Origin: a bacterium
GTDB taxonomy: Bacteria > Patescibacteriota > Minisyncoccia > UBA6257 > JAGOQP01
Direction of reading: 5' to 3'
NCBI GenBank assembly: GCA_021814695.1
Contig: JAKAHY010000002.1
Coordinates: 8,920 to 72,919 of the forward strand
DNA: 64,000 nt
In this document: one piece after another, positions 1-64,000 of the stretch
How positions within the stretch are numbered: position 1 is the stretch's first letter
Layout: the number at the start of each line of letters is the position of its first letter
Made by a program: the position numbers and the translations under genes
The notes under the pieces: generated by a model
Told to the model about the DNA's origin: nothing
Databases searched by the model: none
What the model saw: the letters and a program-made list of their open reading frames with translations, nothing else

Positions 1-705
1 AAAATAATAACTATTGAAGATCCAATTGAATACCATCTGGAAGGGATAGAACAAACTCAAGTTGACGAAGAGGCGGGATATACGTTTGCCGGAGGTTTGC
101 GTTCGCTGATGAGACAGGACCCGGACGTAATACTCGTTGGTGAAATCAGAGACAGAGAAACTGCCGAGATATCTGTCCAAGCGGCTCTTACGGGACACTT
201 GGTCCTTTCAACTATTCACGCCAATGAAGCTTCCGGAGCCATTCCTCGGCTTTTGGATTTGGGAGTGAAAAATGTCAGTCTTGCTCCTGCGTTAAATCTT
301 TTGATTGCCCAACGTTTGGTGAGGCGTTTGTGCAAATATTGTAAAACGGAATCCGAAATATCCGATGAATTAAGAAAAAATATCGAAACTTTTGTAAATG
401 CAATGCCCGATAGAGTCGATAAAAAACATTATCTGGAGAACATGAAGACGTACAAAGTGGTCGGGTGTGAAAAATGCAACATGACCGGATATAAAGGCAG
501 GGTTGGAATTTATGAATTATTGGAGATAAGCAAAAAAATGCAGGACATGATAGTCCAAGGTTCGGGTCAGCTGGCGATAGAAGAGGAGATAAAAAATACC
601 GATTTTGTAAACGTGCAGCAGGATGGGGTATTGAAATTTATTTCGGGAATAACCACTCTTGAAGAAGTTGAAGGGGTGGCGGGTAAAATAAACTGGAAGG
701 CATAA
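1..705 (+). CDS. Type II/IV secretion-system ATPase (GspE/PilB family), C-terminal part; the 5' end lies outside the window
   Basis: Frame 1 is open from nt 1 (KIITIEDPIEYHLEG...) and runs into ORF 97..705. It has RQDPDVILVGEIRD and TGHLVLSTIHAN boxes and a C-terminal CxxC...CxxC (CKYCK, CEKCNMTGYKGR). It is paralogous to 59608..61344. Confidence 0.85.
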   Translation, partial: KIITIEDPIEYHLEGIEQTQVDEEAGYTFAGGLRSLMRQDPDVILVGEIRDRETAEISVQAALTGHLVLSTIHANEASGAIPRLLDLGVKNVSLAPALNLLIAQRLVRRLCKYCKTESEISDELRKNIETFVNAMPDRVDKKHYLENMKTYKVVGCEKCNMTGYKGRVGIYELLEISKKMQDMIVQGSGQLAIEEEIKNTDFVNVQQDGVLKFISGITTLEEVEGVAGKINWKA

Positions 706-735
706 AAAAATCCCGACTTTCGTCGGGATTTTTTA
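706..735. terminator. Bidirectional rho-independent terminator between the ATPase gene and rplT
   Basis: The stem is ATCCCGAC-tttc-GTCGGGAT, flanked by an A-run on one side and a T-run on the other. Confidence 0.8.
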
Positions 736-1077
736 TTTGACAGCCTTTACTATTTCGGAGAAAACTTTCGGATACTTATTGGCAATTTCGGCCAACACTT
801 TTCTGTCCAGAGCGATGTTGTTTTTCTTTAGGGCATCTATAAATTTACTGTAAGTTGTTCCTTCGGCTCTGACTGCGGCGTTAAGCTGGGTTTGCCATAA
901 TGCGCGGTAGTTCCTTTTGTTTTCTTTTCTTCCTTTGAACATCCGGCTTTGAGCGTGCAGCAAAGCCTCTTTTGCCGCGCGTTCTTTTGACTTGCGGCCC
1001 CATCGGTACCCCTTAACTTTTTTTAGCAGCTTCTCTCTCTTTTTATGGGCGAGAGCTCCTCTTTTGACTCTTGTCAT
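733..1077 (-). CDS. rplT: 50S ribosomal protein L20
   Basis: MTRVKRG..HKKREKLLK..KGYRG..S is a typical L20 N-terminus. The gene is last in the infC-rpmI-rplT order. Confidence 0.95.
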   Translation of the reverse strand: MTRVKRGALAHKKREKLLKKVKGYRWGRKSKERAAKEALLHAQSRMFKGRKENKRNYRALWQTQLNAAVRAEGTTYSKFIDALKKNNIALDRKVLAEIANKYPKVFSEIVKAVK

Positions 1078-1103
1078 AGCGTTTAGTAATTAGTAAATAA
1101 AAA

Positions 1104-1286
1104 TTATAAACTTCCGGGCTTTTTGAAAATTCTTTCCGAAATGGCGCGAGCTGCCGGATTCATTCCTTGCAATCTGTGAATCTGAGTTGAACTCTTTTTT
1201 GAGCGAAAATGGCACTGTGCCATAGTGCGTCTCATTACCTTTCCGTTTTTTGTTACCCTGAATCTGGTTGTAATTGATTTTTTCAT
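1104..1286 (-). CDS. rpmI: 50S ribosomal protein L35
   Basis: This is a 60-aa basic protein (MKKSITTRFRVTKNGKVMRR...) lying between infC and rplT. Confidence 0.9.
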   Translation of the reverse strand: MKKSITTRFRVTKNGKVMRRTMAQCHFRSKKSSTQIHRLQGMNPAARAISERIFKKPGSL

Positions 1287-1289
1287 ATT

Positions 1290-1796
1290 CTATTTTCCTT
1301 TCATTATTTGCATTATGAGGCCTCTTCCTCCCGGTCTTATTGTTGTTGTAACCTGATAATCTGCACTGATCATTTTTATAAAATCGTTGAATCTTTTTCT
1401 GGCCCAATCCTGATTGTATTTCTCCCTGCCCCTTAAGGCCATCATTATTTCAACTTTATTTCCTTTCTCAAGAAATTCTTCCGCCTGGAGTGCTCTGATT
1501 TTAAGATCGTTATCGGCAGCTCTTGGAGTTATTCTTACCTGTTTTAACTCTCCGGTTGGTTTGTGCGCACGCTTCTTCTCCTCTTTTCTTTGTTGATATC
1601 GGAATTTATCGTAGCTGATTATTTTTACTACCGGCGGTTTGATATTAGGTGCGATTTCAACCACATCCAGCCCTTTTTCTTCGGCTAGTGCAAGTGCCTC
1701 AGAGAGTTTCATAACGCCCAAATTAGCTCCTGCTTCGTCAACCACGCGCACTTCTGATGCCGTAATTCTTTGGTTGATTCTGACGTAGTTATCGAT
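1290..1796 (-). CDS. infC: Translation initiation factor IF-3, with an inferred non-canonical start codon
   Basis: The ORF track starts at GTG 1751 (MRVVDEAG...). The frame stays open upstream and encodes IDNYVRINQRITASEVRVVD, which is the conserved IF-3 N-terminal RIN..I....VR segment. There is no ATG, GTG or TTG in that stretch. ATC at 1794-1796 is my best guess for the start. Confidence 0.8.
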   Translation of the reverse strand: MDNYVRINQRITASEVRVVDEAGANLGVMKLSEALALAEEKGLDVVEIAPNIKPPVVKIISYDKFRYQQRKEEKKRAHKPTGELKQVRITPRAADNDLKIRALQAEEFLEKGNKVEIMMALRGREKYNQDWARKRFNDFIKMISADYQVTTTIRPGGRGLIMQIMKGK

Positions 1797-1873
1797 GGTG
1801 AGTGGCGTTACTGTTTTTAACGTCCATTAGATTAACACACAAATAAGCCGTTTGCAATACTTTTGCGGCTGAT

Positions 1874-1903
1874 AAAAAAAGCCCACCGGTGTTCTGGTGG
1901 GGC
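1874..1903 (-). terminator. Rho-independent terminator of the GC-rich minigene
   Basis: On the minus strand: GCCCACC-agaacacc-GGTGGGC followed by TTTTTTT. Confidence 0.75.
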
Positions 1904-1930
1904 GCCTCGTTGGAGGCGGTTGGGAAGCGC

Positions 1931-2152
1931 TTAGCCGCGCTTCGCTTTGGAGGATGCCGAGACCTTGTGAGTCCCGGCGACGGCCACGCCGCGGTTGGCG
2001 GTGGCCAGGTCGGCCTGAGTCCTCCGCTTGGCCGCCCGGTTCGCGTGCTTGACGCTGTGACGGTCCTTGGGCGCGGTCTTGCCGCAGCGCCCGTTGGGGT
2101 GGCGGTTGCCGCCACCCGAAACCCGACAGTGACACAGTTCGCACACGGCCAT
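1931..2152 (-). CDS. Small basic Cys-containing protein (73 aa) of unknown function; GC-rich and probably foreign
   Basis: GGGAGG lies 6 nt upstream of the ATG. By hand count, 63 of 73 codons end in G/C, in an AT-rich genome. It has 4 Cys (CxxCxC...C) and is K/R/A/G-rich. It has its own promoter and terminator. The N-terminus MAVCELC only faintly recalls the L28 family. Confidence 0.6.
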   Translation of the reverse strand: MAVCELCHCRVSGGGNRHPNGRCGKTAPKDRHSVKHANRAAKRRTQADLATANRGVAVAGTHKVSASSKAKRG

Positions 2153-2190
2153 ATTACACCTCCCTTGTCGTTTGATTTACCGCTTTTTAT

Positions 2191-2219
2191 AACATAGCAT
2201 AACTAACTACATTTGTCAA
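2191..2219 (-). promoter_or_regulatory. Sigma-70-type promoter of the GC-rich minigene
   Basis: On the minus strand: TTGACA (2214-2219), a 17-nt spacer, then TATGTT (2191-2196). Confidence 0.55.
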
Positions 2220-2229
2220 TATTTATGGG

Positions 2230-2256
2230 AAAACAAAATCACCCGCAAGGGGTGAT
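2230..2256 (-). terminator. Terminator downstream of the GIY-YIG unit
   Basis: On the minus strand: ATCACCCC-ttgc-GGGTGAT followed by TTTGTTTT. Confidence 0.7.
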
Positions 2257-2265
2257 CTTATTTTT

Positions 2266-2290
2266 GTGGAGATGGGAGAGTTGGCTCCGA
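2266..2290 (-). repeat. Duplicate of the tmRNA 3' end (T-loop end, T-stem 3' strand, acceptor 3' strand)
   Basis: The minus strand reads TCGGAGCCAACTCTCCCATCTCCAC. The genuine tmRNA end at 2672-2697 reads GAGTTCAACTCTCGCCATCTCCAC. About 19 nt are shared, with one 1-nt indel. Confidence 0.8.
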
Positions 2291-2530
2291 CTAAACTAAA
2301 TGCTTGTTTCTAAAAGCTATTCCCGAACCACTTTTCAGATATTTTTCAAAGTTGATCGCCTGTTCCTTGTTATGAAAAGTGCAGTGCCAAGCAATAATAA
2401 ATGGCGCTCTACTTGAGCTATATTTGGAACCATAACTATTATGTTCCAATAGTCTTTTCTTAATATCAATTGTGATGCCCGTATAGAAACTCCCATCTTT
2501 TAAACTGCGAAGAATATAGACAAAATACAT
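2291..2530 (-). CDS. GIY-YIG (URI-domain) nuclease family protein, minimal 79-aa form
   Basis: It has MYFVYILRS...GSFYTGITIDIKKRLLEHN (GIY..YIG..R..H-N) and a later E (NKEQA). A TATAAT box (2541-2546) lies 10 nt before the ATG, giving a very short leader. Confidence 0.85.
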   Translation of the reverse strand: MYFVYILRSLKDGSFYTGITIDIKKRLLEHNSYGSKYSSSRAPFIIAWHCTFHNKEQAINFEKYLKSGSGIAFRNKHLV

Positions 2531-2671
2531 ATTATCTATAATTATATGGCCCTCCTTCGCATAAAGCTACGGAGGACTCACTACTCGCACCATAAAACTC
2601 CCCAGATGGGGAGTTTTATTGCAATGCTTCTTGTGCAAGGAGTGCTTGCACTACGAAGCCTTGGCGAAGTA
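2531..2671 (-). other. Hairpin-rich leader ('type B' motif) between the tmRNA and the GIY-YIG ORF
   Basis: It contains CTTCGCCAAGGCTTCGTAGTGCAAGC, a terminator-like AAAACTCCCC-atct-GGGGAGTTTT, and CCTCCGTAGCTTTATGCGAAGGAGG. The first and last motifs recur after tRNA-Gly(UCC), at 47838-47943 and 48066-48174. Confidence 0.6.
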
Positions 2672-2988
2672 GTGGAGATGGCGAGAGTTGAACTCGCGTC
2701 CAGAAAGAGGGATTGAAAGCGTCTACGGGCGTATCTTCTTTTGGAAGCTGATTTGCTTTCTGATTGTCCCTACGGATACGAAAGCGCTTTCCGTGGGTAA
2801 GCCTCAAATATAACACCGGCGATTTCCCCATGAGACATCGGGAGCCGATGGCTTACGCACGAACTAAAAAGTTCTTAAGCGTATGCAAGTGCTACATTTC
2901 TGTTAGCAGATTTGTTTTGGCGGATTTACAAGTCGCCGCTTGACCCGCAACTTTCAAAGAACTCTATCTGTCAAAGCCCAGCATCCCC
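2672..2988 (-). ncRNA. ssrA: tmRNA (SsrA), about 317 nt
   Basis: The 5' GGGGATGCTGGGCTTTGAC pairs with the 3' ...CATCTCCAC, giving G3:U70. The T arm is GCGAG-TTCAACT-CTCGC. An internal tag frame GCT AAC AGA AAT GTA GCA CTT GCA TAC GCT TAA encodes ANRNVALAYA* (2875-2907), which resembles E. coli ANDENYALAA. It is adjacent to smpB. Confidence 0.88.
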
Positions 2989-3426
2989 TTAGGCAATATG
3001 TTTTCTTACTTGGCGCTCGGTTTCCCTTTTTTTAATCGTTTCTCTCTTATCCGTTTTCTTCTTGTGAACGCCCAGTCCTATTTCAAGCTTTATTTTACCG
3101 CGCTTGTTATACAGCTTAAGGGGCACCAGAGTCAAGTTTTTGGATGATGCTTGACCGACAAGAGCGATAATTTCCGACTTTTTTGCCAAAAGTCGGCGCG
3201 ATCGGCGAGGATCGAAATCTTTGGGTGTATTTTTCTCCTGGTAGGGGCCAATTGTTGCGCCAACCAGCCAAAGCTGTCCTCCATAAATTTTAACCAACGA
3301 CCCGACAACACTGGCTTTACCGGAGCGGATAGCTTTAGCCTCATGGCCCAAAAGTTCAATTCCGGCATTTAAAGTGTCGGAAATTTCGTAATCAAAATAG
3401 GCTTTTTTGTTTTGGATTGATTCCAT
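2989..3426 (-). CDS. smpB: SsrA-binding protein SmpB
   Basis: It has NKKAYFDYEI...GIEL.G.E.K and a basic C-terminal tail. Its stop codon directly abuts the tmRNA 5' G. Confidence 0.93.
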   Translation of the reverse strand: MESIQNKKAYFDYEISDTLNAGIELLGHEAKAIRSGKASVVGSLVKIYGGQLWLVGATIGPYQEKNTPKDFDPRRSRRLLAKKSEIIALVGQASSKNLTLVPLKLYNKRGKIKLEIGLGVHKKKTDKRETIKKRETERQVRKHIA

Positions 3427-3469
3427 CTGTTTATTTATGATAGTGCCTTGTGGGATTTTTTTGCAAGCG

Positions 3470-3480
3470 ATGTGATATAA
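3470..3480 (+). promoter_or_regulatory. Extended -10 promoter TGTGATATAAT (copy 1 of 4)
   Basis: TGTGATATAAT sits within a conserved GCAAGCGATGTGATATAATGAAACAAAT block, 18 nt before ATG 3499. No Shine-Dalgarno sequence is present. Confidence 0.65.
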
Positions 3481-3498
3481 TGAAACAAATAAAAAACT

Positions 3499-5643
3499 AT
3501 GAAAAAATCTTCATTAATCGTGGTCATTTTGCTTGTTGTGGCAAGCGTAGGAATGACCGTCATCTTTTCAAATCAAGTGTCGATAAAGGGATTTCTATCG
3601 AGCGTTTATTCTACTGCATCAGGCAGAAATCATATACAGCTGGCAAACGCTCAGTCCTTGGGACAGGGGGTTGTAGTTTTTAAAGCGCAATTTGGCCATT
3701 TGGAAGCAACCGGCCAAGTTGTCTCCGGTATTTCCGGACTAGCGGGGCTGCCGGTGACAAAATTTGTTCCCGACAGAGACCTTTCGGATTCTGAAAAAAA
3801 GCAGGTTGAAGTAAACATCACCGAAGAGAACACCGTTTTCGGATTTATTGTGGCAAAAAACGTTTCATTAGGGCAGGGAATCGGTTTTAACATTCCCCAA
3901 GGAGAAGTTTATAACTACGGTTTTTATGTGAATTCCGACATCCTTCCTCAAGGATGGACATATAACTCTTCTTGCGTAGAGACGGGAGGAAATATTAAAT
4001 TATCTGCCGGCCAACAAAGCGAATGCACGATAGGTTTTTATCTGAAACCAACGCCTGCGCCGGTTACTCCTCCCGCTTCGACGTCCACTCCCGTCTCACC
4101 TCAGGAAGGAGCGTCAGGTACCGTTATTAGTGAAGATTCCGGTTCTGGATCGCTGCAGTTTGTAAAAAATATTTTGGACTTAAGTACGGGGTGGAAAAAC
4201 CCCGGATCGGATAAAATATTGGACGCAAAAATCGTTGAATTATACGGAAAGAAATTTCTTATTGTTTCGACTCAAAACAAACATTTGCTTGTTTACGATG
4301 CTTCAAACCAGTTTTCGCCGGTTCTTTTGAAAGATAATGATTTATCAGGCAGTAACGTGTCGGCGTTTTATCTTGTGGTTTTAGATAATTTCAATTACGT
4401 ATTTGCCTGGGGAGGAAACTCTGCCAACTACGGATCTTTTAAGATTGAACAAGACGGATCTGCGTCTCTGGTAAAAAGTTACAAACCTGACCAATATAGC
4501 GTTACTCAACCGAATTTGGTTTTCGGGTTGTTTAGAGGGTTAGACGGTAAAGCGTATGGATTTGGAGGGAACGGGGGCGATGGATGGCTAACTATTTATG
4601 ACGTGTCCGATCCGGCAAACATCAGCGAAATTGGATCATATCAAGATGGCTTAGTCGGGAATCACTGCGGCAATTATGGTCTGATTGGATTGGACAGGCC
4701 GCTTCAATGGAATACTTCTCAACAAGGGAACAAGCTTTATCTGGTAACTCATGCGGACCAGTGCGTCCAGCGGCTGCATACTTCCGGAGACGCCAGAATT
4801 TATATTTTTGACGTTTCTGATCCAAAAAATCCGCAGCTTTCCCATCAATATGAGCTTTCCGGTTCTTTTAACCACATACCTTCGGACGCGACTAAGGCCG
4901 AACAGACATTTCTTTTTGGCGGGATCGCCGACATTGCCGTTGATTCAAATTCGGGTAAGGTTTTTGATTTTTACAGGACGGTTTTTGATTGGCAGGGGCC
5001 ATCCTGGTCTCAGATAGCAAACATAGTGCATGGTACTTTGTTTAGATACAGAACCGGACTGGTCACTCTTTCACTGCAATCGGACGGTTCTCTAAAAGAA
5101 TTGTCGCGGGCTTTATTGTGCGAACAAAAGGGCCCAATGTATGATGGTGGCGGTCCGCAATATTATCGATGCGGCGACGTGGATGGAAACGACAAAAATA
5201 CCCAAGGCGGATATGATTATTCGGCAAGAAATTCTCAACAAAATTACAACGGAGTTTTTCTCCTCAGTGGGCCGGGAAATAGCGGTCAGGTGGGCTTACT
5301 AAGGAGTGATAATAGTTTTGTTGTCATTCCCGATACCGCCGGAGAGATGACTAAATTTAAGACGGCTATTAAAGATTCATCTTATTATTCGAATATCTAT
5401 AATCCCGCTATCAATGGTGTTGTGACCCAGGTTGACAGTAAAACATTTGCCATCTATCAATTTGATAGTTATTCGTTAAGCGTCGTTAAGGTTTTGTTGT
5501 CGCAATCTCTTGTGGGGGGATCGAAAAATCCCTCTCCTCCAGTGACCGGAGTTGCGCCTTCGGCAAACGTACCACTAACATCACCCGCATTTTCATTTAA
5601 TGCGCTCCTGAACATCTTCAGAAGGATACTTAACAACTACTAA
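3499..5643 (+). CDS. Secreted/surface LVIVD-repeat (beta-propeller-type) protein, paralogue 1
   Basis: It has an N-terminal hydrophobic signal/anchor. LVIVD-like repeats include LTIYDVSDPANISEIG, IYIFDVSDPKNPQLS and LLVYDASNQFSPVL. An S/P/T linker is followed by the C-terminal tail PAFSFNALLNIFRRILNNY. Confidence 0.8.
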   Translation: MKKSSLIVVILLVVASVGMTVIFSNQVSIKGFLSSVYSTASGRNHIQLANAQSLGQGVVVFKAQFGHLEATGQVVSGISGLAGLPVTKFVPDRDLSDSEKKQVEVNITEENTVFGFIVAKNVSLGQGIGFNIPQGEVYNYGFYVNSDILPQGWTYNSSCVETGGNIKLSAGQQSECTIGFYLKPTPAPVTPPASTSTPVSPQEGASGTVISEDSGSGSLQFVKNILDLSTGWKNPGSDKILDAKIVELYGKKFLIVSTQNKHLLVYDASNQFSPVLLKDNDLSGSNVSAFYLVVLDNFNYVFAWGGNSANYGSFKIEQDGSASLVKSYKPDQYSVTQPNLVFGLFRGLDGKAYGFGGNGGDGWLTIYDVSDPANISEIGSYQDGLVGNHCGNYGLIGLDRPLQWNTSQQGNKLYLVTHADQCVQRLHTSGDARIYIFDVSDPKNPQLSHQYELSGSFNHIPSDATKAEQTFLFGGIADIAVDSNSGKVFDFYRTVFDWQGPSWSQIANIVHGTLFRYRTGLVTLSLQSDGSLKELSRALLCEQKGPMYDGGGPQYYRCGDVDGNDKNTQGGYDYSARNSQQNYNGVFLLSGPGNSGQVGLLRSDNSFVVIPDTAGEMTKFKTAIKDSSYYSNIYNPAINGVVTQVDSKTFAIYQFDSYSLSVVKVLLSQSLVGGSKNPSPPVTGVAPSANVPLTSPAFSFNALLNIFRRILNNY

Positions 5644-5657
5644 AAATTTAAAATAAA

Positions 5658-5685
5658 GCCCCCTGTAAATACAGGGGGCTTTTTG
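5658..5685 (+). terminator. Rho-independent terminator
   Basis: AGCCCCCTGT-aaat-ACAGGGGGCT followed by TTTT. Confidence 0.8.
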
Positions 5686-5687
5686 AA

Positions 5688-5698
5688 TGTGATATAAT
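5688..5698 (+). promoter_or_regulatory. Extended -10 promoter TGTGATATAAT (copy 2)
   Basis: This is the same 11-mer. The hexamer ends 7 nt before ATG 5706, which implies a leaderless or nearly leaderless mRNA. Confidence 0.6.
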
Positions 5699-5705
5699 GA
5701 AACAA

Positions 5706-8321
5706 ATGAAAAAAACATTACTCATCGGGTTTATTGTGGTCGGCATTGTAAGCTTTTCGGCATTTACCGCGCATGCTCAGTCGGTCAATTATCTTAGTAA
5801 ATTTTTTGCAGATGTCTACGGAGCGTTTTTTGGGAATTCCCAAACGCAAAAAGTTGACGCCCAAACAGTGGGTAATGGAACACTTACTATTCATGCTCAG
5901 ATATGTCAGACGCTCGGGAATTTCGAAAATCCAAGCAGTGCGACCTGTTCTGGTACTCCTCGCGACCCCAATTCTACGGAGTCTCCGTTATTTGTTTATG
6001 ATGTCCAGCGCATAGTTGGGAATGGAGCGAGCGCTCAAGTTACCACAGTTCTTTCAGGTATCGGTCCCGGACAAAGTTATTCGTTACCGGCGAATACTCC
6101 AAACGCTAGTAATAATAACAGAGATGAGTACGTGATTGTGTTTAAGGGGGCACCGACAAATTATTTGTACGTGAGACAAGGAGGAAATTTTGATTTGCCC
6201 TATAAATTTTCAATTTCTTCCGGACAAAATACTCAAGTAAATATTCCTTATGTTATTTATACGGCGATTGAATCAACGGGTCCTGTTGGCACTACTGTTA
6301 CCGCCGATATTGTTGATGGCAATGGAAATTTTGTCAGAGCGCTGACGGCTTCAGAAATTCAATCGGTATCCTTTGACATCCAGCATTCGGTTCCGGCCAC
6401 CGGAGGATATGTCGGATCGCATGCGAACAATTTTGATACTCAAGTTTCTTCGGGAAAATTAAATACTTCATATCAGCTTGCGACCTATGTCCATTCCGGT
6501 TCAATTTTGACAAATATTAAGCCACCATCCGGTTACGTAGTCAGATCAATTAAGCCGGGAACATATTTTGATCCTACTGATGACGTTACTATTCATTTTA
6601 CCAAGTCTCCTGTTTCGTCTCAGGTTCAAAAAGTTGATCAAATGCTCTATGTTCCTAATGGAATTAGCTATGTAAAAAAAATAGCTCAAACATATTCGGA
6701 CAATGAATACAAATATTCGAATCTTGACGTTGATTTATTTGCTTATTATGGAAACAATAATCGTCCTTTTCCCTTGAACTGGACAGTTGCCAAATATTCG
6801 GGAGTTCCTTATTTGTTTATGAATGGAGCAGGAAAGATAGTTATTTATAATATTTCCGATCCTAAAAATCCCAAACAAGTTAGTGAATATGTTCTTTCCG
6901 GTTTGGAAAAATTTAATCAATACAAAGATCGTCAGGGAAATACTTATGGACAGTGTTCTCCTAACCAAGAAGGTACTCATGATTTTATAACTGGAGCCGG
7001 TAAAGTTTTTGCTCTTGATGATTCCCCTTATCTTTTGATTGACATTCAGAGACCGGGTGGGCCAGGCCCTGGAGGGACGGCAGTTTTGTCCTTAGATCCT
7101 TCAACTATGGCCATAACCGCCTATCCTCAATGGACCGAGTGTAACAGTGGTCAAGATACTCCCGGAACCGCTTTCGGAATGTATAAAGGAAGTGACGGAA
7201 ATACTTATTTTATTTCCCAATTCCCGAATAATGCATATGATACGGGTGGAGTAGATACCGGGAATATTGGTATTTACACAATCAATTCTGCTGGTATTGC
7301 CAATAAAGTTGTCGTTCTCAGCGGAATGTCCGGGATTGCTCCGAGTTTGGATTATTCTAATGGAACAATCTCTGTTGTTTCCGTTGGAAGTAAAAAATAT
7401 CTTATTGGTAATGGAAAATCATCTATCGCAAACATAAATTCGACCAGTGCACCAATTTATATTTACGATATTTCCAATCCAAAAAATATAATCAAAATCA
7501 ATCAACAGATCACGGTGTCTACGTCTGGGTCCGGCAGATTAAAAATTGACGAACAAGCCAATCGTATGTATGTTCAGTCATCCATTCCAAATCCTGCCGC
7601 AACATCAACTTCGTACACCATCCCCAAAACATTACCTATTTGGCAGGTATATGACTTGAGTGTTTTGCCCAGTACTCCAAAATTAATTGCTACTTATAAC
7701 AAACCAACCGACCTACTTAATTCAAGTCAAGTGAATGCTGATTTTTCTCAAATTACCAAGAGATTAAATATTGCATCGTCAGGTAATCTTGTGGATATAA
7801 ATAATTCTTCTTTCACTTACGGCGCCTACGGATATTCTTCTTCACTCCAGTTGATAAATGTTTCAAATAATTTAGCTTATATATCACTGTATACAAACGG
7901 AAAAAACCCTTGGGATACGATTGCCAATCAAGCCGGAGTAACGGACGGAAGCGAATACGGGACCAATGCTATTCAATTTATAGTTGACGTGTCCAATGCG
8001 TCCAGTCCCAAAATACTTGGAATGATATTCGGGCATACGGAATATTCTGCTTACGGACTTTCCGCCGGCGGATGGTTTGATGTTCCTCTTTACGGAAGTA
8101 TCTATAACTATAACGGATATATTTACCGAGCCAATTTCCGCATCGCTGATGTATGGAAATTGGGGAATCCTCCGGCCCAAAGTACGGGAGGTGCTGGAAG
8201 TGGGGCTGGTGCGAGCGGCACTGGAACTACCGAAGGAGGATCTGCGCCATCATCAGTTCAATCTCCATTTTCTTTCAGTTCTCTTTTGAAGATATTCCAG
8301 AGAGTGTTTAATAATCAATAA
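5706..8321 (+). CDS. Secreted/surface LVIVD-repeat protein, paralogue 2
   Basis: I prefer the start at MKKTLLIG, by analogy with its paralogues and because ATG 5697 lies inside the -10 box. Repeats include IVIYNISDPKNPKQVS, IYIYDISNPKNIIKI and FIVDVSNASSPKIL. A G/S/A/T linker is followed by the tail SPFSFSSLLKIFQRVFNNQ. Confidence 0.8.
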   Translation: MKKTLLIGFIVVGIVSFSAFTAHAQSVNYLSKFFADVYGAFFGNSQTQKVDAQTVGNGTLTIHAQICQTLGNFENPSSATCSGTPRDPNSTESPLFVYDVQRIVGNGASAQVTTVLSGIGPGQSYSLPANTPNASNNNRDEYVIVFKGAPTNYLYVRQGGNFDLPYKFSISSGQNTQVNIPYVIYTAIESTGPVGTTVTADIVDGNGNFVRALTASEIQSVSFDIQHSVPATGGYVGSHANNFDTQVSSGKLNTSYQLATYVHSGSILTNIKPPSGYVVRSIKPGTYFDPTDDVTIHFTKSPVSSQVQKVDQMLYVPNGISYVKKIAQTYSDNEYKYSNLDVDLFAYYGNNNRPFPLNWTVAKYSGVPYLFMNGAGKIVIYNISDPKNPKQVSEYVLSGLEKFNQYKDRQGNTYGQCSPNQEGTHDFITGAGKVFALDDSPYLLIDIQRPGGPGPGGTAVLSLDPSTMAITAYPQWTECNSGQDTPGTAFGMYKGSDGNTYFISQFPNNAYDTGGVDTGNIGIYTINSAGIANKVVVLSGMSGIAPSLDYSNGTISVVSVGSKKYLIGNGKSSIANINSTSAPIYIYDISNPKNIIKINQQITVSTSGSGRLKIDEQANRMYVQSSIPNPAATSTSYTIPKTLPIWQVYDLSVLPSTPKLIATYNKPTDLLNSSQVNADFSQITKRLNIASSGNLVDINNSSFTYGAYGYSSSLQLINVSNNLAYISLYTNGKNPWDTIANQAGVTDGSEYGTNAIQFIVDVSNASSPKILGMIFGHTEYSAYGLSAGGWFDVPLYGSIYNYNGYIYRANFRIADVWKLGNPPAQSTGGAGSGAGASGTGTTEGGSAPSSVQSPFSFSSLLKIFQRVFNNQ

Positions 8322-8333
8322 TAATTTGAAACA

Positions 8334-8358
8334 ATCCCCCTAGCTGGGGGATTTTTTT
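8334..8358 (+). terminator. Rho-independent terminator
   Basis: ATCCCCC-tagct-GGGGGAT followed by TTTTTT. Confidence 0.8.
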
Positions 8359-8366
8359 GCAAGCAA

Positions 8367-8377
8367 TGTGATATAAT
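8367..8377 (+). promoter_or_regulatory. Extended -10 promoter TGTGATATAAT (copy 3)
   Basis: GCAAGCAATGTGATATAATAAAACAAAT lies 19 nt before ATG 8397. Confidence 0.65.
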
Positions 8378-8396
8378 AAAACAAATAAAAATAACC

Positions 8397-10580
8397 ATGA
8401 AAAAATATTCATTAATTGTGATTATCTTACTTGTTGTTGCAAGTATAGGGATTACCGCTATCTTTTCAAGTCAAGTGTCGATAACCGGATTTCTTTTGAG
8501 CGTTTACTCAACTGTTTCGGGGAGCAATCAAATACAGAGAGTAAATGCACAAACGACAGGCCAAGGAACCATATTATTCCAAGGCCAATTCGGTCATCTT
8601 GAATCGACCGGAAAGGTCACTACCGGAATTTCGGGCTTATCCGGACTTCCGGTGATGAAATTTGTTAAAGACCGTGACCTATCTAGCGATGAAAAAAATC
8701 AGATTAGAGTGGATGTTATTGAACATAACACTCCTTTTGAATTTGTAGTTGCAAAAAATATTTCGCTTGGAGAGGGTGTTAATTTTAATATTCCCGTAGG
8801 TTCGACATATAGATATAGTTTTTATGTTCACCCCGACTCGATTCCCTCCGGATGGGTTTATTATTCCGGTTGTTTAGAGACCGATGGGAATGTTTCGGTA
8901 CTGGCCGGTCAGCAAAGTACTTGCAGCATAGGATTTTATTTAAAGCCCGAAACAATCTCACCCCCTCCGGTCACATCAACATCTACGATCACGTCTACTC
9001 CTTCGGTAGGTGTTTCGGGAACTGTTGTCGGTGAAGATGCCAGCGCAGGATCGTTGCAGTTTGTAAAAAACGTTTTGGATTTAAGCTCACAAAGAAAGGG
9101 CATTATTTATGGAGTTTTGGACGCAAGAACCGTTAATTTGTATGGAAAAAATCTTCTGATAGTTGCTAGAGGTGGAGCTTACTCTGCTACCACTCCAACC
9201 TGGCATATGCTTGTTTATGATATAACCGATCCGCTTGCCCCGGTTCTTTTGAAGGATAATGATATGTCCGGAAGTGGCATAATCTATAGTTCTCCAATGA
9301 CCGGTTTGGCAGTGCTTGATGGCTTTAATTATGTATTTGTCCGTGGAAATGTCGGTTACGGTTCGTTTAAAATTAATCAGGACGGAACTGCGTCTCTTGT
9401 GAAAAGCTATAAATATTCTGAAGTTCAGCAGATACAGACAGATTTAATCAGGGGATTGTTCAACGGTCTGGATGGAAATATATACGGCTACGGAGGGTTT
9501 GTGCAGGATGGAGGACTCGTGCTTTATAACGTTTCCGATCCCGCTAATATTATTCAAGTTGGAACGTATACTAATGGTCTTGAACCAGCGATTGCCATCT
9601 ATGGACAAATTGGATTGAATCGCCAGAGCACTTGGGGCGTTGTTAAAGAAGGAGGCAAACTTTATCTTATTGCTCATGCGGACCAGTTGGTTCTGCGCCT
9701 TCATACGGATTATGATGGAATGATTTATGTTTTTGATGTGTCCAATCCGGCAAGTCCGCAGCTTTCACATATCTATAAAATGTCCAGCTCCTTTAATCAC
9801 CTTCCTTCCGATATGACTTCGTATGAGAAGATGTTTCTTTACGGAGGAGAAGCTAATATATCGGTTGATCCAATATCAAATAGAGTATTTGATTTTTACA
9901 GAACGGTTTTTGATTGGCAGGGACCCAATCAGCTTAAGATAAAAGACATTCCTAAAGGAGCCTTGTTTCGTTATAGAAATGGAATAGCCGTTCTTTCAAT
10001 AGGAATCGATGGTTCTTTGAAATCAAGTTCCAGTAACATATTATTGTGCGAAAGAATAGCCATTCAAGATAATGGGACGTCAGGCGAAGATAAATGTGAT
10101 ACAAAGAGTCCCGAAACGGTTGGGGGATATTATAGTTCCAGTCTTTATGGAAACAGGAATCCTCAAGAAAATTATAACGGAGTATTTCTTCTTGGCGACG
10201 TGAATAATGTCGGACATGTAGGGCTGTTAAAAAGCGATGGTAGTTTTGTTATCATACCCGATCCAACCGGAGAAATGCTTAAATTCAAATCTGTCTTGGC
10301 TGACCCGTCGTATTATTCCGATCCTGGTTTTCGTTCGTCTCCAATCAATGGCATTGTCACTCAAGTTGATAGCAAAACCTTTGCAATATTTCAGATTGAT
10401 AATTATTCCATAAGTGTTACAAAGCTAAATCTATCACAATCCATAACGAGCGTAACACAAAAATCTTCGCCACCTACCACAAATGCCCCTAGTTCATTAA
10501 ATACATCATCTCCTACTCAGACTCCATTTTCCTTCAGCTCGCTCCTGAGAATATTTCAGAGGGTGTTCAATAGTCAGTAA
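8397..10580 (+). CDS. Secreted/surface LVIVD-repeat protein, paralogue 3
   Basis: It is collinear with paralogue 1 along its whole length. Repeats include LVLYNVSDPANIIQVG and MIYVFDVSNPASPQLS. The tail is TPFSFSSLLRIFQRVFNSQ. Confidence 0.8.
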   Translation: MKKYSLIVIILLVVASIGITAIFSSQVSITGFLLSVYSTVSGSNQIQRVNAQTTGQGTILFQGQFGHLESTGKVTTGISGLSGLPVMKFVKDRDLSSDEKNQIRVDVIEHNTPFEFVVAKNISLGEGVNFNIPVGSTYRYSFYVHPDSIPSGWVYYSGCLETDGNVSVLAGQQSTCSIGFYLKPETISPPPVTSTSTITSTPSVGVSGTVVGEDASAGSLQFVKNVLDLSSQRKGIIYGVLDARTVNLYGKNLLIVARGGAYSATTPTWHMLVYDITDPLAPVLLKDNDMSGSGIIYSSPMTGLAVLDGFNYVFVRGNVGYGSFKINQDGTASLVKSYKYSEVQQIQTDLIRGLFNGLDGNIYGYGGFVQDGGLVLYNVSDPANIIQVGTYTNGLEPAIAIYGQIGLNRQSTWGVVKEGGKLYLIAHADQLVLRLHTDYDGMIYVFDVSNPASPQLSHIYKMSSSFNHLPSDMTSYEKMFLYGGEANISVDPISNRVFDFYRTVFDWQGPNQLKIKDIPKGALFRYRNGIAVLSIGIDGSLKSSSSNILLCERIAIQDNGTSGEDKCDTKSPETVGGYYSSSLYGNRNPQENYNGVFLLGDVNNVGHVGLLKSDGSFVIIPDPTGEMLKFKSVLADPSYYSDPGFRSSPINGIVTQVDSKTFAIFQIDNYSISVTKLNLSQSITSVTQKSSPPTTNAPSSLNTSSPTQTPFSFSSLLRIFQRVFNSQ

Positions 10581-10597
10581 AAATTAAAAATAAAATT

Positions 10598-10630
10598 GCT
10601 CCCATTTTAACGGATGGGGGCTGTTTTTTT
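10598..10630 (+). terminator. Rho-independent terminator
   Basis: GCTCCCAT-tttaacgg-ATGGGGGC followed by TGTTTTTTT. Confidence 0.75.
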
Positions 10631-10651
10631 ATCTTTAAATCTCAAAAAAAT

Positions 10652-10662
10652 TGTGATAAAGT
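10652..10662 (+). promoter_or_regulatory. Extended -10-like promoter TGTGATAAAGT directly upstream of ileS
   Basis: The TG-n-TAAAGT hexamer ends 6 nt before the A of ATG 10669. No Shine-Dalgarno sequence is present. Confidence 0.45.
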
Positions 10663-10668
10663 AACTTA

Positions 10669-13600
10669 ATGTTGAGAAATCTTAAACACTTTAATCCGCC
10701 GGAAATTGAGGAAAAAGTTTTACAGCTTTGGAAAGAAAAAGGGATATTTCAAAAAACACTCAAAGTTCCAAAAGGAAAAAAGGCCCTGCCTACCGGCAGG
10801 CAGGCAAAAATATTTCGGTTTTGGGAAGGTCCACCGACAGCCAATGGCCGTCCCGGAATTCATCATATTTTAGCCCGTTCTTTTAAGGACGTTGTTTTGC
10901 GTTTTAAAACGATGCAAGGGTATACGGTTCCCCGTAAGGGTGGTTGGGATACTCATGGATTGCCCGTTGAAATCCAGGTTGAAAAGCAGCTCGGATTTAA
11001 AACAAAAAAAGATATAGAAGATTACGGAATAGCCGCATTCAACCAAAAATGTAAAGAATCAGTCTGGCTTTATCAAAGCGAATGGGAAAAATTGACCGAA
11101 CGCATGGGTTTTTGGCTGGATTTGAAAAATCCTTATGTCACATACCACAAAGATTACATAGAGTCGCTTTGGTGGATCATCAAACAAGTTTGGGATAAAG
11201 GGTTGATGTATCAAGGGCATAAAGTGGTTCCTTGGTGTACTCGCTGCGGGACAGCTCTTTCTTCCCATGAATTGGCTCAAGGATACAAAGAGCTTACCGA
11301 TACTTCTGTTTACATAAAATTTAAACTTCTTCCAAAACAAAAAATCGGTTCTTTTATAACCGATGATAAAACATACATCTTATCCTGGACGACGACTCCT
11401 TGGACTTTGCCCGGAAACGTCGCTTTGGCAGTCGGAAATAAAATCAAATATATTGCGGCAAAAATCGGAGGAGAGACTTTTATTATTGCGGAAGATCTTG
11501 CCGGATCGGTTTTGGGATCGGAAAATCATAAAGTTATCAATGAATTTAAAGGCGAGTCGATTTCAGGGAAAGAATACGCCCCACTTTTTGAAATTGCGGC
11601 ATTAAAAAAACCGGAATCGTACAAGGTATATCCGGCTAAATTTGTGACAACCACCGATGGAACGGGGGTGGTGCACACGGCCGTAATGTACGGAGAGGAC
11701 GATTATAACCTGGGAAAAGAAGTCGGACTTCCTCAGCATCATACGGTTACCGAACAAGGAACTTTCACAAAAGACGTTAAAGGATTTGAAGGGATGTACG
11801 TCAAAGCCAAGGAGACCGAGGATAAGATACTAGATTATCTAAAGAAAAATAATTTCCTTTTGCAAACACAGGCTTATACCCATGAATATCCTCATTGCTG
11901 GAGATGTGGAACTCCGCTTTTGTATTACGCGCGCAGTTCATGGTTTGTAGCGATGTCGAAACTGAAAGATAATCTGATCGAAAGCAACCAGGGAACCAAC
12001 TGGGTTCCGGCACATATCAAAGAGGGCAGATATGGAGAATGGCTCTCCGAAATTAAAGATTGGAATTTTTCACGGGAAAGATATTGGGGCACCCCACTGC
12101 CGATCTGGACGTGCGAGAATTGTGGAAACCATAAAGCTGTTGGAAGTTATAAAGAGCTTTCGGAACATCTTCCTTCTAGTACCAACAGATATATTCTTGT
12201 CCGTCATGGAGAAGCGGGGCAAAATGTTTCCAATATAATCAACTGCGACCCCAAAGATAAGGATAAATACCCGTTAACAACCAATGGAATAATCCAGGCG
12301 AAGAGAACTTCCCTGAGCCTCAAGAAAAAAATAAAAAAAATAGACGCGATTATCTCGTCGGATTTTATTCGGACAAAGGAAACCGCAAAAATTATCGGCG
12401 ATGAATTTGGAATAAAGAAAATAATCACCGATCCGCTTTTGAGGGAAGTTAACATGGGAGATTTTAACGGGGACAATGTTTCTCGTTACCACGAGTACTT
12501 TTCTTCGCTTGAAGAAAAATTTATGAAACGGACCCCTAACGGAGAAAACCTCAGAGATCTGGCCGCAAGAAGCTACGATTTTATACAAAAATGTGAAAAA
12601 AAATACAGCGGGAAAACTATTGTTGTGGTAGGGCATGAATATCCGCTGTGGATGGCGGAGACCGTTCTTTCTGGATGGAGTCAGGAAGAATCGGTGTCGG
12701 AAAAAGAAAAAAGAGGTCCCGATTTTATAGAAGTCGGAGGATTTGATTCCGTTACTTTTGTTCCGGCATCAAGAGATGAACAGGGAATCTGTGATTATCA
12801 TAAGCCATATGTGGATTCAATCAGCATCCCTTGCGAAAAATGCGGAAAAAAGATGAATCGAGTTAAAGAAGTTGCCGACGTATGGTTTGATTCGGGGTCA
12901 ATGCCATTTGCCCAAGATCATTATCCTTTTGAGAAGGGTGATAAAGTCGGGAAAGCGCCCCAATCGTTTCCGGCCGATTATATCTGTGAGGCAGTCGATC
13001 AGACCCGCGGGTGGTTTTACACTCTTATGGCCGTCTCTACATTATTGGATTATGAAACGCCGTATAAAAACGTCGTTTGCCTAGGGCATATAAACGACAA
13101 GCATGGACAGAAAATGTCCAAATCAAAAGGGAACATTGTTGATCCATGGATGATAATAGATAAATATGGCATTGATGCCGTTAGGTGGTATTTTTACACC
13201 GTTAATGCTCCGGGGGAGCCGAAGAATTTTGACGAGAATGAGGTTGCTAAAGTACTGAGAAAATTCAGCATGACTCTTTATAATTCGTTCGCGTTTTTGG
13301 CGCTTTATGGAAAACAGAAGGTAAGTATCCAAAAGAAACCTTCATCGCCGAATATTTTGGACAGGTGGATTTTGGCAAGGCTAAATCAAACAACTGTCGG
13401 AGTTTCGGACAAAATGGACGCATATGATTTCTTGGCTACCGGACAAATAATAGAATCGTTTATTGACGATCTTTCCAGATGGTACATTCGCCGATCGAGA
13501 AAGAGATTCCAAAAAATTTCGGATAAATCGGATTGGGGTACGGCGACCGGTGTTTTGGCGTATGTTTTGGCCGAATTTTCAAAAGTGATCGCTCCCTTTA

Positions 13601-14223
13601 CTCCATTTTTCGCCGAAGCTCTTTACAGATCCATAGCCGAATTTTGTTCGTTTAGCGCAAAAGAATCCGTTCATCTCGAATCATGGCCGGAGGGCAGGGT
13701 TTTTAATGACGATGCGGTTATGTCGGAAGCCATGAAACAGATAAGAGACTACGCCAGTGCTGTTTTGGCAAAAAGAGCCGAAGTTGGAATCAAAGTGCGG
13801 CAGCCTTTGAGCTTGTTGAAAATAAGAAGCATTAAGTCTAAAGAAAAAGACTCTAAACAATTATTAGAAGTGTTAAGGGATGAAGTTAACGTCAAAGAAG
13901 TTGTGATTGATCCAAAAATAGAAAATGAATTTGAGTTGGATATCAACATCACTCCGGAACTTAAAGCCGAAGGAATTTTGAGGGAAATAGCCCGGACAAT
14001 TCAGGAATTGAGACAAAGTTCGGCATGTGTTCCCAAGGATAAAATAGAAGTTCGCATTTCCGGACCTGCCGACATTGAAGCGGTGGTCAAAAACGGACAA
14101 GCCACGCTTTGCCAATACGTTAACGCCAAAAATATTCTTTTCGGTAAGAGCGGTAAATTTGATTCCGAAATTGAAACCAAAATTGATTCGTCAAAAATTT
14201 GGATAGGTTTAAGAAAAATATAA
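10669..14223 (+). CDS. ileS: Isoleucine--tRNA ligase (type-2-like) with an inserted histidine-phosphatase-family domain
   Basis: It has EGPPTANGRPGIHH, KMSKSKGN, the editing-domain region, and WTCENCG ... CEKCGKKMNRV..DVWFDSGSMP. Between the two Cys pairs (about nt 12175-12790) lie RYILVRHGEAGQN, SSDFIRTKETA, REVNMGDFNG and VVGHEYPL, which is the RHG...H signature of histidine phosphatases. Confidence 0.93.
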   Translation: MLRNLKHFNPPEIEEKVLQLWKEKGIFQKTLKVPKGKKALPTGRQAKIFRFWEGPPTANGRPGIHHILARSFKDVVLRFKTMQGYTVPRKGGWDTHGLPVEIQVEKQLGFKTKKDIEDYGIAAFNQKCKESVWLYQSEWEKLTERMGFWLDLKNPYVTYHKDYIESLWWIIKQVWDKGLMYQGHKVVPWCTRCGTALSSHELAQGYKELTDTSVYIKFKLLPKQKIGSFITDDKTYILSWTTTPWTLPGNVALAVGNKIKYIAAKIGGETFIIAEDLAGSVLGSENHKVINEFKGESISGKEYAPLFEIAALKKPESYKVYPAKFVTTTDGTGVVHTAVMYGEDDYNLGKEVGLPQHHTVTEQGTFTKDVKGFEGMYVKAKETEDKILDYLKKNNFLLQTQAYTHEYPHCWRCGTPLLYYARSSWFVAMSKLKDNLIESNQGTNWVPAHIKEGRYGEWLSEIKDWNFSRERYWGTPLPIWTCENCGNHKAVGSYKELSEHLPSSTNRYILVRHGEAGQNVSNIINCDPKDKDKYPLTTNGIIQAKRTSLSLKKKIKKIDAIISSDFIRTKETAKIIGDEFGIKKIITDPLLREVNMGDFNGDNVSRYHEYFSSLEEKFMKRTPNGENLRDLAARSYDFIQKCEKKYSGKTIVVVGHEYPLWMAETVLSGWSQEESVSEKEKRGPDFIEVGGFDSVTFVPASRDEQGICDYHKPYVDSISIPCEKCGKKMNRVKEVADVWFDSGSMPFAQDHYPFEKGDKVGKAPQSFPADYICEAVDQTRGWFYTLMAVSTLLDYETPYKNVVCLGHINDKHGQKMSKSKGNIVDPWMIIDKYGIDAVRWYFYTVNAPGEPKNFDENEVAKVLRKFSMTLYNSFAFLALYGKQKVSIQKKPSSPNILDRWILARLNQTTVGVSDKMDAYDFLATGQIIESFIDDLSRWYIRRSRKRFQKISDKSDWGTATGVLAYVLAEFSKVIAPFTPFFAEALYRSIAEFCSFSAKESVHLESWPEGRVFNDDAVMSEAMKQIRDYASAVLAKRAEVGIKVRQPLSLLKIRSIKSKEKDSKQLLEVLRDEVNVKEVVIDPKIENEFELDINITPELKAEGILREIARTIQELRQSSACVPKDKIEVRISGPADIEAVVKNGQATLCQYVNAKNILFGKSGKFDSEIETKIDSSKIWIGLRKI

Positions 14224-14224
14224 A

Positions 14225-15139
14225 ATGACTCCATTTTTTATATCGGTTCCCGTATTCCTGGTGATAATAGCCGGGTGGTTGTTTAAGAAGTACAAAATAG
14301 TAGACGAAGTCTGGATTCATGTTTTAAACCGATTTGTCTATCACGTTTCTCTTCCGGCGCTTATCATTGCCAGTTTTTGGAGTATCAATTTTAGCGACAA
14401 AATTTCATTAATGACCGTTGTATGGAGCGCGTCCTTTATGATTGCTTTTATGATATTAGTCGCAATCGTTTTGTCTTTTTTAAGTCTTCCTCATAAAACA
14501 AAAGCGGCCGCATTTCTAATTATTTGCACAGGAAATACTATTTACATGGGCTTTCCGATAATATCGGATGCATTCGGTGGTGGAGCGATGCCGATGGGGT
14601 CGTTAATAGCCGTTCTATATCTCATTTTACCGATATTGGCGTCGATTTTCATGATCAGAATTTGGGCCAACAGCCATCTTTCGTTATCATCCCAATTTAT
14701 TGAATTTATAAAAAATCCACTTATGATTTCGGCTGTTGCCGGGGTGATGGCAAGTTTTATTCCAAGACAGGCAGTTGGCGTGGAGTTGCTTTATAAAGCA
14801 TTGATTTTGGTTGGAGCGACGGCCTCACCGGTGGCGCTTTTTGCACTGGGGAGCTTTTTGTATAAAAGATTTCTAAAAAGTAATTTTAAACTGGTTTTTT
14901 GGTCGTCTTTTTCAAAAGTTGCCGTATTTCCGGTTGCGGTATTTATTGCAGGAAAACTAATGGGAATTGCCAAGCCGGACTTTGGGCTGATGGTCTTGCT
15001 TGCGGTCATGCCCTCTGCAGTGACTACCTTTATTATCGCCGAGAAATTTTCATTAGATGAAATAGCCGTAGGGAACGCTATATTGCTTTCAACAATCCTT
15101 TCGTTTTTTGTGATTCCTCTGGCGGCTTTAATTATTTAA
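14225..15139 (+). CDS. AEC (auxin-efflux-carrier) family permease
   Basis: This 304-aa polytopic membrane protein has an N-terminus and two-lobed layout typical of AEC/YfdV-type transporters. Confidence 0.65.
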   Translation: MTPFFISVPVFLVIIAGWLFKKYKIVDEVWIHVLNRFVYHVSLPALIIASFWSINFSDKISLMTVVWSASFMIAFMILVAIVLSFLSLPHKTKAAAFLIICTGNTIYMGFPIISDAFGGGAMPMGSLIAVLYLILPILASIFMIRIWANSHLSLSSQFIEFIKNPLMISAVAGVMASFIPRQAVGVELLYKALILVGATASPVALFALGSFLYKRFLKSNFKLVFWSSFSKVAVFPVAVFIAGKLMGIAKPDFGLMVLLAVMPSAVTTFIIAEKFSLDEIAVGNAILLSTILSFFVIPLAALII

Positions 15140-15142
15140 CAG

Positions 15143-16384
15143 ATGTTTTTGAGATTTCCAAAAGATTTTTTTTGGGGAACAGCCACTTCCGCTCATCAGG
15201 TGGAGGGAAATAACCGCAACGACTGGACCGAATGGGAAAAAGATAATGCTTCTTGCCTTGCCGATGAGTCTCATAGAAAGTGGCAATCTTGGCAGCAAAA
15301 AAAATTTCCGGAAATGTTTAATCCGGACAATTATATTTCGGGAAAAGCCTGTGACCATTACAATCTTTTTGAGAAAGATTTCGATATTGCAAAAAAATTG
15401 GGCCATAATGCCCATAGATTTTCCATTGAGTGGTCTCGGATAGAGCCGGAAGAGGGGAGGTTTAACGAAAAAGAGATTGAGCATTACCGCAAGGTTATTA
15501 CTGCTCTAAAAAAAAGAGAAATGGAGCCGTTAGTAACTTTGTGGCAATTTACCCTGCCGATGTGGATCGCAAATAATGGCGGAGTCAGCCACAGAAAATT
15601 TACGTCGTATTTTGCTCGATATGCGTCAAAAATTGCCAGCGCCTTTCCGGAGGTTAAGTTATGGATTACTTTAAATGAACCAGACGTCTTTGCCGGCCGC
15701 GCCTATCTTAAAGGGTTTTGGCCGCCCGAAAAACATAACGCCTTCTCATATCTGAGGGCGCTTAACAATCTTGTACAAGCTCACAAAGCGGCGCATAAGG
15801 AAATAAAAAAGGTGAATTTGTCGGCGAGGGTTGGGATTGCTAAACACAACGTCTATTTCGAGATGGCAAAAGATACGGCACTGAACCGAATTTTAAAATT
15901 TGGGGCGGATTTATGGTGGAACCGGTACTTCCTGTGGCGGATAAAAAATTATCAGGATTTTATCGGGCTTAACTATTACAATCGTAACCTGATTAATAAC
16001 GGATATTACAAAAATAAAAATATAAAATTAACCGACTTCGGTTGGGAATATTGGCCCTCATCTTTGTACGGCGCTCTAATGGATTTAAAGATGTATAATC
16101 TTCCCGTGTATATAACCGAGAATGGAATTGCCGATTCCGACGACAACCAACGGTCCGAGTTTTTATCAATCACTCTTGAGTCAGCGGCAAAAGCCATTCG
16201 GGACGGAATTGACGTCCGCGGATATTTTTATTGGTCTTTATTGGATAATTTTGAATGGGACAAAGGTTTTTGGCCGAGGTTCGGGTTGGTTGAGGTTGAT
16301 TATAAAACTCAAAAGAGAACTATTCGCAAAAGCGCCGCGTACTATAGAGACATAATTTTAAAAAATGGAGTAGAATTGGGATAA
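15143..16384 (+). CDS. Glycoside hydrolase family 1 (beta-glucosidase-like)
   Basis: It has FPKDFFWGTATSAHQVEG, the TLNEP acid/base motif and the YITENG nucleophile motif. Confidence 0.88.
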   Translation: MFLRFPKDFFWGTATSAHQVEGNNRNDWTEWEKDNASCLADESHRKWQSWQQKKFPEMFNPDNYISGKACDHYNLFEKDFDIAKKLGHNAHRFSIEWSRIEPEEGRFNEKEIEHYRKVITALKKREMEPLVTLWQFTLPMWIANNGGVSHRKFTSYFARYASKIASAFPEVKLWITLNEPDVFAGRAYLKGFWPPEKHNAFSYLRALNNLVQAHKAAHKEIKKVNLSARVGIAKHNVYFEMAKDTALNRILKFGADLWWNRYFLWRIKNYQDFIGLNYYNRNLINNGYYKNKNIKLTDFGWEYWPSSLYGALMDLKMYNLPVYITENGIADSDDNQRSEFLSITLESAAKAIRDGIDVRGYFYWSLLDNFEWDKGFWPRFGLVEVDYKTQKRTIRKSAAYYRDIILKNGVELG

Positions 16385-16385
16385 T

Positions 16386-17696
16386 ATGATAATTCGTAAT
16401 TACAAATCTCTGGCAACAACGAAACTTCGCAGAGACGGGCTAAAAATTATCGAGAGCGCTTATGAGGCGATTGATATCGAAAAACTTATTAAAAGACGTT
16501 TTTTGCTCAATGGACGAACTCTCGAGGTAAGGGACTTGGCCCAAAAAAACAAAATATTATTGGATAAATATAAGCGGGTTTTTGTAATTGGTTTTGGAAA
16601 GGGGTCATACGCGGCGGTTTCCAAAATGTCGGATATTTTGGGAAAGAAACTTTACGGAGCGATATCGCTTGATATTAATTCTTCGTACAAACCAAAAAGA
16701 CCAAATAAAAAAGTTACAGCTTTTTGGGGGACTCATCCTACGCCATCTAAGGAAAATGTAGAGGCGACAACGACAATAACTTCAATTGCCAGAGATGCGA
16801 ATAAAGACGATTTGATAATTTATTTTATAGGAGGGGGAGGCTCATCTCTTTTGTGCGGTTCTTTGGGAGAGTTGGATTATTCAGGATGGCTTTTTAAAAA
16901 ACTAACCAAGAAGGGAGCGACGATAGAGGAAATCAATACGGTCAGAAAACACATCTCGGAGGTTAAGGGCGGTAATCTGGCCAAGCTTACATATCCGGCA
17001 GACTCCTTTTCACTCATAGTTTCCGATGTTTGCGGCAATTCTTTGGGAACGATCGCTTCGGGCCCCACAATCTATGATAAATCAAAAGTTGAAGATGCTC
17101 TGATGGTGTTGAAAAAATATAAAATACCTGTCGGAAATATCATTTTCACAAAAACTCCCAAAGAAAAGAAATATTTTTCTAAATGTAAGTATTTTCTTCT
17201 GGCTTGTAATCAAGACGCTGTTTTAGCGATGGTAAATACGGCGAGAAAAATCGGATACGATGCTTCCATAGGCTCTCTTCTTGTTAATGGTGAGGCAAGG
17301 AAAGCTATTTTCCCTTTCATTAAAAAAACTAAAGTTGGTCAGGCAACAATTCTTGCCGGTGAAACAACGGTAGTGATAAGAGGAAGGGGAAAGGGCGGCA
17401 GAAATCAGGAGTTGGTACTTTCGGTTATCGCGGCGGCAAGTGATAAAAAAATAGATATGACAGGAACGTTTCTGGCCAGCTTTAATTCGGATGGATTTGA
17501 TAATACTCCGGTTGCCGGAGCGATTGCCGACGATGTTTCGTTTAAAAATTGTAAAAAAAGGAAACTTAATCCTGCCAAATATTTGAATAATAACGACTCG
17601 TTTACTTTCTTCCAAAAAACCGGAGATTTCATCCGGACAGAGAGGAGAGCATTTAATGTTGCCGATTTGATGCTGATTTTGATATCAGATAAATAA
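16386..17696 (+). CDS. Glycerate 2-kinase / hydroxypyruvate-reductase-like protein (DUF4147 + MOFRL type)
   Basis: It has GFGKGSYAA, GGGGSSLL, VRKHISEVKGG and GETTV..RG.GKGGRNQE motifs. Confidence 0.7.
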   Translation: MIIRNYKSLATTKLRRDGLKIIESAYEAIDIEKLIKRRFLLNGRTLEVRDLAQKNKILLDKYKRVFVIGFGKGSYAAVSKMSDILGKKLYGAISLDINSSYKPKRPNKKVTAFWGTHPTPSKENVEATTTITSIARDANKDDLIIYFIGGGGSSLLCGSLGELDYSGWLFKKLTKKGATIEEINTVRKHISEVKGGNLAKLTYPADSFSLIVSDVCGNSLGTIASGPTIYDKSKVEDALMVLKKYKIPVGNIIFTKTPKEKKYFSKCKYFLLACNQDAVLAMVNTARKIGYDASIGSLLVNGEARKAIFPFIKKTKVGQATILAGETTVVIRGRGKGGRNQELVLSVIAAASDKKIDMTGTFLASFNSDGFDNTPVAGAIADDVSFKNCKKRKLNPAKYLNNNDSFTFFQKTGDFIRTERRAFNVADLMLILISDK

Positions 17697-17708
17697 AAAA
17701 ATCGCTTA

Positions 17709-17838
17709 GTTCCGTGGACAACTGTGTGGATGTGAGACCTTTGCCAACAGCAAAGGAGTTCAGAATCTTTCAGAGGTGCACCTCAGCCGGAACCGAGATA
17801 TCCTATGCGTAGAAAAATTCCAAGATTGTCCACGAAAC
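17709..17838. ncRNA. Candidate structured RNA in a 284-bp ORF-free spacer (family and strand unknown)
   Basis: GTTCCGTGGACAA (17709-17721) pairs with TTGTCCACGAAAC (17826-17838) at 12 of 13 positions. This stem encloses the hairpins CCTTTGC-caaca-GCAAAGG and GAGG-tgca-CCTC and a GGAT/ATCC helix. Confidence 0.3.
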
Positions 17839-17980
17839 CAAACGATCTTCTATAAGCTAAATATTATCATAAATAATGGAATTTGTCAAGCATGGGAACA
17901 TTCCATTATCTTTAAAATATTTACTTTTATAATGAGCTCTTTTTTGATACAGTTAGGAATAATAGTGGCATAAGTAAATC

Positions 17981-18979
17981 ATGTCAAGTGGAAAAACTGT
18001 GAACAATTCAACACTTCTGTCAAGAGATGAAACTGTAGATTCGGCATTGAGGCCGCTTAATTTTGGCGATTATATAGGACAGGATAGGGTGAAGGGAAAT
18101 CTTAGGATGATGATAGAAGCGGCCAAAAAAAGAACCGAGCCGATAGATCACCTGCTTTTTTACGGTCAGGCGGGGCTTGGCAAAACTACGCTGGCAATGA
18201 TTGTTGCCAAAGAAATGAATGCAAATATAAAAGTTACTTCTGGTCCCGTTCTGGAAAAAACCGGAGATTTGGCAGCGATTCTGTCGACTTTGGACGAAGG
18301 GGATATTCTTTTTATAGACGAAGCTCATAGAATAAACAGAACTATTGAAGAGATGCTTTATCCGGCGATGGAATCAAGAAAGCTTCACTTGGTTATTGGT
18401 AAGGGTCCGGCAGCTCGGATGATGACTCTGGATTTACCGCAATTTACTCTTATTGCGGCGACGACTCGGGTTAATCTTTTAACGTCTCCGCTTCGTTCCC
18501 GATTCGGGGGATTGTTTAAGCTTGATTACTATAATCCGGTAGATATCGAAAAAATTATCGAACGTTCGGCCAAGATATTGGGAGTTTCTATTAGCCCGGA
18601 GGCGATTACCATACTCGCGTCTGCGTCGCGATTTACGCCAAGAATAGCAAACCGTCTTTTAAAACGCGTTCGCGATCTGGTTGAGGTAAGCGATCGAAGA
18701 GTGGTCGACGAAAATGCGGCGCACAAAGTCCTTTCCATGTTTGAGATAGATGAGCTCGGACTCGAAGAGCATGACCGAAAGCTTCTTTACACTATTATAG
18801 AAAGATTTAATGGAGGCCCTGTCGGTCTGGGGTCAATCTCGGCGGCTTTAGGCGAAGACAGGGGGACTATAGAAGACGTCTACGAGCCCTATCTGCTTAA
18901 AATAGGACTTCTCTCCAGGACTTCTCAGGGAAGGATAGCTACAAAAGAGGCTTATAATCATTTAAAAAAAGACAGATAA
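17981..18979 (+). CDS. ruvB: Holliday junction branch-migration helicase RuvB
   Basis: It has LRP..F.DYIGQ, the Walker A motif GQAGLGKTTLA, DEAHR and RTPRIANRLLKRVRD. Confidence 0.95.
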   Translation: MSSGKTVNNSTLLSRDETVDSALRPLNFGDYIGQDRVKGNLRMMIEAAKKRTEPIDHLLFYGQAGLGKTTLAMIVAKEMNANIKVTSGPVLEKTGDLAAILSTLDEGDILFIDEAHRINRTIEEMLYPAMESRKLHLVIGKGPAARMMTLDLPQFTLIAATTRVNLLTSPLRSRFGGLFKLDYYNPVDIEKIIERSAKILGVSISPEAITILASASRFTPRIANRLLKRVRDLVEVSDRRVVDENAAHKVLSMFEIDELGLEEHDRKLLYTIIERFNGGPVGLGSISAALGEDRGTIEDVYEPYLLKIGLLSRTSQGRIATKEAYNHLKKDR

Positions 18980-19041
18980 TTCCCCGTTCGAGGCCTCTTG
19001 TGATACAATATAAGCGTTATTAATAACGTTTTTTATTTATT

Positions 19042-21477
19042 ATGGCAAAACCTTTTATTCGTGAGATGGCTTCATTAACAATTAAAGATGTTCCTGAAGC
19101 AGGAGGGAAAAATGCATCACTTGGAGAAATGCTTAAGGTCTTGAGGCCCAAAGGAGTTAACATTCCCGATGGCTTTGTGGTTACAGCCACGGCTTATAGG
19201 CATTTTATAAACGAAGGGATGGTTGTAACCAACGGAGAAAAAGTTAACTTAAAGAAATTTATCAAGGATACCCTTAAAGGACTGGACACTAAAAATGTCA
19301 GGGATTTGTATGCTCGTGGAAAATCAATCAGACAAGCAATTGTTTCGGCGGAACTACCTAAAGATCTACAGCGCCAGATTGTAAATTTTTACAGAAAAAT
19401 GGAAAAACAGTATTTTCCCAACGTCGACGTTGCTGTTCGTTCTTCGGCCACGGCCGAAGATCTTCCAGGGGCATCCTTTGCCGGACAGCAGGAAACTTAT
19501 TTGAACGTAGTCGGAGATGAGAAGTTGCTTGAGGCTGTTAAAAAATGCATCGCTTCTCTTTTTACCGACAGAGCCATATCTTACAGGCAGGATAAGGGAT
19601 TTGATCATCTTAAAATTGCGCTCTCGGTCGGGGTTCAAAAAATGGTTCGTTCGGACAAGGCGGCGTCGGGAGTTATGTTTACTGTCGACACCGAATCGGG
19701 GTTTAAAGACATAGTTATTGTCACGGCTACCTTTGGTTTGGGCGAGTTGATTGTTCAGGGAGAAATAGTCCCGGACGAATATCTGGTACACAAATCTTTT
19801 TTGGGCAAAAAAGACATCGTCCCGATAATCAGCAAAAAACACGGCTCAAAGGACAGAAAAATGATTTATTCGTTTGGCGGAAATAAATCCACAAAAATTA
19901 TCGATACGACTCCTAAAGAGAGAGACTCGTACGTCTTGACCGACGAAGAAATCCTAACTCTTTCAAAGTGGGCAACTCTTGTGGAAGAACATTACACGCG
20001 CGTCAGGAAAACGTGGACGCCCATGGACCTTGAGTGGGCCAAAGACGGCAAAAGCGGGAAACTTTATATAGTTCAGGCAAGGCCCGAGACGGTTCAGGCC
20101 GGGAGAGACTTTTCTAAAATTAAGGAATTTGAACTGTTGGGAAAAGGAAGTTTGCTTTGTAAGGGAACTTCCGTGGGAAGCCAAATTGCATCAGGCAAGG
20201 CCCAGATTATTCTTGATGTAAAACATATTGAATCGTTCAAAGCGGGGGAGGTATTGGTAACGGACATGACCGATCCGGACTGGGAGCCAATAATGAAGAT
20301 TGCGTCGGCAATAATTACGGATAAAGGCGGGCGTACTTCGCATGCGGCAATAGTTTCCCGGGAACTAGGAATTCCCTGTATTGTCGGGACGGAAAATGCC
20401 ACTAAAAAAATAAAAACTGGGCAAGCCGTAACGGTGGATACTACCGGAGGCGAGGGGTATGTGTATGATGGATTGATTAAATTTAAAGTTATCGAGCATG
20501 ACGTAAAACACATCCCTAAACTTAAAACGAAGATAATGATGAACATAGCTACTCCTGATACTGCTTTTGAAAAATCATTTTTACCCAATAGCGGGGTAGG
20601 ATTGGCTCGTGAAGAATTTATTATAGCTTCCGATATCGGAATTCATCCGATGGCCCTGCTCGAATTTCCGGAATTGGAAAAAAGAGCCAAGCGGGATCCA
20701 AAAATAAAGAAAATAGTGACGGAAATAGAAAAGCGGACTCGGGGATGGAAAGATAAAAAGAAATATTATGTTGAGAATTTGGCTTATGGGATTGCAAAAA
20801 TCGCCACAGCTTTTTACCCCAAGGATATTATTGTCAGATTCTCGGATTTTAAGACCAATGAGTATAGGCAACTTGTGGGCGGAGAATTATATGAACCACA
20901 CGAAGAAAATCCGATGATAGGATGGCGCGGAGCTTCCCGATATTATAATCCTTCGTTTGCCCCGGCATTTGCTCTTGAAGTAAAAGCCATAAATAAAGTC
21001 AGGGAGGAAATGGGACTCTCTAATGTCCAGGTGATGATTCCTGTATGCCGAACTGTGGATGAGGGTAAAAAAGTTGTTGCGTTGATGGCAAAATACGGCC
21101 TCAAAAAACACGATGGATTTAAAATCTACGTAATGTGTGAAATTCCATCAAATGTTATCTTGGCGGATGATTTTCTGGATATTTTTGATGGTATGAGCAT
21201 TGGCTCCAACGATCTCACCCAAATGACTTTGGGTCTGGACAGAGACGGAAATGAGCGCATCAGAGGTATTGGGAATGAAAAGAACGAAGCGGTAAAGACT
21301 CTGATTTCTCAGGTAATAAAGCGCTGCAATGCCAGAAAAAAATATATAGGCATCTGCGGACAAGCCCCCAGCGATTATCCTGATTTCGCCAAGTTCCTGG
21401 TGGATGAAGGAATTCAAAGCATGTCACTTAATCCCGACTCAATCGTAAAAACAATTTTGTATTTGGCCAAAAAATAA
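19042..21477 (+). CDS. ppsA: Phosphoenolpyruvate synthase (pyruvate, water dikinase)
   Basis: The protein is 811 aa. It has GGKNASLGEM, the phospho-His region GGRTSHAAIVSRELGIPCIVG, and a C-terminal PEP-utilising TIM domain (GSNDLTQ). The promoter TTGTGATACAAT is at 18999-19010. Confidence 0.92.
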   Translation: MAKPFIREMASLTIKDVPEAGGKNASLGEMLKVLRPKGVNIPDGFVVTATAYRHFINEGMVVTNGEKVNLKKFIKDTLKGLDTKNVRDLYARGKSIRQAIVSAELPKDLQRQIVNFYRKMEKQYFPNVDVAVRSSATAEDLPGASFAGQQETYLNVVGDEKLLEAVKKCIASLFTDRAISYRQDKGFDHLKIALSVGVQKMVRSDKAASGVMFTVDTESGFKDIVIVTATFGLGELIVQGEIVPDEYLVHKSFLGKKDIVPIISKKHGSKDRKMIYSFGGNKSTKIIDTTPKERDSYVLTDEEILTLSKWATLVEEHYTRVRKTWTPMDLEWAKDGKSGKLYIVQARPETVQAGRDFSKIKEFELLGKGSLLCKGTSVGSQIASGKAQIILDVKHIESFKAGEVLVTDMTDPDWEPIMKIASAIITDKGGRTSHAAIVSRELGIPCIVGTENATKKIKTGQAVTVDTTGGEGYVYDGLIKFKVIEHDVKHIPKLKTKIMMNIATPDTAFEKSFLPNSGVGLAREEFIIASDIGIHPMALLEFPELEKRAKRDPKIKKIVTEIEKRTRGWKDKKKYYVENLAYGIAKIATAFYPKDIIVRFSDFKTNEYRQLVGGELYEPHEENPMIGWRGASRYYNPSFAPAFALEVKAINKVREEMGLSNVQVMIPVCRTVDEGKKVVALMAKYGLKKHDGFKIYVMCEIPSNVILADDFLDIFDGMSIGSNDLTQMTLGLDRDGNERIRGIGNEKNEAVKTLISQVIKRCNARKKYIGICGQAPSDYPDFAKFLVDEGIQSMSLNPDSIVKTILYLAKK

Positions 21478-22746
21478 ATGATTCTTTCGGAAACAAAAAT
21501 CGTAGCCATTAAAGATTCAAGAGGCAGTCAAACGCTTGAAGCGCACATCACAGCCCATGAAGGCGATAGTAAGGAAATTTCCGTTGTGGCAAGCGTTCCT
21601 GCCGGGAAAAGTACCGGAATTCACGAAGTAAAGTCGTTGAGTCCGGCTCTTGCATTTGAACAGTTTGAAAAAATAAAACGCAATATCATCGGAGTTAACT
21701 TTCATGACCAGCAGGAATTTGATGCTTTGTTGATCGCATTAGACGGAAGTTTGGATAAGCATGTTTTGGGAGGTAATTTAATCCTTGTTTTGTCGGAAGG
21801 ATTTGCGCGGGCTTTTGCTGCAACCCGAGATCTAGGGCTTAACCAATACCTTCATCAGCTGCTTGGGTCAAAACATAAAATTCCGGACCGGTTTCCCAGA
21901 CCTTTATTTAATATAATAAACGGAGGGGCTCATGTGACGATTCCCTCGGACTGGGATAAAAAATTCGGAGTTTCAAAATCTCTGGATATCCAGGAATTTC
22001 AGGTGGTTCCAGCGACAGATGATTTTGCTTTAGGATTAAGTGTGGGAAAAGAATTTTATTCAAAACTTGGATATGAGCTTGGAAAAATATATGGAGCAGA
22101 AAATGTAATCTTAGGGGATGAGGCGGGATATGTCTGTCCGTTTAAAACAAATGAAGAAGCGCTCGAAATTATCCAAGAGCTGATTAATCGGTATTTATAT
22201 CCACTCAAAATAGGGCTGGATGCGGCAGCATCCCAATTTCATAATGATGCCGACGATTCTTATATGATAGAAGGAGCCGAAAGGACCCCAGAAGAGTTGA
22301 CGATGCTTTATTACGACCTTGCTCATGCTTACGAATTGATATCGCTTGAGGATCCTTTTAACGAAGAGGCATTTGATGATTTTGCCGGTCTTCAAGAAAA
22401 AATTCCCAAGACTATTCTTATTACCGACGATCTTACGACAACCAATCCCGAAAGATTATCCAAGGCGATTTCTAAAAAATCGGCCAATGCCATACTTATT
22501 AAACCCAATCAAATCGGAACAATAACAGAAACGATTGATGTTATTTCTATGGCTTATGAAAACGGATGGAAGACAATAGTCAGTCACCGGAGCGGTGAAA
22601 CCAAAGATGATTTTATCGCCGACTTAGCTGTTGGTGTCGGAGCTTGGGGATTAAAATCCGGAGCGCCGGCGACAGAATACAGAATGGCAAAATATTCCAG
22701 GGCTCTCGATCTATGGCAAAAAATTAACCCTTCCGGCCCCTTTTAA
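21478..22746 (+). CDS. eno: Enolase (divergent)
   Basis: It has I.AIKDSRGSQTLEA, SVPAGKSTGIHE, IKPNQIGTITET and SHRSGETKD. Its ATG follows the ppsA TAA directly. Confidence 0.85.
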   Translation: MILSETKIVAIKDSRGSQTLEAHITAHEGDSKEISVVASVPAGKSTGIHEVKSLSPALAFEQFEKIKRNIIGVNFHDQQEFDALLIALDGSLDKHVLGGNLILVLSEGFARAFAATRDLGLNQYLHQLLGSKHKIPDRFPRPLFNIINGGAHVTIPSDWDKKFGVSKSLDIQEFQVVPATDDFALGLSVGKEFYSKLGYELGKIYGAENVILGDEAGYVCPFKTNEEALEIIQELINRYLYPLKIGLDAAASQFHNDADDSYMIEGAERTPEELTMLYYDLAHAYELISLEDPFNEEAFDDFAGLQEKIPKTILITDDLTTTNPERLSKAISKKSANAILIKPNQIGTITETIDVISMAYENGWKTIVSHRSGETKDDFIADLAVGVGAWGLKSGAPATEYRMAKYSRALDLWQKINPSGPF

Positions 22747-22788
22747 ATATTTTCAGGTATGAGGCGACGGATTTCTGCCCTAGCTTTT

Positions 22789-24330
22789 TTATTGCAAAAG
22801 CTGTTTTATCAGGCTCTCTCCGGTCATGTCTTGAGGTTTAGGAAGTTCCATTAGTTCAAGAATTGTCGGTCCTATATCGGCCAACATTCCGGACATAAAA
22901 CGCTCCCTTTCTTTTACATCAAATGGATTTTGGGGTTTTTTGTATTTGCTTCCCACTAAGTAAATCGGCACCGGACTCGTGTCATGTTTAGTCTCCGGCT
23001 CTCCGGTAAGAGGATTAAAAAGCCGTTCTATGTTGCCATGGTCGGACGTTATAATAGCCGTTGAATTGTGCTGAAGTATCGTTTGGACGATTTTTCCTAT
23101 TTGCTCATCAATTACTTCGATAGCTTTCATAGAGGCGTCAAAATTTCCGGTATGTGCAACCATATCGGCATTGGCATAGTTAACCAATATAAAATCGAAA
23201 GTTTCTTCTTCAATTGCCTGTAGCAGGCGAGTTGTTATTTCGGGAGCCATCATTACCGGATCCTGGTCCTGCTGAGGGACGATTCTCGATGGAATCAAAA
23301 TTCTATATTCATTTTGAAACGCCTTATCGTTAAGACCATTGAAAAAGAAAGTAACATGAGCATATTTTTGAGTTTCGGCCATTCTGAGCTGGCTTTTCTG
23401 GTTGTCAGCGATAACTTTTCCTACGGGATTATTCACTCGTTGGGGTGGAAAAGCTACGGGGATGGTAAAATCTTCCCTGAGCTGAGTCATGGAAGCGACC
23501 AAAAGATTATCGAACTTTTTTATAGGAAATTGGGTAAATGACGGATTAATAAACCCTTCGGCCAGTTGTCTGGTTCGGTCTTCCCTAAAATTAAAAAAGA
23601 AAATCGAATCTCCGTCTTTGATGGCATTGTCGGCCGAACCAATAAGCGCCGGTAATATAAACTCATCATCCAATTTTTTATCGTAGGCTTGTTGAAGATG
23701 GTTTTTTATCTCCGTAATAGGCATTATTGTTCCGTTACCGACAAGCATTTCATAAGCCCGCTGGGTCAGGTCCCACCTGCTGTCTCTGTCCATTGCATAA
23801 AATCTTCCCGCAATACTTCCGATTTTATCTTGGGGAAGTTTTTCTATAAGTGAAAAGGCCGATTGGGGAGCGCTGTCACGACCGTCGGTTATGACATGAA
23901 TTCTGTAGTCAATTTTGCGCCTATTTGCCAGATCTATTAAAGCTTGGAGGTGTTCCATTGAAGAATGAACATTGGCTTCTCCAACGAGGCCTATTAAATT
24001 TATTTTGGAGTTGTTTTTTTGGGCATGGTCAAAAGCGCCGTTAATCGTCGGATTAGAAAAAAAAGAACCGTCCCGAATCGCCAAGCTTATGCGGGGATAG
24101 TGTTGGTAAATTATTTTCCCCGCCCCCATTGTCAAATGGCCCACTTCGCTGTTACCCTCCTCTCCCCAAGGGAGGCCTACGGCAATGCCGGATGCCTGCA
24201 AGGCTCCGGAAGGAAAGTTGTTTTTTACATATTCTATATTTTTAGGCTTGGCAACATGAATCGGGTTCGAGTCGCCCTCCACTCCAATTCCCCAGCCATC
24301 AAGAACTATAAGAACTACGGTATTTCGCAT
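22789..24330 (-). CDS. gpmI: 2,3-bisphosphoglycerate-independent phosphoglycerate mutase
   Basis: It has LIVLDGWG, SEVGHLTMGAG, DGRD and ITSDHGN motifs. The protein is 513 aa. Confidence 0.93.
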   Translation of the reverse strand: MRNTVVLIVLDGWGIGVEGDSNPIHVAKPKNIEYVKNNFPSGALQASGIAVGLPWGEEGNSEVGHLTMGAGKIIYQHYPRISLAIRDGSFFSNPTINGAFDHAQKNNSKINLIGLVGEANVHSSMEHLQALIDLANRRKIDYRIHVITDGRDSAPQSAFSLIEKLPQDKIGSIAGRFYAMDRDSRWDLTQRAYEMLVGNGTIMPITEIKNHLQQAYDKKLDDEFILPALIGSADNAIKDGDSIFFFNFREDRTRQLAEGFINPSFTQFPIKKFDNLLVASMTQLREDFTIPVAFPPQRVNNPVGKVIADNQKSQLRMAETQKYAHVTFFFNGLNDKAFQNEYRILIPSRIVPQQDQDPVMMAPEITTRLLQAIEEETFDFILVNYANADMVAHTGNFDASMKAIEVIDEQIGKIVQTILQHNSTAIITSDHGNIERLFNPLTGEPETKHDTSPVPIYLVGSKYKKPQNPFDVKERERFMSGMLADIGPTILELMELPKPQDMTGESLIKQLLQ

Positions 24331-24513
24331 TCATTAAGTATAACAAATAAAGACTATTTTTCATTATATTGACGTCGCTATTCCACAATAGTATTATAGA
24401 TTTGTGAAACTAAATTAACTTTTGACTTGAGATGAATTCTCGGATTTTATTTGGTCAGCCAATTTCAAAACTGAATAAAGCAGAAGGGAAGAGTCTGCAA
24501 GCCAGCAAAACGT

Positions 24514-26040
24514 ATGAACACGATAGATTTTATGTATCTTGGAATAGCCCTACTTGCGGGAGCGGTAGTCGGCTACATTGTTAGGCAAAACGTCGTTTCA
24601 AAACAAGCGGCGTCGGTCGAAGAAAAAATAAAGCATCAACTTGAGGAAAGTAGGGCCAAATCGAAAGAGGTCATCTTGGAGGCACAGCAAAAATCAGCTC
24701 AAATTCTTGAAGATATAAAACGCGACGAGCGTGACAGGAAGTTGCAGCTGGATAAAGTAGAAGAGAGACTTTTAAAAAAAGAAGAACTCTTGGAACGCGA
24801 AGGGCTTGAGTTGAAGGACAAGGAAAAATCCATACAGACGGATGTCCAAAAATTAATCGACGCCAAAGCTCATATTGAAGAGCTTAAGTCGAATGTTATC
24901 AAGGAGTTGGAAAAAGTATCCGGTCTCAGCGCTGAAGAGGCTAAAAAAATCATTTTAAAGGACGTTGAACAAAAATATCAGCAGGATTTGGCCGAATACG
25001 TCAAAAAAATGATGGGCGAAAGACGGGAAGAAATCGAAAAACAGGCAATCGGAATTTTATCCACGGCAATCCAGCGCTACAGCCGCTCATCGGCAGCTGA
25101 ATTGACAACTACCACCGTTCAGTTACCCGACGAAGAATTTAAGGGTAAAATTATCGGAAAAGAGGGCAGAAACATCCGGACGTTCGAAAAAGTTACGGGC
25201 GTTGAGCTCGTTATCGACGAAACTCCAGATAGTATAGTTATTTCTTCGTTTGATCCGGTCAGAAGAGAAGTGGCCAGGATGGCATTGGAGAAACTTATAA
25301 AAGACGGAAGAATCCAGCCGGCAAAAATCGAGGAAAAAGTGGAAGAGGCTACTCAGGAAATAAACAAAAAAATCGGAGAAGCCGGAGAAGCGGCAGCTTA
25401 TGAAGTCGGAGTTTATGACTTACCCAAAGAAATAATCCAACTTCTCGGTCGGCTTAATTTCAGAACCAGCTATGGTCAAAATGTTCTCAGGCATTCAACG
25501 GAAGTTGCTCATTTTGCCGGAATGATTGCCGAAGAGCTTGGTCTTAATGCCGATATCGCCAAAAAAGGAGCGCTTCTGCATGATATCGGAAAATCGATTG
25601 ACCACGAGGTTGCCGGAAGCCACGTAGACATAGGAAGAAAAATCTTAAAAAAATATGGAGTCAGTGATGTCGTTATCCAGTCAATGGAGGCTCATCATGA
25701 GGAATATCCTTTTGCAATACCCGAAGCGTATGTAGTAGCTGCAGCTGATGCATTATCTGCGGCCAGGCCGGGAGCCAGAAGGGATACTCTTGAAAACTAC
25801 ATCAAACGCCTGGGAGATTTGGAAAATATCGCTTCCGGATTTGAAGGAGTTAAGAATGCATATGCCATTTCTGCGGGAAGAGAGCTTAGGATATTCGTCA
25901 CTCCGGAAAAAATAGACGATTTCGGATCACTCCAATTGGCCCGTGAAATCGCAAAGAAAATAGAGTCGGAATTGAAATATCCCGGAGAAATCAAGGTTGT
26001 AGTTATGAGGGAGACCAGGGCGGTAGAATACGCCAAATAA
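24514..26040 (+). CDS. rny: Ribonuclease Y
   Basis: It has an N-terminal TM helix, a coiled coil, a KH domain (GKIIGKEGRNIR) and an HD domain (LLHDIGK). Confidence 0.93.
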   Translation: MNTIDFMYLGIALLAGAVVGYIVRQNVVSKQAASVEEKIKHQLEESRAKSKEVILEAQQKSAQILEDIKRDERDRKLQLDKVEERLLKKEELLEREGLELKDKEKSIQTDVQKLIDAKAHIEELKSNVIKELEKVSGLSAEEAKKIILKDVEQKYQQDLAEYVKKMMGERREEIEKQAIGILSTAIQRYSRSSAAELTTTTVQLPDEEFKGKIIGKEGRNIRTFEKVTGVELVIDETPDSIVISSFDPVRREVARMALEKLIKDGRIQPAKIEEKVEEATQEINKKIGEAGEAAAYEVGVYDLPKEIIQLLGRLNFRTSYGQNVLRHSTEVAHFAGMIAEELGLNADIAKKGALLHDIGKSIDHEVAGSHVDIGRKILKKYGVSDVVIQSMEAHHEEYPFAIPEAYVVAAADALSAARPGARRDTLENYIKRLGDLENIASGFEGVKNAYAISAGRELRIFVTPEKIDDFGSLQLAREIAKKIESELKYPGEIKVVVMRETRAVEYAK

Positions 26041-26077
26041 AATAATAAGAAAATAAGCCAATTTTGTGTGAATAACC

Positions 26078-26107
26078 AAAAAACCGGACATTAATTCCGG
26101 TTTTTTG
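26078..26107 (+). terminator. Rho-independent terminator after rny
   Basis: AACCGGA-cattaat-TCCGGTT followed by TTTTG. Confidence 0.75.
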
Positions 26108-26258
26108 TTATAAAAAAGTGAGTATTTAAGCGGTTTTTTGCTATTTCACAGGAAATGCACAAAACACCGCATATTTGCTTGTTTTTTTAAAACAGTATCT
26201 GCTACAATTATCTAAAGTAATAAAAGGTCGTTTATTTAGCGCGTAAAATGTGTTTAAT

Positions 26259-26534
26259 ATGAAAAAGCCAGAATTAGTAGAAGCAGTAATGAAAGCGGCT
26301 GGACTCGAAGTGAAAAAGCAAGCGACAGAAGCCGTTGAAGCTGTATTCGATACTATCTCAAAGGTTTTGAGCAAGGGAGAAGAGGTTGCTATTTCGGGAT
26401 TTGGAACTTTTAAAGTCGCCAAGAGAGCGGCTCGCGAAGGAATCAATCCTCGAACCGGAGAAAAAATCCAGATTGCAGCTTCAATCAAGCCCAAGTTCAG
26501 AGCAGCAAAAGCACTTAAGGAAGCTGTCAAATAA
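26259..26534 (+). CDS. HU/IHF-family DNA-binding protein
   Basis: It has MKKPELVEAV...ISGFGTFKV..RAAREGINPRTGEKI. I prefer the start at ATG 26259 to the GTG at 26250. Confidence 0.9.
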   Translation: MKKPELVEAVMKAAGLEVKKQATEAVEAVFDTISKVLSKGEEVAISGFGTFKVAKRAAREGINPRTGEKIQIAASIKPKFRAAKALKEAVK

Positions 26535-26643
26535 TCGTTTCTATAGAAATATAAAAATAACCCTAAGGTGAGGTCTTTGGGGTTATTTTTTATATACAAA
26601 GACAAACAAAAAACCGCTTTCAGCGGCTTTTTAGAAAAGATGT

Positions 26644-27585
26644 TTATTGAAGATATTTTTTAACGTTGACGCTCATATTGATGAATGTATCGTAAGCGTT
26701 CTTTATGTTGTTGTATGCTTCCGAAACGGTGTTTGCGATGTAAGAATCTATATCATCCTGGGTAACTCTAATGGTTGAGGTGTCCGTAAGGGGATACTGA
26801 GCTTCAATTGAGGATATTTTTTGGGAAAGTATTTTTTCCTTAAGTGTAGCCACAAATTCGTCAGTTGAGGTGGTGGTTGTGCTCGTATAAAGATTCAGTA
26901 TTGCCTGGCTTGAATCGTCGTTGAGTGCGTGGGCATTCTTTAGATTTTCGGCCGCTTGATTATAAAGGTTTCTGAGCGCCTGATTTTGGGTCAATTTATT
27001 CGAATAAATTCTATTAACGTCGATTCCTACCTTGGACAATCTGTCATCGGCCACCGAAAGGACGCTATTTATATTAACTGCCGCCAAGACATTGTTGGCT
27101 CTCGCTACGTCTTTGTCTATGTTGTTGGATTTCATCGCCTCAAGAGCTCTGGCAAAGCTTTTCAGATCCGCAGCCGTCATATCCTGATTATCTTGGAGTG
27201 AGGATTGGGTATTGTCGTAGTAGGATGAGTCTTGATTTAAAATGTTCAAAAGGTAATTACGAACGTTATTCCATTCGTCGTTTTTCGGAAGAGTGCTGCT
27301 GGAAAGTTGATTCTGGACATCTGAAAGTTGGGATTGAGCGACATCAATTACATTGGATATGATTTCGCGCCTGAGATCAATTTCCATCTTTTGTTTAGGT
27401 CCCGTGGGGATAGTCATGTCGTCCTGAATCTTGAGAAGCTTGGCTACATCATCTTTAGTCTGGGAAAGCTTTGCGTTTATTGAGTCGTCGGCAAACGCCG
27501 ATTTTGTACCGGCTAAGGTCGTTAAAATTAATACTGTCACGAACAATACGACCAGGACATGTTTTGTTTTATAAAAAATTTTCAT
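26644..27585 (-). CDS. Secreted alpha-helical protein of unknown function; last gene of the sigma-factor operon
   Basis: It has a signal peptide (...TKSAFADD) and long N/Q/S/D-rich helical segments. Its start is 2 nt after the stop of the upstream gene. Confidence 0.6.
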   Translation of the reverse strand: MKIFYKTKHVLVVLFVTVLILTTLAGTKSAFADDSINAKLSQTKDDVAKLLKIQDDMTIPTGPKQKMEIDLRREIISNVIDVAQSQLSDVQNQLSSSTLPKNDEWNNVRNYLLNILNQDSSYYDNTQSSLQDNQDMTAADLKSFARALEAMKSNNIDKDVARANNVLAAVNINSVLSVADDRLSKVGIDVNRIYSNKLTQNQALRNLYNQAAENLKNAHALNDDSSQAILNLYTSTTTTSTDEFVATLKEKILSQKISSIEAQYPLTDTSTIRVTQDDIDSYIANTVSEAYNNIKNAYDTFINMSVNVKKYLQ

Positions 27586-27587
27586 AT

Positions 27588-28133
27588 TTATTTAGTAATT
27601 GAATTTAAAATATCATTCACGTCGCTTGTAGTAGATGACGTCGAATCGGATGGATTTGCCGAATTTATCTTTGTTTGCTCCCCTTTAATCACGGACTCGC
27701 TTAAATGAGCGGGGGTGTTGGCAGCTACCTCTTTAAGGGCTGACGCGCTTTCGCTCGCGTCTTGTTCAAAGCGTTGTATATGTGAAAGTTGAACGTCTAT
27801 TGATGCGTTTATCATATCGGCCTCCGCTACAACTCCGCGCTGGTTTAATCCGGGCAAAAATAGGGGAGAAAGCTGGGAGGTGGCCAAATAAATTATTATA
27901 AATAAGCCGACGGTTGCAGTTGCAACGGCTAATCCGCGCCACACATTTTGGAACAAAGAAGTGAATGAAATCGTTCTCAAATCTGCGGTAGCAGCGGCAA
28001 ATGACGGGCTTTCCTGGATAGTGGGTGTAAATGGAGTAGCCAGAATTATATTTTTGGAACGCTCCGAATACGCCTTATCGGGCGTTATGGTTCTGAATTG
28101 TTCCAATATTTTTATAATTTGATTATGCTTCAT
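27588..28133 (-). CDS. Single-pass membrane protein, candidate anti-sigma factor
   Basis: It overlaps the sigma gene by 11 nt and has a central TM segment (GLAVATATVGLFIIIYLA). The anti-sigma role is inferred from position only. Confidence 0.45.
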   Translation of the reverse strand: MKHNQIIKILEQFRTITPDKAYSERSKNIILATPFTPTIQESPSFAAATADLRTISFTSLFQNVWRGLAVATATVGLFIIIYLATSQLSPLFLPGLNQRGVVAEADMINASIDVQLSHIQRFEQDASESASALKEVAANTPAHLSESVIKGEQTKINSANPSDSTSSTTSDVNDILNSITK

Positions 28134-28683
28134 ATTTTTCCAGTTCCTTTTTCAGTTGCCGGAGCGCCCTGAATTGCAGCACGCGTACGGCGCCATGGTT
28201 TTTTCCGGTGATTTTAGCTATTTCTTTGGGAGATAGTCCTTCTACGAACCTCATAAGTATAATTTCCTGATAATCCGATGGTAGTCGCTTGATTGTTTTG
28301 TAAACCGTTTCCACCTCTAATTTATTGGAGAGCATTTCCTCGCTGCTTTTTGTGGTCAGTGACAAAACTTCATCGGGGATATCATCAATGTTGGTTATTT
28401 GTTTTTTTGTCCTATAAAAATCAATGACCTTATTTCTGGCAATTTTATATAACCAACTTGCCATAGGAAGGCCCTGATCCTGAAACATCTCAATGTTCTG
28501 CCAAGCACTTAAAAATACCTGATGGGTGAGGTCCTCAGCTTCCTCACGCTGGCTTACTTTTAGGAATATAAACCGAAATAGTTTCGGTTGATATTTGTCG
28601 TAAAGCAAGCCAAAAGCCGAGGCCTCACCCCGGATAGCGCGCTCTAGTAAGTCTCTTTCGTTGTCTATGCGCTCATCTTTCAT
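28123..28683 (-). CDS. RNA polymerase sigma-70 family factor (ECF-like, regions 2 and 4)
   Basis: Region 2 is FGLLYDKYQPKLFRFI...EDLTHQVFLSAW. Region 4 is LPSDYQEIILMRFVEGLSPKEIAKITGKNHGAVRVLQFRAL. Confidence 0.88.
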   Translation of the reverse strand: MKDERIDNERDLLERAIRGEASAFGLLYDKYQPKLFRFIFLKVSQREEAEDLTHQVFLSAWQNIEMFQDQGLPMASWLYKIARNKVIDFYRTKKQITNIDDIPDEVLSLTTKSSEEMLSNKLEVETVYKTIKRLPSDYQEIILMRFVEGLSPKEIAKITGKNHGAVRVLQFRALRQLKKELEKYEA

Positions 28684-28846
28684 AATAAACGAATAAGAAT
28701 GCCTTGTGTTTCAGTTGTTTTAGCAGGCATTCTCGTAGTTTTAAGCCCCCTTTTCTGGGGGCATACCACATTATGGCATATATCCTTGAGAAAGGGAAGG
28801 AATATTCAAAGGATGGCTACTTTAGTAACCGAACGGAATAGTAGTA

Positions 28847-28875
28847 TTGACTAATATGTTATATTATGTTAATAT
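28847..28875 (+). promoter_or_regulatory. Sigma-70-type promoter of the second GC-rich minigene
   Basis: TTGACT (28847-28852), a 17-nt spacer, then TAATAT (28870-28875). Confidence 0.55.
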
Positions 28876-28897
28876 TATGGCAGAAAGGAGATTGCCC

Positions 28898-29116
28898 ATG
28901 AACAGCACGAATAAGCGGAGGGGTTGGATCGGCGTGATCGGGGCGGCGGGGTTGGCGGTTCTGTTATACGCCAACACTCTCAATGTTGTGGCTCATATGG
29001 CCAGCGGCCGCGGCTCGTTGGGTTTGGGCATCCCGCTCGCCCTCATATTCGGTGGCGGGACCTACTTCTTCGGGGACATCGCGCTCAAGAAGGCGAGGTA
29101 TCTCGCCAGCCACTAG
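28898..29116 (+). CDS. Small two-TM membrane protein (72 aa) of unknown function; GC-rich and probably foreign
   Basis: AAAGGAG lies 7 nt before ATG 28898. By hand count, 59 of 72 codons end in G/C. It has two hydrophobic segments (WIGVIGAAGLAVLLY, LGLGIPLALIFGGGTYFF). I prefer this ATG to the upstream TTG at 28847. Confidence 0.6.
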   Translation: MNSTNKRRGWIGVIGAAGLAVLLYANTLNVVAHMASGRGSLGLGIPLALIFGGGTYFFGDIALKKARYLASH

Positions 29117-29139
29117 CAGTTCTTTGTTTCGTTCGACGT

Positions 29140-29170
29140 GAACGGTTCTACGGAGCCGTTCCTTTTTTTA
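29140..29170 (+). terminator. Rho-independent terminator
   Basis: GAACGG-ttctacggag-CCGTTC followed by CTTTTTTT. Confidence 0.7.
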
Positions 29171-29233
29171 TCCCACACCTTTTATTTGCAAATAAAAGAT
29201 GCGGGATTTTATAAACCCTGGTAATATGAGGCA

Positions 29234-30157
29234 ATGCTTTTTTCGCGAATAACAAAAAAAGATATTTTGATATTTATCGTCGTTTTCCTGGTTTTGGGCG
29301 CTATTTTTGTTTTACATAAGCCCACATCGTTTATCGGAGATAATTATGCCGTTGTGGAAAATTCGAGCATCCCCAAACTTCAGGTGGCTACCTCATTTCC
29401 ATTGGCGGCTGATTGGATAAATTCCGTCGGCAAAGACCGGGTTCAGGTACAGGTTTTTGCATCACCCACGGATGATGGGCTGATTCAGTGGCTAAAAAAG
29501 CCCTCTTCGGATGCTCCACAGGAGACCAAAGTTTTTGTTTCTATGGGAAATAATTTTGACCAATGGGCCCAAGAACTGTCCGGGGGAGATCCCAAAATAA
29601 AAATTGATGTTATGATTTTGAGTAATTTTGCGTCTCCGGTTAAAACATATCCTACTTTATCGGGTTCTTCTAAGAACGCTGAAAATTCCTCACCTTACTA
29701 TTGGCTTTCACTTGAGAATGTCCGGGAGTCAGTTCAGGGCATTGCCCGGGAATTTGGAAAAGTTGATGCTGCCGATAGGGAATATTTTATAAACAATGCA
29801 TATGAATATTCTGTCAGACTCGATTCGCTGCTGCACGAAACTGTGGATGTTTTGGGAAGTATCAGAAATACCGCAGTGGCACTTGATGGCGCCAGATGGG
29901 CTCCTTTTGTAGACAGTTTGCAGTTGCGGGTTGTCGGGTTGTTTGATTCAAACTCCACAGAAGACATCAAGGCTATTCTTAAAAAAAATAAAATCACCAC
30001 AGTTGTGACCGATAGCGATTCGAACGGCCGATTTTTGGAACCGGCATTATCCGGGACGACCGTATCGGTTGCTGTCATAGATCCCTGGGGACTTAATAGC
30101 AATAACTACGTGGATTTTATGCGCTCTAATATTTCGGAACTGATGAAAGCGCTTTAG
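29234..30157 (+). CDS. ZnuA/TroA-like solute-binding-protein homologue lacking the metal-ligand histidines
   Basis: VATSFPLAADWINSVGKDRVQVQV aligns with IATTIFPVFDIARNIVGDKIQVIQV of the SBP at 43054. SPH and DPHYW of that protein are replaced here by SPTDDG and SPYYW. No ABC partner genes are adjacent. Confidence 0.5.
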   Translation: MLFSRITKKDILIFIVVFLVLGAIFVLHKPTSFIGDNYAVVENSSIPKLQVATSFPLAADWINSVGKDRVQVQVFASPTDDGLIQWLKKPSSDAPQETKVFVSMGNNFDQWAQELSGGDPKIKIDVMILSNFASPVKTYPTLSGSSKNAENSSPYYWLSLENVRESVQGIAREFGKVDAADREYFINNAYEYSVRLDSLLHETVDVLGSIRNTAVALDGARWAPFVDSLQLRVVGLFDSNSTEDIKAILKKNKITTVVTDSDSNGRFLEPALSGTTVSVAVIDPWGLNSNNYVDFMRSNISELMKAL

Positions 30158-30227
30158 TTTTTATAAAAAAGTTTATTAACATGATGGACTTTTTTTAAAA
30201 ATCACGATAACATAAACTCACAAATTT

Positions 30228-30299
30228 GCGGGTATCGTATAGCGGCTATTATACTTCCTTGCCAAGGAAGAGATACGGGTCCGACTCCCGTTACCCGCT
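30228..30299 (+). tRNA. tRNA-Gly (anticodon GCC)
   Basis: The acceptor stem is GCGGGTA/TACCCGC. The anticodon arm is CTTCC-TTGCCAA-GGAAG. The T arm is ACGGG-TCCGACT-CCCGT. CCA is not encoded. The T loop has C at position 55. Confidence 0.9.
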
Positions 30300-30337
30300 C
30301 AAAAACAAAAATTACCCAAACGGGTAATTTTTGTTTT

Positions 30338-30466
30338 GGGTGTTGACGGGGTAGGATGCGGGGTGGTCGAGGGGCTGCAAGCCCCTCGTGTTGGAAATTA
30401 TTCAAAACCGAGGGTTTTGAAGGAGCGAATATAATGAGCGACGTCCGATTTCCCGTTACCCGCTCA
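30338..30466 (+). repeat. tRNA-3'-end-capped structured repeat ('type A' unit), Gly(GCC) copy
   Basis: It reads GGGGTGGT, P1 CGAGGGGCT-gca-AGCCCCTCG, TGTTGGAAA, P3 TTCAAAACC-gag-GGTTTTGAA, then ...GAGCGACGTCCGATTTCCCGTTACCCGCTCA. The last ~20 nt repeat the tRNA-Gly 3' end. Confidence 0.8.
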
Positions 30467-30502
30467 AAAACAAAAAGCACCACAAGGGTGTTTTTTGTTT
30501 TC

Positions 30503-30653
30503 TGTCCGCCCGGAAGGGAGTCTCACGTCGCTCCGACATTGCGTCGGAGCTCCCAAGACACCCTCGGTTTCTTGACGCTCCTCCGGAGCTTTTTCCTACA
30601 CGGGAGATTAAGCATCTCCCGACCCCTCTCTATTCAATTCCTTGTTGACGAAC
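30503..30653 (-). repeat. Type A unit, Lys copy 2
   Basis: On the minus strand it reads GGAATTGAATAGAGAGGGGT, P1 CGGGAGAT-gctta-ATCTCCCG, TGTAGGAAAAAG, CTCC-gga-GGAG, CAAGAAACC-gag-GGTGTCTTG, GCTCCGAC-gcaat-GTCGGAGC, then GACGTGAGACTCCCTTCCGGGCGGACA. Confidence 0.8.
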
Positions 30654-30689
30654 AAAACAAAAAATATTCACAAAGGATATTTCTTATTT

Positions 30690-30827
30690 TGTCCGCCCGG
30701 AAGGGAATCTCACGTCGCTCCGACCTTGCGTCGGAGCTCCTTAAAACCATTCGGTTTTAATATTTCCTCCACGGAAAACCTTCGGTTTCCCGACCCCATC
30801 CGATTTGATTCCTTTACTGACGAATAT
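30690..30827 (-). repeat. Type A unit, Lys copy 1
   Basis: On the minus strand it reads GGAATCAAATCGGATGGGGT, P1 CGGGAAACC-gaa-GGTTTTCCG, TGGAGGAAA, AAAACC-gaat-GGTTTT, GCTCCGAC-gcaag-GTCGGAGC, then GACGTGAGATTCCCTTCCGGGCGGACA. Confidence 0.8.
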
Positions 30828-30865
30828 AAAACAAAAAGCACCACAAGGGTGTTTTTTGTTTTCTG

Positions 30866-30938
30866 TCCGCCCGGAAGGGATCGAACCTTCGACCGTCTCC
30901 TTAAGAGGGAGCTGCTCTACCAGCTGAGCTACGGGCGG
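30866..30938 (-). tRNA. tRNA-Lys (anticodon CTT)
   Basis: The acceptor stem is CCGCCCG/CGGGCGG (C1:G72). The D arm is GCTC-AGCTGGTA-GAGC. The anticodon loop is CTCTTAA. The T arm is GAAGG-TTCGATC-CCTTC. CCA is not encoded. Confidence 0.88.
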
Positions 30939-30978
30939 TACGAAACCATTCTGCCATCAAAAAAATAATTTTGCAATC

Positions 30979-31920
30979 TTATGGCTGAAAAATCGGTTGG
31001 GTTTGTCCATCAATTGAAAGCGTTATGGATTTTATTGTTGGAAATTGAAGGAGTGTTTGTTTTATTTGTGCCACACGCATTGCCATGGAACATGAACCGC
31101 CCCCAGATTCTGTTAGCGAATTAAAATCGGCATGCGCATTGTCGTTGCTGTCTATGGAAAGAGAATTTAAATCAGAACCTGGTGGCAAGGAGCTTGTATA
31201 TCCGGAATCACTTTCGTCTTGAGTTGGCCCGGCAAAAAGCAATTCCAGTGCTGCCGTCGCTATTTTGGGAGTGGTTATTATCTGTCTTTCTACGGGAACA
31301 ACTTCTTTGCAGGTTTTTTCCGGCTTTATTTTATTGTTGGCAAAATAAACCTTGATTGAAACGAATTCCGGCATGGACGATTTGGAAGAGCTTACTTGTA
31401 AAGATTGGATAATTTTTAATGATTCATCAACCGGTTTCTTCAGATGAGCAATGACAAAACCGGGTGTTTGGGCAAAAATTATCCATTCGTCGGTAATATT
31501 TGAATAAGTAGCAACATCATTCGTCTTATAAGAAAAATTATTTAAAGAAGGTAAACAATCCGGACATTGTGACTTATATTGATTTTCCCAAAAATCTTTT
31601 GCCGAAGGGAAACCGGCAGCACCGTTATAGAAAAAAGAAACCGTATTTATCTGATTATTTGAAAGATTTTCTATGGTAACAAGCGATGGCAATGTAACTT
31701 TTGACTTAAGAGAAAATTTATCTTTGGGGTATGAAAATTGGTAAGCGATATTTTGAAAATCGCCTTCATATCCGACAACGTAAGAGTTTGAGAAGGTTGC
31801 CAGTTCCGGAGAAGGAGATGGGGCATTAACGGTTGAAATGGGATTATTTTTTATGAATCCAAAATAAGCGGCTATTGTCGCCAATAAAAATAATAAAATA
31901 AAAATAATTGTTTTCTTCAT
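30979..31920 (-). CDS. Membrane-anchored protein with a C-terminal GerMN-like domain
   Basis: It has an N-terminal TM helix. The C-terminal region ...ALELLFAGPT..E...GYTSSLP.G..L.S..I....A..DF.. is GerMN (germane) domain-like. Confidence 0.6.
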   Translation of the reverse strand: MKKTIIFILLFLLATIAAYFGFIKNNPISTVNAPSPSPELATFSNSYVVGYEGDFQNIAYQFSYPKDKFSLKSKVTLPSLVTIENLSNNQINTVSFFYNGAAGFPSAKDFWENQYKSQCPDCLPSLNNFSYKTNDVATYSNITDEWIIFAQTPGFVIAHLKKPVDESLKIIQSLQVSSSKSSMPEFVSIKVYFANNKIKPEKTCKEVVPVERQIITTPKIATAALELLFAGPTQDESDSGYTSSLPPGSDLNSLSIDSNDNAHADFNSLTESGGGSCSMAMRVAQIKQTLLQFPTIKSITLSIDGQTQPIFQP

Positions 31921-31925
31921 TGTTG

Positions 31926-31997
31926 TGCCCCCGCCAGGATTTGAACCCGGAATTCATGGTTCGAAGCCATGCGTGATATCCATTTCACTACAGGGGC
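31926..31997 (-). tRNA. tRNA-Arg (anticodon TCG)
   Basis: The acceptor stem is GCCCCTG/CGGGGGC. The anticodon arm is CATGG-CTTCGAA-CCATG. The T arm is CCGGG-TTCAAAT-CCTGG. It lies 5 nt upstream of the start of CDS 30979..31920. Confidence 0.88.
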
Positions 31998-32149
31998 AAA
32001 TTTCGGCGGGCAGGGAAGCCAGATATTCTACCTGCCCCGTTAAAATTGCTATGCAATTTTTTCGGGGTCCGTTGAAATAAGGGGGCTTATTTTTTTCAGT
32101 AATTTTACTATGCCAGTATGGTATGATTTAATCAATACCTCTTATTAAT

Positions 32150-40254: not shown

Positions 40255-41457
40255 ATGAAAAAACCAACCCTATCGGAACTTTTTAAAACAGCTCTTTATA
40301 TAGGTGCTATCGGCTACGGCGGAGCAGCAAATTTGGCACTGATGAAAAAGACCTTTGTACATGAAAAGGAATGGATCTCAGAAAAGGATTTTATGGAAGC
40401 GCTTAGTTTATCGCAGATTATTCCAGGTTCTACGGGGGTTAGTTTGATGGGAAATATTGGATTTAGATTTCACCGCATATTGGGTGGCATTTTAATCCCA
40501 CTTGCATTTATGTTCCCGGCAACTATCGCGATTCTTATTCTTTCGTGGGCATATTTTTATTTTGGCAACACTTCATTTGTTCAGTCGTTATTTCTCGGTT
40601 TGGGCGCGCTGGTAGTAGCGCTTCTGGTTAATGCGACGTGGATGTTGGGTAAATCGGTTTTTAAAAAGGTATCTATTAATGATTGGAAAGGTTTCTTTAT
40701 TACTATAATTACCTTTGTTGGTGTTTTTTTTATTAAGGTTAATGTGATTTATCTTATTCTAACCGCTGGATTGTTGGGTTTTGTATTTTATTATTTTACT
40801 AAAGAATTTGAAGGTGAAAAGACAAAAGAGGGAAAATCAATTTTATCCGAACCGACGATATCGGCATGGAAATTAATGAGTGTTGAAGATTGGGGTGCGT
40901 TGTCCATATTACTCATTCTTGTTGTTATTGGATTTATCTTTCCATTAGTTAGTAAATTGTTTGCGACATTCGTTAAAATCGGGCTCTTTGCTTTTGGTGG
41001 AGGATTTGCGGTTATCCCTCTTATTCAGAATCAGGTTGTTGCCGTTCATGGCTGGATGACCACTAAAGAATTTATCGACGGAATCGCGCTGGGACAAGTA
41101 ACGCCGGGACCGGTATTGGTAACCGCAACGTTTGTGGGGTATCGCGTGGCCGGAATTTTGGGTGCGCTGTTTTCTACATTGGCTATATTTTTGATTCCGA
41201 TTCTTTCAGTGATCGCTCTCGCCGATATTCATGCAAAAGTCCGTAATTTAAAAGCGGTAAAAGTTGTCGTAAAGGGATTTTTGTCTGGTTTTATTGGATT
41301 ATTGATTGCCATAACTTTACAATTTGCCTCCAAATCTTTATTGGGTTGGCAAACGTGGCTAATTTTTATCGCGTCATTGGTGTGGATCATGTATTTAAAA
41401 AAAGATTCCATTTGGGCGATATTGGGAACGATCGCGCTATCGTTATTAATATTTTAA
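40255..41457 (+). CDS. chrA: Chromate-ion transporter (CHR family, two-domain form)
   Basis: It has IGAIGYGGAAN...SQIIPGSTG, and a second half with FAFGGGFAVIPL...ALGQVTPGPV. Confidence 0.85.
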   Translation: MKKPTLSELFKTALYIGAIGYGGAANLALMKKTFVHEKEWISEKDFMEALSLSQIIPGSTGVSLMGNIGFRFHRILGGILIPLAFMFPATIAILILSWAYFYFGNTSFVQSLFLGLGALVVALLVNATWMLGKSVFKKVSINDWKGFFITIITFVGVFFIKVNVIYLILTAGLLGFVFYYFTKEFEGEKTKEGKSILSEPTISAWKLMSVEDWGALSILLILVVIGFIFPLVSKLFATFVKIGLFAFGGGFAVIPLIQNQVVAVHGWMTTKEFIDGIALGQVTPGPVLVTATFVGYRVAGILGALFSTLAIFLIPILSVIALADIHAKVRNLKAVKVVVKGFLSGFIGLLIAITLQFASKSLLGWQTWLIFIASLVWIMYLKKDSIWAILGTIALSLLIF

Positions 41458-41467
41458 AAATAATTTT

Positions 41468-42436
41468 ATGGACATTTTTTATCCTTTACAGGCGCTTGCC
41501 GATTGGCTGACTTATTCGGTTTTCGGTATTATTCCCAAAACGCTTCTGGCCAGCGCGGTAAATTTTTTTATTTTTGACACGACAAAGATATTAGTTCTTT
41601 TGTCGGTGATTATATTTTTTGTTTCAATTATCCGCTCATATCTGCCACCGGAAAAAATCAGGGCTGTTTTGGCACACAAAAATGAATTTGTTGGGAATAT
41701 TTTAGCGTCTCTCTTGGGGATAATTACTCCGTTTTGTTCCTGCTCGGCCATCCCGCTTTTTTTGGGATTTGTTCAGGCTGGAGTTCCATTGGGGACAACT
41801 TTTTCTTTTTTGGTTTCTTCGCCTATGGTCAACGAGGTGGCCTTGGTAATGCTTCTTGGACTTTTTGGCTGGAAAATTGCCCTAATTTATATTATCAGCG
41901 GACTGATTATTGCCATTTTTTCCGGAATTGTTATTGGAAAAATGAAAATGGAAAATTTAGTTGAGCCATTTGTTTATCAGAACGCTCTTAGTGGTGACAG
42001 CATTGATTTTCCGAGAATGTCTTGTAAGGAAAGAATAATTTACGCCAAAGATTACACGTTGGATATTTTAAAAAAAGTTTGGTTGTATGTTTTAATCGGT
42101 ATTGGTATGGGAGCTTGGATACATGGTTATGTGCCAGCAGATTTTTTGGCACAATACGCCGGATCGGGAAAGTGGTATGCAGTTCCATTGGCGGTACTGA
42201 TTGGCATTCCGCTTTATTCCAATGCCGCCGGAGTAATTCCACTGGTTAGTGCTTTAACCGAAAAAGGAGTGGCAATGGGAACAACGTTGGCTTTCATGAT
42301 GTCGGTAACGGCACTTTCGTTGCCGGAGTTTATGATTTTAAAAAAAGTTATGAAAGTCAGGTTAATTTTGATTTTTGCTGGAATTGTTGGTATTGGAATT
42401 ATGCTCATCGGATTTTTGTTTAACTGGATTTTGTAA
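41468..42436 (+). CDS. COG0701-type permease (ArsP-like)
   Basis: It has ITPFCSCSAIPLFLGF..AGVPLG.TFSFL.SSPMVNE and is a polytopic membrane protein. Confidence 0.75.
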   Translation: MDIFYPLQALADWLTYSVFGIIPKTLLASAVNFFIFDTTKILVLLSVIIFFVSIIRSYLPPEKIRAVLAHKNEFVGNILASLLGIITPFCSCSAIPLFLGFVQAGVPLGTTFSFLVSSPMVNEVALVMLLGLFGWKIALIYIISGLIIAIFSGIVIGKMKMENLVEPFVYQNALSGDSIDFPRMSCKERIIYAKDYTLDILKKVWLYVLIGIGMGAWIHGYVPADFLAQYAGSGKWYAVPLAVLIGIPLYSNAAGVIPLVSALTEKGVAMGTTLAFMMSVTALSLPEFMILKKVMKVRLILIFAGIVGIGIMLIGFLFNWIL

Positions 42437-42519
42437 TTTAATTAAATTTTAAACCCTTGCCAGTCGTTCATTTTTGACGTATTGTTTGGTTAGTATTTTT
42501 CAAACGAAAGGAGACAATA

Positions 42520-43005
42520 ATGGACGCCGACGATGTTGTTATCAATGATAGTATGGAAGTCGTTTATGAAGATGATTATCACATCAAGAAATGCCCGACT
42601 GATGGATTTATCCAATTCAGCGAAGTGGTTGAATTAGAAGACCAGAAAATTTACAGATCGGTTCTTTTGGATGAATCTAAAAAAGAGATAGCGGTCGGAT
42701 TTTTCCACCGTTCGGAAATTAAACCATTTGATGCGGTTTATGTAAAAATCATGGACGAAAAAAAGGGTGGATATTTGGTTTATTACAATGCCACATCCCA
42801 AAGCTATGGGTTTATGCAGGGGGGCGCTGTCTGGATTCCCAAGGATTTGTTATCGGTAATGACAAATCGCACAATCAGAGGTATTGTCGATGGCAGAATG
42901 GTAACTCTCAAGTGCAAATGCGGGGAAGAACTGGTGATGGCTGCTGGCCTGCCGAGAACTTTGGCCGCGTGTCCCAAGTGCAAACGTGCTGATCATGTTG
43001 TTTAA
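42520..43005 (+). CDS. Hypothetical protein with a C-terminal CxC...CxxC zinc-ribbon-like motif
   Basis: AAAGGAG is the ribosome-binding site. The C-terminal motif is LKCKCGEE...ACPKCKRADHVV. I do not recognise the family. Confidence 0.55.
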   Translation: MDADDVVINDSMEVVYEDDYHIKKCPTDGFIQFSEVVELEDQKIYRSVLLDESKKEIAVGFFHRSEIKPFDAVYVKIMDEKKGGYLVYYNATSQSYGFMQGGAVWIPKDLLSVMTNRTIRGIVDGRMVTLKCKCGEELVMAAGLPRTLAACPKCKRADHVV

Positions 43006-43053
43006 TTAATATATTTTTGGGCGCGAAGCGCCCTTTTTTGTTACAATAAAATA

Positions 43054-43938
43054 ATGAGAAAAACATTTTATATTATCTTAATCATACTGCCGGTTGTATT
43101 CGCAGTAGCCATTTATTTATTTTCAAGAAGTTCCACTTCAAAAGAAAGCGGATTAAAAATAGCGACGACTATTTTCCCTGTTTTTGACATCGCAAGAAAT
43201 ATTGTTGGCGATAAAATTCAGGTTATTCAGGTAGTTCCTCCGGGAGCCAGTCCGCATACTTTTGAGGTAACTCCCCAAACGGCATTGGAACTGCAAGGCG
43301 TCAAGGCGATATTTAAAATAGGAAATGGGCTTGATGACTGGATTGACGGCGTTGCCCAAAGCGGCGCCCCAAACGCTCGGATTTTTACGCTCTCGCAAGG
43401 AATAGATTTGAGGAAATTTTCAGACGGCAGTGTTGATCCTCACTACTGGCTGGCGTTAAATAATGCGCAAATAATCGCTCAAAATATTTTTCAGGATGTT
43501 TTGGAAATTGATCCTGCCAATAAAGATTATTATCAATCTAATCTGGATGCTTACTTGAAAAAACTTGATACTGCCGACAAAAAGATATCGGCAACTTTGG
43601 CCGACGTTTCTCAAAAAAACATCGCCACTTTCCATGATGCTTGGTATTATTTTGCCCAAAGATATGGACTTAACGTTATCACCGCTTTTGAGCCGTTTCC
43701 CGGAAAAGAACCCACCCCCCAATATCTTTCGCAATTTATAAACGATATAAAAAAATATAATTTGAAAGTTGTTTTTATAGAACCTCAATTTTCGTCTCAA
43801 AGTTTGGAACAAATCGCTAAAGACCAGGGAGTTAATTTGGTCTTAATCAATCCGGCTGATGGCGGAGCTTCGGGAAATGACGATTTGATAACGCTGCTTG
43901 AAAATGATGCTCAAATAATGGCTTCCGTGCTAAAATAG
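43054..43938 (+). CDS. Zn/Mn-type ABC transporter substrate-binding protein (ZnuA/TroA family)
   Basis: It has a signal anchor and the motifs TTIFPVFDIARNI.GDK, GASPHTFE, DPHYWL and FHDAW.YFA. Confidence 0.88.
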   Translation: MRKTFYIILIILPVVFAVAIYLFSRSSTSKESGLKIATTIFPVFDIARNIVGDKIQVIQVVPPGASPHTFEVTPQTALELQGVKAIFKIGNGLDDWIDGVAQSGAPNARIFTLSQGIDLRKFSDGSVDPHYWLALNNAQIIAQNIFQDVLEIDPANKDYYQSNLDAYLKKLDTADKKISATLADVSQKNIATFHDAWYYFAQRYGLNVITAFEPFPGKEPTPQYLSQFINDIKKYNLKVVFIEPQFSSQSLEQIAKDQGVNLVLINPADGGASGNDDLITLLENDAQIMASVLK

Positions 43939-43942
43939 AAAA

Positions 43943-44653
43943 ATGGATCCGCTACTGGATGTTAAAAATTTATCGGTAAAATTTGGTGATGTTTCCGTCT
44001 TGGAAAACGTCAATTTTTCTTTGAACAAGGGAGATATCTTGACGATTATCGGTCCTAACGGAGCCGGCAAAACGGTATTGGTAAAATCCATACTCGGATT
44101 AATTAGTCACGAGGGAATAGTTGAATTTAACGGCCGACCGGTTTTGTCCCAACTTTCAAAAATAGGTTATGTTCCTCAGCGGCTTGATTTTGACCGGACA
44201 TTTCCGATTACCGCCAAAGAATTACTGGATTTGGTTTCAAAAAAAACAACTTCCGAAGAAACAAAAACCGTTTGTCAGCATCTTGAAATAGAAAATATTC
44301 TTTCAAAAAAGATTGGAACGCTTTCAGGTGGTCAAATGCAAAGAGTTTTAATCGCTCGGGCGGTTATGGGTGGTCCCGAACTTTTGATTATGGATGAGCC
44401 GACGGCGGGAGTGGATATCGGCGGCGTTAAAAATTTTTACGACATAGTCGGTCATTTAAACAAAGAACACGGGATGACGATTATATTAATATCCCATGAA
44501 ATAAATATGGTCTATTCGCTGGCAAGCAAGGTTTTGTGTTTGAATAAACAAATGCTTTGCGTTGGAACTCCCAAGCAGGCGATTACCAGAAAAATTTTGG
44601 ATAAGCTTTATGGAGGAAGTGTCGGCCCCAGGGAACATAATCACTTAAATTAG
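43943..44653 (+). CDS. Zn/Mn-type ABC transporter ATP-binding protein
   Basis: It has the Walker A motif GPNGAGKT, the signature LSGGQMQR and the Walker B motif LLIMDEPT. Confidence 0.92.
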   Translation: MDPLLDVKNLSVKFGDVSVLENVNFSLNKGDILTIIGPNGAGKTVLVKSILGLISHEGIVEFNGRPVLSQLSKIGYVPQRLDFDRTFPITAKELLDLVSKKTTSEETKTVCQHLEIENILSKKIGTLSGGQMQRVLIARAVMGGPELLIMDEPTAGVDIGGVKNFYDIVGHLNKEHGMTIILISHEINMVYSLASKVLCLNKQMLCVGTPKQAITRKILDKLYGGSVGPREHNHLN

Positions 44654-44677
44654 CAAGCAATAATCGATATTCGATAA

Positions 44678-45487
44678 ATGGAAAACATAATCAATCTAAT
44701 TTCATATCCGTTTGTTTTGAGGGCAATATTTGCCGGAATTGTTACTGCGGCACTGCTGGCTTTCTTAGGGGTTTTTGTGGTGTTAAGAAAAATGTCTTTT
44801 TACAGCGACGGTATCGCGCATGCGTCTTTGGCCGGAGTGGCGGCGGGAATTTTGCTTTCCAGCCAGCCGCTTTTGTGGGCAATGATTGTTGGAATTATTT
44901 TTGCGATTTTGGTTTTTTGGCTGGAAAAAAGAACTTCGGTTTCGGTTGATGCGATTATCGGAGTTTTGTTTACCGCTAGTTTGGCCTTGGGTGTGGTTTT
45001 GATGAATTTCAAATCGGGATATCAGCCAGATTTAATCAGTTTTCTTTTTGGAAATATTCTGACGATTCAATATTCGGATATCTGGCTTATTTTAATTATC
45101 GCTTTAATTACCGGAATTTTTATGACAATTAATTACAAAAAATATTTGCTTTTATCGTTAAATAAGGACTTGGCTTATCTTTCGGGAATAAATCTTTCTT
45201 TATATCAATTGTTGTTTTATATCGCCTTATCGGTTTCGGTTATTTTGGGAATAAAAATTGTAGGAGTGGTTTTGGTTAGTGCTTTAGTGATTATTCCCGT
45301 TTCTATCGCGAAACTTTTTTCGGTCTCAGCAAAGTCCTTGGTAGTTTGGAGCATTGTCTTATCGGAAATAATTATGCTTTTAGGCGTAATGCTGTCTTTA
45401 ATATTTAATTTGCCTACCGGAGCGACAATCGTTCTTGTTGGAGCAGTTATATTTTTTGGAGGAGTTTTAATTTTAAAAAAATTATAA
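44678..45487 (+). CDS. Zn/Mn-type ABC transporter permease
   Basis: This 269-aa polytopic protein has the ZnuB/TroC-like layout and is third in the SBP-ATPase-permease order. Confidence 0.88.
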   Translation: MENIINLISYPFVLRAIFAGIVTAALLAFLGVFVVLRKMSFYSDGIAHASLAGVAAGILLSSQPLLWAMIVGIIFAILVFWLEKRTSVSVDAIIGVLFTASLALGVVLMNFKSGYQPDLISFLFGNILTIQYSDIWLILIIALITGIFMTINYKKYLLLSLNKDLAYLSGINLSLYQLLFYIALSVSVILGIKIVGVVLVSALVIIPVSIAKLFSVSAKSLVVWSIVLSEIIMLLGVMLSLIFNLPTGATIVLVGAVIFFGGVLILKKL

Positions 45488-45539
45488 TTTTAACCGGCTG
45501 GAAATGCCGGAGCACAAGTGTATAATCAAGTTAATTTTT

Positions 45540-46055
45540 ATGAATAAGAAAAAATTTTTACCGGCAGCTATAGTGGCTTTTTTTGTGGGAATTTTCTGGG
45601 CATTTCCCGCTCAAGCCGTATGTCCCGTTTGCACCGTTGCCGTTGGGGCGGGCGTGGGATTGGCGAGGTATCTTGGAGTTGACGATACAATTACCGGAAC
45701 TTGGATAGGAGGATTAATGATTTCGTTAATATTTTGGACTCTCAGTTGGTTTGATAAAAAAAAGATATTCTTTAAAGGCAAAGTCGCACTAACGGTAGTC
45801 TTGTATTACGGATTGGTTGTCGTTCCTCTCGTCTGGATAGATGTCATTGGCCACCCTCTCAATAAATTATGGGGTTTTGACAAATTATTGCTTGGGATAA
45901 CATTCGGCAGCGCGGTATTTCTCGCGGCGAATTATTTGTACGAAATATTAAAAAGAAAAAACGGAGGGAGGGCTTGGTTTCCATTCCAAAAAATAATTAT
46001 GCCTGTTTTAGCTCTTATAATAACAAGCGGAATATTTTATTTTATAACCAAATAA
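45540..46055 (+). CDS. Membrane protein with an N-terminal CPVC motif, unknown function
   Basis: I prefer the start at MNKKKF, because ATG 45504 would place a TGTATAAT -10 box inside the ORF. It has four hydrophobic segments. Confidence 0.5.
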   Translation: MNKKKFLPAAIVAFFVGIFWAFPAQAVCPVCTVAVGAGVGLARYLGVDDTITGTWIGGLMISLIFWTLSWFDKKKIFFKGKVALTVVLYYGLVVVPLVWIDVIGHPLNKLWGFDKLLLGITFGSAVFLAANYLYEILKRKNGGRAWFPFQKIIMPVLALIITSGIFYFITK

Positions 46056-46059
46056 ATCT

Positions 46060-46590
46060 ATGAATAATCCGATAAAAAACGTTGACGAGTTCATAAAAAA
46101 AGTCGGTGAAATGAAAAAACAAGACAAGTTCGATTTGTCTTCGGACGAAGACCTGTCTATTGCGGTCATGAATCTGGTTAGTATAGAGGAGCATTTTTTC
46201 TTTACGGCCGAGAAAACCGGCAGGAGTGAATATTTTGACCTGCTCAAGGAGGTGAGAGAAATGCGCAAAGAACTCCTTAAGAAATTAATAAAAGAATATG
46301 AAGGCGAAGTCTGGTGTATTTCAAAACATTTATTGGCTGCTTCTATGCGATTAATGGAGGTTGGCACAAAACAGCTTGGGGCCGGAAATAAAAAGGAGGC
46401 AAGAGAACTTTTTGAAAAGGCCTACAATCTTTATTCGTTGTTCTGGGGAGTAAATATGAAATTAATCGGTTCCAAGGATTTGAAAAAAATAGACGATAAC
46501 GCCTTAAATCGTCATGATTCCAAAAAAAGCGGATTCATGGGCAAACTAGGAGAATTGGTCAAAAAAGCGATTGATTGTTGCATTGAATAA
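46060..46590 (+). CDS. Hypothetical soluble helical protein
   Basis: This is a 176-aa ORF that ends ...AIDCCIE. I do not recognise the family. Confidence 0.5.
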   Translation: MNNPIKNVDEFIKKVGEMKKQDKFDLSSDEDLSIAVMNLVSIEEHFFFTAEKTGRSEYFDLLKEVREMRKELLKKLIKEYEGEVWCISKHLLAASMRLMEVGTKQLGAGNKKEARELFEKAYNLYSLFWGVNMKLIGSKDLKKIDDNALNRHDSKKSGFMGKLGELVKKAIDCCIE

Positions 46591-46672
46591 AACCTCCAGT
46601 GAGTAGCCACAGATAAATACGGATTAAACAGATTTATGCGGATAATAAAAAAGAGTCGCTAACAGCGATTCT

Positions 46673-46993
46673 TTATTTTTTGGATTTATTTGCGGCTCGG
46701 CGCAGCTGCCAATTGATGTGACGGTAAAAACGGGGAAGGTGCTTACGATCAGTTGCGCGAAGCAAGGATTCCAACCCCCGTTTATCAAGAGACAATCCCA
46801 AGCATCTGAATTTATTCAGCAAAGCGGCATCTTCCTTATAGCCGCACGGATAAAAATTTAATACGCGCTTGAATTGTTTAAATGTTTCAACAAGTTCAAT
46901 GAGCCGTATGATTCTTGGGTCGTTTTTGTCCAATAACGGGATTTGGCTTGTGTGGATATTGCGCAGTTGTTTTCCGAAGGCAGTAGGAACCAC
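46673..46993 (-). CDS. Hypothetical basic protein
   Basis: This 106-aa ORF is followed by a terminator hairpin (AAGAGTCGCT-aaca-GCGATTCTT in plus-strand reading). Confidence 0.4.
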   Translation of the reverse strand: MVPTAFGKQLRNIHTSQIPLLDKNDPRIIRLIELVETFKQFKRVLNFYPCGYKEDAALLNKFRCLGLSLDKRGLESLLRATDRKHLPRFYRHINWQLRRAANKSKK

Positions 46994-47164
46994 AAGACCT
47001 CCTTGTGATAAGTTCTAACGGGTAGTATCTGATATTTTTGGATATGAATCAAGTATTTGGTCCAATTGTTTATCGGGATAATTATTGACATTATTCTTTT
47101 ATAGTGGTATAAAATAATCAGCAGCTTGATTCAAATACGGCTGCGGAAAAGGACGGACATACAC

Positions 47165-47791
47165 ATGTCCGAAGAAGCTATCCGCATCAGCAACACCGCA
47201 GGGATTTTTCTGGTTATTCTTCCATCTTCAGGCGAGACGGAAGTGAAGACGGTATTGGTATTGGGAAAGTCTGAATTGGTAGAGCAGAGCAACGGCACTG
47301 TTTTTTCCAAGCCGCGCATGTGGGGATTGCCCAAGGGAAGGATGAAGTCCGATACGGATGAAGACGTTGTCACAACCGCCCTCCGAGAGTTTCAGGAGGA
47401 AACCGGAATCACCGAGATTTCCAAGGGTATGATCAATTGGGAGTTGTCCGTAACGGAGAAGGAATGTTCACTCCGTCCGGGCTCAGACGAACATCACAAG
47501 ACGTTTTTCCTGGTGGTTATGAAGAAAACGCCCAAGATCGGAATTCCTGTCGATCCCAAGATTGAGAAAGCCCAGATTTTTTCCATCAGCGAACTTCCCA
47601 TCACGGGCGGAACAAAGTTGGCCAAAAGTCATGCTCGGGCCATGAGCGCACTTCTGGAAAAGTGCCGGCCACAGCTTTTGGCAGAAGGCGTCCATCCCAT
47701 GGTTTTGGCTATGTGCGAGGTAGGCCTGTCCCACAAGCCGGGAGAAAATAAACCCGATGACGAAAAGAACAATTTCCGCAATCAGCGGTAA
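47165..47791 (+). CDS. NUDIX hydrolase
   Basis: The Nudix box is GLPKGRMKSDTDEDVVTTALREFQEETGI. I prefer ATG 47165 to TTG 47126 as the start. Confidence 0.85.
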   Translation: MSEEAIRISNTAGIFLVILPSSGETEVKTVLVLGKSELVEQSNGTVFSKPRMWGLPKGRMKSDTDEDVVTTALREFQEETGITEISKGMINWELSVTEKECSLRPGSDEHHKTFFLVVMKKTPKIGIPVDPKIEKAQIFSISELPITGGTKLAKSHARAMSALLEKCRPQLLAEGVHPMVLAMCEVGLSHKPGENKPDDEKNNFRNQR

Positions 47792-47818
47792 CTCCGAGCA
47801 TGTCTCGGAGATTTTTTT
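47792..47818 (+). terminator. Rho-independent terminator
   Basis: CTCCGAG-catgt-CTCGGAG followed by ATTTTTTT. Confidence 0.8.
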
Positions 47819-47837
47819 AATCAAAAAATAATATTTG

Positions 47838-47960
47838 AAAATATCCCGACAAGTGAGGGGATTTTGTATAGTCCTTCTTCGCATAAAGCTTCGAAGGACA
47901 CTTTTCGTCTGGCTTGCACTTCGTAGCTCGCCAGGGCGAAGAAGTGAGCGGGTAAGGGGA
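47838..47960 (-). repeat. 123-nt direct repeat, copy 1 (tRNA-Gly 3' end + type B motif)
   Basis: By eye it is identical to 48066-48188, at an offset of 228 nt. On the minus strand it reads CCCCTTACCCGCTCA, then CTTCTTCGCCCTGGCGAGCTACGAAGTGCAAGC...GTCCTTCGAAGCTTTATGCGAAGAAGGAC...ATCCCCTCACTTGTCGGGAT. Confidence 0.85.
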
Positions 47961-48062
47961 AGTCTTACGCTCACCCCCGACCCCCGCTTAAGAAACCTTC
48001 GGGTTTCTTACGTCCCTATTTTCCAACACGGGGGTTCGCATTCGACTCCCAAACTCACCCAC
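47945..48062 (-). repeat. Type A unit, Gly(UCC) copy (variant arrangement)
   Basis: On the minus strand it reads GGGAGTCG-aatg-CGAACCCCCG, TGTTGGAAAATA, TAAGAAACC-cgaa-GGTTTCTTA, then GGGGGTCGGGGGTGAGCGTAAGACTTCCCCTTACCCGCTCA. Confidence 0.7.
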
Positions 48063-48065
48063 AAA

Positions 48066-48188
48066 AAAATATCCCGACAAGTGAGGGGATTTTGTATAGT
48101 CCTTCTTCGCATAAAGCTTCGAAGGACACTTTTCGTCTGGCTTGCACTTCGTAGCTCGCCAGGGCGAAGAAGTGAGCGGGTAAGGGGA
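48066..48188 (-). repeat. 123-nt direct repeat, copy 2 (overlaps the genuine tRNA-Gly(UCC) 3' end)
   Basis: See copy 1. Its upstream end is the real T-stem and acceptor 3' strand of the tRNA at 48175-48245. Confidence 0.85.
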
Positions 48189-48245
48189 GTCGGACCCCTC
48201 TCATCAGCTTGGAAAGCTGAGGTAATACCGATATACGATACCCGC
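48175..48245 (-). tRNA. tRNA-Gly (anticodon TCC)
   Basis: The acceptor stem is GCGGGTA/TACCCGC. The anticodon arm is TCAGC-TTTCCAA-GCTGA. The T arm is AGGGG-TCCGACT-CCCCT, again with C at position 55. CCA is not encoded. Confidence 0.85.
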
Positions 48246-48307
48246 TTAATGTGAATAAAGGTAACAAATTTTCTTGATTTTTTCAATAACTCAGGTAATC
48301 TGAGCGT

Positions 48308-48922
48308 ATGTTTTTGGACAGGTTCGATAGATTGCCTAAAAAAATTAGAAGGACCGCATGGGTTGTTATCGGATTGGTGGTTTTGATGTTGATTGCATAT
48401 TTGGCGTGGAGTTACTTCGGTTCCCATGTGCCGGGAGATTTCAACGAGGCCAGGATAGCGGCGTCCGTGGAAGCTAAAACGATTGCCGATACCCTGAAAG
48501 ATTCTCCTGAGAATCTTCAAAAAATACAACAACTTCAGGAAAAGTGGAAAGACGATCAGGCGCTGACACTTTTGGTTGCGGAGTTCCAAAAAAACCAGGC
48601 AGCCAGAGATGCATCGGTTAAACTTGCGGGAGAACTGGAAAGAATGGCTCAGGCCATTCCCGACATTCGTCCCAAAAAATCCGCCGAAAATGCTTTAGTT
48701 GCAATAACTACCGAAACTCAGTTGATTTATAAACTGGTCTCGTTTAATGATGATATGAGTCAGTTGCTTAAGTTGATGCAGGATAAAATTACGAATAAAA
48801 TCTACGGGGTGGATAAAGTAAATCAATTAGTGGATGCCATTAATTCCGAAGTCGATTCGATAAATCAGCTCAATAATCAGTTTGAAGATTATCTGAAAAC
48901 GTTTGACGGGTCGTTTAATTAA
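48308..48922 (+). CDS. Membrane-anchored coiled-coil protein, unknown function
   Basis: It has an N-terminal TM segment (WVVIGLVVLMLIAYLAW), and the remainder is helical. Confidence 0.55.
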   Translation: MFLDRFDRLPKKIRRTAWVVIGLVVLMLIAYLAWSYFGSHVPGDFNEARIAASVEAKTIADTLKDSPENLQKIQQLQEKWKDDQALTLLVAEFQKNQAARDASVKLAGELERMAQAIPDIRPKKSAENALVAITTETQLIYKLVSFNDDMSQLLKLMQDKITNKIYGVDKVNQLVDAINSEVDSINQLNNQFEDYLKTFDGSFN

Positions 48923-48941
48923 TTTAGGTTTTTATAAAATT

Positions 48942-49014
48942 GGGCCGTTAGCTTAGTTGGTAGAGCGCCTCGTTTGCAACGAGGAGGTCACCGGTTCGAA
49001 TCCGGTACGGTCCA
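48942..49014 (+). tRNA. tRNA-Ala (anticodon TGC)
   Basis: The acceptor stem is GGGCCGT/ACGGTCC with G3:U70. The anticodon arm is CCTCG-TTTGCAA-CGAGG. The T arm is ACCGG-TTCGAAT-CCGGT. Confidence 0.92.
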
Positions 49015-49052
49015 CATAACAAAAAAATTGCCTAGCGCAATTTTTTTGTTAT

Positions 49053-49184
49053 GATGAATCAGGGTCGGTTTGAATATTTAGGGGTCGGGGTATTTGTAAA
49101 TACCCCGAGTAAGAAAATTTGAGAAACCGTGGGTTTCTCACGAACGAATGAAATGAGTGAGGTGAGATTCCGGTACGGTCCACA
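49053..49184 (+). repeat. Type A unit, Ala(UGC) copy
   Basis: It reads GGTTTGAATATTTAGGGGT, P1 CGGGGTATTT-gta-AAATACCCCG, AGTAAGAAA, TGAGAAACC-gtg-GGTTTCTCA, then ...GAGGTGAGATTCCGGTACGGTCCACA. The last 19 nt repeat the tRNA-Ala 3' end. It ends 4 nt before ATG 49189. Confidence 0.8.
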
Positions 49185-49188
49185 AAAT

Positions 49189-49500
49189 ATGAAAAAATCA
49201 GAATATCTTTTGAGAAGTTTTATAAATGCGGCTGGAGTATTTGTTTATGTAGCATTGATTGCCTGGCTGGGTTTTAACAGCAAAACAATTTTTGGAGAAG
49301 CTCCAAGTTTTATTGCGCCATTGTTTATGCTTCTTTTGTTTGTCGTGTCGGCTTGTATAACGGGCCTATTGGTCTTGGGTAAGCCAATTCTTATGTATTT
49401 GAACAATCAGAGAAGAGAGGCCATTGTTTTATTTTCGGTTACTCTTAGCTGGCTCGTATTGTTTTTGGCGATTATCGCGACTGCTCTTGCCTTAAGATAA
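49189..49500 (+). CDS. Small membrane protein (3 TM), unknown function
   Basis: I prefer the start at MKKSEYLL. The upstream 20 codons of ORF 49129 are a translation of the type A repeat. Confidence 0.6.
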   Translation: MKKSEYLLRSFINAAGVFVYVALIAWLGFNSKTIFGEAPSFIAPLFMLLLFVVSACITGLLVLGKPILMYLNNQRREAIVLFSVTLSWLVLFLAIIATALALR

Positions 49501-49569
49501 ATTAATATAGAAGGCGGTTAATTTGCATTTGGAAAAAAGTGCGCTATTTTATAACCAGAACGCAAAGAG

Positions 49570-50097
49570 GTGAGCGTGCGCGCTCTTTCCCATCCGATAT
49601 CCGTTTTTGTTTGCGGTTTTGAGGAACTGGACGAACAGGAGCAGGCGTTACTGCTTGTAGCGGCGGATGCTATGACTAAGGCTCAAGCGCCGTATTCGCA
49701 TTATCTGGTTGGTGCTGCCGTGTTGGATGGTGACGGCCACATAACTGCCGGATGTAACGTTGAGCGGTGTACGTATACGCAGACGACGCATGCGGAACAG
49801 GCGGCCGTGGATGCGATGGTTGTTCATGGCAAATCCAGAAAAATTCAAGCGGTTGCGGTTGTCGGGGGACCGGATGGCACGATCAATGGACCCATTGAGA
49901 GATTTCCCAAAGGAGAAGTTGTTGCTTCTTTTGATGAAATTCCGGCGCCATCTTGCGGGCATTGCCTTCAGATTATCTGGGAGAATTGCCGGGGCGATAA
50001 CAAGGTTAAGTTGTATTCCTGGGCCGATGGCTGGGTTTACATCACGACCATTGGTGATGCGCTTCCGATGAAGTTCGGGCCCAATGATTTGTTGTAA
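49570..50097 (+). CDS. cdd: Cytidine/deoxycytidine deaminase-family protein
   Basis: The zinc motifs are THAEQAAV and PSCGHCLQ. The start may instead be GTG 49576, which has better spacing from GAGG. Confidence 0.75.
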   Translation: MSVRALSHPISVFVCGFEELDEQEQALLLVAADAMTKAQAPYSHYLVGAAVLDGDGHITAGCNVERCTYTQTTHAEQAAVDAMVVHGKSRKIQAVAVVGGPDGTINGPIERFPKGEVVASFDEIPAPSCGHCLQIIWENCRGDNKVKLYSWADGWVYITTIGDALPMKFGPNDLL

Positions 50098-50171
50098 TTT
50101 GCGAGTGCTCTTGTTTGGAGCACTTTTTCTTTGACTGAATTTCGGGTATCGTGTATAAAAGTAACATTACT

Positions 50172-50258
50172 GGAGGGGTGTGTGAGTGGTTGAAACAAAC
50201 GGTCTTGAAAACCGTTATGCCCGCAAGGGCATCGCGAGTTCGAATCTCGCCCCCTCCG
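50172..50258 (+). tRNA. tRNA-Ser (anticodon TGA)
   Basis: The acceptor stem is GGAGGGG/CCCCTCC. The anticodon arm is ACGGT-CTTGAAA-ACCGT. It has a long variable arm (TATGCCCGCAAGGGCATC). The T arm is GCGAG-TTCGAAT-CTCGC. Confidence 0.92.
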
Positions 50259-50342
50259 CTTTGTGCGGAAAATAAAATATCACCATTTTTTTGACAGTTG
50301 TATTTTATATGATATCTTTTTGTCAGTACTAAAAAACATGGA

Positions 50343-50960
50343 GTGACCGTGCCTGACAACTGCGTGTTTTGCGATCGGGTGAAGGTTGAAGAAAGAATCG
50401 TCGGAGAGACTGCCGATTTCTTTATTGTTGCAACTATTGGCCAGATCAGTGACGGGGGATATCTTCTTTTGATCCCCAAGCGTCATGTGGCATGCATTGC
50501 CGCAATGAGTGAACCGGAAATTCGTCTTGCTTATTACGCGATTCAAGAAGTGCGCACGGCAGTTTCATGGGAATATTCATTCGCGCCAGTGACGATTTTT
50601 GAACATGGGATTGTCGGACAAACGGTAGAGCATGCGCACATTCATTTTGTTCCTGCTGCGTGCGACATTACCGCCAGAGTTAGAAAGGATTTTCCGGATT
50701 GCAGAATCATCTCTCCGATAACGCTGGAGGAAATCCGACATTCTTATTTGATTGATCCTCGTCCGTATTTGATGTGGCGGGACCAGAATTTTAACATCAG
50801 TGTTTGCTGGAATCCTCCTGCTCCGCCAATGTACTTTAGGATTGTTGTCGCCGAAGCGCTTGGGCGTCCCGAAAGAGCCAACTGGCGCACGATGGACAGG
50901 GAAGTCGATAATCGTCTGGTCTCTGAAACTATTGCCCATTTGAAGCCGTATTTTTCATAA
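50343..50960 (+). CDS. HIT-family nucleotide hydrolase/transferase with a C-terminal extension
   Basis: It has an N-terminal CVFC and the histidine triad EHAHIHFVP. The start may instead be GTG 50349. Confidence 0.75.
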   Translation: MTVPDNCVFCDRVKVEERIVGETADFFIVATIGQISDGGYLLLIPKRHVACIAAMSEPEIRLAYYAIQEVRTAVSWEYSFAPVTIFEHGIVGQTVEHAHIHFVPAACDITARVRKDFPDCRIISPITLEEIRHSYLIDPRPYLMWRDQNFNISVCWNPPAPPMYFRIVVAEALGRPERANWRTMDREVDNRLVSETIAHLKPYFS

Positions 50961-51099
50961 GCCCGCATATTTGGGGCTTTTATTTTAGAGCCATAATATT
51001 TGACAAAAATATAAATATGTATTATCTTATAAATATCTTTAGTGAGAATCCTGCACATAGTAGCAATAAAAGGTTCTTACCCGAGGATTTTTTATTTCT

Positions 51100-52479
51100 A
51101 TGAACAACAGATTCGGCAACAAAAGGCCCGTTCACGGGCACAGTAATCACGCAGGCTCGTCTCATTCTTCCAGCTCATATCCGCAGCATAATGCCGGCGG
51201 CAGTTCGAGGCGGAGAAATTTCGGTCGTGGCCGCGGCGCATCGTCAAAAAGCCAAAGGATCAATGAAACGCGATTTATAAACAAATCAAGCGTTGTAAAC
51301 TCGACTCTTGCTTATGAACCCAAAAATTCTTTTGCCGATTTTGAAATCGACGGCCGCTTAAAAGAAAATATTGCCAAAAAAGGATTTACAAAACCGACTT
51401 CAATCCAGGACAAAACCATCCCGGAGATTTTATCCGGCAAGGATGTTGCGGGACTGGCAGATACCGGCACCGGAAAAACCGCAGCTTTTCTTATTCCATT
51501 AATAAATAAAATACTTAAAGATAAAAACCAGAGAATATTGATTTTGGCTCCGACAAGAGAGTTGGCGTTACAGATAAATGCCGAGTCAATGGATTTTTGC
51601 AGAGGGTTGGGAATTTATTCAGTTGAGGCTGTGGGAGGCGAAAGCATCCGCGAACAAATATACCAGATAAGGAGGGGATTCAACCTGCTTATAGGCACTC
51701 CCGGAAGACTTCGGGATTTGGCCGACCGCAAAGCGGTGAACTTGGGAATTTTTCAAAACGTTGTATTGGATGAAGCCGATAGAATGTTGGATATGGGATT
51801 TTTGCCGGATGTTAAATTTTTACTCGGCTTATTGAGAAAGGAGCGGCAAACCGTATTTTTCTCGGCGACATTTTCTCAGGAGATTAGCGACCTGACCAAA
51901 CAATTTTCTCAAAATCCGATAAAGATAGAAACCAAGATCAGAGATACCTCATCCGATGTTGACCAGGATATAGTACGTGTCGGGCTTTCTGATAATAAAA
52001 TAGAGATATTGGAAGAATTATTGAACAAGAAAGAATTTCAAAAAGTTCTGATCTTCGGAAAAACAAAAGTCGGCGTTCAGCACGTGGCCGATGAATTGAA
52101 AAAACATGGATTTGCTGCAGAGGCTATTCATGGAGATAAGTATCAGGCCAGTAGAGAAAAAACCCTCCGCGCCTTCAAGCAGGGGAGATTTAACATTCTT
52201 GTAGCAACCGATGTGGCCGCCAGAGGACTGGATATTCCCGATGTCACTCATGTAATAAACTATGACATTCCATCGACATATGAAGATTATATTCATCGTA
52301 TCGGTAGAACTGGGCGTGCGGGTAAGAAAGGAATGGCGCTCACTTTTATCGGCGGGAAAGAGCATCGTCACGATCTAAGGGCTCAAGGGGGAAATAAAAA
52401 GTTTTTCGGATCAAGTCACGGGCATCCGGGAAGGCGGCCGTTTTCCAAAAGAGGCCGCAGAGATAGAAGGGGAAGATAG
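51100..52479 (+). CDS. DEAD-box RNA helicase with R/G/S-rich termini
   Basis: It has the Q motif (F.K.TSIQ), ADTGTGKTAAF, DEAD, SAT and HRIGRTGRAG. Confidence 0.93.
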   Translation: MNNRFGNKRPVHGHSNHAGSSHSSSSYPQHNAGGSSRRRNFGRGRGASSKSQRINETRFINKSSVVNSTLAYEPKNSFADFEIDGRLKENIAKKGFTKPTSIQDKTIPEILSGKDVAGLADTGTGKTAAFLIPLINKILKDKNQRILILAPTRELALQINAESMDFCRGLGIYSVEAVGGESIREQIYQIRRGFNLLIGTPGRLRDLADRKAVNLGIFQNVVLDEADRMLDMGFLPDVKFLLGLLRKERQTVFFSATFSQEISDLTKQFSQNPIKIETKIRDTSSDVDQDIVRVGLSDNKIEILEELLNKKEFQKVLIFGKTKVGVQHVADELKKHGFAAEAIHGDKYQASREKTLRAFKQGRFNILVATDVAARGLDIPDVTHVINYDIPSTYEDYIHRIGRTGRAGKKGMALTFIGGKEHRHDLRAQGGNKKFFGSSHGHPGRRPFSKRGRRDRRGR

Positions 52480-52582
52480 GCGCAAAGCCTTGCTGCGGGA
52501 GTCAGTATACCAAGGGTGGCGGGAATTTTTCCGCCACTTGTTTTTATCGGATGAATTTTGACCTAAGCTATTAAGGCAATAA

Positions 52583-52593
52583 TGTGATATAAT
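52583..52593 (+). promoter_or_regulatory. Extended -10 promoter TGTGATATAAT (copy 4)
   Basis: This is the same 11-mer (with a preceding A) as upstream of the three LVIVD genes. Confidence 0.6.
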
Positions 52594-52625
52594 AATAACT
52601 TAGGATAATAATTAAAAAAACAAAC

Positions 52626-53384
52626 ATGAGAAACAAATTATTTGTATTATTCGTAGCAGTGGCTCTTGTTTTCGGTGGAATATACTATGCTTTCGCTCAA
52701 GAAAGCGGAGGAGCAAAAGTCCAACTACAAGGACAAGTCGAGACCCAAAACAGTGGGGGAGAAGTCCAGGTTCAGGTCCAATCCCGGAACGAGGTACAAA
52801 GTGGGAATGACAGCGAAAAGAATTCTACCGGCACCGAGTCCGAGATGAACCAGAAAAACGAAATTCAAGGCCAGAATGAGATTAAGGGAGAAAATGAAAT
52901 TGAAGCAACGAGCTCACAGGAAGGAACGAGCAGCGATCAGGAAGTCGAAAAAACCGAGCCGGTAAAAATGGCCGAGCAAACCAGAAGCGAAGTCGCTAAC
53001 GCAGTTCAGGAAATGCTTAGCGTTGCCGACAGAGCCGGAGGAATCGGAAGCGAAATCAAAGTTATTGCACAAGCCCAAAATGAAAATCAGCTGAAAATAG
53101 AAAACAGCATAAAAAATATTGAAGGGCGAAACGGCTTCGTTAAATTTTTGATAGGTCCGGACTACAATGAAGTTGATAATGCCCAAAAGGCCTTGAGCCA
53201 AAACAAGGAACAAATTACCCAACTCAACCAAATTAAGGCTAAAATTACCAATCAGGCCGATCAGCAGGTGTTGGCTAACCAAATCTCCATTCTTGAAAAA
53301 GCCAACGTGAATATTGAAACGTCTCTGAATCAATCGCAAGGAGGTTTTAGTCTTTTTGGCTGGCTGTTTAGGATAGTTAAATAA
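52626..53384 (+). CDS. Secreted Q/N/E-rich repeat protein, unknown function
   Basis: It has a signal peptide (...YYAFAQE) and short repeats (EVQVQVQS, NEIQGQNEIKGENEIEA). The C-terminal tail is GGFSLFGWLFRIVK. Confidence 0.65.
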   Translation: MRNKLFVLFVAVALVFGGIYYAFAQESGGAKVQLQGQVETQNSGGEVQVQVQSRNEVQSGNDSEKNSTGTESEMNQKNEIQGQNEIKGENEIEATSSQEGTSSDQEVEKTEPVKMAEQTRSEVANAVQEMLSVADRAGGIGSEIKVIAQAQNENQLKIENSIKNIEGRNGFVKFLIGPDYNEVDNAQKALSQNKEQITQLNQIKAKITNQADQQVLANQISILEKANVNIETSLNQSQGGFSLFGWLFRIVK

Positions 53385-53765
53385 TAGCGAACAAAAAAGC
53401 CGCGAAAGATAAATGTCCGAGCGGCTTTTTGTTTTATCGGCGGGTATTGTAATGAATATATGAAAAATATAATTATAAGCGTTGTTATAACGCCGTTGGT
53501 TGTGGCAGCGGGTTTTTCGCTTGGCAGTATTTTACAAATAAAAACCAAGCGCCGTTTATGATATAAACTCAAAAACTTATCAGACGCCAGAAACGTCATT
53601 TCCGATGGAACTTAAGACGGGGGCAATATCGGATGTGGTACTTTGTCCCAGCAGGTGGGAGTATATGAATACAAATTATATCTGGACAATATTCTCGTGG
53701 AGATTATTCCGTTTCGGGTTAAATAGATTATAATAAGCAAAAGGTCATAAAATTAGAAAAATAAT

Positions 53766-54158
53766 ATGAGTATTACAGATGCGATTTTTCTTATCGGCCG
53801 GATAATTTACGGCGGGTATCTTATAAAAAGTTCCTGGAACCATTTTGCCCATCATAAAGATTTGGTCGGATACGCTTCGTCAAAAAATGTCCCGATGCCA
53901 AATATTTCTGTCTTGTTAGCGGGGATATTTTTACTACTTGGTGGATTGGGAATAGTATTTGGGGTTTATGTGCAATGGGCGGTTATCTCTATCGCATTAT
54001 TCTTTATTCCGGTGACATTTATGATGCACCAATATTGGAAAGAGCAGGATGGCCAAAGAATGTCGGATAATGTCAATTTTTACAAAAACTTGGCATTGCT
54101 TGGAGCAGCGCTGATATTTTTGGCGATTCCGCTCCCTTGGCCGTTGGCGTTATTTTAA
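53766..54158 (+). CDS. DoxX-family membrane protein
   Basis: It is 130 aa with 4 TM segments, and the LIGRIIYGGYLI..S..HF N-terminus is typical of DoxX. Confidence 0.7.
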   Translation: MSITDAIFLIGRIIYGGYLIKSSWNHFAHHKDLVGYASSKNVPMPNISVLLAGIFLLLGGLGIVFGVYVQWAVISIALFFIPVTFMMHQYWKEQDGQRMSDNVNFYKNLALLGAALIFLAIPLPWPLALF

Positions 54159-54261
54159 AGCTGTCAGTTATCAGGATATTATGCGGATAAAAACACCCCA
54201 AATAATTTGGGGTGTTTTCCACTTTTTATTTTGTATAAAAAGGTACAATTAAAGGAAAACT

Positions 54262-54495
54262 ATGTCTACTAAAAAAACAACAATTGTGATTATTCTCCTG
54301 GTTATACTGGTGGCAGCAGCCATTCTTGCATATTCCTGGTATACAAAGAAAGCTTCGGTTTCTACTACAGAAACATCTACCGCGCCCACATCCGGATTGG
54401 GTAGTCAATTATATCAGCAGACAGGAGCTCCGGCAGCCAGCCCGCTTCAAAATACCAACCCCTTCGACAAGGTAAAAACTAATCCTTTTGAGTAA
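54262..54495 (+). CDS. Small membrane-anchored protein, unknown function
   Basis: It has an N-terminal TM segment (TTIVIILLVILVAAAILAY) and an S/T/P-rich tail. Confidence 0.5.
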   Translation: MSTKKTTIVIILLVILVAAAILAYSWYTKKASVSTTETSTAPTSGLGSQLYQQTGAPAASPLQNTNPFDKVKTNPFE

Positions 54496-54496
54496 T

Positions 54497-56239
54497 ATGA
54501 AAAAAAATATCTTACGGCACCTTCCTCATTTGATTATTTTTTCCGCAATCATTATTTCGGGGATAATTATCGGAGGGGCTGCTTATGCTCAACAAGTAAG
54601 TTCGACATCGACATCAAATATAACTTTTCCGATAGCGGAATTGGGAAATTGTACTGATCAGGTAGCTTGTAAGGCGTATTGTGATATTGATGCCAATAAG
54701 ATTGCCTGCGTCAATTACGCTCAATCTCATGGACTAATGTCTTCTGATGATACCAATCGTGCCAAAAAATTTCTGCAGGCCGGTCCGGGACCGGGAGGCT
54801 GTACCGATGCCCAAACTTGTCGTTCGTATTGTTCCGATATTAATCATATCGATGAATGTTTAGCTTATGCCAAGAAAACGGGAATCCTTTCGAGTAGTGA
54901 ATTGGACGAAGCCCAAAAAATCGCCAGCGCACTTTCTCAAGGCGCACAACTTCCGGGCGGGTGCACCACTAAGGATCAATGCGAGGCTTATTGTAAAGAC
55001 TCGTCTCATTTAACCGAATGCGTTGCCTTTGCCGAAAAGGCGGGAATGATTTCCCAGCAAGAGGCCGACATAGTCCGTAAAACCGGAGGCAAGGGTCCCG
55101 GCGGATGTGATTCACAACAATCGTGTGATGCCTATTGTAACAATAAAGATAATGCCAATACGTGTTTCGCATTTGCCCAGGAACACGGATTGATATCACA
55201 AGATCAGATTGACCAAATGAAAGAAGGAATGACTCGTCTACGAGCGGGATTAACTCAGGCTCCTGAGGAAGTTGTCCAGTGTCTAAAAGATGCTTTGGGC
55301 TCGGATATTATAGGGAAAATAGAGTCGGGAAATTTTACTCCGACACAATCGGACGGACAGACAATCCAAAATTGCTTCAATCAGTTTAAGAGTCAATCAA
55401 CACAAAAAATGTTGGAAGGATTTAATCAGGTTCCTGGCGCTGAGGCGTGTATTCAAAATAAATTAGGCACCAGCACTCTTGACCAAATAAAACAGGGGAA
55501 TATGCCAAATGACCCCAATATTGGAGATCAAATCCGATCCTGTTTTGAAGAAAATGCAAAAGAGGCCCAACAAAAAGGATTGGAGCAGATAAAAAATGCC
55601 CTTGAAAACGCTCCCGAATCGGTCAAGGCGTGTCTTCAAGATGCGATAGGAGCTGACGGTCTTGCCAAAATTCAACAGGGAGATTCATCGGTTTTAACTC
55701 AAGATTCGGAAAATAAAATCAAACTGTGTTTTTCCCAGATGCAGCAACAGGGAGTTAACCAACTACAAAGCGCCCCCGCCGAGATTCAAAGTTGCCTCAA
55801 AGAACAAATGGGTAGTGAGAGATACGGCAGAATTATAAGCGGCCAGGGAACAGCCGAAGACCAAAAAGAAATGCCTCAGGCAATCCAGGAATGCACAAAA
55901 AAATATCAGGAACAAATGCAGAATCAGATTCAGGAAAGAATGCAGCAAATCCCCGGATCCGGAGAGGGATTGCCGGGAATGCCGATTAACGGACTTAATG
56001 TTATTCAGAATCAGGGAGGGTCCGGCACTCAGGGAATGATGCCTCCGCAAGGACAGCAAGGAATAACCGGCCAGCAAGTTCCTTCGTTTCCCAGTGGTGT
56101 AAAAGATTGTTTGGAACAAGTATATGGAAGCGATATAGTGGATAAAATTCAAAGCGGACAGTCTCAACTTCCGGCTGATTATATGCAAAAGATAGGCTCT
56201 TGCATGGCTCAAAAAATGGGAGCTCCGAGCGGTAATTAG
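54497..56239 (+). CDS. Secreted protein built from two families of Cys-containing repeats, unknown function
   Basis: It has an N-terminal anchor. There are four repeats of C-x5-C-x3-C-x8/9-C...(Y/F)A...G(L/I/M)(M/L/I)S (about nt 54644-55184). These are followed by five repeats of about 45 aa of the form (V/I)xxCLK(D/E)xxG...I..G.......I..C(F/T/M). A Q/G/M/P-rich linker lies before the last repeat. Confidence 0.7.
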   Translation: MKKNILRHLPHLIIFSAIIISGIIIGGAAYAQQVSSTSTSNITFPIAELGNCTDQVACKAYCDIDANKIACVNYAQSHGLMSSDDTNRAKKFLQAGPGPGGCTDAQTCRSYCSDINHIDECLAYAKKTGILSSSELDEAQKIASALSQGAQLPGGCTTKDQCEAYCKDSSHLTECVAFAEKAGMISQQEADIVRKTGGKGPGGCDSQQSCDAYCNNKDNANTCFAFAQEHGLISQDQIDQMKEGMTRLRAGLTQAPEEVVQCLKDALGSDIIGKIESGNFTPTQSDGQTIQNCFNQFKSQSTQKMLEGFNQVPGAEACIQNKLGTSTLDQIKQGNMPNDPNIGDQIRSCFEENAKEAQQKGLEQIKNALENAPESVKACLQDAIGADGLAKIQQGDSSVLTQDSENKIKLCFSQMQQQGVNQLQSAPAEIQSCLKEQMGSERYGRIISGQGTAEDQKEMPQAIQECTKKYQEQMQNQIQERMQQIPGSGEGLPGMPINGLNVIQNQGGSGTQGMMPPQGQQGITGQQVPSFPSGVKDCLEQVYGSDIVDKIQSGQSQLPADYMQKIGSCMAQKMGAPSGN

Positions 56240-56279
56240 TGATGAGTAAAAAATATCCCGAATCGATTCGGGATATTTT

Positions 56280-56978
56280 TTATGCCTTTGCCACCACTAA
56301 GCCGATTATTTTTTGGGCGCCATATTTTTTAAGAAGAAGAGAAATTTCGTTAAGCGTTGCCCCTGATGTTGAAACGTCATCTATCAGGATAATGTTTTTG
56401 CCCGAAACCGACTCCGGGCCGGTAATTTGAAAACATTCGGAAATATTTTTTATTCTTTCGGAAAAATCTTTGGTTTTGGCCTGGGGTGGATTATTTTTTA
56501 CTCTTTTCAGGACATCAAGACAGGGGAGAGAAAAATAATCCGAAACAACAGAGGCAATAATTTGCGCCTGATTGAATCCTCGGGCGCGAAATTTGGATTT
56601 ATGAAGGGGAACGAATGTTATAACATATCGGCTCAAATCGATTCCGGTTTCTTTAAGATATGAAATTAACATGGCACATAATATTGTTCCTATGCCCTCT
56701 ATTTTTTTATATTTAAATGTATGGATCAGGGACGGTATGGGTGCTTCAAATCTGCTTGCGGGCGCCAAGACATAGCTTGTGTCGTGGCATTTATCTGTCC
56801 CCGGCAGGCGGGACATACACTTCGGGCAATAAAGAGCCGAGTTGAGACGTATTTCATCAAAGCATGATTGGCAAAGAAATTGTTTCTGATCGGGAATGGA
56901 GGATTTGCAGTTTACGCATACAGGAGGAAAAACGGTGTCCGAGGCTAATTTATTCAATTGAGCGATGATTTTTATCAT
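56280..56978 (-). CDS. comFC: ComF-family protein (ComFC-type phosphoribosyltransferase-fold competence protein)
   Basis: It has N-terminal CxxC pairs (CVNC...CQSC...CPKC), RGFNQA, and the PRT motif IILIDDVSTSGATL. Confidence 0.85.
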   Translation of the reverse strand: MIKIIAQLNKLASDTVFPPVCVNCKSSIPDQKQFLCQSCFDEIRLNSALYCPKCMSRLPGTDKCHDTSYVLAPASRFEAPIPSLIHTFKYKKIEGIGTILCAMLISYLKETGIDLSRYVITFVPLHKSKFRARGFNQAQIIASVVSDYFSLPCLDVLKRVKNNPPQAKTKDFSERIKNISECFQITGPESVSGKNIILIDDVSTSGATLNEISLLLKKYGAQKIIGLVVAKA

Positions 56979-57047
56979 AAATTCGGATATAATAATTATA
57001 AAAGATAGAGGTTACCGGTTTCCAGATCTTCGTGATCGGCAATCTTT

Positions 57048-58142
57048 TTGTCTTATACGACCATGTTTGATCTCTTAAAAAAAATTATTCCCGGACGATC
57101 TTCTTATCTTGGCGTTGATATCGGGACTACCTCAATTAAAGCTGTCGAACTTACCAAAGGAGCGCAAAATCCGACTCTGACGAATTACGGACTTTTGGAA
57201 AGTTATGGCCACTTTGAGCGTGCTAATAATGTCATACAGGCCAACGCCCTTAAGCTTTCAGAAAAAGAGACAACGTTTATGCTTAAGACTCTTGTAAAAC
57301 AATCGGGATTTAAAACCAGCGCGGCGATTGCATCCATTCCTTCGTTTGCTTCTTTCATAACAATGATTGAAATGCCCTCCATGTCAGAAGAAGAGACTAA
57401 TAAAGCTATGGGATTTCAGATAAGACAGAGCGTTCCTCTGCCCCTATCGGAAATTGCCGTAGATTGGATTAGGGTCGGCGAACGCAATGATGAAAACGGG
57501 TTTGCTAAACAGCAGATGGTTCTCATCGCAATTCCAAACGAAACGGTTTCCAGATATAAATCTATTTTCAAGGGAGCGGGACTTTCTTTAAAAGCGCTCG
57601 AAGTGGAAAGCCTGTCCTATATACGATCGGTTATTGGAGGAGATAAAACTCCTTCGATGATTATTGATATCGGTGCGCGCTCCACAAACATCACTGTCGT
57701 TGACCAGGGATTTTTGAAACATAATTCTCAGATAGATTATGCCGGAGATTCTTTAACGCAAGCGATTACCAAGGGACTGGGTATAAGCTACAAGAGAGCC
57801 GAGGAGCTCAAGAAACAACGGGGCATAAGCGGAGGGTCCGGAGAATATGAGTTATCCACATTGGAACTACCTTTCATAGATGTTATAATTAGTGAGGTAA
57901 ATAAGGTTAAGGACAATTTTGAGTCCAATTTTGGCTTAAAAATTCAGCGGGCCATACTCATAGGGGGAGGCTCAAGCTTGATAGGAATAGATAAATATTT
58001 TGAAAGCCAAATGCAAATAACCTCAGTGTTGGGCAATGGATTACTTTTTGTGAATACTCCAAGTCAGTTGAACGTTGTTGAAAAAGAGTTGCAGGTAAGA
58101 TTTGCGACAGCGATAGGGCTTGCGATAAAGAATTTCGTTTAG
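57048..58142 (+). CDS. pilM: Type IV pilus assembly protein PilM (actin-like ATPase fold)
   Basis: It has LGVDIGTTSIKAVEL, IDIGARSTNI and LIGGGS. The true start is probably ATG 57063 rather than TTG 57048. Confidence 0.85.
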   Translation: MSYTTMFDLLKKIIPGRSSYLGVDIGTTSIKAVELTKGAQNPTLTNYGLLESYGHFERANNVIQANALKLSEKETTFMLKTLVKQSGFKTSAAIASIPSFASFITMIEMPSMSEEETNKAMGFQIRQSVPLPLSEIAVDWIRVGERNDENGFAKQQMVLIAIPNETVSRYKSIFKGAGLSLKALEVESLSYIRSVIGGDKTPSMIIDIGARSTNITVVDQGFLKHNSQIDYAGDSLTQAITKGLGISYKRAEELKKQRGISGGSGEYELSTLELPFIDVIISEVNKVKDNFESNFGLKIQRAILIGGGSSLIGIDKYFESQMQITSVLGNGLLFVNTPSQLNVVEKELQVRFATAIGLAIKNFV

Positions 58143-58155
58143 TTTTAAATTTTTC

Positions 58156-58719
58156 ATGGCAGATTTAAATACAACAGTAAATCGAGCGCGAGCGGCAGGA
58201 GCGGCATCCGCCGGTTTTCCTTGGCGGCTTTTAATTATATCTTTCGTTGTGTTCGGGCTGACGATTCTTGTCTGGGCCGGAATTCAATTTGGATACATTC
58301 CGTTTTTGAATTCCCAGTTATCGAACGCTATGGCTAATTTTAATTCCCTTTCCGGAAAAATCAGCGAGCAACAGCAGAAAGACCTGACCGGTTTTTATTC
58401 TCAGCTCTATAATATTCAGTCTTTGCAAGCGTCACATATTTATTCCGCGAAACTGTTTGATTTTTTGGAGAAAAATATTTATCCCAACGTTGTTTTAACC
58501 AGTTTTCAGGCGAGCCTTACCGGAGGAAGTATCCGTTTTGATGGAATTGCTTCCGACTACTCTACCCTAACTAACGAGCTGGCAATACTTAAATCCGATC
58601 CGAACGTAACTTTGGTAACGCTGGATTCGTCGCGCCAAAAAGATGTTAAAGAAGGAGGGGGAGTGGCATTTACAATAAGCGTATCCATTTCGCCAAAATT
58701 ATTTGATTCCGCCCAATAA
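58156..58719 (+). CDS. pilN: PilN-like pilus assembly protein
   Basis: It is a single-TM protein of PilN size and position, between pilM and pilO. The call rests on context and topology only. Confidence 0.6.
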   Translation: MADLNTTVNRARAAGAASAGFPWRLLIISFVVFGLTILVWAGIQFGYIPFLNSQLSNAMANFNSLSGKISEQQQKDLTGFYSQLYNIQSLQASHIYSAKLFDFLEKNIYPNVVLTSFQASLTGGSIRFDGIASDYSTLTNELAILKSDPNVTLVTLDSSRQKDVKEGGGVAFTISVSISPKLFDSAQ

Positions 58720-58720
58720 T

Positions 58721-59305
58721 ATGAAAACAAGCTCCAGAAGAATTCTATTTGTCATATTATCTCTAACCTTGGTTATTGCGGCTGCTTTTGTATATTCCTC
58801 TTTTATTTCTCCGGCCTATGACAATGTCATGACTTTAAGAAGCCAAATTGCGTCCCAGAACTCCGTTATTCAGAGATTCCAGATTACATTCGGAAAGGTG
58901 CAAAAACTTTTATCGGATCTTCAGACCGCTCCGGATGTCCAAAAACAGGTATCTCTGATTCTCCCGACGTCCCGTGACGTGAGTTATTTGGTCGGCCAGA
59001 TTTCAGGACTTGCCGAAGCAAACGGAATGACGCTTTCGCTTCTTTCAACAAATGTTCTTCCGGTTCAGCCGGCACAATCCAAAGTTATTCAGTCTGTGGG
59101 AAAATTGCGAGCGGATATCAAGTTGAACGGAAGTTATGCCGGATTCAAATCTTTTCTGAGGCAATTGCAATCAAATATTCTTCTGCTTGATGTGACGGAT
59201 ATTAAAATAGACAGCAGCGTGGTCAGTGGCACTACCGGTAGGGCCGGCTCAACATCTTTATCGTATTCCATATCTGTAAATAGTTATTATCAAACGAGTC
59301 AATAA
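58721..59305 (+). CDS. pilO: PilO-like pilus assembly protein
   Basis: It has an N-terminal TM segment, a coiled coil and a C-terminal alpha/beta domain. I prefer the start at ATG 58721, just after the pilN stop. Confidence 0.6.
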   Translation: MKTSSRRILFVILSLTLVIAAAFVYSSFISPAYDNVMTLRSQIASQNSVIQRFQITFGKVQKLLSDLQTAPDVQKQVSLILPTSRDVSYLVGQISGLAEANGMTLSLLSTNVLPVQPAQSKVIQSVGKLRADIKLNGSYAGFKSFLRQLQSNILLLDVTDIKIDSSVVSGTTGRAGSTSLSYSISVNSYYQTSQ

Positions 59306-59308
59306 TTT

Positions 59309-59605
59309 ATGGCAATTTTTATTGAAGAAGAAAAAAAGGGAGGTGGCAGGTGGTTTGGTTTCGGGATAATATTTATTTCCCTCATAATTGTTGGGGCAGC
59401 GGTTTATTATCTGTTTTTTGTACAGACTCAATTATTCAACGTAGTCCTTCCGATAAAACTTCAATCCATTGACGAACTGACAAAGATCGCGAATTTTGAC
59501 CCTCAGACGGTTATCAACAGCGATTTTTATAAAAGTCTAAGACAGGTGATTCCGCCGCCGAGTCCTCCTCCGGCCGGCAACGCATCCCCATTTAATGTTT
59601 TTTAG
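59309..59605 (+). CDS. Small single-TM protein in the pilus operon, unknown function
   Basis: It has a TM segment (FGFGIIFISLIIVGAAVYYLFF) and a proline-rich C-terminus PPPSPPPAGNASPFNVF. Confidence 0.55.
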   Translation: MAIFIEEEKKGGGRWFGFGIIFISLIIVGAAVYYLFFVQTQLFNVVLPIKLQSIDELTKIANFDPQTVINSDFYKSLRQVIPPPSPPPAGNASPFNVF

Positions 59606-59607
59606 AT

Positions 59608-61344
59608 ATGGAGAACAAAGTTCTCATTGACAAGTTAATTGCATCGGGCGCACTGAGTCAGGATAACGGGCAGAAGCTTCTTCAAGAAGCTTCTTTTGCC
59701 AAACGACCAGTGGAAGAACTCATGTACGAAAGGAGAATTATTCCCGAACAAGCGCTGATGGATGCAAAGAGCCAGCTTCTTAAAGCGCCGTATAAAAAAA
59801 TTGACCCGCAGTCTATTACCGACCAAGTTTTGAAAACAATTCCGGAAACTACCGTAAGAAATTTTAAAGTTGTTCCGATTGAGTTAAAAGAAGATCTGTT
59901 AGTTGTCGGTATGGTTAATCCCGACGATGAGAAGGCCCAGGATGCGCTAAAATTCATAGCCAGGCAACTGAGGGTGAATCTTGGAATATATCTTATTCCC
60001 ATGTCTTTGTGGGACACGATCCTGAGAAGATATTCTCCATACCGGAGTGAAGTTGAAGCGGCAGTGAAATCTATTTCGGCTTTTGGTAAAAAAATGACGC
60101 CGGCATCCCAGATTGTTCAATTGGAAGCTGGCCAGACCGGAGCGGAAGATGCTCCAATCATCCGCATAGTGGCATCAACTTTAAAAGAAGCGGTTTTTGA
60201 GCAGGCGTCAGATATACATATAGAGCCTCAGCGTAATCGACTGCGTATTCGTTTCAGGCTTGATGGGGAATTGAGGGAAGTGGCCTCAATGCCTCTTGAG
60301 CTTTATCAGCCAATCGTTTCGCGCATAAAAGTCCTTTCGGATTTGAAAATAGACGAGACTCGTGTTCCTCAAGATGGGCGCTTTAGGACAATGTTAATGG
60401 GAAGGGATATAGACTTTCGTGTTGCGACATTTCCGACTCCGGTAGGGGAAAAAGTAGCAATACGTGTTTTGGACCCGACTGTCGGGCTGAAGGGGCTTAA
60501 GGAGCTGGGGCTTATGGGAAGAAATTTGGATATTATTCAGCAGGGAATAGAAAAGCCTTACGGCATGGTACTTATCACCGGACCAACCGGTTCGGGTAAA
60601 ACAACGACGCTGTATGCTTTGATGCAGGGACTTAACAACGATTCGGTTAATATCGTCAGCTTGGAAGATCCTGTGGAATATTATATGGACGGATTAAACC
60701 AGTCCCAAGTACACCCCGAAATAGGATACGACTTTGCTTCCGGACTCAGACAGATTCTAAGACAAGATCCCGATATTATTATGGTCGGTGAAATTCGCGA
60801 TAATGAAACTGCGGCACTGGCCGTTCATGCGGCTCTGACCGGACACATTGTTCTATCGACGCTGCACACCAATAACGCAGTCGGAGTTATTCCTCGTCTT
60901 TTGGATATGAAAGTCGATTCATTCCTTATCCCGGCATCGCTAAACTTGATGGTTGGCCAGCGCCTGATTCCAAAACTTTGCCAGCAATGCAAAGAAGAGA
61001 AGCAACTCACTCCGGATTTAACCAGAGAAATGGAAGCTACTCTTAAGGAAATATCCGAAGAGGACAAAAAATCTTTTGGTATAGAAGCTCCTTATAAAGT
61101 TTACGAATCCAAGGGTTGCTCCGCGTGTAAGGGCAAAGGAATTTCCGGACGTATAGCAATGTTTGAAATATTAAGAATGACTCGGGAATTGGCGGAAGTC
61201 ATCAGTCGTAAGGGAACCGAGGGCGATATTGTTAAGGAGGCGGAGCGACAACATATGATTACTTTGCGCCAGGATGGGGTGATGAAGGCGGTTAAAGGTT
61301 TGGTATCTTTGGAAACCGTTCTTCGTGAAACGGAATTGATGTAA
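59608..61344 (+). CDS. pilB: Type IV pilus assembly ATPase PilB (GspE family)
   Basis: It has a T2SSE N-terminal domain, the Walker A motif GPTGSGKTTT, RQDPDIIMVGEIRD, TGHIVLSTLHTN and CxxC...CxxC. Confidence 0.92.
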   Translation: MENKVLIDKLIASGALSQDNGQKLLQEASFAKRPVEELMYERRIIPEQALMDAKSQLLKAPYKKIDPQSITDQVLKTIPETTVRNFKVVPIELKEDLLVVGMVNPDDEKAQDALKFIARQLRVNLGIYLIPMSLWDTILRRYSPYRSEVEAAVKSISAFGKKMTPASQIVQLEAGQTGAEDAPIIRIVASTLKEAVFEQASDIHIEPQRNRLRIRFRLDGELREVASMPLELYQPIVSRIKVLSDLKIDETRVPQDGRFRTMLMGRDIDFRVATFPTPVGEKVAIRVLDPTVGLKGLKELGLMGRNLDIIQQGIEKPYGMVLITGPTGSGKTTTLYALMQGLNNDSVNIVSLEDPVEYYMDGLNQSQVHPEIGYDFASGLRQILRQDPDIIMVGEIRDNETAALAVHAALTGHIVLSTLHTNNAVGVIPRLLDMKVDSFLIPASLNLMVGQRLIPKLCQQCKEEKQLTPDLTREMEATLKEISEEDKKSFGIEAPYKVYESKGCSACKGKGISGRIAMFEILRMTRELAEVISRKGTEGDIVKEAERQHMITLRQDGVMKAVKGLVSLETVLRETELM

Positions 61345-61382
61345 ATTAGCCAATAAATATTCGATAAGTTATACTTAAATAT

Positions 61383-62453
61383 ATGACTGACTACAAACAG
61401 AAACTGAACGATCTTTTGTTGATGTGCGCCAAACAAGATGCTTCCGACCTGCATATTGCCGTTGGGCGCCACCCGACTTTGCGTATAGACGGAGCATTGG
61501 TTCCGCTGACAAAAGAATTAATATTGACACCCCAGGATGCCGAAGGCCTTGTTTTGGCTTTATTGACCGAATCTCAGAAGGGCGAACTTGCCTTGAAAAA
61601 ACAAGTCGACTTTTCTTATTCCTATGAAGACAAAGCGCGGTTCAGGGTAAATACTTATTATCAGCGCGGATATATGGCTGCGGCTTTGCGTTTAATTCCG
61701 GCCCAAATCAGAACAATTGAGGAACTTAAATTACCTCCGATACTGCATGATTTTGCCAATCTGTCACAGGGATTCGTGCTTGTTGTGGGTCCGGCGGGAC
61801 ACGGCAAGTCAACGACGCTGGCCGCCGTTTTGGATGAGGTAAACCATAATCGCACGGAACACATTGTCACCATTGAAGATCCGATAGAATATATTTTCGT
61901 TCAGGATAAAAGTATCGTTTCCCAAAGAGAGGTGCGGACCGATGCTATGGATTTTTCGCAGGCATTGAGATCGCTTCTCAGACAGGACCCGGACGTAGTT
62001 ATGATAGGAGAAATGCGCGATACGGAATCTATTGCAACTGCCTTAACCGCAGCCGAAACCGGACACTTGGTTCTTTCAACTCTTCACACCAACTCCGCTT
62101 CTCAAACAATCGACAGAATCATAGACAGCTTTCCGGCCGAACAGCAAAGTCAGATAGCTTCTCAACTTGCGGCAACGCTTGTGGGAATCGTTTCCGAGCG
62201 TCTTATTCCACGAATCGAAGGAGGCCGTGTTCCGACTTGTGAAATTATGATAGCCAATCCGGCCATAAGAAATTTAATTCGGGAAAGAAAAACCTATCAG
62301 ATAGATTTGGTTATAGAAACTAATGCTCAAGAAGGAATGATCACGCTCAATCGTTCGTTGGCGGATTTGGTGCGCCGCAGGGAAATAAGCTTGGAAAATG
62401 CCGAGTTGTACTCTCTCAATCCTTCCGAGTTAAGAATCCTTTTGGAAAAATAA
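61383..62453 (+). CDS. pilT: Twitching-motility (retraction) ATPase PilT
   Basis: It has ASDLHI, GPAGHGKSTT, RQDPDVVMIGEMRD, TGHLVLSTLHT and AIRNLIRE. Confidence 0.92.
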   Translation: MTDYKQKLNDLLLMCAKQDASDLHIAVGRHPTLRIDGALVPLTKELILTPQDAEGLVLALLTESQKGELALKKQVDFSYSYEDKARFRVNTYYQRGYMAAALRLIPAQIRTIEELKLPPILHDFANLSQGFVLVVGPAGHGKSTTLAAVLDEVNHNRTEHIVTIEDPIEYIFVQDKSIVSQREVRTDAMDFSQALRSLLRQDPDVVMIGEMRDTESIATALTAAETGHLVLSTLHTNSASQTIDRIIDSFPAEQQSQIASQLAATLVGIVSERLIPRIEGGRVPTCEIMIANPAIRNLIRERKTYQIDLVIETNAQEGMITLNRSLADLVRRREISLENAELYSLNPSELRILLEK

Positions 62454-62459
62454 ATAGAA

Positions 62460-63674
62460 ATGAAGTTCAAATATCAAGCCAGAAATAAAACAGGGGAATT
62501 ACAGGTGGGATTTGTTGAGGCTACCACGAGAGATGCGGCTTCCAACACCCTTACTTCCCATGACCTCTACGTTCTTAGCATTGAATCGGCGGAGAAAAAG
62601 AGCGTCTTTGACGCACTAACCAAAGTTTTCAAGAGAGTAAAAACAAAAGACCTGATGATATTTACCAGACAGCTGGCGACTCTTTTGGAATCCCAAATGC
62701 CTCTTAATAATGCACTGCAATCTTTGTATCAGCAGACTAATAACGAAACACTCAAAGAGTCGGTTTTTTTGATACTTCAGGACGTAGAAGCGGGACTTTC
62801 TTTGTCACAAGCTCTTGAGAGGCAGCGGCCGATATTTTCCGAATTTTATGTGAGCATGGTACGTTCGGCCGAAGTCACCGGACGTCTTGAGGAGGCGATG
62901 ACTTTTTTGGCTTATTACATAGAACGCGAAGCTAAATGGAAAGGAAAAATCGGCAATGCTCTTATTTATCCGGCAGTTCTTTTGGGTATGTTTGTCATAG
63001 TTGCCGGAATTATGGTTGCGGTGGTATTTCCTAAAATTCAGCCTGTTTTTACCGAAAGCAATGTCCAGCTTCCGTTTGTCACCCAGGCTTTAATGTCCGG
63101 GGGACAGTTAATTAGCAATTGGTGGTGGTTGGTGATTTTGGTTATGGCGGGCATAGTTTTTATTATCGTCGACTATCTTAGGAGCAATGAAGGAAAGGCG
63201 GTGGGCAACCAGCTGATATTGGTCATCCCCGTATTTGGAGAGCTTTTTAAAAAAATATATATCGCCCGTTTTTGCCAATCCCTTAGCGTTTTAATCAAAG
63301 GAGGCATTCCCATAACTCAGGCAATCGAAATAGCATCTTCTACTATTAACAACGTTATATACGAAGAAGTATTAAAACAAATAGCCGAAGGCGTCAGAGG
63401 TGGCGCGCTGTTTTCCCAGCTTCTGGGGGACAACATTAAATATTTTCCGATAATGGTCAGTCAAATGGCGGCAGTAGGAGAAACTACCGGCAGAGTGGAC
63501 GAAATGATGAATAAAATCGCGGATTTTTATGACAGCGAAGTAAACGATATGATGGCCAATCTTTCGGAATTAATTCAACCTATTTTAATTCTTATTATCG
63601 GCGTATTAATTGCCCTGCTATTTGCCGCCATTCTTCTTCCTATTTACAATATGGCCCAAACATTTAAAATATAA
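62460..63674 (+). CDS. pilC: Type IV pilus platform protein PilC (GspF family)
   Basis: The protein is 404 aa with two GspF repeats (FTRQLATLLESQMPL, FCQSLSVLIKGGIPI) and 3 TM segments. Confidence 0.92.
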   Translation: MKFKYQARNKTGELQVGFVEATTRDAASNTLTSHDLYVLSIESAEKKSVFDALTKVFKRVKTKDLMIFTRQLATLLESQMPLNNALQSLYQQTNNETLKESVFLILQDVEAGLSLSQALERQRPIFSEFYVSMVRSAEVTGRLEEAMTFLAYYIEREAKWKGKIGNALIYPAVLLGMFVIVAGIMVAVVFPKIQPVFTESNVQLPFVTQALMSGGQLISNWWWLVILVMAGIVFIIVDYLRSNEGKAVGNQLILVIPVFGELFKKIYIARFCQSLSVLIKGGIPITQAIEIASSTINNVIYEEVLKQIAEGVRGGALFSQLLGDNIKYFPIMVSQMAAVGETTGRVDEMMNKIADFYDSEVNDMMANLSELIQPILILIIGVLIALLFAAILLPIYNMAQTFKI

Positions 63675-63699
63675 TTATAAATTTATAAATAAAATAAGT

Positions 63700-64000
63700 A
63701 TGAAAAAAATATTTTTATCGGCATCGGGATTCACTTTGATCGAAATGATGGTCGTTATCGCAATTATCGCAATTTTGGCGTCCATCTTCCTGGTGGGACT
63801 GGGAGGATTTAGAAGCAGCGCTTACGACACCAGAAGGATTTCCGACTTACAACACGTCCAAAGCTATCTTGAGCTTTATTATAATAGCGCTCATCATTAT
63901 CCGTCATCTGTGGACTATACGGCTCTTGGCACGGATTTGATTGGGGCCGGAATTGGAGTTACGGCATTGCCTCAAGATCCTCAATACAGTAATGGAACCG
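63700..64000 (+). CDS. Type IV pilin (prepilin); the 3' end lies outside the window
   Basis: MKKIFLSASG/FTLIEMMVVIAIIAILASI is a class III signal with G-1 and E+5. Confidence 0.9.
   Translation, partial: MKKIFLSASGFTLIEMMVVIAIIAILASIFLVGLGGFRSSAYDTRRISDLQHVQSYLELYYNSAHHYPSSVDYTALGTDLIGAGIGVTALPQDPQYSNGT

Follow-up and report, generated by a model that had tools for sequence, protein, structure and literature searches.

A putative miniature mobile element without protein genes at a tRNA-Ala gene and other conserved-gene ends of Patescibacteria

The 132-nt unit that separates a tRNA-Ala(UGC) gene from the ORF of a 103-aa membrane protein is probably one copy of a family of small (~130-170 nt), protein-less mobile elements of Patescibacteria (Paceibacteria/Parcubacteria), with the locus history and the mode of spread proposed below. 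Members of the family are found at the ends of conserved genes, in most cases at the T loop of tRNA genes. Each has a core of conserved structure that a hairpin closes, with two arms copied from the target and a direct duplication of the target's terminal stretch on the flanks. In the window (the whole 64-kb stretch of DNA analysed here), units follow five of the eight tRNA genes. The locus had been described in an initial annotation as a tRNA, a hairpin and a unit ending 4 nt before ATG 49189, and this layout was borne out by ARAGORN, Rfam and the covariance model R1 (Table 1).

The tRNA-Ala(UGC) gene does not encode CCA, and the first copy of its 16-nt repeat (T1) comprises T-loop position 60, the T-stem 3' strand, the acceptor 3' strand, the discriminator and CA. 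The initial annotation was also right about a duplicated 3' end, since the last 16 nt of the unit reproduce T1 exactly. The insert at this locus amounts to 168 nt and contains no ORF. The hairpin between the tRNA and the unit (ATAACAAAAAAATTGC-cta-GCGCAATTTTTTTGTTAT; -20 kcal/mol, z = -8.2) resembles a bidirectional terminator, and was absent from the list of a simple terminator scan because it has too few G-C pairs (fewer than three). It is missing at the empty sites of two related genomes (L128 and L130), a different hairpin is found there in a third (L129), and it was probably brought in by the element. The left arm contains, at 49063-49075, the reverse complement of the tRNA T loop and T-stem 3' strand in decayed form (GGTCGGTTTGAAT), and its counterpart in the L129 orthologue, ACGGATTCGAATC, is better preserved. 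The right arm has GTGAGAT, which corresponds to the tRNA T loop except that GA replaces TC at positions 55-56. The second copy of the tRNA 3' segment, or cap (T2), is followed by AAAT, as is the tRNA in the empty site of L128 (CCACAAAAT). No hairpin and no T-run were found between the cap and ATG 49189, in agreement with the earlier remark that the cap has no terminator after it; none is present because native tRNA-downstream DNA follows, and the native tRNA has no terminator there. Single-sequence folds of the two strands of the unit gave uninformative values, z = -1.8 and -3.5.

Table 1. Features of the tRNA-Ala(UGC) locus and other family copies in the window (positions of the window).
Feature	Position	Strand	Evidence or remarks
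tRNA-Ala(UGC) gene, insertion target	48942..49015	+	ARAGORN; Rfam RF00005, 72.9 bits
T1, first copy of the 16-nt repeat TCCGGTACGGTCCACA, belonging to the working tRNA	49001..49016	+	repeat family D17
A-tract, 16-19 bp palindromic hairpin and T-tract between tRNA and unit	49016..49052	.	fold
Promoter-like site, TTGCCT-16 nt-TATGAT with TG upstream (extended -10)	49028..49055	+	motif scan
132-nt unit ("capped repeat")	49053..49184	+	R1 match 49055-49184, 114.8 bits, E 3e-31
Left arm X' and junction	49053..49080	+	sequence comparison
Conserved core	49081..49161	+	R1 match 114.8 bits; Pa/Pc covariation
Core GGGGTC	49081-86	+	
Core hairpin Pa	49087-49106	+	covariation; MI analysis
Core linker GAGTAAGAAAA, between Pa and Pc		+	family consensus CGTGKAGGAAA
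Core hairpin Pc, loop CGTGG	49120-49140	+	covariation; MI analysis
Core 3' tail	49141-49161	+	
GTGAGAT, T-loop-like inner part of the right arm	49162..49168	+	T-loop comparison
Cap T2, repeat of the tRNA 3' segment, TCCGGTACGGTCCACA	49169..49184	+	16/16 identity to 49001-49016
Native junction AAAT and 103-aa membrane-protein ORF	49185..49500	+	ATG 49189, stop ending 49500
Family copy after tRNA-Gly(GCC)	30337..30466	+	R1 120.1 bits
Distal family copy after tRNA-Lys(CUU)	30503..30652	-	R1 120.8 bits
Proximal family copy after tRNA-Lys(CUU)	30690..30824	-	R1 108.5 bits
Family copy after tRNA-Pro(CGG)	35537..35682	+	R1 103.4 bits; orthologous copy in L114
Rearranged family copy after tRNA-Gly(UCC)	47945..48081	-	R1 68.2 bits

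The protein encoded downstream has three hydrophobic stretches and no Pfam match, and no record of its exact sequence was found in a look-up. The ORF, whose conservation the initial annotation had left to be checked, is conserved, with 156 homologues of modal length 103 aa, all of them in Patescibacteria, and it is intact in the second occupied genome, L129. A public 123-aa call (P0001) that starts at GTG 49129 is over-extended.

The tRNA-Ala(UGC) gene lies directly 5' of this ORF in four syntenic genomes, namely L130, L128, the window and L129. In L130, which shares the upstream gene with the window and whose ORF protein is 78% identical, the tRNA is separated from ATG by the 3 nt GAT, with no unit. 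L128 (67% identity), with a downstream tRNA-Ser(UGA) as in the window, has 46 nt between tRNA and ATG and also no unit. The window carries one unit at this junction, and L129 (69% identity), with a downstream cytidine deaminase as in the window, carries two, the second of which has a truncated cap located 10 nt 5' of ATG. The junction is polymorphic among relatives, with zero, one or two units, indicating that the unit is an insertion. The more distant homologues of the ORF have other neighbours and no unit, and among the nine homologue loci inspected (10 records, two of them from one genome) units were found in L129 only. The tRNA-Ala(UGC) alleles of the two occupied genomes, window and L129, are 100% identical, and the empty L128 and L130 share another allele.

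The native spacing from the tRNA to the ORF start is 3-46 nt. Since in the empty site of L130 the ATG lies 3 nt past the tRNA, the cap represents the native tRNA end joined to its native neighbour, and cap, AAAT and ATG may be interpreted as reproducing the native tRNA-to-ATG junction, with the cap as a displaced, attR-like native tRNA end. On this comparison, the original tRNA end and the membrane-protein gene appear to have been pushed ~170 bases downstream by the element. The acceptor strand was correctly seen at the position of a ribosome-binding site; however, that is the native arrangement, as L130 illustrates, and no Shine-Dalgarno sequence was found in any homologue of the ORF examined, with or without the unit.

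The membership of the unit in a family was established with R1, which was built from the six window copies and recovered exactly these six in the window (E 1e-17 to 6e-33; next match E 0.15). The score of the tRNA-Ala unit makes a chance match untenable. Each window unit terminates in the 3' end of its own neighbouring tRNA, and the rearranged copy after tRNA-Gly(UCC) is flanked by a 123-nt direct repeat with 100% identity (repeat family D2). A core pattern, GGGGTCGGG-N(8-30)-CCGTGKAGGAAA, was scanned against bacterial contigs, one genome per species, and matched at least 120 loci, nearly all in Patescibacteria/Paceibacteria MAGs, along with a few chance matches, e.g. in Frankia. At least 110 copies, in 100 of the core-pattern loci listed, were confirmed by R1. 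About 48 of the 128 pattern matches listed come after a tRNA on the same strand, and the remainder lie at protein-gene ends. The pattern had no match in 2.9 million viral contigs. A scan of the whole window against Rfam 15 at the gathering threshold returned tRNAs and tmRNA only, with no match to any unit; four copies searched at E up to 10 gave none either. A literature search found nothing relevant to such an element of Patescibacteria.

All copies share the same architecture: gene body, X-Y1, spacer, X', core and X-Y2, where X-Y is the duplicated terminal stretch of the neighbouring gene and X' is an inverted copy of X. Around every core, the immediately adjoining 5' and 3' sequences are reverse complements of each other and form a closing hairpin of 9-17 bp (~40 copies examined) whose stem sequence varies by copy. 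The arms differ in each copy and match the local target, and no conserved terminal inverted repeats were observed. The duplication from X to the gene end measures 15-125 nt; it is not of fixed length and reaches the gene terminus in tRNAs and protein genes. Direct repeats of the tRNA 3' segment are also present at the five other window copies and at ~40 copies elsewhere. Duplicated gene 3' ends were found for fusA-like and other genes (L011, L034, L013, L028 and L023), and where the gene runs the opposite way it is the 5' end with its upstream region that is duplicated, as in fusA-like L025, lepA/typA-like L018 and L115, and murD-like L081. The gene body is always at the left-arm side, irrespective of the neighbour's direction of transcription.

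At tRNA genes the T loop is where X starts, and the right arm begins at T-loop positions 53-60 in all tRNA-linked copies. The left arm of these copies has the T loop unaltered and extends across the position from which the right arm matches the tRNA. GTGAGAT is the usual right-arm sequence, with the same change at positions 55-56 beside ~20 different tRNAs, and tRNA-type copies have a tandem G.A/A.G mismatch in the closing hairpin. Mismatches in closing hairpins have no strand bias (18 G-U versus 12 A-C), which is why these hairpins look freshly copied rather than selected. Three loci, including the Pro locus of the window, have a second T copy and a left arm that stops exactly where the core would start.

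Two hairpins of the core, Pa and Pc, covary among 109 distinct copies, with 94% of cells paired versus 83% after shuffling, and 270 double-sided changes versus 68 in shuffles, mostly swaps between GC and AU; both are likewise recovered by the MI analysis. G-U exceeds A-C by 14 to 1 in Pa, versus 6 to 7 in Pc. The variable base of CCGTGKAGGAAA is associated with a base of the Pc loop (31 U:A and 28 G:U versus 23 other combinations; Fisher P 6e-5, not tree-corrected), a possible tertiary pair. Together, the covariation, the G-U excess in Pa and this association point to a folded forward strand, either RNA or single-stranded DNA. A GGGGTC/GATTCC helix proposed by RNAalifold was not accepted, as one side is invariant and the pairing is forced by the model. 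A tmRNA- or tRNA-like fold, with acceptor-stem-like pairing between the unit 5' end and the cap, was rejected on inspection of the Lys and Pro copies, and the helix order does not fit HDV-like or hammerhead topologies.

Comparison of the window with L129 revealed a unit core ~95% identical next to an ORF only 69% identical in protein, with 39 synonymous and 32 non-synonymous codon differences among 103. The duplicated protein-gene ends differ by 22 synonymous versus 9 non-synonymous codon changes (P 8e-7). The contrast between core and ORF, together with the mostly synonymous differences of gene ends, indicates horizontal spread by recombination. The gene-end differences would fit a history in which each of the two ends was functional in a separate genome before they came together. 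At the Gly(GCC) and Pro loci of the window, the T1 and T2 terminators are unrelated hairpins between identical flanks, and the Lys array has identical outer T copies and a middle one of only 70% identity; many T1/T2 pairs are 100% identical. In-situ duplication of the target site with a drifting orphan copy was rejected as the main mode, given the synonymous excess and the mosaic terminators.

No recombinase or reverse transcriptase (RT) gene was found in or near the elements, either among the ORFs of the genome loci or in the window neighbourhood, where the neighbouring genes are housekeeping; tnpB, iscB and IS110 recombinase genes were likewise absent beside units in both sets. Clustering of 1033 ORFs from the genome loci revealed no enrichment of recombinase families or RTs. 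The top clusters were an unassigned ORF family (13 loci), EF-G (12 loci) and, at 8 loci, 296-aa proteins resembling a release factor by eye; these are targets, not partners.

For the tRNA-Ala locus we propose that the element was inserted between the tRNA and the cap, together with a hairpin terminator and a tRNA 3' end that it brought along. The target terminus that the element carries with it would be the place of the recombination by which it enters, and spread would proceed through the duplicated target segment, by Campbell-type integration or by double crossover after DNA uptake. Since no recombinase or RT was found in or near the elements, the recombination itself could be carried out by host homologous recombination after DNA uptake or by a trans-acting enzyme, and the core and hairpin could act in cis as a site, as a folded single strand or RNA, for a factor supplied in trans. 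This step is one that we infer, because a recombinase, an excision product and a circular form of the element were not seen. The downstream ORF would now be transcribed from or through the element.

Several points count against this proposal. Simple integration leaves unaccounted the rewriting of the arms and carried gene end for new targets, and it does not account for the systematic TC to GA change of the right arm. Near-identical cores occur at different tRNAs within one genome (L086/L089, L108/L117 and L042/L118), which could reflect recent or frequent retargeting, or concerted evolution; frequent retargeting would demand new sequence in the two arms as well as in the gene end carried along. 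Purifying selection on an RNA useful to the host could alternatively keep the cores similar. An integration programmed by nucleic acid, with the left arm as a guide pairing across the crossover, the right arm as a donor copy and the core as a scaffold (RNA or ssDNA) for a putative trans recombinase, would explain how one core family is retargeted to more than 20 tRNA species and protein-gene ends; it is rather unlikely, but deserves some weight.

The initial annotation had raised a possible regulatory role of the unit for the membrane-protein gene. A dedicated cis-regulatory leader, i.e. an evolved 5' UTR of the riboswitch, attenuator or tRNA-sensing type, or a promoter module, would agree with the structured core, with the unit filling the space from the stable hairpin to ATG, with the conserved ORF being intact in both occupied genomes, and with the promoter-like extended -10, TGTTATGAT, at 49047-49055. 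This box completes a TTGCCT-16-TGTTATGAT site and resembles TGATATAAT boxes upstream of three large genes of the window; the scan found 2 such sites versus 1.9 expected by chance. Such a candidate promoter would, on weak grounds, start transcription near 49062 and leave the unit as a ~126-nt 5' UTR. We consider such a leader very unlikely, since homologues of the gene occur without the unit, syntenic relatives vary in unit number, and the family also flanks tRNAs, fusA, lepA-like, murD-like and many other genes in either orientation to the neighbour; inspection by eye of the window and L129 copies detected no conserved promoter preceding the units. The copy is also not the only one to abut a start codon, because 22 of 110 copies elsewhere (~20%) have a co-directional ORF start within 40 nt. 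The stable hairpin separates the ORF from the tRNA, so that transcription of the ORF must either begin within the element or cross it. A function as 5' UTR or promoter, if there is one, is plausibly a by-product of insertion, considering the absence of the unit from most homologues, the proportion of copies near starts and the lack of Shine-Dalgarno sequences.

Three other origins have to be weighed against a mobile element spread by recombination. Insertion of a SINE-like core RNA by target-primed reverse transcription, with a long variable duplication giving T1 and T2 and snap-back synthesis giving the inverted left arm, would automatically yield target-derived arms, variable duplication lengths and easy retargeting, and is in line with the many identical T1/T2 pairs and a forward-strand structure that tolerates G-U. 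However, the left arm includes target bases that lie left of where the right-arm match starts, so it was not copied from the right arm. Most differences between older T1/T2 pairs are synonymous, and the terminators of these pairs are mosaic, both of which fit gene ends from different genomes. The middle T copy of the Lys array diverges from its identical outer copies, and no RT is enriched nearby, so that we regard this origin as improbable. To about the same degree we doubt a host-useful RNA family, acting in trans or in processing (a tRNA 3'-end mimic, processing signal or stabiliser) and spread by ordinary recombination. The strongly conserved core motifs with two covarying helices, the G-U bias of Pa, the possible tertiary pair and the high density of units at the window tRNAs would suit it, but no conserved promoter was seen and its expected position is taken by a variable, target-derived arm, units are preceded by hairpin terminators, orientation tracks DNA geometry and not the neighbour's transcription, and presence differs among close relatives. 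Decayed att scars of ordinary prophages or genomic islands once resident in tRNA genes would leave direct repeats of tRNA 3' ends from the T loop, the classical attL/attR footprint; this explanation is highly improbable because the repeats enclose a conserved, covarying core of ~100 nt at more than 100 loci and many targets, integrase remnants are absent, and the viral contigs contain no copy.

Patescibacteria genomes are tiny, yet five of eight tRNA genes in 64 kb bear the element, which recurs in at least about 100 species-level genomes and has no Rfam match. A spare end of a conserved gene offers a route of spread to a non-coding element, providing homology on either side whatever the neighbours. 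For annotation, the element provides an explanation both for orphan 3' fragments of tRNAs and for ORF calls that start too far upstream, like the 123-aa one, and at the tRNA-Ala locus the hairpin it carries separates the gene from native tRNA-linked transcription. If the arms were true guides, the element would be a mobile 'guide cassette' that encodes no protein, and would represent a new, highly compact form of programmable recombination in bacteria whose genomes are very small.

Among known systems, homing elements (introns and inteins) resemble the element in their highly conserved targets (tRNA, EF-G and LepA-like GTPase motifs) and in horizontal spread faster than host-gene divergence, but here the gene is not interrupted, its end is duplicated, and there is no splicing and no homing endonuclease. 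Guide-RNA elements (IS200/605 TnpB omega-RNA, IS110 bridge RNA and group II intron EBS/IBS) also have a scaffold followed by a target-derived stretch and an internal segment, here the left arm, complementary to the target across the junction. Unlike them, the element has no Rfam match and no associated tnpB, iscB, IS110 recombinase or RT, its two target-derived stretches are mutually complementary, and its duplicated gene end has no counterpart there. MITEs and REP/REPIN sequences are likewise short, non-coding, multi-copy and hairpin-forming, and are mobilised in trans, as would be the element. In contrast to MITEs, its terminal inverted repeats are copied from the target and its duplication extends over 15-125 nt to the gene end instead of being short and fixed. 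In its defining features the element matches neither MITEs nor described guide RNAs nor cis-regulatory leaders.

The CTX-phage attP(+) hairpin and integron attC sites resemble the element in being imperfect hairpins with variable stem sequence, conserved shape and stem mismatches, and CTX attP(+) shares a stem that mimics a double-stranded target, with mismatches beside the presumed crossover. These sites are used by XerCD and IntI, whereas no recombinase was found in element loci, where the hairpin moreover contains a conserved structured loop of ~100 nt and the target sequences are many and different. Integrative elements of tRNA genes, such as tyrosine-integrase prophages and islands, share a direct repeat of the tRNA 3' part that starts in the T loop, a replacement 3' end that leaves the tRNA intact, empty and occupied sites among relatives, and tandem arrays. 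The differences from them are that the whole element measures ~170-300 nt with no integrase or other ORF, and that one core family with a target-derived inverted arm serves more than 20 tRNAs and protein-gene ends. The element is rated as a miniature integrative element, with the footprint of tRNA-gene integrative elements in ~170 nt and without an integrase.

The public gene call for the membrane protein downstream of tRNA-Ala(UGC), P0001, starts at GTG 49129 (window 49129-49500), encodes 123 aa and extends into the repeat unit, while the length typical of this protein family is 103 aa, with the start at ATG 49189. In L130, a relative with an empty tRNA-Ala(UGC) site, positions 1-416 were set against 48308-49189 of the window. 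The tRNA gene of L130 starts 2 nt past the preceding gene's stop codon, and its end lies 3 nt ahead of the following start codon, so tRNA-Ala natively lies inside a tightly packed gene row. As judged from sequence, this arrangement implies that the row would be co-transcribed, with the mRNAs freed through tRNA processing.

The arms and cores of the units carry further signals. In the right arms of seven tRNA-linked copies (L041, L051, L056, L058, L066, L082 and L097), an inserted GCGAAGC-type mini-hairpin (AGCGAAGCG) separates the T-stem 3' strand from the T-loop copy, and the motif is repeated within many cores. In the alignment of family copies (A2), the purines directly 5' of GGGGTC (columns 45/48) form a mirror image of the first variable bases in the 5' strand of hairpin Pa (columns 66/67), in the combinations GG (29), AA (29) and AG (14), giving a mirror-symmetric purine tract, RRGGGGTCGGGRR, which could point to a base triple or to some other pairing.

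The unit after tRNA-Gly(UCC) is rearranged. Its Pc hairpin lies between the two strands of Pa, which stand in swapped order: CCCCCGTGTTGGAAAA, the 3' strand, comes first and GGGGGTCGGGGG, the 5' strand, last. This unit has the lowest score with R1, the covariance model built on six window copies. After the tRNA lie a 108-nt structured segment and a terminator, and the tRNA end, segment and terminator are present twice (123 nt, 100% identity). A section of the segment is similar to the DNA immediately 3' of the tmRNA gene (2542-2577); by its sequence, the duplicated segment looks like a second type of repeat.

Features of the window discussed here
Feature	Position	Strand	Remarks
tmRNA gene	2672-2988	-	
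Three large paralogous genes	3499-5643, 5697-8321, 8397-10580		
tRNA-Lys(CUU)/tRNA-Gly(GCC) unit array	30337-30938		
CCA-adding enzyme gene	32150-33643		Domains PolyA_pol head, tRNA_NucTran2_2, HD
Second tRNA-end and terminator copy, then left arm, after tRNA-Pro unit	35683-35750		
tRNA-Gly(UCC) region with duplicated segment	47838-48188	-	
Rearranged unit after tRNA-Gly(UCC)	47945-48081	-	68 bits

Two distinct tRNA-Lys(CUU) units point toward the tRNA-Gly(GCC) unit, and one bidirectional terminator is common to them all. The tRNA-adjacent and last terminators of this array are identical over 53 nt (100%), and the middle one shows 70% identity. The tRNA-Pro unit is followed by a diverged second copy of the tRNA end and terminator and then by a left arm, GGGGAATTGAATCGGAAG, which ends at the exact position for the start of a core. 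Such an arm without core was also found in L035 and L067.

The gene for the CCA-adding enzyme is situated among tRNA genes, which fits with the finding that none of the tRNA genes of the window encodes CCA. The three large paralogues, the first and third of which share 70-76% identity across long stretches, have in common an upstream extended -10 box, TGATATAAT (3449-3499, 5686-5716 and 8345-8397), and a AAACAAATAAAAA leader lacking a Shine-Dalgarno sequence. The predicted tmRNA tag peptide, EAYPRKALSYP, is unusual, its terminus differing from the common ALAA-type motif.
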